Below are positions 1 to 64,000 of a stretch of 64,000 bases of DNA, one piece after another; the stretch's first letter is position 1, and the number at the start of each line of letters is the position of its first letter. The notes beneath the pieces were generated by a model, which saw only the letters and a list, made by a program, of their open reading frames with translations, had not been told where the DNA came from and did no database searches. Position numbers and translations under genes: made by a program. This DNA comes from Vermamoeba vermiformis (Eukaryota), in assembly GCA_045837725.1 (NCBI GenBank), contig JBEWZL010000244.1, positions 62,001 to 126,000 on the forward strand, in the 5' to 3' direction.

Positions 1-622
1 CTTCTGGGTAGTATCTGCAGGAGGGTCCCAAGGCACTCCATTCTCGTGCAAGTACTTGACCATCGACAGACTACACGTTCCCTTCGTGCATTCAAACAAC
101 AGATCGGCGTTGAGCGAGAGGCCGTTGTTGACGAGGTGTTGCAAAACTTCCACTTGTCCGCATTGTGCTGCTACTAAACAAAGCTTCTCGGTCCATTCGA
201 AGTGCAACGTGTTCTTAACATAGTCTAGCAGTGAAATGAAGCCATTCTTGACCAAATATTCCATAAAGTTGTCTTGATCCAGAACAAAATACTTTGGGAA
301 CGGTCGCAATTCTTTGCATAGCTTGTACAACATAGAATTCGTTGCTCGTAGAAAAATAAAATCCGATATGCGAAGAGACTGCAAGATCACACCCCAGATA
401 TCTTTTGGAAGCGTGGATGTGTCAAACTTAATAATAAAATGTCAGTTAGAAAAATTGTTAGACAATTTATAAATTCGGATTATGCTCGTTTAAATTATTA
501 TCAATTAATTTATCTCAAATTTTGTCGGGATAAGATCTTACTTGACATTCGATCCTCGCTCTTTTGCTGCTTGTGTCTCCTTGGTTAATTGGATCAGAAG
601 CCTCGTCAAAAGTTCGTTTCAT
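1..622 (-). CDS. F-box protein with ankyrin-like repeats (3' end runs off window)
   Basis: ATG at 622 (MKRTFDEASD...), one intron, then F-box-like LPKDIWGVILQSL...LRATNSMLYKL and repeats WTEKLCLVAAQCGQVEVLQHL / SMVKYLHENGVPWD. Confidence 0.75.
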
Positions 623-911
623 GGACTTGCAATAACAAGGGGTTTGTTTTCTCGTTATGAAGTGTTTCTCAATCGATTGAGCGTGTTGACGATTAAAAAT
701 TGGGTACGGACGTGTCTGTCAACCCATCAACGCTTAAATGCACCACATTTGTTCATCAAAATGGTGGATCGAACGCGAACAGGGAGTTGATAGCGAGTAC
801 TGGACTTCAATGGTTTGCGCGTGTAGAACGTGACAAATTCTACAACATTGAAGCAACGTGCAGTGCGGAGTTACAGGTTGCGTCTTGCACGAACTGCAAG
901 CTAACTCGCTC

Positions 912-1084
912 GTTCGTTGTTTGCGTGCTCGCTCTTCAAGCAAAAAAAAAAAAGAAATACGCCCGCTGTGGGGCTCGAACCCACGACCACACGGTTAAGA
1001 GCCGTGCGCTCTACCGACTGAGCTAAGCGGGCTTGGCGTTGCGGAGAGGCAAAAATATTTTTGAGCCACACAACTTCGGCAAAC
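912..1084. repeat. 173-bp direct repeat, copy 1 (tRNA-Lys plus both flanks)
   Basis: Identical to 12081-12253, including the 12-A run; offset 11169 bp. Confidence 0.95.
960..1032 (-). tRNA. tRNA-Lys(CTT)
   Basis: 73-nt cloverleaf GCCCGCTTAGCTCAGTCGGTAGAGCGCACGGCT-CTT-AACCGTGTGGTCGTGGGTTCGAGCCCCACAGCGGGCG, with A/B boxes and a downstream T12 Pol III terminator. Confidence 0.97.
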
Positions 1085-1094
1085 AGACCACAGT

Positions 1095-2790
1095 TTATGC
1101 CGTTATGAGCATCATCATGGTTACAATAACTGTAACGCTCCACAAACAGTCCTCGTTTGCCGAAGAAACTTGTTGCTGTGGGGATTGGTATGGTTCTTGT
1201 TGTTGCGTTGTGGGTTGATATTGAGGTTCGTCACCAACAGGTGGAGTCAATACTTCTCCAAACGGTGCGATACCCATGCCACTGCAAGGTCCTGTAGGAT
1301 CGGGTACTAGTTGTCCTGTTTCGCTCGTCTGAAGGTTCGGGTCTGCAAAGACGTTGGTGTTTGTGAAGTTCGTGAAGTAGGCTTGAGTGTCAGTAATGTT
1401 GTGGAAGTCGATAGCTGTCGAAGGATACATAAAAACCCGTCCTATAATTTGATTTTGTGTATTATTGTTGACTTGAGGCCACCAACAATTCGCGTCGAAG
1501 TTGATCTCTTGAAAGTGAGGCCACGGTTGAACATTCGCCCAGAACGACATCTGTGTTGCATGCGCAAAGACGTTGTCGGTTATGAAAACGTTCGTTAAGT
1601 TCGTAAATGCTCTATAGAACAATAAGTCGTAGCCTTGAAGTGCGCGTTGAAAATGGCTCCATCCCGTGCCCATTCGAATGCACGAATTCTTCACGAAGTA
1701 GATCTCATACGATAACGAATTTGTCATATTTCCTGCATTCCACAGCTCAAAGCACTGCTCGCATTCAAAAATGTAGTTGTTCTCGAAGCGGATGTGGTGT
1801 TGAATGTTCGCGGAAAGTCCTTGTGCCGTCGTTGCAGTGTCATACACTTGACTGATAGTATTGTTCGCAATAAGAATGTGCGCGTTGCTTTCCCACATCT
1901 CGATTCCGTTGCCATATCTCGTCGTACCGCTGAGAATACTTCCACCGATATGTCTAATGTCGCAATCTGTCACGGTCACATTGTTTGCGTTGTTCATTTG
2001 AATGCCGTGACTGCCACCGTAAATCAACTCCAAATTACGTATAATGACGTTGTTTGCGTGAACGAAGATAATGTTTCCTCTGTACGCAGCTTCAATCGAG
2101 TAATGTAACGTCGCTGGATTTGAAGGCGATTTCATCACGACTTTTTTCGTTGTGGTGTTCCAAGCGAACTGATTGTCTGACACAATTAATGACTCGTTAA
2201 TGACTTTATATGCTTTGTCTGTTGCATTGGCGAAGTGGTTGAAGACGATGTTGCCTACGTCTGCCGGAAATGTCACGGTCGATTGCCATAACGAAGGTCC
2301 TATGAGATCATACGTGTCATTAAGGATCCATGACGTTTTGACACTTGCCGAAAACTTATATTAAATTTAAATCGCACTTGCATGTATTATTATTATTCGC
2401 AATGTATATGATATGCAGTAGCAATATAAAATGGTATAAAGCAGGTCGGAGGGATGAACACTTACCGATCTGTTCCCAATCGCTTTCGTTGCTCAATGAC
2501 AAGGACATCATAAGACGTGGCTTCGGTCCTTCTCCATAGGCATCATATATAACTGGATTGTCTATTTGTCCGCTTTTGGCACTCACACTTCCACGCCAAG
2601 ATCCACCTCGTGCAAATAGAATTCGATCTCCGCCAATAAGACTGGCATTTTGAACTCTTGCTAGTGTCTGCCAAGCATATTCAGGACTGGTGCCATTATT
2701 CGTGTCGAATCCAAGCTCGCTGTCAACGAAATAATCTATCGCGACTACGCTCGTTACCAACGCCAAAATTAGATAACTAAAATACTTCAT
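1095..2790 (-). CDS. Secreted, probably GPI-anchored right-handed parallel beta-helix (pectate-lyase-like fold) protein
   Basis: Signal peptide MKYFSYLILALVTSVVA; YFVDSELGFDTNNGTSPEYAWQTL...GDRILFARGGSWRG; PbH1-like repeats; intron 2300-2465; Pro/Gln linker and hydrophobic C-terminus. Confidence 0.8.
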
Positions 2791-3390
2791 TTTGTAATAA
2801 ATTAAGCCGGCGATAGTTCTAGAAAATAACAATCGTCAGAATAAACGACCAGAGCAGAACGATCTGCTTTCTAGACTTACATTCCACTCCTTCGCGTTAT
2901 TCCTGGAACCTGCTAACTAACTTGCGGAATAAACGTGTTCGTGTATTGATTGATTTAAATAATAATAAAGCGATTCTACGGGACGTCAATTGTGACCGAT
3001 TTTTTTATACCCACAGACCTGGATTGTTTATCCTTAGTATCCAGTCAGTAAATATTATAAATATTTATTATTTAATAAGAGCGACTTACGTGTAATATTT
3101 AGCGCCAAGTAACTAAAATCAAATGAAAAATACGCGTTTGAACCATCCCTCTCGGACGGCGATGGATACAAATATTACTGGCTTGGATCGCCATCATTTG
3201 TTACTTTTTCTTTGCCATGGACTGGTCTACAGGTCTGATCAAAAAAAGAAAATGACTATTTTTAGGTCACCAACCAATTAATCAATTTCAGAGTTTTACT
3301 TTGCTAGTAGGAGCAGAGATTCTTATTCGTACCCGAAAAACTAGTCAGTAAGATACCGATTTTCGATCCAGATCAAACCCGTACCGACCA

Positions 3391-5404
3391 ATGGAAGAGA
3401 TAAAAGTCAAGGGTTATCGCACGGTCACTATTCCACCAACTGGCCCGATGGCTCATTATGCCAATGTTCCTTTCTACTACTCATTTGCACGTGATCTTAG
3501 CAAGTAAGCCTTACATTTATTCTAATATTCTTAAAATTTAAACAATACAGATAATAAATATTAGAATTAATATGGGTGTTGCAAAAAATGCCGAAAAATT
3601 AATTATGAAGATATTGATAGAAAAAAATAATTAGATCTGATCTCTGAGAATATTTTTAGAACGTCAACTGACATATCTGCAGTTACGAACACGCTGAAAA
3701 GCTCGTTAATGATGGCTCCAATATTACCTACGATACGCTCGCCAAATATGAAGGCCACGCGGTATTTTACAAAACAAAGGATCCCGAAGAAAAGAGCGGC
3801 AGCGTCATTGCTTTGAAACCAGGAAAAGGCTATATTTCGATCATTGAGAAGGACGCTATTATGATGAAAATAGATTTTAGTTCCTTAGAATGGATCGCTT
3901 TGGGTAAGCAAGATGCGCAACAAAAATTTTATTTTCTAAACAATTATTAATGCTTCTATTGTAGCTAAGTATGTAGTCAAGCGAAAAGAGCGCGTTCCAT
4001 CGTCCGAACCAATCGTACCGTTAGTCCTTGAACCTTTGCACGAAGATCTTGCCGTCAATATTATTCGCCATTTGCCGGATGAAGATCTGTGTTTGTACGC
4101 GACTGTCAGCAAGACGTGGTACAAGTATGTCCAATATATTATAATATATACTCTATAATATTAATGATACTAATAGATTGTGCAACTCGCCTATCGTTTG
4201 GGAGACGTGTTTCCGAATGAAATTTAACGTGCCTGCCGATTACACGCCGCTAGCTAAAGGTAATTCCCTTTAATATCATATACTTAGTATCATATTCATA
4301 TGACGCAATCTTATTGCTGTCGTCGATTAGCGAGCGGATCCGATCTGATCTAAGATTATTGTAGGTGGTTGGAAAGAAGAATATCAAGAGTGGTGCGAAG
4401 TCGAAAAGTTTGCCGATAAGGTCTACATATATAATACGGCCTCTGATCCAGGTTTGACCACATCTTTTTACACGGGCGGATCCGATATCGAAAGTTGACA
4501 CGTGTCATTTCAATAGGTCAAGCTCACACCACACGCTACTTGTTACACCACAAGAAACATCCAATCAATGACGCTGCCTGGCGCTACTACACTACTTTGT
4601 TAGGCTGCGCTATTGAGTCAGGTGACCTCGGCATGGTCAAGCACTTGATCCACTATGGCGCGGATGTAAACCAACATCACACGCGTGAGGGATGGACGCC
4701 TTTATTCACCGCGATTAAGAAACGTCAATTTGAGATTGCAAAGTACTTGGTTGACGAGCACAAATGCGTCATTGAAGAAAATGAACTTGAAGAGGCTTTG
4801 ATGTTCGTTGTTGGCAGTGACGCGCTTGACATGTTCAAATTTTTGATTGAAAAAGGTACGGTATAACTTTGGTCATATTAATGTATTTATAATAACCTTA
4901 ATGATGCAGCTGGCGCTGGAGCTAAATTAGCGTCGGATCCGCGAGAGTTTGGTTCACTTTTATCAATCGCCACGTCAAATATTGCAGTAGAAGTCTTAGA
5001 AGAAATGCTTAAGGTACCTGGATTAAGCGCGCAAGGCCAAGATCAGCAGGCTGTTAATACTGTTCTTCAAGTTTGGCTCCAGGACTTTGGGTGAGTTAAC
5101 GGATCCAAAAATAGGAATAGAAAAAATGACTTCAATAGAGATTAATTGAACTCCATTTAGGTGGTTTACATTGCCCACGATAACTTCTGATATATTAAGA
5201 ATGGTTAAGGCCTTAATTTCTTTCGGGTTTCCTAAGAATTTGACTGGAGAAGGCGGCAAGACTCCTCTGCAGATGTTAGAGCAGAAAATTCAGCTTATGA
5301 ACGGCAATACCGGCGAGACTTTAAGACCAGAGCATAAGGAACAATTCTTGCTCGCAAAGGAAGATCCACAACTGGACGAGATCCGAACTTTGTTAAGCGA
5401 TTAA
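3391..5404 (+). CDS. F-box and ankyrin-repeat protein (multi-exon)
   Basis: F-box LHEDLAVNIIRHLPDEDLCLYATVSKTW; ankyrin repeats AIESGDLGMVKHLIHYGADVN and GWTPLFTAIKKRQFEIAKYLV. Confidence 0.8.
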
Positions 5405-5508
5405 GGCTGAGACCCTGTTTGATCAATTAAAAGCTTTTCCTATAATACAATTACTTTATTTCGCACTATTTACATTATATACTACGCAGAATCTTCTATT
5501 TCATTAAT

Positions 5509-6114
5509 TTACGCGGCAATGACCCTGACGTAGTGATCGCCCGTACCTGTTGGCCTTGTAGATAATCGAGAATGCTTCACGAGTAGGATAAACTCGATAG
5601 AAAATAACATTATGCTGATAATTGGAACCAATAAAAGAACTATCCCAATCCAAACGGCAACTCCAGTCGAAGCGACTACAGAAGGCGATCCAGATATTAA
5701 GATACCAATCAAATGCCGTAAATGATGATAAGAGCAATATCGTACAGAACTATAACTCCACATACTAAATAAATGCAAGTTAGTTTCAAACGTCAAAACG
5801 TCAGATGCAGCGATCGCAATTTATTTGGAAATGTCTTTAGATTATTCAATCGGGCTATCGAATTGGGTAATAATGCATAATTGATACTTACTGATGGTGG
5901 CAGCTATCAAAATGCTTCCTTCATATGTTCTGGCTCCAATAATTGCTAAAACACAAACAACGATCTGCGCAACTATTCCACAAAAAGAAAGGCTTGCTCG
6001 TGTCTTTTCCGTGGATGACGCCAGTGATATTAGCGTAAATATAAACCCAATACATGACACTATCAGCAGTATAACTGAAAGGCTGTACAAGCCACTCGCA
6101 TAAACTTTTGACAT
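5509..6114 (-). CDS. Small multi-pass membrane protein, function unknown
   Basis: Two exons with several long hydrophobic segments; no family recognised. Confidence 0.6.
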
Positions 6115-6444
6115 TTCGGATCGGCTTTGTGTGTCGTGTGACCTTGTAAGTTTAACAGAATGAATTTGAGACCGACTAGTTTTTCTGATATTTATTTTTT
6201 TCTTGGAGCGAAATCTCGAGCAGGGCTTTAGAAAATCGCGAAGGTTCCTATTTTTCGAAGTTTACGAAGCACGTGGCCTTTTGAGATTCTTGAGATGGAT
6301 CTCAGTAAAAGTTTGTGAATGTTCTCTTACTACCACGTCGACCACAATCGAACGATATTTAATAATTATAATTCAAGCGCAATATTATTTGGAGACGGAT
6401 GCTAGAGTACTGGCTCTATAGGCCAAAGGTATTATTACTACAAA

Positions 6445-7811
6445 TTACAGTTTAGAAAATACAGAAAAATTCTTCTCGGCTTCTCCGAGCTCAGCAGCAA
6501 GCAATTTTTTGTACGCAGGTGCATACAACTCGATCTTCAATGCTTTCAATGTTGGCTTATCCTTCGATGTTAGACCTTGTACGAATTTTACGGATTCAAC
6601 TAATACTTGAGATGCACTGGCTGCGCCATCGATAACACCTACGTGGGTAAACAAATGAGGTCATGAATCCACGAAAACTTCGCCAGTACGTGCTCAAGAT
6701 AATCAGGATAAGACGTGATATTATGCATAATATAGTATTATGTGAGCTATTATTATGTTATCAGGATGTACCCAATTCACAAACTAGAAAAATACGAAGG
6801 TGACAACGTACCCATTTTGTGAGCTTCGACACCACCGACCTTATTGCCGAATAACATCAACTCACGAAGATATACAGGGTCGGATACCTTGGCCCTAATA
6901 TTGTAAATTAGAAAACTATTTAGAATGTTTTTCAGACAATTCGTTTTCGAAATGTGATTTCGATTGACCAGGCGCGAGATATTTTTACGAGTTTCGTAAT
7001 TGGCAATACTCACTTCAATAATTCCATCAAGCCAGGAGGCACTGCTAGCTTCAAATCGATCTCAGGCAAACAGAAGAATCCGCGATCTTGGCGCATGACA
7101 CGATAATCATGAGCCAAGGCAAAGAATGCAGCTCCTATGATTACGAAACATAAGTACGATATCTATGATGTTAATTCGAATACTTGCCTGCATAACAGTG
7201 TCCATTGATAGCTGCAACGGTCGGCACTAGGTAGATGTAGTTAGTTGCAAGTCAGACCGGGTCAAATTGCTTCGCCTTACCAGGGAATACGAGCAAACGT
7301 GCAATTAATGATTGAAATTGAATCATGAAATCGTTCAGTGCCTTGGCATCATGTCTGGAAAATGAGTCGTTAGATCGCGTTACGAAGCGGAAGCGGAGTC
7401 TCGTCCGTAATACGTACCCAACAGTCATTAAATAGGGAATATCTAGACCAGTTGAATAAAACTTTTCTTGACCACCTGTTGTTACGAGAGCAACGCCATC
7501 TGGGCATCTAAAAACAATTTACTTCAGCACCTCCAAAAAAATTAAATGGGTTTGGCCTTTATTACTAAGCAAGTCCTTAAACAAGATTTCACATATTGCG
7601 CTAATTTCAAAAATGGGGTTGGCTTAAAATATCGCTGGGAACTTGCAATTTCACAAACTTACTTTTCAACGTAATCTAATGCAGCATTAAGATCGTTCAT
7701 AAAATTAGGATTGAACTTGTTTTCTCCATTGAGCATCGTCAGAATGAATATGTCTCTGATCCGGGTGATCTTGGTGGATTTGTTGCTGTAAACCTCCTTA
7801 ACATCAGCCAT
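6445..7811 (-). CDS. ECI: Peroxisomal enoyl-CoA delta isomerase (crotonase superfamily)
   Basis: Spliced motifs KFYSTGLD, PTVAAINGHCYAGAAFFALAHDYRVM, FCLPEIDL; C-terminal PTS1 -SKL; one GC-AG intron (7135-7187). Confidence 0.88.
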
Positions 7812-8042
7812 ATTTATTTCCGCTAAGATACCACTAATAATATACAAGTGTTCGTGTGGTTTGTTCTTTCAAATCAAATTGAATGCCCAAACGACGCTTT
7901 TTATGGCGGAGGCGCAACCCAAATTTCACCGCGCACACACTTTCACACATTGAATTCTAGCCCGGAAAACCATTATATCGTATGTCGGGAGTATAAATGT
8001 AATATGGACGGCAGTCTTATGCCAAAGATGTATGGTAGGATG

Positions 8043-11000
8043 TTACTTGGAAGTATCTATAAGGTCTCGCAGGTTCGGAGAAGTAGGCAGTCCACCAACA
8101 CGATCCGACAAGTTAAAATCCTTCTTTAGCGCATCCAACCTCGTGCAAATATCCGAGAATGCCTAAATATAGTAGTTAGATACTATAGCAGCACAAAAAA
8201 ACCTCGCTATCGATTTCGAATGGACGTACTGGTCTTTGCTCAGGATCCATTTGCCAACAGCTCTTCATTATCTCACAAAGTTCTTGGGGCACGCTCTCAT
8301 CAATGTTTGCCTCATCAGGTGTCATTCCTTCATCTCTGATCTTCGGTCCAACGTCGAGCACGCTCTTGCCTTTGTACGGCTCTTGTCGCGCCAGTACCTC
8401 GTACATTAGAATGCCGAATGACCATACATCTACCAAGGGCTTAATAAGACCTTCTTATATGTGCAAAAGTTCTTTGACGTACCTGTCTTAAAGCTATACT
8501 TTTGTGATTTCAACGATTCAGGTGCCTATCGAAATACCAGTTAGATTACTCGTACTACGCGTGTAGATCTGTTAAACCTACCATCCAGCAGACAGGTCCG
8601 ACAGTTGAATCTGTTTGACCGCTTGTAGTTTCGACTAGCCGCGAGAATCCAAAGTCCTGAATGCACAAAATGTCAGTTCTAAACTCGCGGAATAGAACGC
8701 ACTAAGAGCACTTACCGCTACTTTAGGCTCGCCAGAAGATGAAAGCTAAGAGGCAAAAATAAGTCACGAGAAGTATATTAAATAGTGCAGGCACGTACCA
8801 ATACGTTTCTGGCTGCAATGTCACGATGCACTACGTTGTTATTGTGCAAGTGGAGAATACCTCGTGCAATGCCAGCGATTAAAGTCAATTGTTGCTGGAC
8901 TGTAAGTGGTTTTGAGTGGTCAAAAACAATCTTGTCCATTCCTCCGCCGCTGCAGTACTCGAGTACTAGTAACGGAATAACACCTTCGTAGCTGTATCCC
9001 AAGATTTGGACGACGTTTGGATGCGGTGTCAAGTGCCTAAAAGTACGTCAAAAACAATTAAAAAAACACGTGTTTGAGTCACACTTACAGCATCAATTCC
9101 AGCTCTTTTTCGAAAGTGACAGTGCCGGCAGCAGTCGCTACTTTTATAGCTACAGTAGTCGAGTTCCATTCCTAAAGTAATGACGTGAGTTCGTGTTTGA
9201 CCGTGTAACGTGTCACCAAAACTTACCCCAAGATAAACTCGGCCGTAGCTTCCTTTGCCAATCTCTTTCCCGATCATGAGATTGCCGCGCGGAATATTCA
9301 TTCTATCGCCCTTTGGTGACGTGTTGACTGGATTAGTGACCGTCATTTCTTGTTTGGTGTCGGGCAAAGAAACAATGGAGGTGTAATTAGTTTCTAAGAA
9401 AATTTAGCCATTTAGTGGTATTATAAGCACGAGTACATACCCATCGAAGGCTCGTTCTGGCTATTAATGCGTTTTCTGTCTTTCTTCTTTTGTTTCCTTT
9501 GCAACAATAAAATTACCAACACCGCAACTGCCGCGGATCCAACGACTGGTACAATAACAGCTGGAGCTATGACACTAGCATCTGCTGCCGGTGCTGTTAC
9601 TGGCGCATCCACTGGCTCAGCAATAGGAACCTCGACAGCTGTTGCAAATTGTTAGTCAAATTCAAACTCAGGCGACAAGATGATTGTTAGTCAAATTATC
9701 CAATGATTGTCTAACGGCTTACTAGTAGGAGGATTTAAAATGGTGATAAAATCGCTCAGACATGCTGACGCAGCGTTGAATGAGGTCGAAGACAGTGTTA
9801 TTTCTCTGTGAAGCGAATAGCCGGGCCATTGAATCCTGCCGTTGTACTTGATTCGGAACCTGCGTGCTCATTAGCTATATTTGACAGGGACCTATATTTC
9901 GTACCTATATAGAGTAGACGAGTTCCTATATAAAGCCAAGTTGAAAGATTTGATAACAGTCTCTTCCATATAGTTGTCGGGTGTCACAGTTGCCACTGTT
10001 TGAAACACTGGTTCGAACAAATTTGCAACTTGTAACTCCATGCTTGCGGTCCAATTATAGCGCCTAAACTGCATAGTAATACCCATGGACCCGCTTGTTG
10101 AGCACAAATCGACTCGTGGTGGACCTATATAAATTGTTAGTTGGATCCACCAAAAAAATTGGATCTTACTCCAGAGAACCGTCATGTATCGATAATTTGC
10201 CGAAGCTGCTCCAGTAATATCTAATATAGGCTTTTCTATGTCAAATCCAAATAGGTCGTCTTTTGAGAACGGTATGCCGTTTTGCGCGTGGTAGCTTCTT
10301 ATGCTCGTGTCGTTCGAGCAACAAAAAGTCAATGCGTAAGAAAATCCATCAGGTGATAAAGTGAACGTCGCCTATAATAATAATTTAGCATTTAGTGCCT
10401 ATTTGAATCATAACTAAGCACATACTATATCGTGATTATACAGCTGCTGCGTGACTCCTCCGTTAACATCTAGCGTACGAATAGCATCGGGGCTTGTTGA
10501 ATCTATGCTACTCGTTATATTTCATATAATAAGAAGAAATGTATATCAAAGCTTACAAAATTGAGAAACATAAAGCGTATCCGGATCGAGCGGATCGCCG
10601 ATCATTTGAAAAACTATCCAACCCGCCTTGATCAAGTGTAACGATCCATCAGTTTCTAAAATATAATACTGGCATTAGTATAAATTATTGATACGAAACT
10701 CTTGTGTACCATTTATGAAATGAATGCCGGCGCTGTTCTGTCCGTAAAGTTTGTTTGTCAAAGGCGAGACAGTAACAGCTGGAAAACTGTCGCTTCCAGA
10801 AGCGTTATTCAGCATCGTAAATTGACCCGTTTTGGAGTTATATGTATAAAGTCCTAAATTGCAATGCATTAGTATACCGTGACAGTTGTCAGCAGCTTGA
10901 TTCTGTGGCCATTTAAGGGAAATCGATAGAAATTAATAATAACAAGACTTTTATAACTGTTAATATTGGTCATTATTAAATACGCACCTTGGACAGTTCC

Positions 11001-11605
11001 GCTCACGATTTCAAATTGAGTGCGATCTATCGCTTTTACTGTGATCGCGTAGCCATAACCAGGCCAAGGTGAAGCAATCGTGTCCACCGTAGATTCTACG
11101 CAAAGTTATTAATAACGCTGGTTGAAACCGTAAAATTGGTTAGCAGTAATCTTACGGGTGGCAGGATTATCGATCTGATATCCCGAAGTAGTCTGTGTAT
11201 AGAACAGCCCGTCCAAATAATTATACGTTCCTGTTTGGGACAAGACAGTTTTCTGTTGCGTATCAACTTCTGCCAAAACCAACGTTAATTACGCTCCGTA
11301 ATAATTAAGTATTGATTCGATCCATGAAATTGTCAATTAATGTTAAATTCGTTATTATTATAATAACGAATGTACTAATTAACTTACTGCCAAACCACGA
11401 TAATAGCGTCCCATTTTCCCCAAAAGCGAAAATGCCAGGAGAGTAGTTGGCATCCCCAGTAATGACATAAAATATTCGCTGCGAATCTTAATCATAATTG
11501 ATTAGTTGCTATTGCATTAATGTTCGAACAAGGTACCACTAATGCTATTTACTTACTTGCTAGTGAAATCAATAGGAACACAACACAAAACGTGATCTGT
11601 TTCAT
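8043..11605 (-). CDS. Single-pass receptor tyrosine-kinase-like protein kinase
   Basis: Signal peptide MKQITFCVVFLLISLA; ectodomain; TM helix followed by QRKQKKK; kinase motifs GKGSYGRVY, HRDIAARNVL, DFG, GPVCWMAPE, DVWSFG. Confidence 0.9.
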
Positions 11606-12080
11606 TTATATTTCTGGTATTCTTAAGTCTCAGTTTAACTTGAGTGGTGTTTCATTGAGTAATTATTGTGTTCTGTTGCATACGAAACATACTGTGAATT
11701 GATTGCAAAATATCGTGACGTTAGTGCACTCGGCGCCGAAAATAGACAGCATTTGAAAGCTCGATGAAAACGTTGGCGACTTGCAAGTTTTCCCATTAAG
11801 AGTAAGATCAAACTTGTCATGAACCCATGTTCCTTTTGGTGGCAACCGGCACCTACAAAATACAAGTTGTTAGATCACCAACACAAAAGCGTTGCAATGG
11901 AGCAAAATATGGTAGGAATATAGTAACGTTTCGCTCCTTAGCACCCAGGCGCAGTTGTTTGCAATTAAAATCTTCCAACACGAACTGGTCCAATAAACTA
12001 GTTTGGCTAAAATATTTGGCATAAATAACAAGCCGGACGCAACCAAAAATACCTAATAACGAACTTGTTTGTTGCTTGCA

Positions 12081-12253
12081 GTTCGTTGTTTGCGTGCTCG
12101 CTCTTCAAGCAAAAAAAAAAAAGAAATACGCCCGCTGTGGGGCTCGAACCCACGACCACACGGTTAAGAGCCGTGCGCTCTACCGACTGAGCTAAGCGGG
12201 CTTGGCGTTGCGGAGAGGCAAAAATATTTTTGAGCCACACAACTTCGGCAAAC
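12081..12253. repeat. 173-bp direct repeat, copy 2
   Basis: Identical to 912-1084. Confidence 0.95.
12129..12201 (-). tRNA. tRNA-Lys(CTT), second identical copy
   Basis: Same sequence and oligo-T terminator as 960-1032. Confidence 0.97.
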
Positions 12254-12314
12254 CCTCGAAGATACCCCAGGCGATATTTGGATAAAACGTGTCGATATTG
12301 CAGCTGCGTACCTT

Positions 12315-13601
12315 TTAGACCAGCGTCAACCTCTCTAATGCCGCTCTCCAGGCGTTGATTCTTGCTCGATACAGTTGTACTCTTTCGTACCAACCTCGTC
12401 CGTTGTTAATATTAATATCAATCAAAAGGCGATACCTACCAGGAACATGGTGATATTCGGTGGCCAGTTCAGCTTCGCCCTTGGCGATCTGCTCCTTTAG
12501 ATAGGCCACGTACACCTGCGAGAAGTTTTTGTATTGCAGCGACAGTTCTCCCAACAGCCTTTCATTCACGTCCCACAATATATCTAACGGAACTTCTTCC
12601 AATATCAAATGAAGCACTCGTTGGTTTGAAGCTTGTTGCGCCAGCGGTACATCCGTGTTGTCTTGCAATAGAAGCATTATAATAACAGCCTCCTAATAAA
12701 AATGTTAATTAATTAGCTATTTAAATAAGGAACATACCAAGCAGGTCTTATCAGCGCGAATAAACGCCTTCAACCTTCCCAGCAACTTGTCTTGTTCTTT
12801 TTCGATATTCTTCGTAACGCTACTATCTTCTCGATCAAATAAAGACACGCAATCTTGCTTAATAAGACGTGCTACGTATTCCAAGTCATTATCTTGCATT
12901 AGATCCGGATAATCTTGCAATGCATCGTGTAATGTATTATTCATTTGCTTCAATATCGTCAAACATGCATCAGGTCGAATAATATTAGCAGTATCCTATA
13001 TAATAATAAGTTAAATATACTAATAAGGACTAAAAACGAACCTGAAGCAAAGAATCAAACGCGTCATTTTGACCGTCGACATCTGGCAACGCTTGGTAAT
13101 CTTGAATAACCCTAATTAATGTATAAATACGATGCATATGCATTTTATATATGAATTGAAATACCGTTGTAATAAAGGAAGAGGTAGATGAGGGTTCTGA
13201 AGCAAAGTACGCAAAGTTGCTTGATCTGCGTATTCAAGTGTAGAAAGAGCTAAATCGAGCTACAAAAATGTTAATAATAATATTAATGATTAATATGGAC
13301 CCTTACTTTCATTTCACTTGGGTTTGATTGCTTGATTTTGACCAATAATTTTTCGAGCATAAATTTATCTTTGGCAGGCAATGCTTTAACGATCTGTAAA
13401 TATTATAATAATTAATAATAATATTTTTTAATGGCAATAATATACCTTCGGAAAGTAAGCAGCTTTTTGGAGAGCAGATTCATACGTGGCAATATCCCAG
13501 TCCTTCACTTTAGCACCATTGCACGACAATAATGTCTCCAAAAAAACCTTTATATTATTAGCAAATTGATCCCATGGCACGACGGTGTTTGACCAGCTCA
13601 T
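12315..13601 (-). CDS. FANCF: Fanconi anemia group F-like protein (multi-exon)
   Basis: N-terminal FLETLLSC...VKDWDIATYESALQKAAYF resembles the FANCF N-terminal helix as I recall it (WD..T...ALQWA.Y); C-terminal LLGELSLQYKNFSQVYVAYL fits the FANCF C-domain pattern. Confidence 0.65.
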
Positions 13602-13752
13602 TCCTGAGAAAATAAATATTTGAATAATATTGATTTATTGCGACAAAAGCTTTCAAAAGCCAAGCAAAGGAAAATATTTTTAATTTGACTGGTTAAAAAC
13701 GAGCTGACTTACTCTTTTTACTACGTAAGTTACACGGCGCGTCAGTGATTTC

Positions 13753-13803
13753 AAGAAATAAAACCAGATCGCGGGAACTAAAAAATGGCGGGCAAAAAAG
13801 GGG
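13753..13803. repeat. 51-bp perfect inverted repeat, left arm (upstream of exonuclease-ATPase paralog A)
   Basis: AAGAAATAAAACCAGATCGCGGGAACTAAAAAATGGCGGGCAAAAAAGGGG is the exact reverse complement of 22110-22160. Confidence 0.93.
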
Positions 13804-14262
13804 AATCGCAATTTAAACGGGCAATCTTTACGGAATGTATTCGTAACGAAATCTATTTGTATTTTATATATTTTGTACTCAATTTATCAACTGGCAAGCC
13901 GGCTAAAAATTTAGCTTGCTCGTTGACTGCGTTTTTTTGTAATACGAACGAATGCGAGGCTTGATAACAATCAAGTTTACGTAAGTAATACAAAACATTT
14001 AACGGAGGTGATTGACGTGCATTTAATAGGGTGAATCCAACAACTGAGCGAAAAAAGAATCAGACAAAAGGACAACAATTGCAACAACCTTTGTTATTGA
14101 CTGAGGTCCATGCTAAAACTAATTCGTGCATCGATAAAAAAGATAAAAGCGCTCAATCACCGCAGTTTCCGTATAAATCACAAGTTAAAATCGACACCTC
14201 ATTTCCTTTTATACTCGCGAATTTAATCTTTCAAGACAAATCAAGCACCACAAGTACATAAT

Positions 14263-17184
14263 ATGGCCAACTCTCAAACAGAAAGGTATGCATGCAACAG
14301 ATCAAAAGATTCACCGATTTTTTAGATGTACTCAATAGGTTATTCGCACTTACGTACTTCAAGTTATAAATTAAAATAATTAATATCTCTGCTTTACAGA
14401 GAAACACTAGTCAACTTTGTCGAACGTCTGGTTCGACATCCATTAAATGCTTCCATACACGAATTAACCGGCAAAATTCCTGGCGGAAATGTGATGGCGT
14501 TTGTCAACAAGTACCCTTTATTCTTCGAACTGCAAGCTGATGTCAAAACACCCCAAGTCCGACTCAAACAACACACGAGCAAGACTGGCCATAAATGGCG
14601 AATGTGCGCAGACTATTATTTCACGAATAAATGCGCGAGAGATCAAGCGTGTCAGTTCTGGCACGGGCCTACTGATCAACGAGACTGCCCTGTCAGGCTC
14701 CAACTCGACACATCCGGCGCAACAGTCACTGCCATTACAACGCCCGCCAACAGCCATTCGCAGAGTAAACCTGTCTTGCCGCCAACCAACAATGTTCAGA
14801 CAAACAAACAGACCCCTGCGCCACCGCCAGCCAAAAAAGCAGCACCTCAGCCACCAAAAGCCAAAACGACCAAACCTGCAGCGCCAAAAGCACCAAAAAA
14901 AGCGGCCAAAAAGGCAGCCCAGAAAAATCCTCAAAGCGGCCAACCACAGCCTGCTGCTTTGAAATCAGACGCTAAAGTGGCCAATACGACTCCGAAGCCA
15001 GTCCCGATTTCGATCTCTGTTCAAAACACCACTCCGCTGCCCGCTACTTTGCCTTCAAACACGCAGCCAAAACGCAGATTTGAAGGCAAGAACTGTTACC
15101 TGGTGCCCAAAGAGAAGACCTGCACCGAGGCCCTCAACGAGTTGATATCCTCAGAAGTGATCGCTGTTGACTGTGAAGGCGTCAATCTAGGTCCCAATGG
15201 CAAGCTGTGTCTGATTCAAATAGCTACGGGCTCAAACGTCTACGTGTTTGACATGTGCGTTGACACGGCTCAACGAGAATCCATTGTCGGTTCACTGAAA
15301 CCGGTTTTCCAGAACGACACCATTAAGAAGATCTTGCATGATGCTAGAAATGATACCGAGGCGTTGTATTCAGTTGGCATTATCAACGAGTACTTCGAGG
15401 ACACGCAGATCTTGTACGGACTTTTGACGAGCTTGCGAGGAAAGCCTGAAAAGAAGATTGGTCTCAAAGAATTAATGCAAAAATATGGATATGACCACGA
15501 GCTTAAGACTACTATGAAGGCTAATTACAAGTCAGATCCGGCTTTGTGGGCTCACCGACCTCTTACTGAAGATATGATCGAGTACGCTGCTTGCGATGTG
15601 GCAAATCTCGCATTGGTTTACAAGAAGTTGAAAGAAGATTTCGAAAAGGAAATAATATTGGTTAGCAGAAACTATGCCATGCCTAAAGAATTGAAATTGA
15701 TAGAGAAAACTTACGCGGATGCGATCAAAATTCAATTGGACGTTAAACTACGACTGTTTTTCACTAAAGAGAAGAAACCTGATCGTAGAGACCTTAGCGA
15801 TGTTTATATGGAAGGTACGACTGGTTTACTTCGCGAGAAATTTTATTAATAATATTTCTCAGAAGTTGCGCCGGTTACAAACAACACGAATGAACGAAGC
15901 GACAATGAATCCGAGGAAAAAAGATTGCTTGCATTATTTCCCGGAAGAAATACGATGGGCTATTGAATCAGAGTCTCGCAGCACTACGGAGACATTGATC
16001 GAAATTGTCATTGATCTGGGTCGGGTTCCGAGAATTAGATTTACATCCAGCGAAGTTCCATTGAATGTCTGTGGTATTATTAAGGACATGGAACCCTTTG
16101 TCGCCAATATTCTGTCTAATTCACAACGCACTGACTTCTCTCGAGAGAATCGCATTGGTATCGAAGTAAGGTCTCACACAGATAAAGTTCTCCGACATTA
16201 ACGAAATTTCTTTAGGGATCTTTGCACCGGATCTCGGCGATTAAGAACGCAGATAATCGCGTGATTGGTCTCACGTACCGCATTGGCAGACATTTGCCTC
16301 GCTCAGCGGAAATCATCACCGATTTGATTGCACGTGTTGCACCCTCGCTTGAAAGCACCGTAGATCACGCACCTCAAAACACATCCATTCTACTATTAGG
16401 ACCTCCCGGTATGACCAATATACTACGAGTATAATTGCAGATCTGCTTAACTGAAGCGTTGTAGGTGTCGGCAAAACTACCCTCTTGAGAGAAATTTCAC
16501 GACTATTGGCTGATGAATACGAACAACGTGTGATGATTGTTGACACGTCGAATGAGATTGGCGGTGATGGCGATATTGCTCACAACTGTATTGGACGTGC
16601 TAGACGTATGCCTGTAAGTGTCGAATATTTAATCGGCAATCGTGTAATGATGTCCTCTTTAGGTGGTTGACAAGGCCTCTCAGCACAACACAATGGTCGA
16701 AGCAGTGCAGAATCACAATCCCACTGTCATTATCATCGATGAGATTGGTACACCGAAAGAAGTCATTGCAGCCAAAACAATCTCGCAACGTGGTGTCTCG
16801 TTGATCGGCACTGCTCACGGCACTTCATTTGACTCATTAATGAAGAATCCAGAGCTCGTGCCTCTACTTGGAGGCATCAGAGAAGTGTTCTTGAGTGATC
16901 GAGAAGCAACGATCAATGATGATGGAACCAAATCCAAAGTCAAACATGAACGAGGTGGCGCTCCTACATTCAACATTATCATCGAAATTATCACGAAGAA
17001 CAAGTTCCGCATTTACGACGATGTAGCGCTGATCGTTGATTCAAAACTCAATCGCAAGCCTTATGTGACAGAGCTGCGATGGTTCGAAGAAGACCGAATG
17101 TACTCCATGCTGGAGCAACATAACTCCTTGGACGCGAAAAAAGGAAAAGTTGAATTTGCTTATGTGAATAACAACAATAATTAA
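14263..17184 (+). CDS. CCCH zinc finger + EXD1/Egalitarian-like DEDDy 3'-5' exonuclease + Ycf45/SpoIIIAA-like ATPase, paralog A (+1 frame offset near 15940)
   Basis: C-x8-C-x5-C-x3-H finger; ExoI IAVDCEG, ExoII LHDARND, Exo[26 protein letters not shown]...GLTYRIGR, Walker [21 protein letters not shown], Walker B IIIDEIG, GTAHG; five GT-AG introns. Confidence 0.9.
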
Positions 17185-17279
17185 TAGGCCTCGACAATAA
17201 ACGGATTTAAAGTGTTGCTCGGTTTTTTTTGGTTTACACTTAGATTTATATACATAAGTTACACAATAGATAAGACTAA

Positions 17280-19001
17280 TTACAAAGTACCGTAATTCTC
17301 ACCTTCAGATGAATTAGCGTTCAATAATCGTTCTTGAGCCTCTTCGCGCTTCACTCGGATCTGCCACAAGACCATCGCGGCCACAACAGCTGCAAAGACT
17401 ACAGCCACGCCAATAGCTACTACGACTTCTATAATTAACAATGTACTTGGTGGCTTATTTGCATCGTCAGGTTCGCAAATGACGTCTCTGTTGCAAAAAT
17501 GATCCAATTTGAATTCAATTATCACATCCGCTGTTTGAGTGCCGAGCCATAGTTCAGGCACACTTTCATTCTTCATATTATTGATGTAATAAGTCGCGCA
17601 TGTAAAATCAAATTGACTCCATTGTTGGCTTTTCGGAACAATCAATGACGTGCCTTCGTAGTAAAATTTGTTGTGCTCGATCTGGATCGCAAGTTAATGA
17701 AAAAATTAACTTAATTATAATATAATAATAATTTACCTTGGCTAGTGCAGCATTCTTTGTGAATAAATACATAAACTTGCTGTCAAAAGAATAACCAGTT
17801 GTGTTTCGGATCTCAAAATTGATGAAATCTAACGCCTTGTTCATCGGCCACCTAACCATTAATTAGTATTATATTATATTAATATAGTATACGTACTTAT
17901 AAAAGTGAGATAATTCTCGATTATCATTGCTCTCAAACAACAAAAATCCGGACGACTCGATGTCGGTCATTATAGCCACGGGTTTAAAGTTTGTATTCAA
18001 TGAAATTACATTCTTAAGACTATAATAATATATATTAGGGACCTATAATAATATAATATGAATATGAATGACTTACTATGCTTTCTTATTCGGCTCGTAT
18101 CGCATAAAGTACCACTCTTGCAAGTTGGTGTCATTATTGAATTTCGGCTGACAAATAAAGAAGACATATGCGCCATTAATAGTAGTTGTTATTAATGGAG
18201 GACTGTCTAATGAGACACTAGGACAAAAATCTGCTGCTAGTGGATGCGTTGACGACGGATTCATCGTTGTTAGATCCACAACATCGAGCAAGAGTTGCGA
18301 TGAAGTATTATTGTTTGACCCTTTGCTAGTGTATAATAAATATGCTTCGTGCTTTTCCGCTGAAATGCCTCCACCAAAGTAGATCCGATCTGTTTGCAAA
18401 TAACTTGCCGTTGTTCTGTCATTGAGATCGAATGCAATCAATCCATTAGGCGATCCTTTATATGAATCGGTCATAATATAATATTTGGTGCCTAGAATCT
18501 TCGCTTGAAAGAACTACGTTGTAAGAAAATAGGAAAATTAATGAAAATTCGTAAATTAATGCTAATGCGTTGTGTTTATACCTTATAAGCTAATGGAGAT
18601 CCATATTTTGTCATATCAAAATATTGGCTGTATTCTTGAGTGAAATTGGGTGTGTGCAGTGAAGTTATCGCAAAAGCGGATTCAGAGATCTGTACAGTTG
18701 ATTTAGAAAAATCATGCAAAGGTCTTAAAATATTATCAATAATGATAACAACCGATATACATACTTGGTAAACCATAACTAATTTTTCAACGCCAGATTG
18801 ACCTTGCTGCCAAAAATTCAATGATATGTAGCTGATGTTATTTTGATTTGCACCTAATATATTGTAGGCACCGCTGAAATAGTCCTGGGTAAGCAAAAAT
18901 GGCTCGTTTGATATTGAATCCAGCTCAACCGCCGAAACAAAAGATCCGATCAGCCATAAACTCAGCAATAACCGCTGAATTTTGTAGCCGTAAAGCACCA
19001 T
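17280..19001 (-). CDS. Type I membrane glycoprotein with endolysosomal sorting motifs, family unknown
   Basis: N-terminal signal peptide, TM helix VVVAIGVAVVFAAVVAAMVLW, cytosolic tail with acidic dileucine-like EAQERLL and terminal YGTL. Confidence 0.72.
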
Positions 19002-19172
19002 TGTGCTATTTTATCTAACTTAGTACTAAATTTAATTGGGAACGAGCACTGTTCACAAAAAACCACCTGGGCAGGGCGAGATCTATTGCTTTTTCAAGAC
19101 TAATTTATTGCAAGCTAAACTAACTATTACGTGCTCTTATTGCAAAAACCATTATATTCTCTACACTCCGCC

Positions 19173-21752
19173 TTATGCCCAAGAGTTTTGTTCTTCCCAC
19201 TTGCAGTACATCTGATCTCCAAGGAACCAACGGTGTTCGATGGTGTAAGGCTTTCGATTGAGCTTAGCATCTACGACACGAGCAACATCATTGTATATAA
19301 TAAAATGATTCTTCTCGACGATCTCGACTATGACGTTGAATGTAGGAGCGCCACCTCGTTCATGTTTGACTTTGGATTTGGTTCCATCATCATTGATCGT
19401 TGCTTCTCGATCACTCAAGAACACTTCTCTGATGCCTCCAAGTAGAGGCACGAGCTCTGGATTCTTCATTAAGGAATTGAAGTCTGAGCCGTGAGCAGTG
19501 CCAATCAGCGAAACACCACGTTGTGAGATTGTTTTAGCCGCGGCTGCTTCTTTCGGTGTACCAATCTCGTCGATGATAATGACAGTGGGATTGTGATTCT
19601 GCACTGCTTCGACCATTGTGTTGTGTTGAAACGACTTGTCAATAACCTACAAGGCACGACATTAGTCTCGTGCAAAAGCAGTCGTTTGATCACTTCCGTT
19701 TGACACTTACAGGCATACGTCTAGCACGACCAATACACTTATGAGCGATGTCACCATCACCGCCAATCTCATTCGACGTATCGATGATCATGACACGTTG
19801 CTTGTACTCATCAGCGAGAAGTCGTGAAAACTCTCTAAGTAGAGTTGTCTTTCCCTTGCCTATGTTGTACTTAGTGTTTGTACGATAGGTCATTAACAAG
19901 ACATATTGCGTACCAGGTTTTCCTAAGAGCAAGATGGAGATATTTTCCCGCGCAACACGTGCAATCAGATCAGTGAAAATTTCAGCTGAGTGAGGAAAGT
20001 GTCGACCAATGCGATATGTAAGACCAATGACACGATTTTCTGTGTTCTTAATGGCCGATATACGATGCAAAGATCCCTTAATCAGATGTTAGATGTGCTA
20101 TATACGGCAACACCTGTCCTTACTTCTATGCCAATGCGATTGTCGCGAGAAAAGTCGTTGCGTTGAGATTTCGCCAAGACGTTTCGCACAAATGGCTCCA
20201 CGTCCATTACAACTTCGCCATCCAACTCCTCGTGCGTGCCGTCAATGAACACGAGAAGTGGAGCACGTCCCATGTCGATGACTATCTCGATCAGCGTTCG
20301 ACCAGCGCTGCTTGCAACGACTTCGATTGCGTTCTTGATATCATTCGGAAACAGGCCTAACAGCGTCCTTTCTTCAGCTTCATTGTCAATTCGTACTTTT
20401 TCGTTGCTCCCTTGTGTTGGTGTTGGACACAATTTCTGCAGTAAGAAAATTAGCGTTGTTTAATTAACATGAACTAATCGTACCTTCGGCAACGTCTGTG
20501 GGGAGCTTGCGATCAGGTTTCTTTTCGTGGGTGAAGAACAATCTTAACTCAGATCCGACTGGAAGTCCAACAGCAGCGTATGTATTCTCGACGATCTTTG
20601 GGGCTTCGAGGACCGGATTAGCTTTCACATGCTCGATGTCTTCTTTCAACTTCTTGTAGACGGTGACCAAGTTGGCAACATCAAGGCACGCGTACTGGAT
20701 CATCTCGTGAGTCATAGGTCGTTGAGCCCACACATCCGGTTTGTAGTTATATACTCTCTTCATCTTCTTTTTGAGCTCGTGAACGAAGCCGTACTGCTTC
20801 ATTAAAGACTCTAAGCCGAGTTTTTTCTCGGCTGATCCGCGTAACTTGATCAAGTCTGCGTACAAGATCTGCGTGTCTTCGAAGTTTTCGTTGATAATAC
20901 CAACAGCACTTAACGCCTCATTGTCGTTCTTTGCGCTGTGCAAAATCTTCTTAAGGGCGTTGCTCTTGAAGACAGGCTTCAGGGCACTAATGATAGTGCC
21001 TCGTTCTTTCTCGTCAACGCACAAGTCAATCACGTAGACGTTTGAGTTTGTCGCTATTTGAATCAGACACAGCTTGCCATTGGTGCCAAGACCGACACCT
21101 TCGCAGTCAACAGCGATCACTTCTTGGCTGGTAATCTCGGCGAGGATCTCGACACATTGCTTCTCCTGTGGCACTAGATAACAGTTCTTGCCTTCACACA
21201 CTCGCACCACAGGAACTAGATTGTTTTGGCTCGTAGTTGGCTGACCGCTTAGTGACGGTGTCGTAGCTGAAGTACTTGACGGTGCCGCGCCTTTTTTAAG
21301 AATGGGTCTGTCTCGTTTGTCACCACGACCGTGCCAGAAAAAGCATGCATCACCTCTTTTGCATGTACCGTTGAAGTGACGCGTTGTACACATTTGCCAC
21401 TGGTAGCCTGACTTGCTGGTGATCACCTTGATCCGAACTCGCTTGTCATTCTCGTACATCTCGAAAAACTGTGGATTCTTTCGGACGAAATCCGCCACGT
21501 TGCCTCCAGGCACTTGGTTGGCGAGTTGCTTGATCAAATTTTGCTTTGGATGTTGCGTCAGGAAGGCAGCTAGTCTGTTGACAGCTTTCCTATTTAAAAG
21601 TAATTCGTCAGCTAAATGCAATAATGTTTTAAACTATGTCTATGGCGTTTAAATAATAATGGATCTATCAACGTATGGGATCGTATCCAATTAAAAGAAA
21701 TAAAATGAATTGCGTTGCGATCGGGTTGTACATACTTTTGTCCGCTTGCCAT
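19173..21752 (-). CDS. CCCH + DEDDy exonuclease + Ycf45/SpoIIIAA-like ATPase, paralog B (+1 frame offset near 20400)
   Basis: Same architecture and five intron positions as paralog A; CTTRHFNGTCKRGDACFFWH; IAVDCEG, HSAKND, YACLD; GKPGKGKT; IIIDEIG. Confidence 0.9.
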
Positions 21753-22109
21753 GATTCGTGCTTGATTTTGTTGACTTATTGTTGCTTACTGGGTTGTTTT
21801 GATGAATAAAATGACCAAAACTTGGCCTGGTATAAAAGCCTAGCAAACACGCCGTGTGAGGTCCGCGGACAGGTCGGTTCACAAATTCAATTCAGTATTA
21901 TTTTAATACGAAATTCATCTGCTGTAAGTAAGTATTAAGTTCGTGTATAAACGCATATACGAATTTCAGACGTGAAGCTTTACTACGTTAGCACGTTGCA
22001 GATTTGGATTTCGTCGTGCCAACTCGCGATTGGTAATTCAGTAATTAATATGATGGTACATAAAGCTTAATAACTCGACGTACTAATCAGATTTCGTTTA
22101 AATGCCATC

Positions 22110-22160
22110 CCCCTTTTTTGCCCGCCATTTTTTAGTTCCCGCGATCTGGTTTTATTTCTT
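22110..22160. repeat. 51-bp perfect inverted repeat, right arm (upstream of paralog B)
   Basis: Reverse complement of 13753-13803; weaker similarity continues about 15 bp inward. Confidence 0.93.
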
Positions 22161-22522
22161 TTTTGATTTGGCGTGGGTGTTGGTGGTTGGTGTTTACCCG
22201 AGAAATTAAAGAAATTTATCAATCTTCTTTGACCCAATAAAGGGTGAAAGATAAAAAAGTCGTCATTCGCTCAAAATTGTTGTTTTGTGTTCGATCAGCT
22301 CCACGCTAATTTTGGGAGCCTTAGCTGCACTTCCCGCCAAATTACGTGAGAGCCTTTACGAACCAAATGCTCATAGTTAAGTTAATATGGTACGAAGCTA
22401 GGGCTCGATAGTCTAGAAATAAAAGATCCTTTATTTATGAGGCATTATAAATTAAAAAAATTCTAAGCGACCATTAAATTATTATTATTATGTACATTTG
22501 ATACCAAAGTGAGTTCGATGAA

Positions 22523-23779
22523 TTAACAGTTCTTGAAAGTGATACCGCAAACAGAGAAGATGATAATCAAAATGATGATCTAAATTAAATATTATGGATT
22601 AGAAATGTTATCCTCGTCAACAATTGCCACCAACGCAAACGAGCAATATGATAATGACAATAATGATCTACCAAAATATCAATAAAACCGCTTCAAAAAG
22701 AATTCAGATCGCGTTTTCAATTTCGAAAATCAAAATTAGCTCGTTCTAAATTACGACTTACAATAACAACGACGGCCAAGATGATCATCAATCTGACGTT
22801 CTTCCACCACATGGCGTTCTTCAACTTAGTAGCACCACGTCTGAATTGATCGGCTTCGTTTGCCATCTCGTCGGTTTTGTTCATGAGATCTTCGAGTCTC
22901 TCACCACGCTTCAAGACATGGTCTATATATTTGTTAATTTCATATCTATAAATATTGAATTGACGCTATTTGTACGTACCAATATTTTCCATCATAATGT
23001 CTTTAACGGAATCTATTTCCTTTTGAATGGCCTTGACCTTATCCATTCTGTTACCGCCGCCATAGACGTTCTGAAAATAATATATCAATTATTACTCGTA
23101 AATAAGAAAGTAGTCGAGTACAAAAGTGAAACCAAGGGCGATCAAACGAAAAAACGAAAAATAAGGAAATAAAATAATACGAATAATGGGACATGCTAAA
23201 CATGCACTATAAATATCATAGTCACTATTATTTGGTTAATATCTTATAAATTAAATGACTAATTAAATTGCCGGCAAAACTCGTGTTTTTAGCTTAGATT
23301 CCTTACCGCTTCACGTTGCAAAACACCCTCGAAGTCCAAGTCACCGCTGGGTCTATATTCGCCTTGAATTTTTTGCAAATAAGCGAAGGCGACACGGGTT
23401 TGGAAATCTGTGGAGGTCACACAAAGGAAGACTCTGCCCTTCTGACTAATGTAATTGAAGGCATATCTGTCATGTTATAAAATATTAATATATGCAAAAA
23501 TAAGCATCGTTATAATTTATGACGCGTTTCAAATAAATAGAAAAATAAATCCGTGGAGGATGGAAAATTACATCCTCGTCCCCACATTGCGTAATTGCAT
23601 CGAAATATAACTTACGATTGATGCACGTATGATTTCTTAATATCTTCGTTCGGAATACGCTCAAGAATGACTTTTGCGACTTTCTTGAATTGATCTTTAT
23701 CGCCGTGCTGGGCAACAATAGTCTTGCCTTCAGCAACGCAAGCGTACAAAATTCCGTTAGCTGGTTGTGGTGTAGCCAT
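22523..23779 (-). CDS. VAMP7: Longin R-SNARE (VAMP7 family) with two candidate terminal exons
   Basis: Longin domain (ILYACVA...FLCVT...TRVAFAYL), synaptobrevin motif RGERLEDL...F...A.KLK..MWWKN, C-terminal TM helix. Confidence 0.9.
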
Positions 23780-23920
23780 CCCTTATGTGTTGGTTTTAGT
23801 TCTTTGTTTGATAAAAATACTCGCGAGCAAAATTTGGGTTTTGATCCAAAACACGTTAATTTCACATAAAACCCGCACAGAAACAATCACATTTGCTTCA
23901 TAGTAGCAAATCTTTGATAC

Positions 23921-24255
23921 TCATAAAGATAGGAACCAACTTTATAGTGCTTGAGGCTCTTCAAGACAAAGCCTAAAAGGGATGGAACACGAATGAAGAT
24001 CCGGCTGATCCTGGGCCTGCTAAGATCTCGGTAGCTACCAGTGCGATGAAGCACAAACGGTACTTGACCAAAGATATTACTCGACTCACGTCACAGGTGC
24101 ACCTATATCACTAAGTCTTCTTAAGCACCCACTGCGCTGACGCCAAGAACCTCTGAACTCGGAGACCGTGCCTTGGTCGTTAGGCTACAAGCATACTGGG
24201 CAAATGATAGCTCCACCGACACCCAAGCATATAAATAGTCTCACCTTCTTTATGA
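23921..24255 (-). ncRNA. Candidate structured non-coding RNA, class unassigned
   Basis: GC-richer intergenic island closed by a ~30-bp interrupted 5'/3' helix with several internal hairpins; imperfect pairs are G-U on the minus strand. Confidence 0.5.
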
Positions 24256-24518
24256 TTCTATTAAAAGGCTATATTTGGCGAAAATATAAACGAAATTAAC
24301 TCGTGGCAACTATCACCTCATGTAATGTTTAACGGAACAGAACTAATTAGGAAACTTTAAGAGCAGCTTGGATAAGCCATATAACTACGATATAGTGTCT
24401 CTTTACCATATTGTAAGCACTATTTACTGATTTTGTTTAGATAATATTGAGAATTCTGTACATCCAGATCCACTACTGGTTCATGATATTAGCGCCCTAT
24501 TAAAGACATTAGGCACCG

Positions 24519-25762
24519 TTACTGCATTAAATCATCCCCTCTTACGACTGGTATCGGGTTCTTCGTTGCAATATAAATATAATGAACATCGTTCGGCTTT
24601 TCTTTGTCTAATTCCGCGTATGCCTTAGCTGTACAATAACAGCAATGTTAAACAGCTGAAACAACTTTGCCACGGTTGTAATGTGTCAGCACGTACCAAC
24701 TGTTTCTATTTCAACTTTCCAGCCCAGCTTGGCCTCTTGAAAATGACTCAGTCTGGAATCTGGAGAGCCGTACGTAATGACGATATAAACACCTCCAGGC
24801 TTCAATGTCCTATAGTTGAATAGTATAAATATAATGTATTAAATGAGACCCGAAGTGGCCACGTAGGGCAAGGTGGCCAAATATAGAACACAAATTCAAT
24901 AGGCGCAGCAAATCTTCGTTAGATACGCACCTATAAATTTCTTGAAACATTTTCTTAATATTATCTATCGAGTTGTCCCCGCACTATAAGGCATAATGAA
25001 CCGTTAGTGAGTCCGTAGGATAATTAATTTAAAATTTGCCAAAGTGTACTAACCAGAACCGCATCCATAGTTGCTAAATGAGTAAAACTAGCGTTAGATG
25101 ATGCACTGCCCATACTTAAGTGTATTTTACTTGCCTTTGTCAATTATAGCGTCGAATTCTCCGTCTCTGAAGTCCATCTTCATGACATCCATTGTTCGAT
25201 CTGACATAAAAGATTTATATCAATTTTTGTAATGACCGATTGTACTTTTATGCCATTTAATTAATAAATTGAATGAATCTTGCTTGTTGATTTAACTTAC
25301 ACGTCAGATGCGGGTTATTACGATGTTTTTCATTCATGGCTGCAATAACGACATTTGATATATCAATATTAACTATGCGTTGAAAGGAATCATTTGCCAT
25401 CTCCTCAGACATTCCTGAAATATTTTGAAATTAAACTCGAAATTTAATAAATATCTATCTCGATCCAGCTTACTTGAATTGCCGCAGCCAACCATTAAAA
25501 TATTTTCATTAGGTCTAATGTACCTCCTTACAATTCCTTTTAAATTTTCGTAGCGCTGGTACCAGTCGAAAGGCTCTGGATCTCTGAAAAAAATATCAAT
25601 TAGCCGTTAGTGCTCATCGACAATCTAATAAAGCAATAGTAGCAAATATTAGCATTATTGTACGTCGCTTAGCATATTTATCCTCCGATTAATTGCGGCA
25701 CAACGCATTACTTACCTCGTGTAACGCTCATCCCAATATTCCGGTTTGCCGTATTGTGCCAT
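24519..25762 (-). CDS. SAM-dependent methyltransferase, EEF1AKMT4/METTL13-N-like
   Basis: YGKPEYWDERY, FDWYQRY, ILMVGCGNS, NIDIS, IIDKATMDA, LKPGGVYI; one GC-AG intron (25074-25134). Confidence 0.88.
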
Positions 25763-26305
25763 TGTGGCGATAGTCTATACAGCTCTGTGGTATATTAAAC
25801 TGCTCAAGTATAAGAAAGAGAACCGAAAGCGCGATTAAATATTGCCCAAATTACGCGGGAGATTAACGCGAGCTCACTTTACTAAAATAGCTACGAATTC
25901 ATCTTGTTGGTAAAGACCTCCCTTAATACTGACCAATACGAAGTTGGATCATTTCTTTATAATCAAGTAATGTGACTGTAAGAAGCGCATTTAAACACAA
26001 GTTTCAACCCCATCCACAACTAGCACTTGGTTGGGATGAGGTCTAGTATTTATTGTACAGGAGGGCAATTATTTACATTAGTTACAAAAATTATTCTGGG
26101 TCTCGATCTCGCAGAGCCAAAAATTCGTTCGATCCCGAATGGAATCCAACGATACTCGCAGTAACCGAGAAGAGAAGCAAAAGAGCGCTGCTCCTCATGC
26201 AAAGCATCCAAGTACTGGAGTGCTCAACTGTAACTAGTATTTAGCTTGCAAATCGCCCGACCTGAAGTTAATATTTCGTCTTTTTGACGAACCAATAACT
26301 CAGGC

Positions 26306-28068
26306 CTATGAGCGTTGAGCAAAAGCAAATACATAGTTCTTTGTGTGGGTCACTGCGTTGGCAGCTTCGATTTCCTGGGCAACAGTGGTGTATCCATAAC
26401 CGTTGTGACGTTCCGCATCTTGAATCTTGAACAAGTGACGAGAACCGGTTGATCTTTCCAAAAAGTACATTTCCGAGTATGCCTGAGCATAGTGCATACC
26501 AGTGGCAAATGATTTGAAGTCGCGCATGCCGCATAAGCATTCGCGAATGTCCTTGACAAGATCCAGACAGTAGGGCTCATTAGCAGAGACAGACTGCTGT
26601 ATCCTTTCAATGAGCTTATAGAGTTTCAGTTGAGCCTGTTTAAGACACGGAGTTAATTCATTGAATTCTCCTTTGTTTAAAGATCCGCAACTGACCTCGT
26701 TGTAGTTCTCTTGCTTAGCAAGCTCGATAGCTTCGTTTATCGTGGTTGCAGCAAAGTAACGGTTAATGTGCTGGTCGAGGATAAGAGGAATGTTCTCTTG
26801 AAGAGGGACGACGGTACGGGTAATGGCTAGGGAAGTTTCAATCTGTTCGACTTGGTTGGTAAGGGCATTGACGTATTGTACACCTATTTTCATCAGCTCG
26901 TGACGGGAGAGGGGTTGAGGCATACTCCTAATTATTAAGAGGATGTTAGGAATGTTCAACGAACATTGAAATTACGATGAACTCATTCTTTGAATCCGTC
27001 GGTTAAATAACGTACCTTAAAGAGATGCGGCACAATAAAGACTTGGACTCTCCTTGGAAGAGCGAGCCTTGTTGTACATCGTAGTCTTTAGCCGCCTTGA
27101 GTTCATTGATTGGATAGGGAGTGGCTAGTGCGACGACTCGCGCGCCATCTTGAGCTCGCAAGAAAACTTTAATGCTGTGGGCGTGAGTTGACAAAACTCC
27201 AGCCAGGCACTCTCCAAATGTAGCAGCAATTGCTTCAGGCGTTTGAACGTAGTAATAGGTACCCTAAAATTAAGAATTCTTAGCTTCTGCGGACGTTGAG
27301 ATAACGGAAGGAAAAAAAAATCCGAGATTCGAATCTAATGAATCTAAAGACTCGCTAATTTGCAGTATTTTAACTTGTACATACCTGTGCTCGCATAGCA
27401 ATACTATTAAGGAGTCTAGAATCATGGTCCTCACCATAACCGAAAGTGTTGATCACGCAGCCGTGAGGAAGTCCAGTCTCTTGTAAGACTTCAAAAGTGC
27501 TCTTAGTAGCTCCGCCGCGGTTGGAAAGACCATCAGTGAATAACATGATTGTAGAGAGTCTTGATTGTTCGTGAGAAGGTCTTCGCTGAAGGATATCTAT
27601 GCCACGGAGTAAAGCTTCAGCCATGTTTGTGGAACCAGAAGCTTCCAGAGCAGTGAGAATGTCCAAAATTCGTTGCTTATTTTCGTTGGTCATGGCTGCC
27701 AATTCGACAAGTGTTTGGACATTATGATTGAAGACAATAAGCGTGAATCGGTGGTTCTCTGTCAGCTTGATCAATAGGTATTGAATGGTAGCCTTGACAT
27801 AAGCCAATTTGCATTCTAAGTTCATGCTCGCACTGATGTCGATTATAACTACAAAGTCCACAGAAAGACCAGTGCCAAGTAGAGCAGATTGAGATTTTAG
27901 ACTGATCAAAGCCCAGAAGTTGTGAACTGAGTTGTATGTGAATGTCTGGCGCTCCAAAAACGTATCCATAGACAATACGGGCTGCGCTGGCCTGGGCCAG
28001 GCACCCGAGGAGTGCATAAGGTTCGCGTGAGCATTCGCATCGGTCATCATCAAATCTACTGTTGACAT
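26306..28068 (-). CDS. von Willebrand factor A domain protein
   Basis: MIDAS DISAS, GSTNM, MLFTDG, INTFGYGEDHD, AATFGECLAGVLS; helical C-terminal extension. Confidence 0.88.
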
Positions 28069-28539
28069 GATTTTGTGTTATATTTGTTAGCTGAGTGTAT
28101 ATTTTAGAGTTTAGCTGAAATGGGGTACATAGTTGGGTTGAAAGGGGGGGGAAGTTTGGTTGAAATGTGGTAGGTGTGTTGTGCTTTGAGAAATTCGTAA
28201 AATAAAAACAGCGCAAAAAATTGCTTTTGTTGTTTTTCCTCAGAGTTGGAAATTTCTATTTTTTGACGGAACGTTATTGGTCAGAAAATTTATCAACTTT
28301 AATTCGCTATGTAAATTTCCTTCAATCGCGGTAAAAAACAAGAAACCTCAGCTTAGGAGATGACCTTAATAATTCCTGCCCATTAGGTGACGACAACTGA
28401 CCTATTTTTTGTCATGCCATACAATTTTTTGTCATAAACAGCTTATTCCAGAACATAACAGAATATTCCTACCATCCTTCTGCGCGGGGTTTTAGGATTC
28501 GTGAACTGACGTACAGTCTTTCAAACAACAATTTTTGTC

Positions 28540-30118
28540 ATGGACACCAACGTCGTTGATAGTGTAGTTCGCAATGCGATGTCTCATCCTCGATTCCAAC
28601 TCCGTTCCATGCAACGAGACGAGATCGAACCAACAGATGAAGAGAAATACGAAACGTTAAAAAATTTATTAGATAAAGACCCTGCAATATTTTTAGGTAA
28701 GGGATTACTGGCCAGCTTCTCAAAATTAGAAAAATAATTTAAAAATTAAAAATAATTTGTCTTCTCTTGTTAATAACGCAATTATTGATATTATCGTATG
28801 CATAGAGCGTTACGGTCCATTTCTTGGCGGAAAGAGTCTTCTCGAATTTAAACGTATCAACAGTAAGTCTTTCGTGTATTTATGTGTGACACGTAGTTAA
28901 CAATAATTTTAGACAATTACGAGGTCGATTGGTACGTGAACAACCTTCAGCAGAAGTTAGACCCGGCCATCAAGAAAGAACAAGAACAAGTACGTCGGAA
29001 TCGGCGGTACACCTATTTAGCTCAGTTACTAAAAACTGACTACTTTAGCGAAGAAAATATGCGGTTAAGAGAGCCTAACGTGAGTTCTTTAATGCTCTAT
29101 ATTCATACATGTGGTATATACTGTTACTTACTATTATTATAGCTTTACCACCATTATATTGGTCAGTACAAAGACGAAGAATTCTCCGAGGATCTTCCAC
29201 TCTCAGAAAAGTTGTTGAGAAATATGGATTATAGCGAATCAGTTGATAAGCGAGTTCAACAACGAATGAATGAAGATTCAGAAAGCGATAGCGATGAAAT
29301 GGAAGAAGATGGACCAGATCCCGAATCCATGAACACGGATGACTTTCCGGAGGATTATGAGGAGATTAGGAGACGAGTTTTACGCGCTAGAGAGAAGTCT
29401 CAGAGAGTAATGAACAATATGAGGAACAAATATAATCCCGAGGCTGGTAAAACTGCACAAACCGAACCGGCATCCGAAAGCGAAGTTGAAGGTACGAAAA
29501 CTTTTTCTATCCTTTTTCCTAGAATACGTTATTATCATTTATAGCATGTGGTAATAAGAGAATATCCTACGGACAATTAACGGAGTGTTTTTCATTCCGG
29601 TCCGTGCGGAAAGGCTACATCCGAAAACAAAAGTGAATTCATTAGTTAATTCTCCTAGTTTTAAGTTAATTCGATCTTACGTTCATTTTACGACATTGGC
29701 GAGTTCAGTACTGTCGCTGTGATGTTCATAGAACACCTGGTTAATTTCACAGAATTCATCAGTTTCGTTCATGAATTCAATGATTTTGTCCGGTGTGCGC
29801 CATGAATTCTAAATCAGTTCATAATTTATCCGAACAACCTTTGCGAGCATTCACTAATGTTTTCATGCAGATCCGTCGCGCGATCAGAGCGTTAGTGAAG
29901 AACCGATAAACAACAAATCCCGTGTTAAAAAAGAGTACGCGAATGAACAGGACAAGGAGGATAAAGAACGAGAGTTTTTGGATATTATGACAGAGAGATT
30001 TGTGAATGGTGAAGACACTGAATTTTTCAATTACGGAGAAGTTGATAACAATCCTTTGTACGACGACGTGGATCAGATGCAACGCGATTACGAAGAGCGT
30101 TATTTTGACGAAGACTAA
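28540..30118 (+). CDS. CCDC97: Coiled-coil domain-containing protein 97 (DUF2052)
   Basis: DPAIFLERYG, RNRRY...YFSEENMRLREP, C-terminal ERFVNGEDTEFFNYGEVDNN...YEERYFDED. Confidence 0.88.
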
Positions 30119-30280
30119 GGAAATGTTTAATATGAGACCTTAGCGTTAACCCTTGTTAATAGTGCGATATTTTGTTAATAATGTAAATACGATGATTTTT
30201 GTGAATGTTGTTGGATCTGTTCAATGAATTGCTCTATCTTTTTTACTTTTATAGTATTATATTATTGTAACATTAAGGCC

Positions 30281-32021
30281 TTATTGACTTGCAGTTTGTG
30301 AAGCGACAGGCTTTTCAGCAAAGAATTGTTTTGAGTCAGCGCAGTGTTCGTTCTCGCAGCCCGGGCAACGCAATCTGAATTGAGTGCTAGAAGTCTTATT
30401 TGAAGCTAGGTGTTTGTGCACGACATCGGCCATAGCATCGATGAACAACGGATCCGTGTTGAGCGACTCAGATCTGTGCATGGTAATGCCGAGCTTGATT
30501 CGCATAGTTAGTAACTATCGCATATTGTCAGTATAATAATTTTTACCTTATGAGCGACTTCTTTGTATTCAATGTCGATCTCAAAAAGTGTTTCAATGTG
30601 ATCTGAAGTGAAAGCAATAGGCACCAACAGCACGTGTTTGTTGCCCTTTGCAGCAAGTCCAGGAAGAGCTTGTGAGACTTGAGGACCTAACCAGGGCAAG
30701 GGACCGACTTTAGATTGCCAAATAAGGCGATACGGGTTTTGGTGGTTCAGTTCGTGCATTACTGCTTGGACTGTAGCAGCGACTTCTTGAGGGTACGGAT
30801 CTCCTCTATCAACGACGTAGATAGGAATACTATACGTAGAATATCACATTAGTAAGCTCGGAAAATCATATTTTGAAATGGTTACTTACGAATGAGCGCT
30901 GAACAACAAGACGACCTTGTCACGATCCGCAGGGTCAAACTTATTCAACGCAGCTTCAATCTTTTTTGCGACTGCTTTGACGAAGAGAGGATTGGTGCCC
31001 CAACGATCGATAACTGACCAACGGATGTTGGGATCATTTGCAAGTTCCTAAAAGTTCATGTTAGCACATCCACGCTAACTTTCGTGACACGTGCCAAGTG
31101 CTCACTTTGACACATTATAGTACCATTATGAGGGGTCTGTATTTACCTTATTAGCGTTCAATTGTCTGTAGAGTTCGTTCATGCTCGAGCCAGTGGTGGT
31201 GCACGAGTACTGCGGGTACTGTGTGAATGCTACAACACGGCTAGGTCGGTCACGTGACAACTGTTCCAATGTATGTTCGGTCAATGGTGACGCGTATCTG
31301 AACGCAATGTACCACTTGTGAGGAGCTGTTTCAGGCGACATTTGATCTAATTTTTTAACGAGGAGCTCGGCTTGCGCTTCGGTCCATTTTCTAATCGGAG
31401 ATCCTCCGCCGATCAGCTGGTATTGTTTTTGAACTTTCGGAGTGCGGCGACGAGCGATATATTGACTTGCGTATTTTTGATAAGGAAGCTTAATAATCTC
31501 TCTGCAAAGAAGTAAAAATAAGTAACGTGCTAATTATAGCGTTAATTTTCAATTTTAAGGATGGTTTGGGATCGAGACGGATCTCGCGAGCAACTTTGAA
31601 TTGGGAATTTGTAATTTACAGGTAGCAAATATTACTATAATTAGTGAATAATTTTATGGTGCCTAGAACAGGGCGTAGAGAGTGCCGGATCTACGAAAGA
31701 TTTTTTACCTGTCAGAAAAAAGTCGCAGCAAAAATGGAAATACTTCTTCTTGGTGCGCGGGACCGCCTAAATTTAGCAAAACAATACCAGTGCCTCGTTT
31801 CCTAAATAAATAAAAAATATTAATTTCATAAATAAAAAAACGGAGAAAAATTCTACAGTTAATTATAAAGGACTACGTTGTATTGCTTACGCATTAGCTT
31901 CATTGGCATACAATCTAGCTTGAGTAGAAAATCCTCCGAGCGTTGGGAAAATAGATTTAGTAACGGCTTGCTTTTTGTTAGGCAATGCGCTAATTAGCTT
32001 TGAGAATTGAGTTCGCAACAT
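30281..32021 (-). CDS. FECH: Mitochondrial ferrochelatase, [2Fe-2S] type
   Basis: Basic presequence; [53 protein letters not shown]-terminal CPGCENEHC. Confidence 0.95.
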
Positions 32022-32358
32022 GATATCTGTTGTATAATAGAGCTGCTAAAACAAAAAACAAAGCAAGCAGTTAACAAGTGACGTCACGTGAGCCTCGGGG
32101 TTTTTATGTTCCCTAATTTAGAAGGAGGATCCAGATCTTGCATGTACGCGAAAGACAATATTCCAATACAATAAAGAGTCTAAGCGTTGTCTATGACCGA
32201 TTTCATAACGGGGAGGCGCAACTTTAGAACTTTCGAGAGAAGAATTTTCCTCTTTTCAAAGAAGCACGTGACGCAGAGCTAGGAAAACTATTTGTACCAA
32301 CAGAGCCAAAGAAAAGATCTTTCTGTACCAAAAGTACTTACTACAATAACGAAGAAGA

Positions 32359-33303
32359 ATGTCTCTTAAAGGAAGAGTAGCGCTGATCACTGGAGGAGCT
32401 CGCGGCATCGGAGCTGGCATTGTCGAAATGTTCGCTAAAGAAGGTGCAGATGTATACTTCACTTATTTGAATAATGAAGATGCTGCTAATAAGGTAAAGG
32501 TTTTACACCTTCAGCTATTTTCCCCTAGTAAAAAGTTATTTCGCATTTATTTTCATTTCATCTGTTCTGATCTCCGTTAAAACGTGCATTTAGACCCTCG
32601 AATTGGCCCGATCTTATGGCGGCAGAGTATCTTGCATCAAAAACGACGTGTCCGATCTTTCTACGCACAAAGATCTGGTCAGTAAAGTCCTAGCTGAATT
32701 TGGACGGATCGATGTTCTCGTCAACAACGCTGCCTATGTTAGCATTGCACAATATGACGACATCACCGAAGAAGAGTGGGACAAAGCCGTTAATACTAAC
32801 TCTAAGGTAAAAAACTGGTTGCACATCCGCAGATCTAACGCGAATTTTTTATAGGGCCCTTTCTTTTTGATCAAAACAGTGGTGCCGCACCTGGCACCAG
32901 GCAGTGCCATTATCAACCTCAGCAGTTCGGGAACTAAGACTCAAAAACAATTCCCTGCGTACATCTGCAGCAAGATGGCTCTCGAGGGCATTACGGTTTC
33001 AACGGCTGTAACGCTCGCGCATAAAGGCATCACGGTCAATACCATCTCGCCTGGATTCACCGAGTGTGATTTGTTGACGTACGCAGGAGAGAAGTGGCTC
33101 AATATTGCTAAAGAGGCGTCTCCTTTGAAGCGAATCGGTAAGCAAGCCAAATTTCAAAGTCATCAGCTGATCTGACCTAAATATTGCCAGGAAAACCTTC
33201 GGACATAGCAAATTTGTGCGTTTTCTTGGCCAATCCTGAGAAAGGAGGCTGGATTGTCGGCAAAAATATTGGCTCTGACGGCGGTTTAGTGATTTTGAAT
33301 TAG
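32359..33303 (+). CDS. Classical short-chain dehydrogenase/reductase (FabG-like)
   Basis: TGGARGIG, VNNA, Y-x3-K (YICSK), VNTISPG, terminal DGG. Confidence 0.92.
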
Positions 33304-33390
33304 ATAATCGCGACTCGAAGCTAAATCCGCTAAACGAGGAATTTTTTCCCTTTGTTGTTACCTAAGGACATAATAAAGTCTTTATTGATA

Positions 33391-35669
33391 TTATAATACA
33401 CCGTCTGAAATAATTTTCAAGCCACGCTTCTTCTGTCTTAGGCGCATTACAAGTTGCTGATCCAGGCTTACATCAAAAACATAGCCGTAGCCTTCTAAAT
33501 AAGTAAGATTCATATGCTCGTAAATAAGGTCAAATAACTTGGGCACTTTTTTGGTCAAATTAAAGCAGTTGTTGATTTTCAGCGTTTGCAAGTTCGGACT
33601 ATTTTCAACGGCGTACAAAATCATTTCAGCCCTAGAAATTACAAGAAAAACAATTAATCATAATCGTCACATAATCCACGACATTATATGAGCATAGTAT
33701 CAAACGGTGTAAGAAATATTAAGCACAAAAGCTGATTGAGATCCAACCCGATCGGATGTGGTACTTTCATAGTATTGTGTTAGAATATACCGACGTACCA
33801 AGGTCTACTATCTTGACCTCCAGACATGTCCAAATAAGTCAATGAGTTGCCAATCGCCAGCAAAGTCTTTTGGATGTCACAAAGGCGCCAGTCATACGCC
33901 GGTTTGATGGTCAGTGACTTGACGCGCAATGAATCAATTGAGCGAATGATGTTCAGTGATGTCTCAGAGAGGTCGAGCTTGGTCTATATAAGGACGGTTC
34001 ATTAGCTCCAGTCGTCTCGTGTTCACGCAAATGCTCATGCGACACAAGCACTCAGTTCTAATTTCTGTTTTGACACTTCGTTTGACAGGTGTCAAACCGC
34101 TTGCAAATTAACTTCGAGATCAATATTCATAATGATTGAAAGAGCCGTAGCGCTCTCGCATGGTGCCATTACCAAATATTTTTCGTGTCAAACGACAGTA
34201 CCACATGGAAGTCTCGTTTAGATCGCACTTACCAAATTAGGCATTGACTGAATTGATTTTATGATATTCGCTTCGAGAGTCAGATTAGCAGGTGCAACGG
34301 GGAATTTGGGAATAATTAACGTGTTGAGCGAGGGAATGATAGGAAGCCTAATACTATTGAATTGGTGAGTAAAATAAGACACCAAACGTATACTATGTGG
34401 TGTAATAATAATAAACAATATAGTTCGTACGCGTCGTAAGATGTGAAGCGAGGGTTACTGAGATCCAACTCCGTCAAGTTGTGCAGACCTTCGAGCATCG
34501 AAATATCACTCAAGCTCATTGACTTGAGACCTATAATAGTACAACATAGTTAAAAATCAAAATCTCATCAGTCAGTCGGAAAAAAAAAGTGGTCAGATCC
34601 ACCCTCGATAAGTTGATGTTTTCAAACCTGTATCAAATATTCTTATAATATTATAGGACTTACAAAGCTTATGGAGTCGCGGGGCATATTGTACAATGTG
34701 TTTCAGTCCTTCAGCGCTGATTCGAGTGTGCGCAAGGTTCAGTTCAGTCAACGTTGCGAACTTGTCAGTAAAGTGCATAATTCCTTCGTCTGTAATGTTG
34801 CGACAGCTAGCGATATCTATGCATATGGTAATGTTAGCCTAGTACTATACAGTAATATGACTATTGTATGGTTTAAGTGTAATGATTATGACGGGCAATG
34901 TCGTTTTCGACTCGTGTCGCAAACTTTAAAAATTCGATTTTGAGCACATTTTGAAATTTATAATCTAACGATATTATTAAGTAATAGTATATGTAATTAT
35001 TATCACTATAGTATCGAGGCCGCATTGAGTAAGGAGGGTTGAAGGTTTTGAAGACTTACTCAGTAAAGCCATTGTCGAGCAGTACTTATTCAAATGAATG
35101 AGTGTTTCGTTATGTATTTGTTCGCAAATAGCGAAATTCCAATTAGATTTCACTGGAGCAAACTTTGAAATGACTTCGAGGGCGAGATCGTCGGTTACTT
35201 CATAGCGTTTGAGCCCCATGTCCATATAGGCCTCCCAAAACTTGTCATAGTCGTAGGCAATCTCGCGAGCTCTATGTAGAAGGTAAAATGATTATTGAAA
35301 GTCCGTAAAGTCGTCTTTAATTGCCGATCGAATTTTGAATTTTGATTTAGGCTTAATATTAAGCTTACTTTTTGCAGGATCGACTTAATACAGCTAATTC
35401 TTTAGCTTGTAATAAAGAAAATATTTCTAGAGTAATTTCTGGAGGCAAGAGTCCGAGTAAAGATGAGCTGTTATTCCAGTCGTTTGGATCTGGATGAGAA
35501 ATTCGGCAAATATTAGCAAATATTATTTGAATAATATAAGATCTAATAATTTACCATCTGAAGGTCTTAAATAATTTGGATCCGGATCAAATCGTTTTTG
35601 TCGCTTGTGGGTCGTTGTTGTAACAGTTTGTTTATCGCCAATATTGCCGCTATTATTCGTATTGCCCAT
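33391..35669 (-). CDS. F-box/leucine-rich-repeat protein
   Basis: F-box LPPEITLEIFSLLQAKELAVLSRSCK; LRRs LTELNLAHTRIS, LTELDLSN, LQTLKINNC. Confidence 0.85.
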
Positions 35670-35838
35670 TGTAGTCTTGTTGCGCTTGTTAAAAAATGAA
35701 ATGCGGACCGTTACAAAAAAAAAATTAGACGAATTAAAAAGCAACATTCATTTAGCCAATTTTCAATTTCTTCAATCTTGTTGGCGCACGTTTTGATTTT
35801 TTTATTTTGTGCGATTAAAAAGGATCGAATTTACAATT

Positions 35839-38800
35839 TTAAAAAGCAATGGCAGGAGTGTACACGGTCAATGTTTGAATGATGATTTCAACTTTGACGC
35901 TGTTGTCCACGATGCAATTGGTTCGTTGTGTTGGTGTGACATGGAATGTTCAACGGATTAGCAGCCTTTTGCACTAATGTACGTGCCGTGGAGGTACGTC
36001 GACCACGTGTCTGAATTTTCATTGAAAATCTTGCTGCCGTCTGGTACAAGTTGAGTAAAAATTACAAAGCCTTATAATCTGATAACGTACCCAAAGTCAA
36101 ATCTCTAGGTTTCTCGCCCATTACTGTTGGTTGGACATATGGACTTCTGAATCTAATAATAAAGTTTGCCGCCAAAATTGGTGCTTGATCCAGCGATGAA
36201 AATGCGTCATCGTGAGTTTCATTGTCAGGCAACAGCTTCAAATGCACAAATACGATTGGCATGCCAGGACCGGATTCAAGAATGAGTTGCCTAATATGGT
36301 TCATTGAGTGTTTATCAAATCTTGCGAATGTCAATTGAAACGTACCAGTATCGGCCACAAATTTTGATCGGAGCTGACGAGATACGGCCAGATTCAACAT
36401 CGGAAAAGTTCTTAAATATGATGGTTGCAGAATTCCAATGATAGAGAACTCTTGCTATTGACGTGTTGATGCCCAAATAAGGGTTCGAAAACTTGCTCAG
36501 ATCTGGCTCGTGCGTCTTCGTTTTAACGCAACAATTCAAATAAAAGCGTTGCAAATATTGACCTTCCGTATAATAATGATAAGCGAGGGTCATTAAGGTA
36601 TTACTACGGCTTACTTTCATTATAGATGGTTAAAGGCAGCTTGCCCAATCTCGCTTGGATTTTCTCTAAGTTATTTCTACTAAATATCTAAAAACGGAAA
36701 TAATTAGATGTTTGATAGCCAAAGAGATACGAGCGCGTTACATTTGGCGATAGTTGTTCTGTTGCTAGTTCTTTGTCAAAGTCGAATTCGTACATGTAGT
36801 ATTGAAGACTAAAATATCTTGTCGGAGGCTCGTACCAAACATTTTTTTGCAAATGTTTTGTGAACGCGACAAGATCTTGCTCTTCATTAATTGGTAACGG
36901 AATTTCGCGATCGGGTGCCTCAATAACGTTGTTCTTCTTCGGACCAGGACGGCGTATTCCATCAATCGTAAATCTACGGATCATTATTAGAAGAAATTAT
37001 GGAGCAGATTTAATGCTATTTACCCAGCTTGCCAAAATCGTTCCCAGCGCCAAATTCCTTGACTGATTACGGTGTGATCTCGTAATAATTTGAACTTTGC
37101 AATGTGCAGGACCTCGGAAAGGTAATAGTAGACAGGATGACTTGTATCCTTCGCGAGTTCTTCATTGGAAGGAACTTCTTGGTCTAAAGTACGTAACATG
37201 TCAAAAGTGTCATTCAAAGTGTCAAAGTGTCAGATGTCATCGACTTACCAAAGTACCCATGCATTCTAAAGTGCAGCGGTAGAGATGTCGAGAAGCCTCG
37301 TCCAGCATACTTATAAACGCGCATAATCTGAAACTTATCTTGTGTGTCCATGCTGCTGTCCAAGAAGTTCGTCTTGTACTTCATGCCAATCACGAACTTG
37401 GGCAAGCACAACACATCTTTGCCGTTGTATCCGACGCACACGCAGTTCAAGTCGTAGTGTAGGAGTACTTCTGCGGGTGATTTGTGCAGACAAAGGATGA
37501 TTTGAATGGGCTTGAACGTCGGTCCAAATATGGTCACCGTAGGGTACATGTCGTTGATAAAAAGATGCGCTTTTGCATCAACTTTCAATACTGCTTCAAA
37601 GATTTCTTGCACCTGAAACAATGTCAGTTAATGGGTGGCGACATTAAATTGAAATCTCAATAAATTGTTTAAATTGGTCGCAATTACCTTAAGGCGAGTT
37701 TGTTCGACATTCAACCCATAAATATACAAATCAATATCAGTGCTCTTATACTGGCCATTTTGGAACTCGATGTTAGTTTCAGGATCGTACAACCCTTCAT
37801 CCGCGTTAAAGGCTTCTTCTTCAGTCTCCTTATGCATAATTCGCTTCCACGCTTCTTCGCTCATTATTCTCAAACAATGCAAGATACTTCCGCCTGCTGC
37901 GAATAAATTGGTCCAATCCACGAACTGAAATACTCCGCCCGTCAGTTCGTTCCATCGTTCTTGGAATTTATCGCGATCATTAATGGCGGGAATATCTGGT
38001 GGAGGCTCCTTAGGTTTATTCATTGCATTTTCATGCCACCTTTGGTGGAATTCTCCCATAAAGGCTTCTTGCCATCTGATCGCCGATTCGACAATAGGAT
38101 AATAGAACGGCTGTAGTATTTGTTAATATACCGAGGTTAAATTCACCGTCAAAAACTGCTCGCAAAAAAGCTACGAAAAAACCAACCAACGCTACGTACA
38201 TTTAAATTGGCCATAGTAAATAGGTCGTAGTGTTCGAAGACATTGAGGAGCAGTTGATTCTCCGTTTGTAACAAGAATGGATGTGTTGGATGAAAATGAT
38301 ACAAATAGCGATAGACGTCTTCTTCTTGTTTCATACTAATATCAAATTCGAGTTATTTAGTCCATAGATAATAATTAACATATTAGTTTGAATGTTCGAA
38401 GGTCTTACCAGCCAAGAACAATTTCGAGTTGAACTTTACTTTTGTCGAAATAATGCGAGAGCGGTAATTTGAGAAAGTTTCGAAGAGCCGTGAATGAGAG
38501 CTGAGAGCATACGGCAGGAATAAGGTTCGATGGTATTGTCGCCTTGAGACTATTGCACTGATCCGGATCTGACGGAAAAGGAAATCAATATTTTGCAAAC
38601 CATGAAATTAGTTAAAACTGACATAAAATTAGTACAAATTAATTCAATACGTCGCAGATTCATACGCAATAGAAGGGTAATATTTAGAAATTTGTCAGCG
38701 TATTGAACTTTTTTCTTACCTCCGGATGTAGCCAAGTAATTAACTGTTTTGATAATTTGGCCGAGTACTATAGTAGTCAACTTAGGAATATGCTTCTTCA

Positions 38801-38972
38801 CGTCTCTATCGTGCGTATACCAATCCAGATCGAGGTGATGTTCAACATTGAAGTCTTCAAACCAAGAGGGTTCATCTTCCTCTTCCTCTTCCTCTTCTTC
38901 ATCTTCCTCTGCATGTTGCGGTTTCGGGTTTGAGTAGTCCTGAATCCATTGAGATAGCGCTCTGTTATCCAT
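35839..38972 (-). CDS. Pol-beta-superfamily nucleotidyltransferase-like protein with C-terminal MATH/TRAF-like domain
   Basis: AAGGSILHCL...TDIDLYIYG, IQIIL...SPAEVLLHYDLNC, RVYKYAGRGF; spliced C-terminus FKNFS...SSAPIKICGRYWQLIL...IVDNSVKVEI. Confidence 0.72.
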
Positions 38973-39085
38973 TTTGACTTGTGTTTTATTTTTAGGTGCG
39001 ATCGAAAACTAACTTTTTGCAGCGACAGATTTTCATTTTATTTTTGCCTCCTGTATTAGTCAACACATATAGGTTCATTGTTACG

Positions 39086-42000
39086 ATGTCGACGTGGGAA
39101 GAAGAGCTTAATGCGGATTTGAACGACGTTCAAAAACACAAACCACCAATCTCCGCAAGTCGCGTATCTTCAGTTACAAAATTAGCATATAAACATAGCA
39201 AGGTACGTCTAAATTATATAGATATTTATTCGGGCTGTAAATTAATTATTATTGGATTTTTATGACTTTTTGGAAAAAGATGTGCTTTAATTTTTAAAAT
39301 AATACAAGCAGTCGTTTATCGCTAATAATAATAATATAGCACGCCAATGATATTGCCTTTATGATCGAGAATTTTCTGGAATTAGCAAAGCCCGAATACA
39401 AGTTGGCCGCGTTGTATCTGATCGACTCAATCTGCAAAGCCAAGAAACAATCAGATCGCGATGTTTATGTAAAACGATTTAGTCAAAATATCGAAAATAC
39501 TATCAACAGAGTTTTAGACTGTACAGAAAAAGATAAGGTGACTATTCCTTTATACATCTGAATATTCTACGCAAATTATTTTCTTCTGCATGAAATTATT
39601 TCCTATTTATTTTATATATAAGACCGTCTATTGATTTTCAGTAACGCCGTCAATCGCTTTATTCTGTATCGAATAAAGGTCCGGATTGTAAACAAAGCAT
39701 TTGACGGATGCGCTGAAAAGACTTAGATTTGTCGCATGTAAATACTATATTAATACTAAATAAGAATTCTGTAAATGTAAAATTAAATTGTAGATTTGTA
39801 ATTGTAATTTGTCGTTTAAAAAAATAATCGTAAACTTGTCAAATCTGTTCTATTTACAATAATAAACCAATAGCAATATTTTAACCAAATCTAAATGCAT
39901 TAAATGCGAATATTGTTAACGGTATTTTGTTATTCTATTGCTATATAACAGGCGGCAGTTAAAAAAGTGATCAACCTTTGGGTCTCGCAAAAGGTGTTTA
40001 ACGAGAACATTTTGCAAACTGTGGCTCAAGTCATGCAACAAAGAATAGGCGTGGTGCCTGATGGTATGTTTAATACTTCATTATCCAGATGTTAAAACAA
40101 TTTTCGAAACCACATCCGATCTAACTACGTTACTTCAATGAAAAATTGTTCTAATAATATATATTAGGTATCACTATCAAGCCAGTGCAGCCTACAGTCG
40201 GATTTGATGCTCAAGCACTTCTAGCTACGATTGCAAGCCAAACTCCAACACAACCGGCAGTCAATTACAACTACAACAGCGCTGCTGGTGCTACTATGCC
40301 TATGAATACTATGCCTGGTCAAGTGCCTGTAGGCATGACTGCTCCTATTACCAATTACGCAAGTAAGTCTCGTTATCAAGATCCAGTACGCGTAACGCAA
40401 TACTTTATTTCTTGAAAAAGAGAACAAAGCCGATTAATAACTTGTTATATGCATAATTTGAGGCGATAAATAGGGCCGTAATCGCGAGGGTGATTAATAA
40501 TTTTATCGTAGATCCAGCTCAATTCACGTACGTAGCACCGACAGTGACGAGTACGCCTATCGTGCCAGTGGCAACTATTCAACCCAGACCTGCAGCTCAA
40601 CCATTGGACAGCGCGCTGTTTGATATCTATGATGATCTGGAGGATGATGAGCAGCGCATTGCTGAGCAGAAGAAGAGGCGTGAGGAAGAGGAGCAAAAGC
40701 GACGAGAAGAGCAAGATAGGTTGTTAACTTTAGCTAATAACCAAGCTGCGTAAGTACTAACCTCGTGTAACGATCACACCGCTAAAACAACTTCCTATAA
40801 TTGTACTTGCTTATCTAAATGCCTGCTGGTATAATATACTAATGTAACGCATATTATAATAACAGGCCTGTTGCCGAGCAGCCAGTAGCTGTACAAACAA
40901 CGCAAGCTCAAATCGCACCAACACCTGCATCCGTTCCACCACCTCAAGTTCAAGTGCCAGTACCTACTATGAATCCTAATATGCATATGCAACAGCCTAC
41001 TGGTGCTATGAATGCAATGCCCGGTGCTCCTTTCAACCAACAACCTGCGCCGATCCAGTCGCAAGGCTTACCGCCTCCACCAAACACGTACCAGCCCATG
41101 GCAGTGCCGCACCAACAGCCTCCTAATATGGGCCGAGGAGGTGGTTATGTCCCTCCCATGCAACCCAATCCTTATGGTCAATTCCAACCAAATCCGGCTG
41201 CATCCGGCAACTTCCAACAACAAGGAATGCAGCAAGGCTTCCCTGGAGGCCCTAATCAATTTAATACGGGTCCTCCACAATTCAATGGACAAGTACCGCC
41301 TAATATGCAAGGCAAGGGTCCTATGGGTCGCGGACGTGGTCGTGGATTCAACAACTACGCTCCAGATCCAGCGAACTTGCCCACTGGTGAGCCAGTAGGC
41401 AACAACATGGTCAGAAGTAAGTATAATATGTTATCAAGCCATTACTATAAACGCATTTTACGAGTTTTTTCGAGAGCTAGTACATCCGCTAATAATGATT
41501 CTTACGCAGACAAGAGTAAAATTCTCTTCGTTGGAAATTTAGCTCCTACTGTCACCGAAGAACATTTAGGCAAGATTTATTCTAAATACACTGGCGAGGC
41601 TAAAGTCAGAGTAAGTCTTAAAAAAAATGTAGCTCATTAGGCTTAGACTAATTGATCTTAGTATTTGGCTCCGAAACATATGGCCTTCGTAGCATTCCCT
41701 GAGCGATCTATTGCCGAAAAAGCTAAAGAAGAGACAGTCGGAAAATTTTTAGAAGGACGAGATCTGAAGGTAAAAATTAAAAATACTAGAATTAATTATT
41801 ATACGTGTACTAATGAATGTTTGTAGGTCGGATGGGCTATGGAGTTTAAATCTGACGATTTCAATCGCGATACAGGCGAGGCTACGGTGCCGATGAATGC
41901 AATTTCAATGTACCGCGCCGATCAGTTTGTAGTCTTGCCTCATAATCCTGTAAGCACATTAAATATACCACAATGTAGTATCGATATAGCTAATGGTAAT

Positions 42001-42693
42001 ATTTAGAACGATGTCATCCCGTTAGAAGAGCCTCGAGGTAGAGGTCGAGGTGGATTTGGTCGCGGCGGAGGTGACTTCAATGGAATGGGCCGAGGACGCG
42101 GTGGATTTGGTCGAGGAAGAGGACTACAGTCATATGATGATAATAGTCACTATGGTGGTGGTCATCGCAACTTCCAATCTCAGTGGTCACATCCGCAACA
42201 GAGTGGCGGAGACGATGGATCTGATTACTCTGTGAAATTAACTGGCGGAGAAGAGGATAAAGGAGGGCCGCTAAGAGTGCTCAAGGTGCCGGCTATGGTC
42301 AATACGTAAGTACTTATTTAAAGTGATGCTCGATCCGTTACAAATTTTTTTCTAATAAATTCTTAGGACAATTATTACGATAGCTATTACTACGGCACTG
42401 GCGATCAAGCCGAATATTACCAGCAATACTATGCAGCTGCAGGCGCAGATCCGTACGGTGCAGCAGCAGCCAAGTCTGGAGCTTCAAGCGATGATAAAAA
42501 CAGATCTGGTGGCAGTGGTCCTTCATCCAGAAAGAGATCTCGATCTCGATCTCGTTCCCGAGATAGACGCAGATCACGTTCAAGATCAAGATCACGTGAT
42601 AGACGCAGCGGAGGACGTCGACGAAGCAGCAGATCAAAATCTCGATCCCGATCTCGATCACGTGATCGTGATAGCAAGAGAAGAAAGCTTTAA
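39086..42693 (+). CDS. CID-RRM-RS protein, SCAF4/SCAF8 / Nrd1 / Seb1 family (apparent 1-nt frameshift near 42260)
   Basis: CID (KPPISASRVSSVTKLA...YKLAALYLIDSI), Pro/Gln-rich middle, RRM (SKILFVGNL, MAFVAF, LKVGWA), RGG repeats, RS-rich C-terminus. Confidence 0.88.
39665..39866 (+). promoter_or_regulatory. Intronic UGUA cluster with AATAAA (candidate premature termination/polyadenylation signal)
   Basis: TGTA at 39665, 39687, 39737, 39770, 39776, 39789, 39797, 39803; AATAAA at 39861. Confidence 0.55.
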
Positions 42694-42981
42694 GCATACT
42701 AGATGATGTGCAGTTAACTTGTAAATGTAAATCATAAAATAGTTGTTGCCGAGTACAACTTCGCGTTTCGCACGTGCCAATAAAGTGATTGAACTACTGC
42801 TTGTCTGTACGGGTAAAACTAGAGAATAACGCAACCTTAGTTGGCGTTGGCAAAGTAGATTTCCCGGAATTTAAGTCACACGTGGCTTCTTCTTCTTTTT
42901 TTCTGACGTACGTCACAATACATTATAAGTGGTATCTCTTCAAGTAATGGCAGTTGTTTTTTAAAGACACTAACCATTGCC

Positions 42982-45900
42982 ATGGATTTTTTGGACATCC
43001 CCGGCTTTGGCCAACTAATGACTACGCCAAAAGTAGATACTACTGTTGAGAATCTTGTAAAAGAGGCGACCTGGGCTCGCTTTCACTCTCTTGGAGAATG
43101 GGTAACCAAAGGTATCCGCGAAATTAATTTTATTATTTTTGGTTCGTTTTGGAGATCGCACACGAAATCGGCTCTAATGTGCTAAAAATATTTTTGAAAA
43201 TCATTACGCGACTGACACAGCATCAATGTAAATATTTTCTCGTTCTGTTGGATGTGACATTTTATTTTAGTTCCCCAACAGCTACACACGCTTTGGACGA
43301 GCAAAAATGCTGGTGAAGTGCATGATGCATTACAAAGGCTTGTTAGCGCGTTGTTCTTCGCACATAAGGAAATTACAGAGCCCGAAAATGGATCTGAAGT
43401 GAATGAAGAATCAGAGATCTTACTTGTTGAACTTCTAATTGAAAGTACGTAATCTCAGTCATCTATGCGCATTTAACAAATTATAAACGGCATTAATTTT
43501 TACAGTTATTCGATTTTCGTGGCCGATCCTGAAGAGTGATGCCTTGCAAAAGGGGACTCTTTTTAAACGTACGTTGCGTCCAATCTAAAATAATTATTTA
43601 TTCAGCTAATTGATATTTTAGAGCTTATAATTTTGGCGAATGACTTCGAGATTCCGTCAGATCAGCGGTGGGGAGGTCCACCATCCGCTGTACGAGCATT
43701 GGGCGAAGCGGCCGAGATCCTCGATGATCTCTTGGCTAGTGCTAGCGGTAGGACAGTATTTTAATAGTTATAGGGTCTGACTGATCGTGTCTTAATAAGA
43801 TGACTTGGACATGTTGCAATGTTGCGCTGTGGCAACAATTCGCACAGGCATGATGAGCTCCGCGGACAAGGAAAGGTTTGATAAGTTATTACAACCATTG
43901 AGTGCCGCCACTGACGATGCAACGAGGTATTTATAGCCCCTATCCCATTAGAGCTGATGGATATAAGCCATTGCTAACCTTGTATCTTGCAGAGCATGTT
44001 TCGTGTACTCCGCCGCTCATTTGGTCAAAGGATCATTCTTCGTCAATGAAGAAAAGAAGCAACAACTTATCGATATTTGCCACAACTTTCTCTCATTACC
44101 TGACGTGTTACTCACCAAGTTGATGGCCGCACTGGTCACGGCCAGAACCCAGACCAATCAAGTATGTATACCCTTCGAACGTTTGCTCTATTTGAAGCTA
44201 AAATGGCCTTTTTAGGCCTCTGCTGAGGTGCTTCATACATTGGCTGACTATTTGTTGCACTCTGAAGAGTACGAGAAAATATTTGAGTAAGTTTTCAGAT
44301 TTGATGACTGCCTTGCACGAAGGGCTCACTGTTTGCATTATAAGCACGACGCCGTTAGGAAATGTTATGAATCTAGCTTACGCCATTCGTACGTACTAAG
44401 TTCTTGCCTGTTACCTTTGCTAATCTTTCTTGTGCAGCTCGCTACGTGAGCACGTTGAACCCTGCAGGTGACATATTCTTCACGCGAGTGTTGGAGAATA
44501 TGAAGGCACTCTACGCGAAGTCTGACGTGAATTATGTGACACTCACGGAAGTTACATTACTATCGTTCAATTATGGCATGAAGGAGCCTATTCTGCCAGG
44601 CATGAAAGTCATCGATTTGCAGCCGCCGTCAGTTAAGTTGTTGCAAACACTCGTTGAACTCGATCAAGTTTGGACCAACGAGAAGGTCCTCAACTTCATG
44701 GGGAAGAAAGGTGTTCCGCTGAAGAGAGAAGCACTTGCTGAGTTCTTGGCGGACAATGTTGATGATGGCACGAAGAGGTTCCCCAAGTTTGCAGGCATCG
44801 ATGAGATTCCGTGGCACAAACTGAGTCATGCTTACGGCGAGGCGACGGATGTTCCCGATTTTCTGAGAATGTTGGCTTCTGCCAATCAAAGAAAGCGTAA
44901 ACGAGCACAACACGTTTTGTACGGAAATATTTATCACCAAGGCTCCATTTGTTCAGGTAATTTTCTTTCATTTTTTTTTTATCAACTCTTGTCTTACACT
45001 TCTGTTCCCAGCCACGCCTTATGCAGTGCCGTACTTGATTGAACTGTTAGAATGTACTCTAGTGCAAGACAAGCCACACATTTTGATATACTGTGTCCAC
45101 TTACTGGCGAGCTTCGCTGAAGGATATTTCTGCACGAAAACTGGTTTTGACGTCAGTGTCGAGTATCCGCTAGTCGAAGATGAAGGCAACAACGAGAACG
45201 AAGAAAATGGCGCAGGTGAAGGCGGCTACAGTGCAAAGAAACACAAGATCGAGCAGCACCTCGTCAACGGACTGCCTGTGTTTTTTCAACTGCTTAAAGA
45301 CCCCAACCCTCAAAGTAAGTGTGACGCGAGAAATTCGCCGGTCTAATTTTTGTTCACAGTACGGGGATGCACAGCGTTCGTTCTGGCGTTCTTGCCACGA
45401 GTCGCGGAACAGACAGTGCCGAAGATCAAAGAACAGGTGCTCGTGGAGACAGACTCGAGTGCGAAGGGCAGTTTGTTGTTGGCTCTTGGCATGCTGTTGT
45501 CGCGCGTTGCAAGTCACGAAGAGTGTTTGCAATTCTTCAACGCGCAATGGGACCTCGTTAAAGCCAGCGATGATGAGAGTAAGTCGCTGATATTTGAGGA
45601 ACTTACGTCGAGAGGATTTAATCACTCGTGTTTTACAGCGGTGAAGTTTTGTGTTGCAGCGTGCTTGTGTCGATTGCTGATTGGTCAAAAGGCACCAAAA
45701 TATGCAGTGGATCAGCTGCGCAAAGCTGTCGGCAAAGAAGACTCAAACATCAATTATCACGTAAGGATTATTCTTTCATTGAAATTATTAAAGAAGTGTA
45801 TTTTGATTGTTGGTTTCAGGCCTTTGATACTCCTTCGACATTGGCCATGGGCTTAATTACAATTTCGAAGACTGACGATGCCTTGCCTGACATCATTCAG

Positions 45901-46255
45901 CAGTTCAAAAACACTACGTACGATGACCATATTTGCTATAATGCTTTCGTTACGTTAATGTTACTGATTATGATTATTTAGAGACATGTTCAACGTGTTG
46001 CCCGTGCTGCGATCGATGCTGTCAATGGCATTCAGATTCGAATTTGAGACCGACAAGCTCATTAATCCTGCTACACTGAAGCCAGAACAGCTCGAAGTGT
46101 TGCAAGCAATTGTGGATCACGGCGATCAACTCGTGTGGGGCTTTGGAAACGCTTGCAGGATGTTGAGAGACGAGTTTCAACTTCCTGGCAACAAAGACCG
46201 TATGATCGAGTTCGTTGAAAAAGCCAAGGCCAGCAAAGATGTGATGGAAATGTAA
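42982..46255 (+). CDS. HEAT/ARM-like helical repeat protein with a bacterial-type HAYG...HQG domain
   Basis: IDEIPWHKLSHAYGEATDVPDFLRMLAS...LYGNIYHQGSICSATPYAVPYLIELL followed by HEAT-like helices; multi-exon. Confidence 0.75.
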
Positions 46256-46433
46256 CATTAATGGTTAAAAGCGGCATTTGTACACAGGATTTCCAAGGCT
46301 GTTTTTATTTTGAGATATCACAAGCTGAACCATCGCACGTGCACTCTCTCCATCATACGGCGCAATGTCATTGGGTATCGCATCGTAATGTCCTAATAAA
46401 AAGTTTGCTGGACAGTTGTGGAACGGCACAACT

Positions 46434-48199
46434 TTATTTGCTCGAATAGGCAAAGGTAGTCCAGGAAACAATGTTCAACGGATTTGCATGGAATCCTCGC
46501 CGCTTCACTCGGTAATCGTCCATCAACCCGCCGTTGAGTTGCAACATTCCATCTGCAAAGATGTTGAACCAATGTTTGCAGACGAGATTGAGCGATACAA
46601 TGTGCTTTAATTTCTCGGTATTTGATGGACCAAACACGAAGCTGAGAATGAGTTTGACCAATTCGGGCAACAATATCATTGACAACTTATCGAGCTGGGT
46701 ATTGTTCTCTAATTTTTTGAATTTTGGAATCAATGTGATAACGCATTTGGTGTCTTCGGGATGTTTTCGTTCTAACGTGAAATTTCCGTTGAAATTTATC
46801 CAATCAATTTCACGTGTCATTGCGTTATCGACCACTCGCCGCTTATGTTGAGAGAACCAAAACTGTCCGTCGCGGCACAAGTATAGGTCCTTATATCCTT
46901 GATGAAATTTCATAAGGTGTGTTCCAGTAATTGTTTCTCCTCGTATAATTTTGTGTCGCTTTTGCAGATCCAATTTTTTCACGGTAGATTCGGTCTCTTG
47001 ATTGGTCTTAATGTTTCTGATAACGAACTGCCAATCGATAGTAAGATCTTCTATAAGTAATCTATCGTATAATTGGTCCTCCAAACTCCAAATAAAAGCA
47101 CGTGGGTCTTTAAATTTTTCATCTGCCGTGGAAGGATTTTTGGTATCGTAGATCCAGCAATTATCTGGGTCTAAAGTGGGCTTGTATTTCAATGTAATAG
47201 CAACACTAGTAACACGTTACATTATAACTACTATATTCTTAAATTGTCATACGTACTTGCTAAGCCACACTCGCATTTGGATCTTGAACAAAAGTGTTGT
47301 ATTAAAAAAGGCTGGATCTGGTTCAAATTCTTTCGTCCAAGACTGGTGCGATGTTGTTATAATCGTTGGCGAATATTCCGTCTCGAACATATCAGGCATA
47401 ACGAACTTCAGTTTGACTTCGTACGCGGATGTCGGATCCACTTCAATAGGAACTTTTCTGCAGGCAATAATATTGATAAAAATCGTTATAAATCCATGTA
47501 TATAGTATATTTACGCGACGGAAAGTTCGGAGGTCCTAAAATAAACAAAGTTAATGTCAATCGTTTCTCTGAATTAGTTCTTTGACTTACATCCACTCAG
47601 CCGCACCGGCTTTTCTATATAAGACTTGCTTATATAGTGATTTGTCTTTTATAGGACAACTAACGAGAATATTAAATGGACTTTGGGCTCGACAAATTGG
47701 TTCACATGTCAACTTCATCGTTGATTCGAGCATAAAAACGGAATCTTTCGAGTAAAGTCAGATTACAGTACTATTATATGAGTATGACGTACATCGATAT
47801 TTTCCTCCTTGTGATATGATCTTGTATTTTCCTTTTTTTGGTGCCCAAGCAAACCGAAAAACAAATTTATCTCCAAATGTATTCCCTAAGCAAATTACAA
47901 TTTTAAAATTAATTAATTAACGATATTATAAATATTAATACCTTCAATAGTCTCGCCAGTCTCCAAATAAATCAATGAAAATTGTTTTAAATAAAATCTG
48001 TCTTGGATGTCAATTCGAACAAGCTTAATTGGCCTATCGTCATCGAAATCTACTGTAAATAGATGTTCAAATGATTCATTTTGGTACTGATAGTAGTTTG
48101 TCGTTGAATAAATGTCAGAGACGATCGGAATCCACTGTAACTCATTCTATTAAATTAATTAGGCATTTTAGCGTCCATATTCTCAATAAATATTACCAT
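46434..48199 (-). CDS. Hypothetical protein with C-terminal F-box-like motif
   Basis: Large last exon containing LLPELVKLILSFV...SLNLVCKHWFNI; several small upstream exons; start uncertain (ATG-only exon). Confidence 0.6.
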
Positions 48200-48592
48200 T
48201 GTTGTTGTTATCGATGTATTTGAATTAAATTAAACGTGTTTGGCTTTAACAAAAGTTTGAAGAATAAACCTAGAATGTAGGTAAGCAATAAGTTCTGTGG
48301 CTAGGCTGTCTATTTTAAAGCTAATAAAGTATTGTTAAACTAATGGAATAGCCTGAAGAACAATATAGCTCGCTACTTAACCAGTTGTACGTTCTGATTC
48401 ACATGGCCCGGTTGCTGTGGCTTCCTTTATACTTGATCAAAGCCAGTAATAATAATAAGGTCAGTTCAAAAGACATACAAACTAATTTTTACAGCGAAAG
48501 CTATTTATTTACAAAATAAAAGGAGGCAAAGCCACATCCAGCAAGATCTTTTCAATCTGCTTATTAACGACGAGAGATGTATGTCATCTCTA

Positions 48593-49844
48593 TTATTTTT
48601 GAATAAGAGGCTTCTTCTCGTCGACTTTAGGCATCGGAGTTGAATAGCTCGAGAAGCCAGTGATTTGTCTGAGGCGCTTGAACAAGACAATCATGAACAC
48701 GCCGAGCAAGACTACCATCACAAAAATAACAGGCAACACGACGACGAATGCGATAGTAAGGCCTACAAGATCATAGCCGAGGAGGGGTGAAGTTACGGCA
48801 TCGGGGTTGCTTCCAACTCCGGAAGGAGGGCTAGTGTCGAGCGAAATCCAGCAGTTTGACGAACGAGTAGCGCTGAGAGTGGTGTCGATAATGTCCCAAC
48901 GAATGGTGACAGTAGCATTGTTCGGGCTCACATCCAGAACAACCATCTATAAATAGAATAAAATTTAGTAAGCTTGATCCGAATCGCATAAAATGCGTTA
49001 CACAACGTTTGTTCAAAAGCAACCATTGAGTATATTATTTGTTAGTGTAGGTGGATGCTTACCTTAGTCAAATAAGTCTCGCCATATTGGCTGTTGTAGA
49101 TGTTGATCAAGTAGATGTGGCCGACTTGAGGATAGAAGCTGGCAGCCAGTCCTGATTGGAGATTTTGAAGAGGAGAGGTCACATCAGATCCAAAGGCCTA
49201 TATATGCATATTGTATTAGCTACTGTTTCTAAGCAAAGGCTAACGAACTGAAACGTTCGGAAGTTGTGGATTCGCTGGTACTTGCTTGGAAAGCCTGTCG
49301 ATTGTCCTTGTTGTAAATATCGGAAGTGGCATATACAATCTCGTTAGTCTCGAGAGAAATGTGAATAGATGAGTAAGCAGTGTTGCCCAAAATTAATGAC
49401 ACGTTGAATCTGCGACCAAAGTCTTTGTTCGTGCCCAAATCGACGAAAGCGGCACGGTCAGAGCCTAAAATGAATTTAAATTAATTATTATGCCAAGGCT
49501 AGCATTAACTATTGGGTATAATAATTTTACAAGCGGATTTAACAAGCGGCATTTTGGTAATAATTACCTTGAGGAGAAATCGTGATTTTGCTGTCATAGT
49601 ACTGGCCATAACTAAGAGCAGAGTCTCGATTGTAAGGTCTGTAATTTTGGGACATTGATCCAGCGAATCCGTCTTTCAAACTGACCGCTAAAAGAACAAT
49701 TAAGCACAAGAATTATTTGATAGTTATTGTTATTTACTTACATGAAAAATACGGGTCGTTTGCGTAAAGATTTCGCACGCAAGAATCAGCGCAAGCGAAT
49801 GCGACCAAACCGAGCAAAATTGAAGCAATAAGGCTAGCTTTCAT
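48593..49844 (-). CDS. Type I membrane protein, function unknown
   Basis: Signal peptide MKASLIASILLGLVAFACA; TM helix; tail DEKKPLIQK with a dileucine-type motif. Confidence 0.72.
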
Positions 49845-50290
49845 TCTTGTTTATCTATCTCTTGTTATTCAATGAAGAATGGATTACAAATGCGCAGTTG
49901 TTGTGCTTTTAAACTTGCATTTTTGCCTGTGTGATCTTGTCTGTGTCGCAGATCAGACAAACGCACACGGGCTCTAACGAAGTTTCGTATTCCTAAAAAG
50001 TTAAGGAATGAACGGAATGAACCGAACCAAAAAAATGGCGCTCAATAATGTCGAAAAAAGGCCATCCGCTTGGCCGAAACGTTAAACAGAGCTGGTCGGT
50101 GGATTGGCCGGCGATCGTGATCCCTTTTGGCCGAGGTTGAATCATATCATATTACCGACGTGTTATTGTAAACTCTTATAATGGGCTCTAGAGTTAACTT
50201 GAGAAGGCTAACAACATAATTACTTAGTATTCAACGAATCCAATTTTGGCGCAATATTTCGAACTACGTAGCATAGTGTAACACTGTAGA

Positions 50291-50767
50291 ATGGTACGCA
50301 ACAATAGATATTAACTTGTATACGAGTAACATCATCGTCCAGGGCAATAAATTTTCAGAGTTAGATGCGTTTTGGAAAGACAAGACAAATGTTGATGAAG
50401 CGAAGAAAGTCTTCGCTAAATATGACGCGGATAAGAGTGGCTATTTAGATCGCGATGAATTTGCTAAATTTGCTCGCGATTTCTGGAAGTACTTGGAAGC
50501 TAAAGGCGTCGCGAAATATATTTTAGCCGATAAATCCGCGGTAGCATCATTTTTAGACACTAGATTCGATCTATTGGTAAGTACCAATATATTTTTGCAT
50601 TTTTGCCAATATTTAAAAAAAACTAATTATTTTTCGAACGGATGTACCCAAAAAAGCATTGAAATTCCAGTTTAAAATTAATCTATGGTATTTAGGACGT
50701 AGATAAAGACGGAACCATCAGTTTTGAAGAATTTTCTACCAAGATTCATCTTATGGCTACTCACTAA
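50291..50767 (+). CDS. Small two-EF-hand calcium-binding protein, probably N-myristoylated
   Basis: ATG-only exon then MGNKFS; EF loops DADKSGYLDRDE and DVDKDGTISFEE. Confidence 0.88.
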
Positions 50768-50904
50768 CAGCATCCACAAGCCGGTACAAAAAAGATCCGA
50801 TCGACGAAACTCTTAGTGGTATTTGAATCAAAAATGTACCTTCGTCTTTGTATATAAATATGAACAACGTAATCTTCCATTAAGATCTTGTTTAAGTTCT
50901 TCTT

Positions 50905-53900
50905 TTATACAAGTTTTTCAACGTGATCTTCTTTCTTGCTCGTAGCGTCAATGAAGCCCATAAATTTCAGTTCGTTCAATGCCTGCGTAAATCGAGCCCT
51001 TAGAATATTAGTTAAGATCAAATAACAATAAATAAACGTCAGATAAAACGAATGCAGATCCGGATCAGCATTAAAGGATACACCAAGACGTCGTTAGACT
51101 TTTGATCCATATCGACTTTTCCTCCCGAGCCTGTTTTCTTTCCTTTTTTAGGTGATTTCTTCTTAGAATTCGCATTTGTATTGTCTGTCCTCTCTTCGGT
51201 TGTATCCATTGCTGATCCCGCTTTCTCATTGACAACGGATGAGAAATGCATAAACATGTCGTAAAGATTGACTAAACGTCCTGAACTCTGATAGAATTGG
51301 TATCTGTAATAGATTAGAATCAGAAACGTAACGATAATGAACGGATCTGCCGGAAAAAAGCAGGTCGGAAATAAATAGGGCTTACATGATACAAATATCC
51401 TCCCAAGTATGCGATACCATATCATCGCAACATTCGCATGATAAAAAGCTCTTAGGCTTTTTTAGAGCTAACTTGATGTTGCTTCGAACATCAGGGTTGA
51501 GGTACTGGATGCACAAGCGTTAATAACATCGCTAAATCAGTGACAGACTTACGTTTTCTAGCTTCTTTTTGTTATAATAGAATACTTCGTACATCGGGAG
51601 CTCGCTCAGCGGCGCCAAATATTTCCTAAAAAGGAAATTAGAATTGATTGCCTTGTAGTTCTTCTCGTACTTTAAGAAATTAGTTATAAATTCGATAATT
51701 TGGCCCTTTAAGCTTTGGGGCTTCTTTTCGACCACAACAGGCTTTTCAGGACTTTTTTGTGTCACTGCTGCTTTTGTTGATTTTGTTGTAGCGGTCGCTG
51801 CAGCTATGTGGAGCGCTTCTTTTCTATTAAGGGACTCATGTTAGCAATAAATTAATCGCATATGATTATTTCATACCGTTTGGATGCCTTATTCTGAGTT
51901 TTACTCTTGGTCGTTGTTTGTCTGAACGGATTTAGCTGATCTATGTTTTTAAAAGACAAAGTGCGACTTACTTTAACATATTAGATATCTTATCGTCTTC
52001 TTCGACCTCCATAGCATCGGCATCAGCATCATAATTAACTTCAAATAGCCCTTCATCATCGCTCATGTTGTTGTTGTTATTGGTAAGCTGTGACAGTGGC
52101 AAATTGTCGCTTAATACGACGACTTCTTGCTCTGGATCCTGATCTTCCTCGTCAAATGAAAAGGAAACGCTTAAGTCAGACGTTGGCTCCTTCTTTTCGT
52201 TGGGATCTGAATCCAGATCCTCGTTGAAAATAATTAAATCGTCTTCAATGTCCAAAGACTGGTCGTTCATTTGCACTAGATCATCGTCGTCGTCTTGCGA
52301 AATATTTGTGCTCTCAATGAAGTCCTCTTCTTCTGACTGAACTACCTCATCCAAATTTTTGGTAGTCGCAAGCCTAACGAATTGATATTAATCTGTGTAA
52401 TAGGACATGTAAATAGTATTACCTTTTGATAAATTTATCTAACGTATTATAGTCTTCTTCAAGCGCCACACAATTCTTCAAAATCTTTTCCCAGCTCTTT
52501 AGCACGACTGCGATATTATCCGTATTACGGCTATGGAACGATCATTAATACAATATAATTGCGTATACTATTAACTTACTTTAAGTTACTTATGACAAGC
52601 TGAAATCGCTTTGTATTATCTTTTTCGATGAGTTGAAGGTACTCTTTTCGGCTTGACGTAACAACGTTAGATATGACAATATAACTGATATGTATACATA
52701 CTATGAAGAATGGATGCCGTGTATTAGCTGTAGTTTAATCCAGCATCGCAAAGCAAAACTGTGGAATGAAGATTAGTGATGCTCAATGACACGTGTCACT
52801 TTGAAGTGTCATACCTAAATGTGGCATTGTGTCGCTCGAGTTGTTTGACCCAAGTAACGAATCGACTCTTAACGACAGCGTTATCAAGCAGTTGTTTATC
52901 GCTCAAAGGAGGTTCAATTTTGTATCTGAAAAAATGGTTCCTTAGTCACGTGTAGGCAAATGTTAAGAGACTTACTTTAACGTAGCACTAGCTTTTTCAC
53001 CTTTCTTAATACCGTGTGTAAATAGCCACCGCCTGATACGTTCAAAATGTCCGTTCAAAAACTTCGAAGAGATCTTTTGGGCGTCAGTGTAGTGAATGAA
53101 ACTCATTGGGTTCGTGTAAAAATAGTCCAAGATTGCAAACTACACAAATATTAGTGCACCCGTAAAACAATAATTGCTATAACATTACCTTCATATTCCT
53201 AACGAATGCGTTGATCGACAGATTACAATAATCGAAGTTCGTGCACAAAAATTTGAACGCCTTTGGACCAACTTTCAGACAGTAGTCGTCCGATATAATA
53301 AGCTATTTATATTGTTATTAGCATCATATACTATCATACTAATAACAATACGCCTCATACCTTTGTAACAAGATTTTCTAGCACTTCGTGAGTAGGTAAT
53401 ACGTGGAACTTTTCTGTCTCTAATTTAGATGAAACAGACCTATAATTAAGAAGTCAATTATAGATGTCGGGCTTAGTATAACGCGTTGATAATACCAGGA
53501 TAACTGTCTATGAACGGCTTCAATCGACGTGGCTAAACCAATCAACAAAACGATTTGTAGTGACCGCGCGTATTCACTGAATTATGTTAGTATGGAGTAT
53601 ATGACGTTATCTTTGGTCTTTTTTTTACCTGCAGACGAGAATGAAGTCTTGTAGCACCTGCGGATCAAAGTGTTCGAAGTCCTCGAACAAAATCACAATT
53701 TCTAAAACGACAATCAGCATACCAATAGAATAAACGTACCATCGTAGTAATAGCAATAAATATAGTGTGTTACTTACTGGGTTTGTTGTTCGTCTTTGTC
53801 ATAATTTCATTTTGCCACTGCACCAAGTGTTGCATGTTCGGTTCAGTAAGCTTTAGGATTCTTGAGAACTTGTGAAACAGTCAATTGAATGATATTCCTT

Positions 53901-54891
53901 AGTGACGTGCATTCTTGCGAAGATAACGTTGCTACTGAACAAGTGGATCCTTCGAGTTTGCTGATCGACCTCGAGATCAATTGAAACGTCTCCAAATGAT
54001 CAGATACGTCAATCCCTACACGAATATAAGTATCATATGCTATTGTAACTCATTTACAGTACCTGCAAAGATAATTCCTGTCGGTAGTAAAGTGACCGAT
54101 GATTGTTTCGAATAAGCTTTGAAAACGAAGCTGGAAATATCTAACAAAAACTTCTTATGCAACTTTTTCATAGTATCCTATAATAGCATGTCGTTAATAT
54201 TGACATCTCTAGCTTCTAAGCAATCATACTTGAACTGCAGCGTTGAATTTATTGATGCACTTCTTGTACGCATCATAGCGCATTTTGACGAATTCTTTTG
54301 TCTCGCCCTTGAAGCATGGCTCGAACAACATTTCAGGTTCTAGTAAGAGCTGTTAGTATCGCCTTGTATCATTCTATTATCGATCACAAGTTACCTTCCG
54401 AATGTTGTTTTTGGTCCTCCTTCGGGTTGAATATAAAAATACCCTGCAATCGCATTTTAGTGTCCGTATATTGATAATGAGTATTAATATACCTCGTTGG
54501 TTCGTTCAGTAGCCTTGCTTTCGAGCTCCGACAAACTCTTCTCTTTGTTGTATTTAATATTATCTCGTTCATAAATAGTGTCCGACTCTCGTGCTTCTAC
54601 TTGGTCAGCATCTATTTGTAAAATGTCTTGTGACTTGGCTGCGAGCCTTCTTTTTTCTAGAGGTCCCTGTCGTTTTTTACGAGTGGACGTTCTCGTTGGC
54701 GCGAACTAGTACAATTCAAATATTAATAAATTTGTGTATGTTTATTGCAAAATAATGTATTAATGTTTGTGCTCAAAAGAGTCGAGGGATCTGAAGGTTG
54801 ATCTTGAAATAATTAATAAAAATTCCAATAATTCAGCGCTTGTGGGCTAAAATTTTACCTTGTTGATTGTGGTCGATCTGCGTAATGACAT
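50905..54891 (-). CDS. ORC3: Origin recognition complex subunit 3
   Basis: LPTGIIFAGIDVSDH, EDFEHFDPQVLQDFI, LLIGLATS, YFYTNPMS, C-terminal RFTQALNELKFMGFI...DHVEKL. Confidence 0.88.
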
Positions 54892-55306
54892 TTTGTTTCG
54901 TGTTGCTTCGTGCAATTCAAATTATCGACATACAAAATGGCGCGCAACAAGGTTTCAGTTGTAAGCTATTTACAACACAAAAACCACGAGGCAGTGGTCA
55001 AATAGTTAAGTGAATGCGCTTTTGATTTAAAATGGCGGGCGAATAGGAACTGTGGCTTCGAAGCCCTGGTAGAGCAAAAAGATTGCGCAGATTTTTCAAT
55101 TTATTCAATTCCATTATTTAACAAGGTAAGCACAAAACTAATATTACAAACGCGTCATGTTAAAGTTAACCACCAACAAGCAATGGAAATTATAATACAT
55201 ACTATTATAACGGGTAGGAGTCAGGAGGCTACCCCGTTTAGCATAAAATTGGCAATACTAATTTTTAATAAATAAAGAAAAATTAAGAGCGCAGAAGAAG
55301 TGCAAA

Positions 55307-55930
55307 ATGAGCCAGTAAGTAACCGTTGACTATTTCTGACCTAATCGTCGGGAGATTGCACACTCGCTCAACCGAAACAACGCGGCCCGCTTAGCTCAGT
55401 CGGTAGAGCGCTAGGCTTTTAACCTAGTGGTCGGGGGTTCGAGCCCCCCAGCGGGCGTATTCTTTTTTTTTGCTATTGCTTGGCCCTCTGTACCTCGGGC
55501 AGAACCGCAAAACATTTTTGGAGCTTTGGGATTCCAACGTCAACGAAACGGATCTAACTTTTTGAACAGGATCCGCTGCGCTGAATGTAACCAAGAATTA
55601 ACGCCCGCTTCCGGTCCCATCCTGTCAAGCAAAGGCCAAGATTATCACCCTCAGTGCTTCAAATGCGGCTTTTGTGGTAACCAGATTGATAGTGCCTGTA
55701 AGTCTGATCAGGTTGAATTAGATCCGTCTTACTCATTCTTCCAATGCGCAAGATGGTGAACGTGAAGGAAAACGTGCTTGTGCTAACTGCGGTGGCGCTA
55801 GGAGGCAAGGCTTCGTTGTTGATCCGAGGTAAGCTCACGAGGCATAACGCGATCAGATCTAACTTTCTTGTGGATCAGAACTGGTCAAAAGAAACCGGTA
55901 ACGGTCAAGCCACCCATCGCAAAGAAGTAG
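55307..55930 (+). CDS. Small single-LIM-domain protein (4 exons; intron 1 hosts a tRNA)
   Basis: Spliced MSQIRCAECNQE...YHPQCFKCGFCGNQIDSAYGEREGKRACANC...KK*; full LIM Cys/His pattern. Confidence 0.85.
55385..55457 (+). tRNA. tRNA-Lys(TTT)
   Basis: 73-nt cloverleaf with anticodon arm CTAGG-CT-TTT-AA-CCTAG, followed by a T9 terminator. Confidence 0.97.
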
Positions 55931-56009
55931 TTGCAATTATATTTACATTTATTTTCTGTTATTATAAAATGTTGCTGTTTCAGTTCGTGATCTGTCTCTA
56001 TGAACCAGT

Positions 56010-58258
56010 TTACTCGAACTTGATACCTTGAGCAAGGGGCAATTCAGTGCTGTAGTTAATGGTAACGGTCATGCGGCGCATGTATTGCTTCCAGCTGTCA
56101 GAACCGGATTCGCGACCAGCACCAGTTTCCTTTTCACCACCAAAAGCGCCACCAATTTCAGCACCGTTAGTGGGCAAGTTAACGTTGACAAGACCGCAGT
56201 CAGAGCCACGAGCGCTGTGAGCCCAAACGAAGACGTTGCGCATGTTGTTGCTGAACAAGCTGCTGCTGAGACCTTGAGGCACGGAGTTGTTGAGTTCAAC
56301 GGCTTCCTCGAAGGTCTTGAACTTGATAATGTGCAAGATGGGCACGAAGAGCTCCTCCTTGATGATGGGAGCGTCGGCAGGGGTGGCAACCAAAGTAGGC
56401 TCGACGAAGTTACCCTCGAGGGTGACGCCAGCCTTGTTCTTGACTTGACCCTTGAGGACGTTACCGCCCATAAGGATCTTGCCACCTTGTTCTTGGATAG
56501 CCTTCAAGCCTTGCTCGTACTCCTTGACGGCGTTGGCAGTGTGGAGAGGACCCATAGTGGTACCTTGCTCCATAGGATCACCAATGCGGATTTGCTTGTA
56601 GGCAGCCTTCAAGGACTCGATGAAGGAGTCGTAGATGTTCTCGTGCAACAACAAACGTCTGGCAGTGGTGCAGCGTTGACCGCAAGTACCAACAGCAGCG
56701 AAGAGAATGCTGCGGAGAGCCATTTGGATGTTGGCGTCGTCCATGACAACGACGGCGTTGTTACCACCGAGTTCGAGAATGGTGCGACCGAAGCGGCTGT
56801 TAACGGCCTCGCTGATTCTGCGACCGATGGAGGTAGAGCCAGTGAAGGAGATCAAGTTCAAGCTCTTGTCTTGAGTCAACAATTCACCAATGCGACGACC
56901 GTCACCAGAGATAGTGCAGTGAACACCGTGGGGAACGTTGAAGCGATCGAAGACGCGTTGAACGACCTTGGTGATGGCCAAAGAGCACAAGCTGGTGGTA
57001 GTGGCACCCTTCCAGATCTCGCAGTTACCGCAGACAAGAGAGATGGTCATGTTCCAGCCGAAGACAGCCATGGGGAAGTTGAAGGCGGTGATGATGCCGA
57101 CCATACCGAGAGGGTTCCACACTTCCATAATCAAGTGATCCGCACCTAGTTATTGGAATCATATTGATTAGTAACCGGTCGAGCAATAGAAAACGGATCT
57201 ATCAATGAATTTGACACGCGTCAATTGCAATAAAATCTACTTACGTTCAGAGGGCAAAACTGGGCCACCAATAGTACGAGAAAGACCGACAGCCAAGTCG
57301 CAAATATCAATGTATTCTTGGACCTCACCAAGAGCTGTTCATAAAAATTTGTTAATAATCACATCCACGCGAAGTATCACAAAATCAAGAGGTGATTGAA
57401 TTACCTTCAGGCAAAATCTTGCCCATTTCGAGCGAAATTAAGCGACCCAAAGCCTCCTTCTTGGTTCTCAATTCGTCACCCAAAGCACGGATGATCTCAC
57501 CGCGCTTAGGAGCAGGGAGCTAGAATCGAATTTTAGTAATTATGATAAGCCAAGATCAAGATACAGCTGTTGCCGATTTAATTAAAGTCCGCTGATGCGA
57601 TCCAGAGCCGAGATCGAGCACAAAAAAAGTAAACTGAAAATTCTGCAGCTGGATCTGAAAGCATGAAAGTATTAAATCCTAATAAATGCTACTTACGGCT
57701 TGCCATTCCTTGGAAGCTTCCTTCATCTTCTTGGTGCAAGCAGCGTAATCTTCCGCTGAAGCCTAGGTAAAAATTTTCGATGAGACAACTGGTGCATTGA
57801 AAGGGGATCGCAGTGTAGAATCGAGTAAAAAGGGTCGTACTAATTTCTCAATTATCGAATATTTAACTTACTCCGCGGATAGTGGCGATGGGTTTTCCGG
57901 TGGTCGGAGATACGCACGTAATAGTCGGTCCGTTGCCAAACCAAGTGCCGTTGTAAACACCGAGGTTTTCTTCGTGGATATCTAAAGAAATGACGAGTTA
58001 GTTAAAAAGTTCTAGAAGAATCGCTAAACTGAGATGCTGCATCCATTCATTTAGAAAAACCGAAAAAAATTTAATTTTCCTACTTATAATTTTCTCCTTT
58101 CTCACCGATGGTGGAAACAAGGAGAATAAGATTTAAACCATTCATTGCGTAATTTAAAACTGGATGTCCGTTGCAAAAACAGGCGCAGAACGATTAAACT
58201 TACCGAGCTCCTTCAAGAAGTCGGCGTACTCGTTGTAAGTCAAAGCAGAGGCGGCCAT
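56010..58258 (-). CDS. ALDH7: Aldehyde dehydrogenase family 7 (antiquitin)
   Basis: [70 protein letters not shown]. Confidence 0.96.
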
Positions 58259-58837
58259 GATGTGTAAAGAGTCGTGTTGTTGCACTGAAACGTGAATGTA
58301 GAATGGCGTCTCTTTGCAAAACAGTGTTTTTCCATGGAACTGAATGAAATCCACTAAAATTGAACTTGTGCAACAGATCGCATCCAACGAGATCGCAAAA
58401 TAAGCTACTTGATTCCGACATGAATAAATAAGTGCCTTTTTAATCGCTCAAGTCATGTTTAGCCAAAATAAAAAAAGACTGAAATGCATTATACGGATGC
58501 AGCTTTTGTGTGGAAGGAAGAGAGTAAAAATCGCCGAGCGCAATAAAAAAAATAGTATGAATATTTCTAGAAATGGATAGTAGAGCGGTCGTTTGCCGAT
58601 GAGCCTGTTGCAGTTGGAGATTTGGTTACCAGCCATCAGTAGCTGTAATGAAACCAAAGAGAGGAGTTAACACTTAGATCTTCCAATGGCAAGCTTTTTG
58701 TGCTCGTCAGCGATCGAGCAAAATAAATTAAGTTTTTGCCGCCAGCTGGCTGTTTTCTGCACGTCAGACGCGGCTGAAGCACCTCAACAGCTTCTTGTAT
58801 AATATTTTTGTATATAAAATCAATTACCGTGTTTATA

Positions 58838-61800
58838 ATGTCGCAAGAAGACGGAGATCAAGCTACAGCTCCCTACCATTCCGATGACGAGAACGATGAC
58901 AATAATAACGAGAATGTCGAGGCTGAGGCAGGAATTATCGAAAAAATTAGATTAGAGAATTTTATGTGCCATGAGTAAGCTTTTAATTGACACAATAACG
59001 ATAAACGATAGATCCGCTATTCGCAGAAATAATTCTTTCTATATTTACAAAAAAAATATTATTCACACGATAATGGCGAATATATGCAATATTATCCTTT
59101 TGCGATTTTTTTTTGTAACAAGCTAATTATTTTTGCAGTCATCTTGAACTTCAGTTCGGACCAAACGTTAATTTCGTTTGCGGTGTAAATGGAAGTAAGT
59201 ACATGATATTAAGGAAAATAAATTACTGCATTCAAAATTTAATTTGATTCGTTGGAGAGCAGATCGAAAATTTTAAGACTCGGATGTAGCTCCAGAATTA
59301 TTCTTTTTAAATTCTGTTATTCTTTTTATATTACAAATAATTAGTGACTAAAATAAATGCAATAGGTGGCAAGAGCGCGGTGTTAGTAGCGATAACGATT
59401 GCTTTGGGCGCGAAAGCGAGTTTTACCAACAGAGCAGGCAAAATGACTGACTTGATTAAAACTGGCAAGAGGTAATTATATAAGCTAATATTCATTTATA
59501 ATTGCGCCAAAGTCTTTCGGATCGCGCGAGTTGCTTTGACGATCTTGTCAACTAACGCCAATTTAGTTACTGTGCAGTCGCAATTCGCTTACGAAATCGT
59601 GGTGTCGAGGCATACAAACCAGATGTATATGGCAAGTCTATTTGGGTCGAGCGAAGGATTAACAGAGAAGGTGGATCAAGCTACAAACTCAAAGACGAAA
59701 AAGGCAAGAAAAATTTATACCGCAATAGCTTATTAACAGTGCTAACATTTGTTTGTACTTAAAGAGAAGACAGTATCGAACAAGCGTTCAGAATTGAATT
59801 TGATTCTCGAGCAATTCAACATTCAAATTGATAACCCGTGTAATATATTGATGCAAGACAAGGCCCGAGAGTTTTTGGCGAACAGTTCTGCAAACTCTAA
59901 ATATCAGGTACGTGCTTTTAACAATTTTAAAAATGCACGAGTACTCAAGACTAACCTCTATCGCAGTTTTTCTTGGAGGCAACGCAATTAGAGCAAATGC
60001 GAAAAGACCTTCAATTCGTGTCAGAACACATCACGTTAATGAGATCAACGTTGGAAAGAAAGGCCAAGTTACTGCCAGAAATGGAAAATAAAGTCAGAGA
60101 GTACGAACAGGAGCTCGAAGACATCAATCAGCTGGAGCAGATGAAAGGACACTTGAACGAGTTGAAGAATATGGCCGCGTGGGCTATTGTCGTTGACAAA
60201 GAAAAGGAACTCGAGGCCGTTGAGTCCGAGCTCGAGAAACTGAAGAAAGATCTCGACAAGTACATGGGACGACGAGGTCAAGCCACGGTACGTGCACCGT
60301 CATTCTATACTTCGGGTAATATGAACTAACAATTCCATAGAATGACATTGACAAGCTGAAAAAAGCACTGGAGCAGAAGACAGCAGAGGCCACTGAATTA
60401 GCCAAAAAAGTTGAAGCACTCAATGCTGAAATCAATAACATTAACAACGCGCGTAGTGGTCATCAGCGAGAAATTCGTGCAAAGCAAGCTCACCTTCAGA
60501 ACTTGGACAAACAAAAGAAGCACGCGGAGAATCGTTTGAACAACGTAAAGTCTGCCATCAGACAGGAAGAGGACCGTGTGTATTCTGACACTCAGAAGGA
60601 GAAGAACGAGCGTATTGGTCGAATTCAAGAGTTACAGACTGAGCTCAAAGAAAGACAGAAGGACGAGACTAACGTAAGTTACATAATAATAAGCTAGTCT
60701 ATTGTAGAAACTGACACGTGTCGCCAGTTGACAACTGAGTTACGAGCCGTTGAAGAACAACAAAGGGAGTTTGAACGCGAGCTAACGCAACTTGAACGAG
60801 ATATTGGAGAGAAATCGAACAAGCGAAGAGCTATCGATGATCATATCAAGCGCGTCAATGAACAGAAGGCAAACAGAGTTAAAGTCTTTGGCACTCAAAT
60901 GCCCGAGATTATTGCGTTGCTGAACAAGAACAAAGACAAGTTCAGCATTGCTCCGATTGGTCCTTTGGGCTTGCGCATGTCCTTGAAAGATAATGCCTGG
61001 GCTAATGCAATCGAATCCGCCACTGCTGCATCACTGGTACGTCATCCTTAATTAAGTCCTGCATTGTTATTAATCCCGTTGTAGCAATGTTTTATCGTGA
61101 ACAACTATCAAGATGAGCGAACGTTGCGAGACCTGCTGAAAAAAGCAAACCTCCAGTAAGTAGCACTGAAAAACCCGTTTGACGCGTAATCTGATGAATA
61201 TTTAGAGCCCCGCAACTGATCGTCACTGAGTTTTCAAAATCAGTGTACGACATTCCACCTGCCAAGATGCCGGCCAAGGGCTTCAGAACGGTGTTGAGCA
61301 TGATTGAAGCAGACCACCCGATGGTCATCAACGCGCTCATCGATCAAAACAAGATTGAAGCCAAGATCTTGGTTCATGACAGACAACAAGCTCAAAATAT
61401 CATGTTCAATCAACGCCCGCCTAACATCACCGAGTGCTACATTCCTGATGGCTCGCGATTCTTTGTCAGAAACGGAGTTGAAATGAGTGACACGAAGAAA
61501 ATGTTGTCGAAAAGATTGGGTGTTGATTTTGAAGAAAAGCTCAACGAGCTTAACACGGAGAAGGTAAGTTTATTAATACTTCTGCGACATGACCTAATTA
61601 GGAAATTTTACAGCACGCGCTCGACGGTGACATTCAGTCGTTGAAAGAGTCGCACAATTTGAAGAAAAATGAAGAAAAACAGATCCAGATGAAGACTGCA
61701 AAGATCAAGAAGGCGTTGTACGCTGTACAAAAAGAGATTGCAGCGCTCAAGTCCGAGATCCAAGATCTGGAAAATGTGCGTGAAGAAGTCTTGCCGGACA

Positions 61801-63212
61801 TTTCCGAACTCGAAGAAAACAAAAAGGTACGGAAATAAGTGCCATAGTTATATTATATCGTTAGCTGACAACGCATTTAGCGTATTGAAGAAGAGATTGT
61901 CAAGTTCGAACGAGAGCGAATGGAAATTGAAGAAGCGATCGACAGCATCAATTTGAAGGTACGTTATGTCACGGCAATGGCATTAAAAAGTCCATGCGTC
62001 TTAACGGTTTTGTATTCGTAGTCTAAACCATTCATTACCGATCACGACGCGAAGACTAAACAGACACAAGAGTTGTTGAAAAAGTCTGAAAAAGTCGAAA
62101 ATGAAATCACAAACTTGCATCAAGCCATCACAACGATTCAAACGCACTTGGGCAAGTACGAACAGGCCGTGACTAAGTTACAACAAGAAGTACAAGAGAA
62201 GGAAGAGATGAAGGCTAATTTAGAGGCCGAGCTAGAGGACACTTCGGCCAAGGCTGAACGAATCTGTGACCGCGTTGAAGTCACCAAGAGTCACGCGCAG
62301 TTAGACAAGGAGATTGGTGCTCTTGAACGAAACTTGGAAAAAGAGTCGCGAAGGTACGTGCAACCGATATATAGCGCGCCCACGTTATTAATTATGGTGT
62401 ATGTTTAGGCGCCGTACGTTCCAAGAAGTCTCTGAGAACTTCGTCAATGCCAAGAAAGTGTTCAAAACAACGAAGAAAACTATCGACAGAATGTCTCAGT
62501 TCTGCGATGTAAGTGCCATCCACAATACTAAGAATATTAAATTAATACTAATCTGGTTATATAGCACCTCGAGAAAGCATTCAAAGTGCGTGGTAAAATG
62601 TGGGTCCAATTCCGCGCGTCAATCGAACGAAGGTGCAAAATGTTGTTCAACAATTTTTTGTCGCAACGAGGTTACGCTGGCCACGTGGACTTTGATCACG
62701 AGCAAAAAAAGCTTGAGATTAAAGTACAGCTGGAAAGAACACGCGACGAGGCTGTGGCGCAAGACACGCGCTCGTTGTCCGGTGGTGAACGATCATTCTC
62801 GACCGTGTCACTGTTGTTAGCCCTGTGGGAGGCCATGGAGAGTCCGTTCAGAGCCATGGACGAGTTCGACGTGTACATGGTGCGTAGTATAGTGTTGACA
62901 TATATGTCATAGTATTAATATTGTTGCCTATTCTAGGACGCGTTGAACAGAAACTTGAGTGTAAAAATTTTGTTGCAAGCCGCGAAAGAGCACGCGCACC
63001 GTCAGTTCATTTTCATTTCACCTCACGACCTAGGGTACGTATAGCTAATACTAGGCCATAGGGTATATATATACTAATTTTCTTCTTGTAGTGTTGTTAA
63101 GGCCAGCAAACGCGTCAAGATTATTAAGATGCGACCGCCAGAACGTGGATTTGGTCAGCGAACCATTGACGAAACTATTGGTGGAGGACGTGCTAATAGC
63201 GGTGATGATTAA
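58838..63212 (+). CDS. SMC6: Structural maintenance of chromosomes protein 6
   Basis: LENFMCH, GVNGSGKSA, coiled coils, hinge PIGPLG, LSGGERSFSTVSLLLALW...MDEFDVYMD; one GC-AG intron (59704-59764). Confidence 0.95.
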
Positions 63213-63343
63213 CCCAATCGATGTATTATTTATAAAATATCGCAATTTTGAAGACTTTGTTGGTTGTAACAGATGCACGTGTCCCCACAAAACAAAACCT
63301 GTATCATTTTTTTGTGGACATTATTCGCACTTTTTTGACCTTC

Positions 63344-64000
63344 ATGAGCAGTTGTTACTTGGTCAGTGGAAGTGCATCACACGATATTATTTCTAAAGGG
63401 GTGAGTAGGCGGAGCAGCTTCGTGTTGTGTTTTGAGTTGCATTAATTTATTTACAATTCAAATTATTATTTTAATAATTTAATAGAGTTGTTGTGACATG
63501 AGGAAATTTAAATTGAGTTCTATTACTTGCCAAACTCGGATCTGACGAATTTCTTAATTTTTTTAAATATTCCAAAATCACCCAACTAACAATTATTCTC
63601 ATAGACATACACACCACAGTTAAAATACGAATTAATACCCTATTCATTCATCGATGTCACGCCTGTCGAGATTATAACCCACCTCCTGACGAATTATTTG
63701 GATTCAGAGTCGTTCAGCGCTTGTCGCTATGTCTGCCATACCTTCAACGCCATACTTACAACTAAGCCCGAGTTGTATTGGGAGATCCGATACAACCAGT
63801 ATTTTGGCGGCCCAAAGTCAAATCTGCTTAGCTGGAAAGAGGCTTATATGAAAGCTAAGCGAGATCTGCTGCATTTTATGGCCACGACGAAGAAGCGCGA
63901 CTCTTTTTATACTCCACTCCCTTCATTAGACCAAATCTCAATCGCGAGCCTGGATGGGATCGAATCTAACCCTTCCATCTTACACTGGATCATGGTGCAA
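63344..64000 (+). CDS. F-box protein (3' end runs off window)
   Basis: Exon 1 MSSCYLVSG...SKG, phase-0 intron 63401-63604, then PVEIITHLLTNYLDSESFSACRYVCHTFN...W...SWKEAY. Confidence 0.7.

Follow-up and report, generated by a model that had tools for sequence, protein, structure and literature searches.

A convergent pair of amoebozoan genes encoding a winged helix, a CCCH finger, an Egalitarian-type exonuclease and a SpoIIIAA-type ATPase, with frame breaks in the nuclease-ATPase linker

Gene pair, domains and family

The analysed stretch of Vermamoeba vermiformis DNA (64,000 nucleotides; the window) contains two convergent paralogues, genes A and B, which belong to a large uncharacterised family of eukaryotic proteins. 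In this family a LOTUS/Egalitarian-like winged helix is followed by a CCCH finger, a disordered linker, an Egalitarian-type DEDDy 3'-5' exonuclease and a two-domain P-loop ATPase of the PilT/VirB11/SpoIIIAA class. On the whole we think it rather probable that the genes are to be read in this way, that the frame breaks present in both genes of the window are not the normal state and that the protein is an RNA 3'-end machine.

Gene A occupies 14263-17184 of the + strand and gene B 21752-19173 of the - strand, and 14263 and 21752 are the respective ATG positions, as the earlier note had placed them. The domains listed in that note (N-domain, C-x8-C-x5-C-x3-H finger, low-complexity linker, DEDDy exonuclease and SpoIIIAA-type ATPase) were all recovered in both genes. 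Its description of one polypeptide does not hold as it stands, for neither gene is a continuous open reading frame in the assembly. The break in frame had been missed, masked by the wording "spliced proteins". Exon 1 of gene A (14263..14285, +; ATG, seven codons and two bases) was read from the sequence, its N-terminus paralleling that of gene B, and is followed by a 114-nt GT..AG intron (14286-14399, +). Exon 1 of gene B (21736..21752, -) was likewise read from the sequence; across the 146-nt intron next to it (21590-21735, -), one contig of X1 is joined 21588->21735. All five gene B introns were seen as joints in RNA contigs, and each gene is one transcription unit with nuclease and ATPase on one mRNA, an arrangement on which the earlier note had made its reading depend. 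The two domains also share one reading frame in the relatives P0001, L001 and P0304/P0306/P0309.

The N-domain of gene A (14401..14571, +) was assigned as a winged helix-turn-helix of LOTUS or Egl-domain type from an AF2 model and structural alignment. The model, covering 14401-14715, had a pLDDT of 85.5 and the elements H-H-H-E-E. It matched Egl ED1 (Z 6.5, rmsd 1.8, 26% identity), residues 5-68 of ZAP (6uej; Z 6.8) and the TDRD7 LOTUS domain (Z 6.3) in VIA; the LOTUS/Egl assignment is unspecific, as Z values of 6.3-7.1 are equalled by MarR and Z-alpha and the Foldseek E values were 0.25 or worse. The analogy with ZAP drawn previously is thus structurally fair, at a level shared with many other winged helices. 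The gene B counterpart (21424..21588, -) was placed by alignment with gene A and relatives. The C-x8-C-x5-C-x3-H finger lies at 14605..14664 (+) in gene A, by column alignment, and at 21331..21390 (-) in gene B, by alignment. Its C, C, C and H columns were invariant in all eight aligned sequences, and in a profile search the gene A finger scored under the cutoff of Pfam zf-CCCH_12 (17.5 bits vs 27). The P/A/K/T-rich low-complexity linker of gene A (14690..15080, +; from translation and A/B alignment) is ∼100 residues longer than that of gene B, and RNA contigs have indels against the window there, at 14706 and 14978, each of 3 nt and thus in frame. Some family members carry an OST-HTH domain (Pfam; 3/47 relatives) or a second winged-helix and finger module.

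The exonuclease was matched in the large exon of each gene by the Pfam family DNA_pol_A_exo1 (PF01612), at 15109..15639 (+; E 2.5e-28, residues 237-413 of the exon translation) in gene A and at 20635..21174 (-; E 3.1e-27) in gene B. Both genes have all of the D, E, D, Y and D residues, and the full DEDDy set was present in 39 of 47 relatives and incomplete in the other 8. With its catalytic residues kept, the exonuclease is predicted to be active. The earlier designation as EXD1/Egalitarian-type was borne out by the solved chains, among which Egalitarian was the top match (E 1.6e-18) and EXD1 the next (1.2e-6), both being fold matches as well (Foldseek E 2.7e-13 for Egl-BicD and 3.5e-9 for EXD1). 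The closest exonuclease relatives among solved chains were Egalitarian, EXD1, nanoRNase C, Mut-7 and Rrp6, and NCBIfam gave partial matches to DNA polymerase exonuclease domains.

The ATPase is encoded, by gene model and Pfam Spore_III_AA, in four exons of gene A (15863-16165, 16216-16408, 16465-16613 and 16663-17184, +) and four of gene B (20435-20124, 20076-19914, 19859-19711 and 19646-19173, -). The gene B introns between them are seen in RNA contigs of X1 and X7, whose joints leave out 47, 54 and 64 nt. In gene A a PilT-like N-domain precedes a P-loop core, in which Walker A reads GPPGVGKTT and Walker B reads IIIDE; both motifs are present in both genes, and the Walker lysine in 47/47 relatives. 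Pfam Spore_III_AA was matched in the last exons of A and B just above its cutoff (28.7 and 28.4 bits, cutoff 27), whereas their scores with the SpoIIIAA equivalog model, 84 and 75 bits, lay far below its cutoff of 281. As reported before, no R3H domain was found in either gene with Pfam. Of ten Ycf45-type relatives, eight carried a C-terminal PTPase-like domain and two R3H, both absent from A and B, and the Ycf45-type relatives formed a separate clade of 76 rows in the ATPase tree (FastTree only, unrooted). By Foldseek, the ATPase fold matched PilT, DotB and VirB11 (∼1e-9, TM up to 0.58 on target) and the archaeal PilT-like Holliday-junction helicase 5f4h (E 4.4e-11); a Pfam T2SSE match was present in 13/47 relatives.

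The two halves of the protein have evolved differently. Alignment of A and B agreed with the earlier observation that the N-terminal halves have diverged while the ATPase is near-invariant. The high identity stands, but part of it reflects gene conversion: a 138-nt tract (16837..16974), inside the inverted repeat I1, has an exact copy in the other strand at 19335-19472, and dS drops from ∼1.4 to 0.31 in this zone. The A/B ATPase dN/dS of 0.075 at a dS of ∼1.4 shows strong purifying selection and a long history of translation for both ATPases. The gene A ATPase core was 98% identical to the transcripts P0304, P0306 and P0309, and its identity to P0304 fell to 40% in the winged helix and 42% in the finger. 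Between gene B and P0009 (91% identical), 7/38 residues differed in the finger region versus 5/215 in the exonuclease (Fisher p 4.6e-4). These comparisons indicate that the sensor modules, winged helix and CCCH finger, are fast-evolving.

Of P0001 and its 150 best matches (151 proteins), 48 carry the exonuclease on the N-terminal side of the ATPase, and 46 of the 47 aligned relatives matched both Pfam families. Fused members were found in Synchytrium, Amoeba proteus, Planoprotostelium and Bicosta, that is, in amoebae, a chytrid and a choanoflagellate; an Atlas cluster, with Oomycota as the commonest phylum, also matched. The fused relatives are all labelled hypothetical, and no description of the fused exonuclease-ATPase family was found in the literature, in line with the earlier remark that the architecture had no known description. 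In databases it is widespread as a large unnamed eukaryotic family; the fusion is hence not unique, and the protein family is unstudied.

Proposed function

The protein is likely an ATP-driven machine that degrades or remodels RNA 3' ends. The fast-evolving winged-helix and CCCH modules would bind RNA, the ATPase may form a ring like its fold relatives, ATP-driven motion would deliver or remodel the bound RNA, and the tethered exonuclease would trim or degrade it from the 3' end. From fold and domain company we infer the substrate (RNA or DNA), the ring assembly and the coupling, and the roles suggested earlier, in RNA decay, silencing or antiviral defence, are conceivable. The leaning towards RNA comes from the CCCH finger, the LOTUS-like winged helix, OST-HTH in relatives and R3H in the sister ATPase clade.

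The same architecture could instead act on DNA, in repair or recombination or by degrading DNA of foreign origin, and would then couple a WRN/RNase D-fold exonuclease to a DNA motor of PilT type, comparable to the archaeal Holliday-junction ATPase. That 5f4h is among the top ATPase fold matches would fit, as would the DNA exonucleases in the DEDDy Pfam family, the NCBIfam matches and the DNA binding common among winged helices. The nearest exonuclease relatives are, however, RNA-linked, the sister ATPase clade carries R3H, and CCCH fingers and OST-HTH/LOTUS domains are established as usually RNA modules (PMC13186709), so that we regard action on DNA as unlikely and retain the RNA reading.

Frame breaks in the nuclease-ATPase linker

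In both genes a 48-nt intron separates nuclease from ATPase, and once it is removed the exons of the ATPase lie in the +1 frame. In gene A this intron (15815..15862, +) is of phase 1 with canonical GTACG..TCAG ends, and its homologue in gene B (20436..20483, -; 48 nt) is confirmed by RNA, the joint 20435->20484 occurring in both of the X1 contigs that cross it. Past the intron, the nuclease frame runs on for 33 codons in A before its stop, ending a product of 513 aa, and for 16 in B, where the product has 390 aa. The gene A break (15934..15944, +) shifts the nuclease frame to the ATPase frame (+1) through one surplus base within TTATTTCCCGG. Neither of the two RNA contigs at the gene B break (20393..20406, -) has the sequence of the window: 13 nt are deleted in one and 2 nt inserted in the other. 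On translation, each of these variants gave a single open frame with no stops, and the window sequence a stop at 390 aa. With three sequence states at 20393-20406, the linker is indel-polymorphic. Both breaks fall in the same linker of ∼25 codons at non-homologous positions, and two independent breaks there are odd for random error.

In-frame counterparts of the gene A break were found in P0154 and P0304 (..RRLLSLFPDEIQWAIE), in L001 and in reads of X11 and X13. P0001 is in frame over 871 aa and P0304, P0306 and P0309 are full-length in-frame transcripts of 800, 800 and 781 aa; the genomic locus L001, once its 50-nt intron is removed, is likewise open throughout. For the related species, eight reads of X11 and X13 had an in-frame nuclease-to-ATPase joint and 15 ran on in frame as ..EKRLLDLFPEEI; relatives thus read in frame through the junction of the gene A 48-nt intron. 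The reads across the gene A break come from relatives and not from the window's own strain, and X1 may be of another strain, its contigs ranging from 0 differences to the window (neighbouring gene) to ∼5% (gene A). Six indels separated the window from the RNA contigs. Because the remaining four of these are multiples of 3, the assembly is not broadly indel-ridden. Since the relatives and both gene B RNA contigs are in frame, the breaks most likely stem from errors in the consensus where the linker is polymorphic for indels, or from lesions private to the haplotype that was assembled.

If the breaks were real and uncorrected, only a sensor with an exonuclease (513 and 390 aa) would be made in this strain, and either the ATPase exons would be a newly pseudogenised, untranslated 3' region or the transcripts would be lost to nonsense-mediated decay. 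The window sequence itself, the lack of other frame-changing indels and the polymorphic linker speak for this. We judge it improbable, as both ATPase frames are intact for ∼340 codons at the dN/dS given above, all relatives checked are in frame and two recent independent nulls in the same linker of both paralogues are not to be expected. In X1, moreover, the two haplotype contig depths (8.4 and 4.93) sum to the junction depth of 13.3, an arithmetic that would leave no depth over for a third form like that of the window in this run.

Under another reading, programmed +1 ribosomal frameshifting, the majority of ribosomes would terminate after the sensor-nuclease and a fraction would shift in the linker to make the nuclease-ATPase fusion, in a fixed ratio of products; the proposed sites are UUU_C or CCC_G in UUA UUU CCC GGA for A and AAA_A in CGA AAA AGU for B. 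Both paralogues do need the same +1 shift in the same short linker 3' of the same intron, each has a codon at which the P-site tRNA could re-pair perfectly at +1, and selection keeps the ATPase frames. Re-pairing sites are nevertheless probably common by chance, those proposed have no stop or slow codon directly at them, the break sites are non-homologous and the shift is absent from all relatives checked, which makes both the mechanism and the sites very improbable. Distal 3' splice sites (an 85-nt intron ending at 15899 in A, a 73-nt intron ending at 20411 in B) would open the whole ATPase (855 and 731 aa), but are scarcely credible: the 48-nt intron is used in both RNA contigs over the gene B junction with no other joint listed, the distal acceptors are without the pyrimidine tract found at the genes' other acceptors, and gene A would lose the conserved ..EE[KR]RLL.LFP.., which its nuclease frame still encodes.

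Comparison with known systems

SpoIIIAA powers a sporulation channel. The Ycf45/SpoIIIAA ATPases (Pfam PF19568, TIGR02858) are of the same family by Pfam, many ATPase-only representatives being 45-54% identical; unlike A and B, Ycf45-type relatives carry the C-terminal PTPase-like or R3H domains. Ycf45 is tabulated as of function unknown in PMC3087521. The traffic ATPases PilT, PilU, DotB, VirB11 and FlaI share the two-domain fold over ∼270-380 columns, and 5f4h over ∼530-560 (E 1e-8 to 4e-11, TM on target 0.42-0.58, sequence identity 12-19%). For A and B, for which a ring is suggested by the fold, no partners at a membrane or in secretion are apparent.

Among CCCH RNA sensors of the ZAP/PARP12 type, ZAP likewise begins with a winged helix and continues with CCCH fingers, four in number against one in A and B. 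MARF1 pairs LOTUS domains with an NYN nuclease. Both ZAP and MARF1 are without the ATPase, and the nuclease class is a different one. The likeness goes no further than a widespread fold, and unrelated winged helices equal it.

EXD1, a piRNA-pathway partner of TDRD12 (PDB 5fiq), has the same exonuclease fold (Foldseek TM 0.66 on target, rmsd 3.5) in a small stand-alone protein without sensor modules or ATPase. EXD1 serves as an adaptor that binds RNA and has no catalytic activity. Egalitarian, the Drosophila RNA-localisation adaptor (PDB 9rvy-9rwb, 9uju), is the top solved relative of the exonuclease in sequence and fold. PMC13186709 describes LOTUS-like winged-helix domains likewise N-terminal to its exonuclease-homology domain, and putative catalytic residues that are dispensable and lie ∼15 Å from the RNA. 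Egalitarian has a four-helix XAD and BicD- and LC8-binding parts, and has neither the CCCH finger nor the ATPase of A and B, in which, by contrast, the DEDDy residues are conserved (as in 39/47 relatives) and the ATPase follows the exonuclease.

Gene models and transcription of the paralogous pair

Six-exon models of genes A and B were built from the sequence and its stop-to-stop frames. Gene A (+ strand) consists of exons at 14263-14285, 14400-15814, 15863-16165, 16216-16408, 16465-16613 and 16663-17184, and gene B (- strand) of exons at 21752-21736, 21589-20484, 20435-20124, 20076-19914, 19859-19711 and 19646-19173. The two are convergent, intron-bearing eukaryotic genes with GT..AG borders in every intron, and apart from the first intron of each gene the intron length is 47-64 nt. 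A tblastn search with the relative protein P0001 recovered A and B as the sole copies within the window. All introns of gene B were seen as joints in contigs of RNA run X1 (skips of 146, 48, 47, 54 and 64 nt), and two of these joints were also present in run X7. Spliced RNA is therefore present in both runs, and a single transcript carries the exons of the nuclease and of the ATPase. The objection considered in the earlier note, that nuclease and ATPase might never occur on one mRNA, does not apply to B, where the joints in the X1 contigs link both.

One unrelated gene (17283-19010, - strand) is located between A and B. In X1 contigs over it, which differ from the window at 0-3 positions, at least three introns are seen spliced out (57, 68 and 75 nt skipped). 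The gene had no match in Pfam, and its translation, read by eye, suggests a signal-like hydrophobic N-terminus and a membrane-like hydrophobic stretch at the C-terminus. Neighbouring loci comprised a ferrochelatase gene (30284-31800, - strand; exons matching Pfam positions 20-145 and 189-290), an ALDH7 exon (56013-57149, - strand) that was 98% identical to a EukProt Vermamoeba vermiformis protein and had its next named matches in other Amoebozoa (60-66%), a VWA-domain protein (27373-28077, - strand), a right-handed beta-helix protein (1098-2360, - strand), one tRNA-Lys(TTT) (55385-55457, + strand) and two copies of tRNA-Lys(CTT) (960-1032 and 12129-12201, - strand). The stretches around the latter two have a common translated peptide (..AEVVWLKN..), so these copies are probably part of a repeated element.

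Domain architecture and family relationships

The large exons of both genes matched the Pfam family DNA_pol_A_exo1 (PF01612; curated cutoff 23.6 bits) with 99.5 bits for A (E 2.5e-28) and 95.9 bits for B (E 3.1e-27). Both genes have the catalytic D-x-E, D and Y-x3-D (..VDCEG.., ..ND.EAL.., ..YA..DV..), in agreement with the earlier description of a DEDDy exonuclease with intact catalytic positions, and all five residues were kept in 39 of the 47 fused relatives. Judged by these residues, both exonucleases are predicted to be catalytically intact. The relatives P0001 (57.9 bits) and P0304 (64.7 bits) missed the equivalog cutoff of RNase D proper (TIGR01388, 298.95).

The last exons alone matched Pfam Spore_III_AA (PF19568) with 28.7 and 28.4 bits at a cutoff of 27 (P0001: 56.7 bits), and the same match was found in 47/47 relatives. 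Walker A and Walker B were present in both A and B, as the earlier note had described. Among the fused relatives the Walker lysine was present in 47/47, and the D and the E of Walker B in 46/47 each. Scores of 84.3 and 75 bits fell well short of the SpoIIIAA equivalog cutoff (TIGR02858, 281.3), the level that would mark the function of the sporulation protein. Pfam found neither the C-terminal PTPase-like domain nor the R3H domain of Ycf45-type ATPases in A or B, and for R3H the first inspection of the sequence had come to the same result. The exonuclease-less relatives are of the Ycf45 type, with the PTPase-like domain in 8/10 and R3H in 2/10. PADLOC returned generic P-loop matches only (best mad8, 4e-7 to 5e-8, ~80 residues) and no defence-system assignment.

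The helical N-domain proposed in the earlier note exists and could be refined to a winged helix-turn-helix by an AlphaFold model of the first 105 exon-2 residues of A (pLDDT 85.5). VIA-align of this domain gave Z scores of 6-7 to many winged helices, MarR and Z-alpha among them; residues 5-68 of ZAP scored 6.8, the Egalitarian domain ED1 6.5 (rmsd 1.8, with the top identity of 26%) and the LOTUS domain of TDRD7 6.3. On the predicted model, the resemblance to ZAP, Egl ED1 and LOTUS is a tie among generic winged helices and not an assignment. A Foldseek search with the N-module alone gave nothing at E <=0.001 (E 0.25 in the LOTUS/Egl-domain test). The ligands of the C-x8-C-x5-C-x3-H finger were invariant in 8/8 aligned sequences, so that the spacing reported earlier stood, but the Pfam model zf-CCCH_12 remained below its cutoff of 27 (A 17.5 bits, P0001 24.7 bits, no listed match for B). 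P0001 carries two tandem winged-helix and CCCH modules ahead of the exonuclease. Pfam OST-HTH/LOTUS was detected in 3/47 relatives, and the tandem modules of P0001 together with OST-HTH in their place in these three indicate that the family is modular at its sensor end.

A phmmer search with P0001 against 1.84 billion representatives resulted in 5708 matches at E <=0.001. When P0001 and the best 150 of these 5708 matches were analyzed, the exonuclease was located N-terminal to the ATPase in 48 of the 151 proteins, and both Pfam families were present in 46/47 aligned relatives. The named members were from Synchytrium microbalum, Amoeba proteus, Planoprotostelium fungivorum and Bicosta minor. 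The top match, a 1753-aa protein of Chlamydomonas schloesseri, contains the ATPase, and the exonuclease test found none N-terminal to it. The nearest ESM Atlas cluster (60 members) was eukaryotic, with Oomycota commonest, and contained Spore_III_AA in 97% and the exonuclease family in 70%. A tree of the ATPase core was calculated with FastTree, a quick method, from 140 of 149 stretches after nine shorter than 200 aa had been dropped. On this unrooted tree a clade of 76 exonuclease-less rows was separate, with 46 fused rows outside it, and the fused label required 9 changes, compared with 38.8 when shuffled. Family names in the databases were all 'hypothetical', 'ATPase-like' or automatic. The earlier note knew no description of the architecture, and none was found in the literature searched (titles and abstract starts of openly available papers), although the fused form itself proved widespread.

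Frame breaks in the nuclease-ATPase linker

In both A and B, a 48-nt intron separates the nuclease exon from the first ATPase exon. Its length is a multiple of three, yet the ATPase exons are in the +1 frame in both genes. As assembled, A and B therefore do not give the continuous spliced proteins that the earlier note had assumed. The nuclease frame continues after the intron for 33 codons in A and for 16 codons in B and then meets a stop, resulting in products of 513 and 390 aa. Past this intron, A still encodes in its nuclease frame the start of the ATPase N-domain conserved in relatives, before the ATPase frame takes over; this places the break as one extra base inside TTATTTCCCGG (15934-15944). 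The break in B is located ~18 codons upstream of A's position, at 20393-20406. Gene models with a distal acceptor were dropped for A and B, as it is the 48-nt intron that is spliced out in the RNA, and as the nuclease frame contains the conserved linker motif.

Relatives have the two enzymes in one frame. In P0001 (871 aa; contig of 3.1 kb) a single frame covers the winged-helix/finger modules, exonuclease and ATPase, and P0304, P0306 and P0309 (800, 800 and 781 aa; 2.4-2.5-kb contigs) are likewise in frame, with an ATPase core 98% identical to that of A through the C-terminal tail. At the genomic locus L001 of a relative, splicing from the homologous donor removes 50 nt and leaves one open frame. 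In raw RNA reads of a related species (runs X11 and X13, 90-95% alike), eight reads had an in-frame nuclease-to-ATPase joint and 15 more ran on as ..EKRLLDLFPEEI in the nuclease frame.

For B, the two X1 contigs that span the 48-nt joint both disagree with the window precisely at the break: the first is 13 nt shorter and the second 2 nt longer, and translation with either variant gave an open frame with no stop. Their depths of 8.4 and 4.93 add up to a depth of 13.3 at the joint. We read this as two in-frame, expressed haplotypes of B in X1 that are 15 nt (5 codons) apart, neither of which is matched by the window. Judged from X1, the B linker at 20393-20406 is indel-polymorphic. Apart from these two, the window and the RNA contigs differed by four indels, each of 3 nt; indel errors are therefore not a general feature of the assembly. 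The ferrochelatase exons, the only genes checked outside the read-compared region, had no obvious break on a look, which is not a real test of the assembly. The breaks of A and B are best read as errors of the consensus at linker sites heterozygous for indels, or else as lesions that only the assembled haplotype has; the reads bearing on A come from a related species.

Programmed +1 frameshifting of the antizyme, Ty1 or Euplotes type stays alive as a minor rival because two +1 breaks coincide in one short linker. Candidate P-site codons for re-pairing are UUU_C or CCC_G in A and AAA_A in B; none is followed by a stop in the 0 frame, where CCC or GGA comes next in A and AGU in B. This explanation is opposed by a shift site that is not conserved, by every relative examined being in frame, and by the non-homologous positions of the two breaks. 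In practice, A and B would be mis-annotated in this assembly as genes for truncated nucleases if their linker breaks were not compared with reads.

Divergence, possible function and known systems

Between A and B, dN/dS was 0.25 for the winged helix and finger (dS about 2), 0.21 for the exonuclease (dS about 1.35) and 0.075 for the 5' part of the ATPase core (dS about 1.4), and the last value indicates strong purifying selection on both ATPases. Over the 3' part of the ATPase dS fell to 0.31. Here a 138-nt tract of the last exons is exactly identical in inverted orientation (16837-16974 and 19472-19335), and together with the drop in dS this points to gene conversion between the convergent paralogues. 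The nearly invariant ATPase remarked on earlier thus reflects purifying selection but partly also gene conversion. The identical tract sits within a 487-nt, 82% inverted repeat with arms 2 kb apart. Compared with the P0304 type, the identity of A rose from 40% (winged helix) and 42% (finger) to 79% (exonuclease) and 98% (ATPase core); by these sequence comparisons the sensor end is the fast-evolving part. Between B and its 91% relative P0009, 7/38 residues differed in the finger region versus 5/215 in the exonuclease (Fisher p 4.6e-4, at the protein level only). The differences around the finger (21331-21390) hint at diversifying selection on a putative RNA-contact surface.

The AlphaFold model of P0001 (pLDDT 84.1) was searched against the PDB by Foldseek. 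Its ATPase matched PilT, PilU, DotB, VirB11, FlaI and the archaeal PilT-like Holliday-junction ATPase 5f4h (E 1e-8 to 4e-11). With traffic ATPases of the PilT/VirB11 class it has a two-domain fold in common, an N-domain and a P-loop core (E ~1e-9, TM on target <=0.58 for 3jvv, ~270-380 columns). From these fold relatives we infer that the ATPase would likely assemble into a ring; a two-copy complex prediction for the ATPase part of P0001 (residues 505-871) scored 0.00, which is evidence neither way. The ATP cycle of such a PilT-class ring would likely remodel RNA bound by the sensor modules or deliver it to six tethered 3'-5' exonucleases. The main functional alternative is that DNA is the substrate instead. 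In the clade of A and B the ATPase is accompanied by a CCCH finger, by LOTUS-like domains and by an exonuclease of the Egl/EXD1/Mut-7 type, and in the sister clade by R3H; these associations point to RNA.

One further reading goes beyond this, and we regard it as improbable as a whole. The family would be an ancient eukaryotic, ATP-powered RNA-surveillance nuclease, with A and B as one instance, in which fast-diversifying winged-helix/CCCH sensors pick foreign or aberrant RNA, for example of the giant viruses and mobile elements confronting amoebae, and a PilT/SpoIIIAA-class ring feeds or remodels it for the DEDDy exonuclease. On this view the sensor-nuclease half would have given rise to Egalitarian of animals, and perhaps also to EXD1, which turned into RNA adaptors once motor and catalysis were lost; as a bolder addition, a +1 frameshift in the linker would set the ratio of sensor-nuclease to full machine in this lineage. 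An RNA machine of this architecture would provide the eukaryotic, non-plastid SpoIIIAA/Ycf45 ATPases, a branch without a described role in the literature searched, with a function, and would show a PilT-class motor paired with an RNA exonuclease. A protist family that has kept its catalytic residues and its LOTUS-like modules also provides a link to the 'dead' Egalitarian/EXD1-type adaptors of animal germlines, which makes the origin of these adaptors testable.

Egalitarian is the closest PDB sequence match to the exonuclease domain of the family (E 1.6e-18) and also the best Foldseek match. The N-terminal half of P0001 matched Egalitarian-BicD-RNA complexes (E 2.7e-13), and EXD1 and Rrp6 matched as well. 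The four-helix exonuclease-adjacent domain (XAD) of Egalitarian was not found in the AF2 model of P0001, where a short helix and then a beta-hairpin lead from the exonuclease to the ATPase N-domain. According to a 2026 paper (PMC13186709), Egalitarian has three LOTUS-like winged helices followed by an exonuclease-homology domain, and its catalytic residues are reported to be dispensable. The order from winged helix to exonuclease is alike in Egalitarian and in A and B, but Egalitarian lacks the finger and the ATPase.
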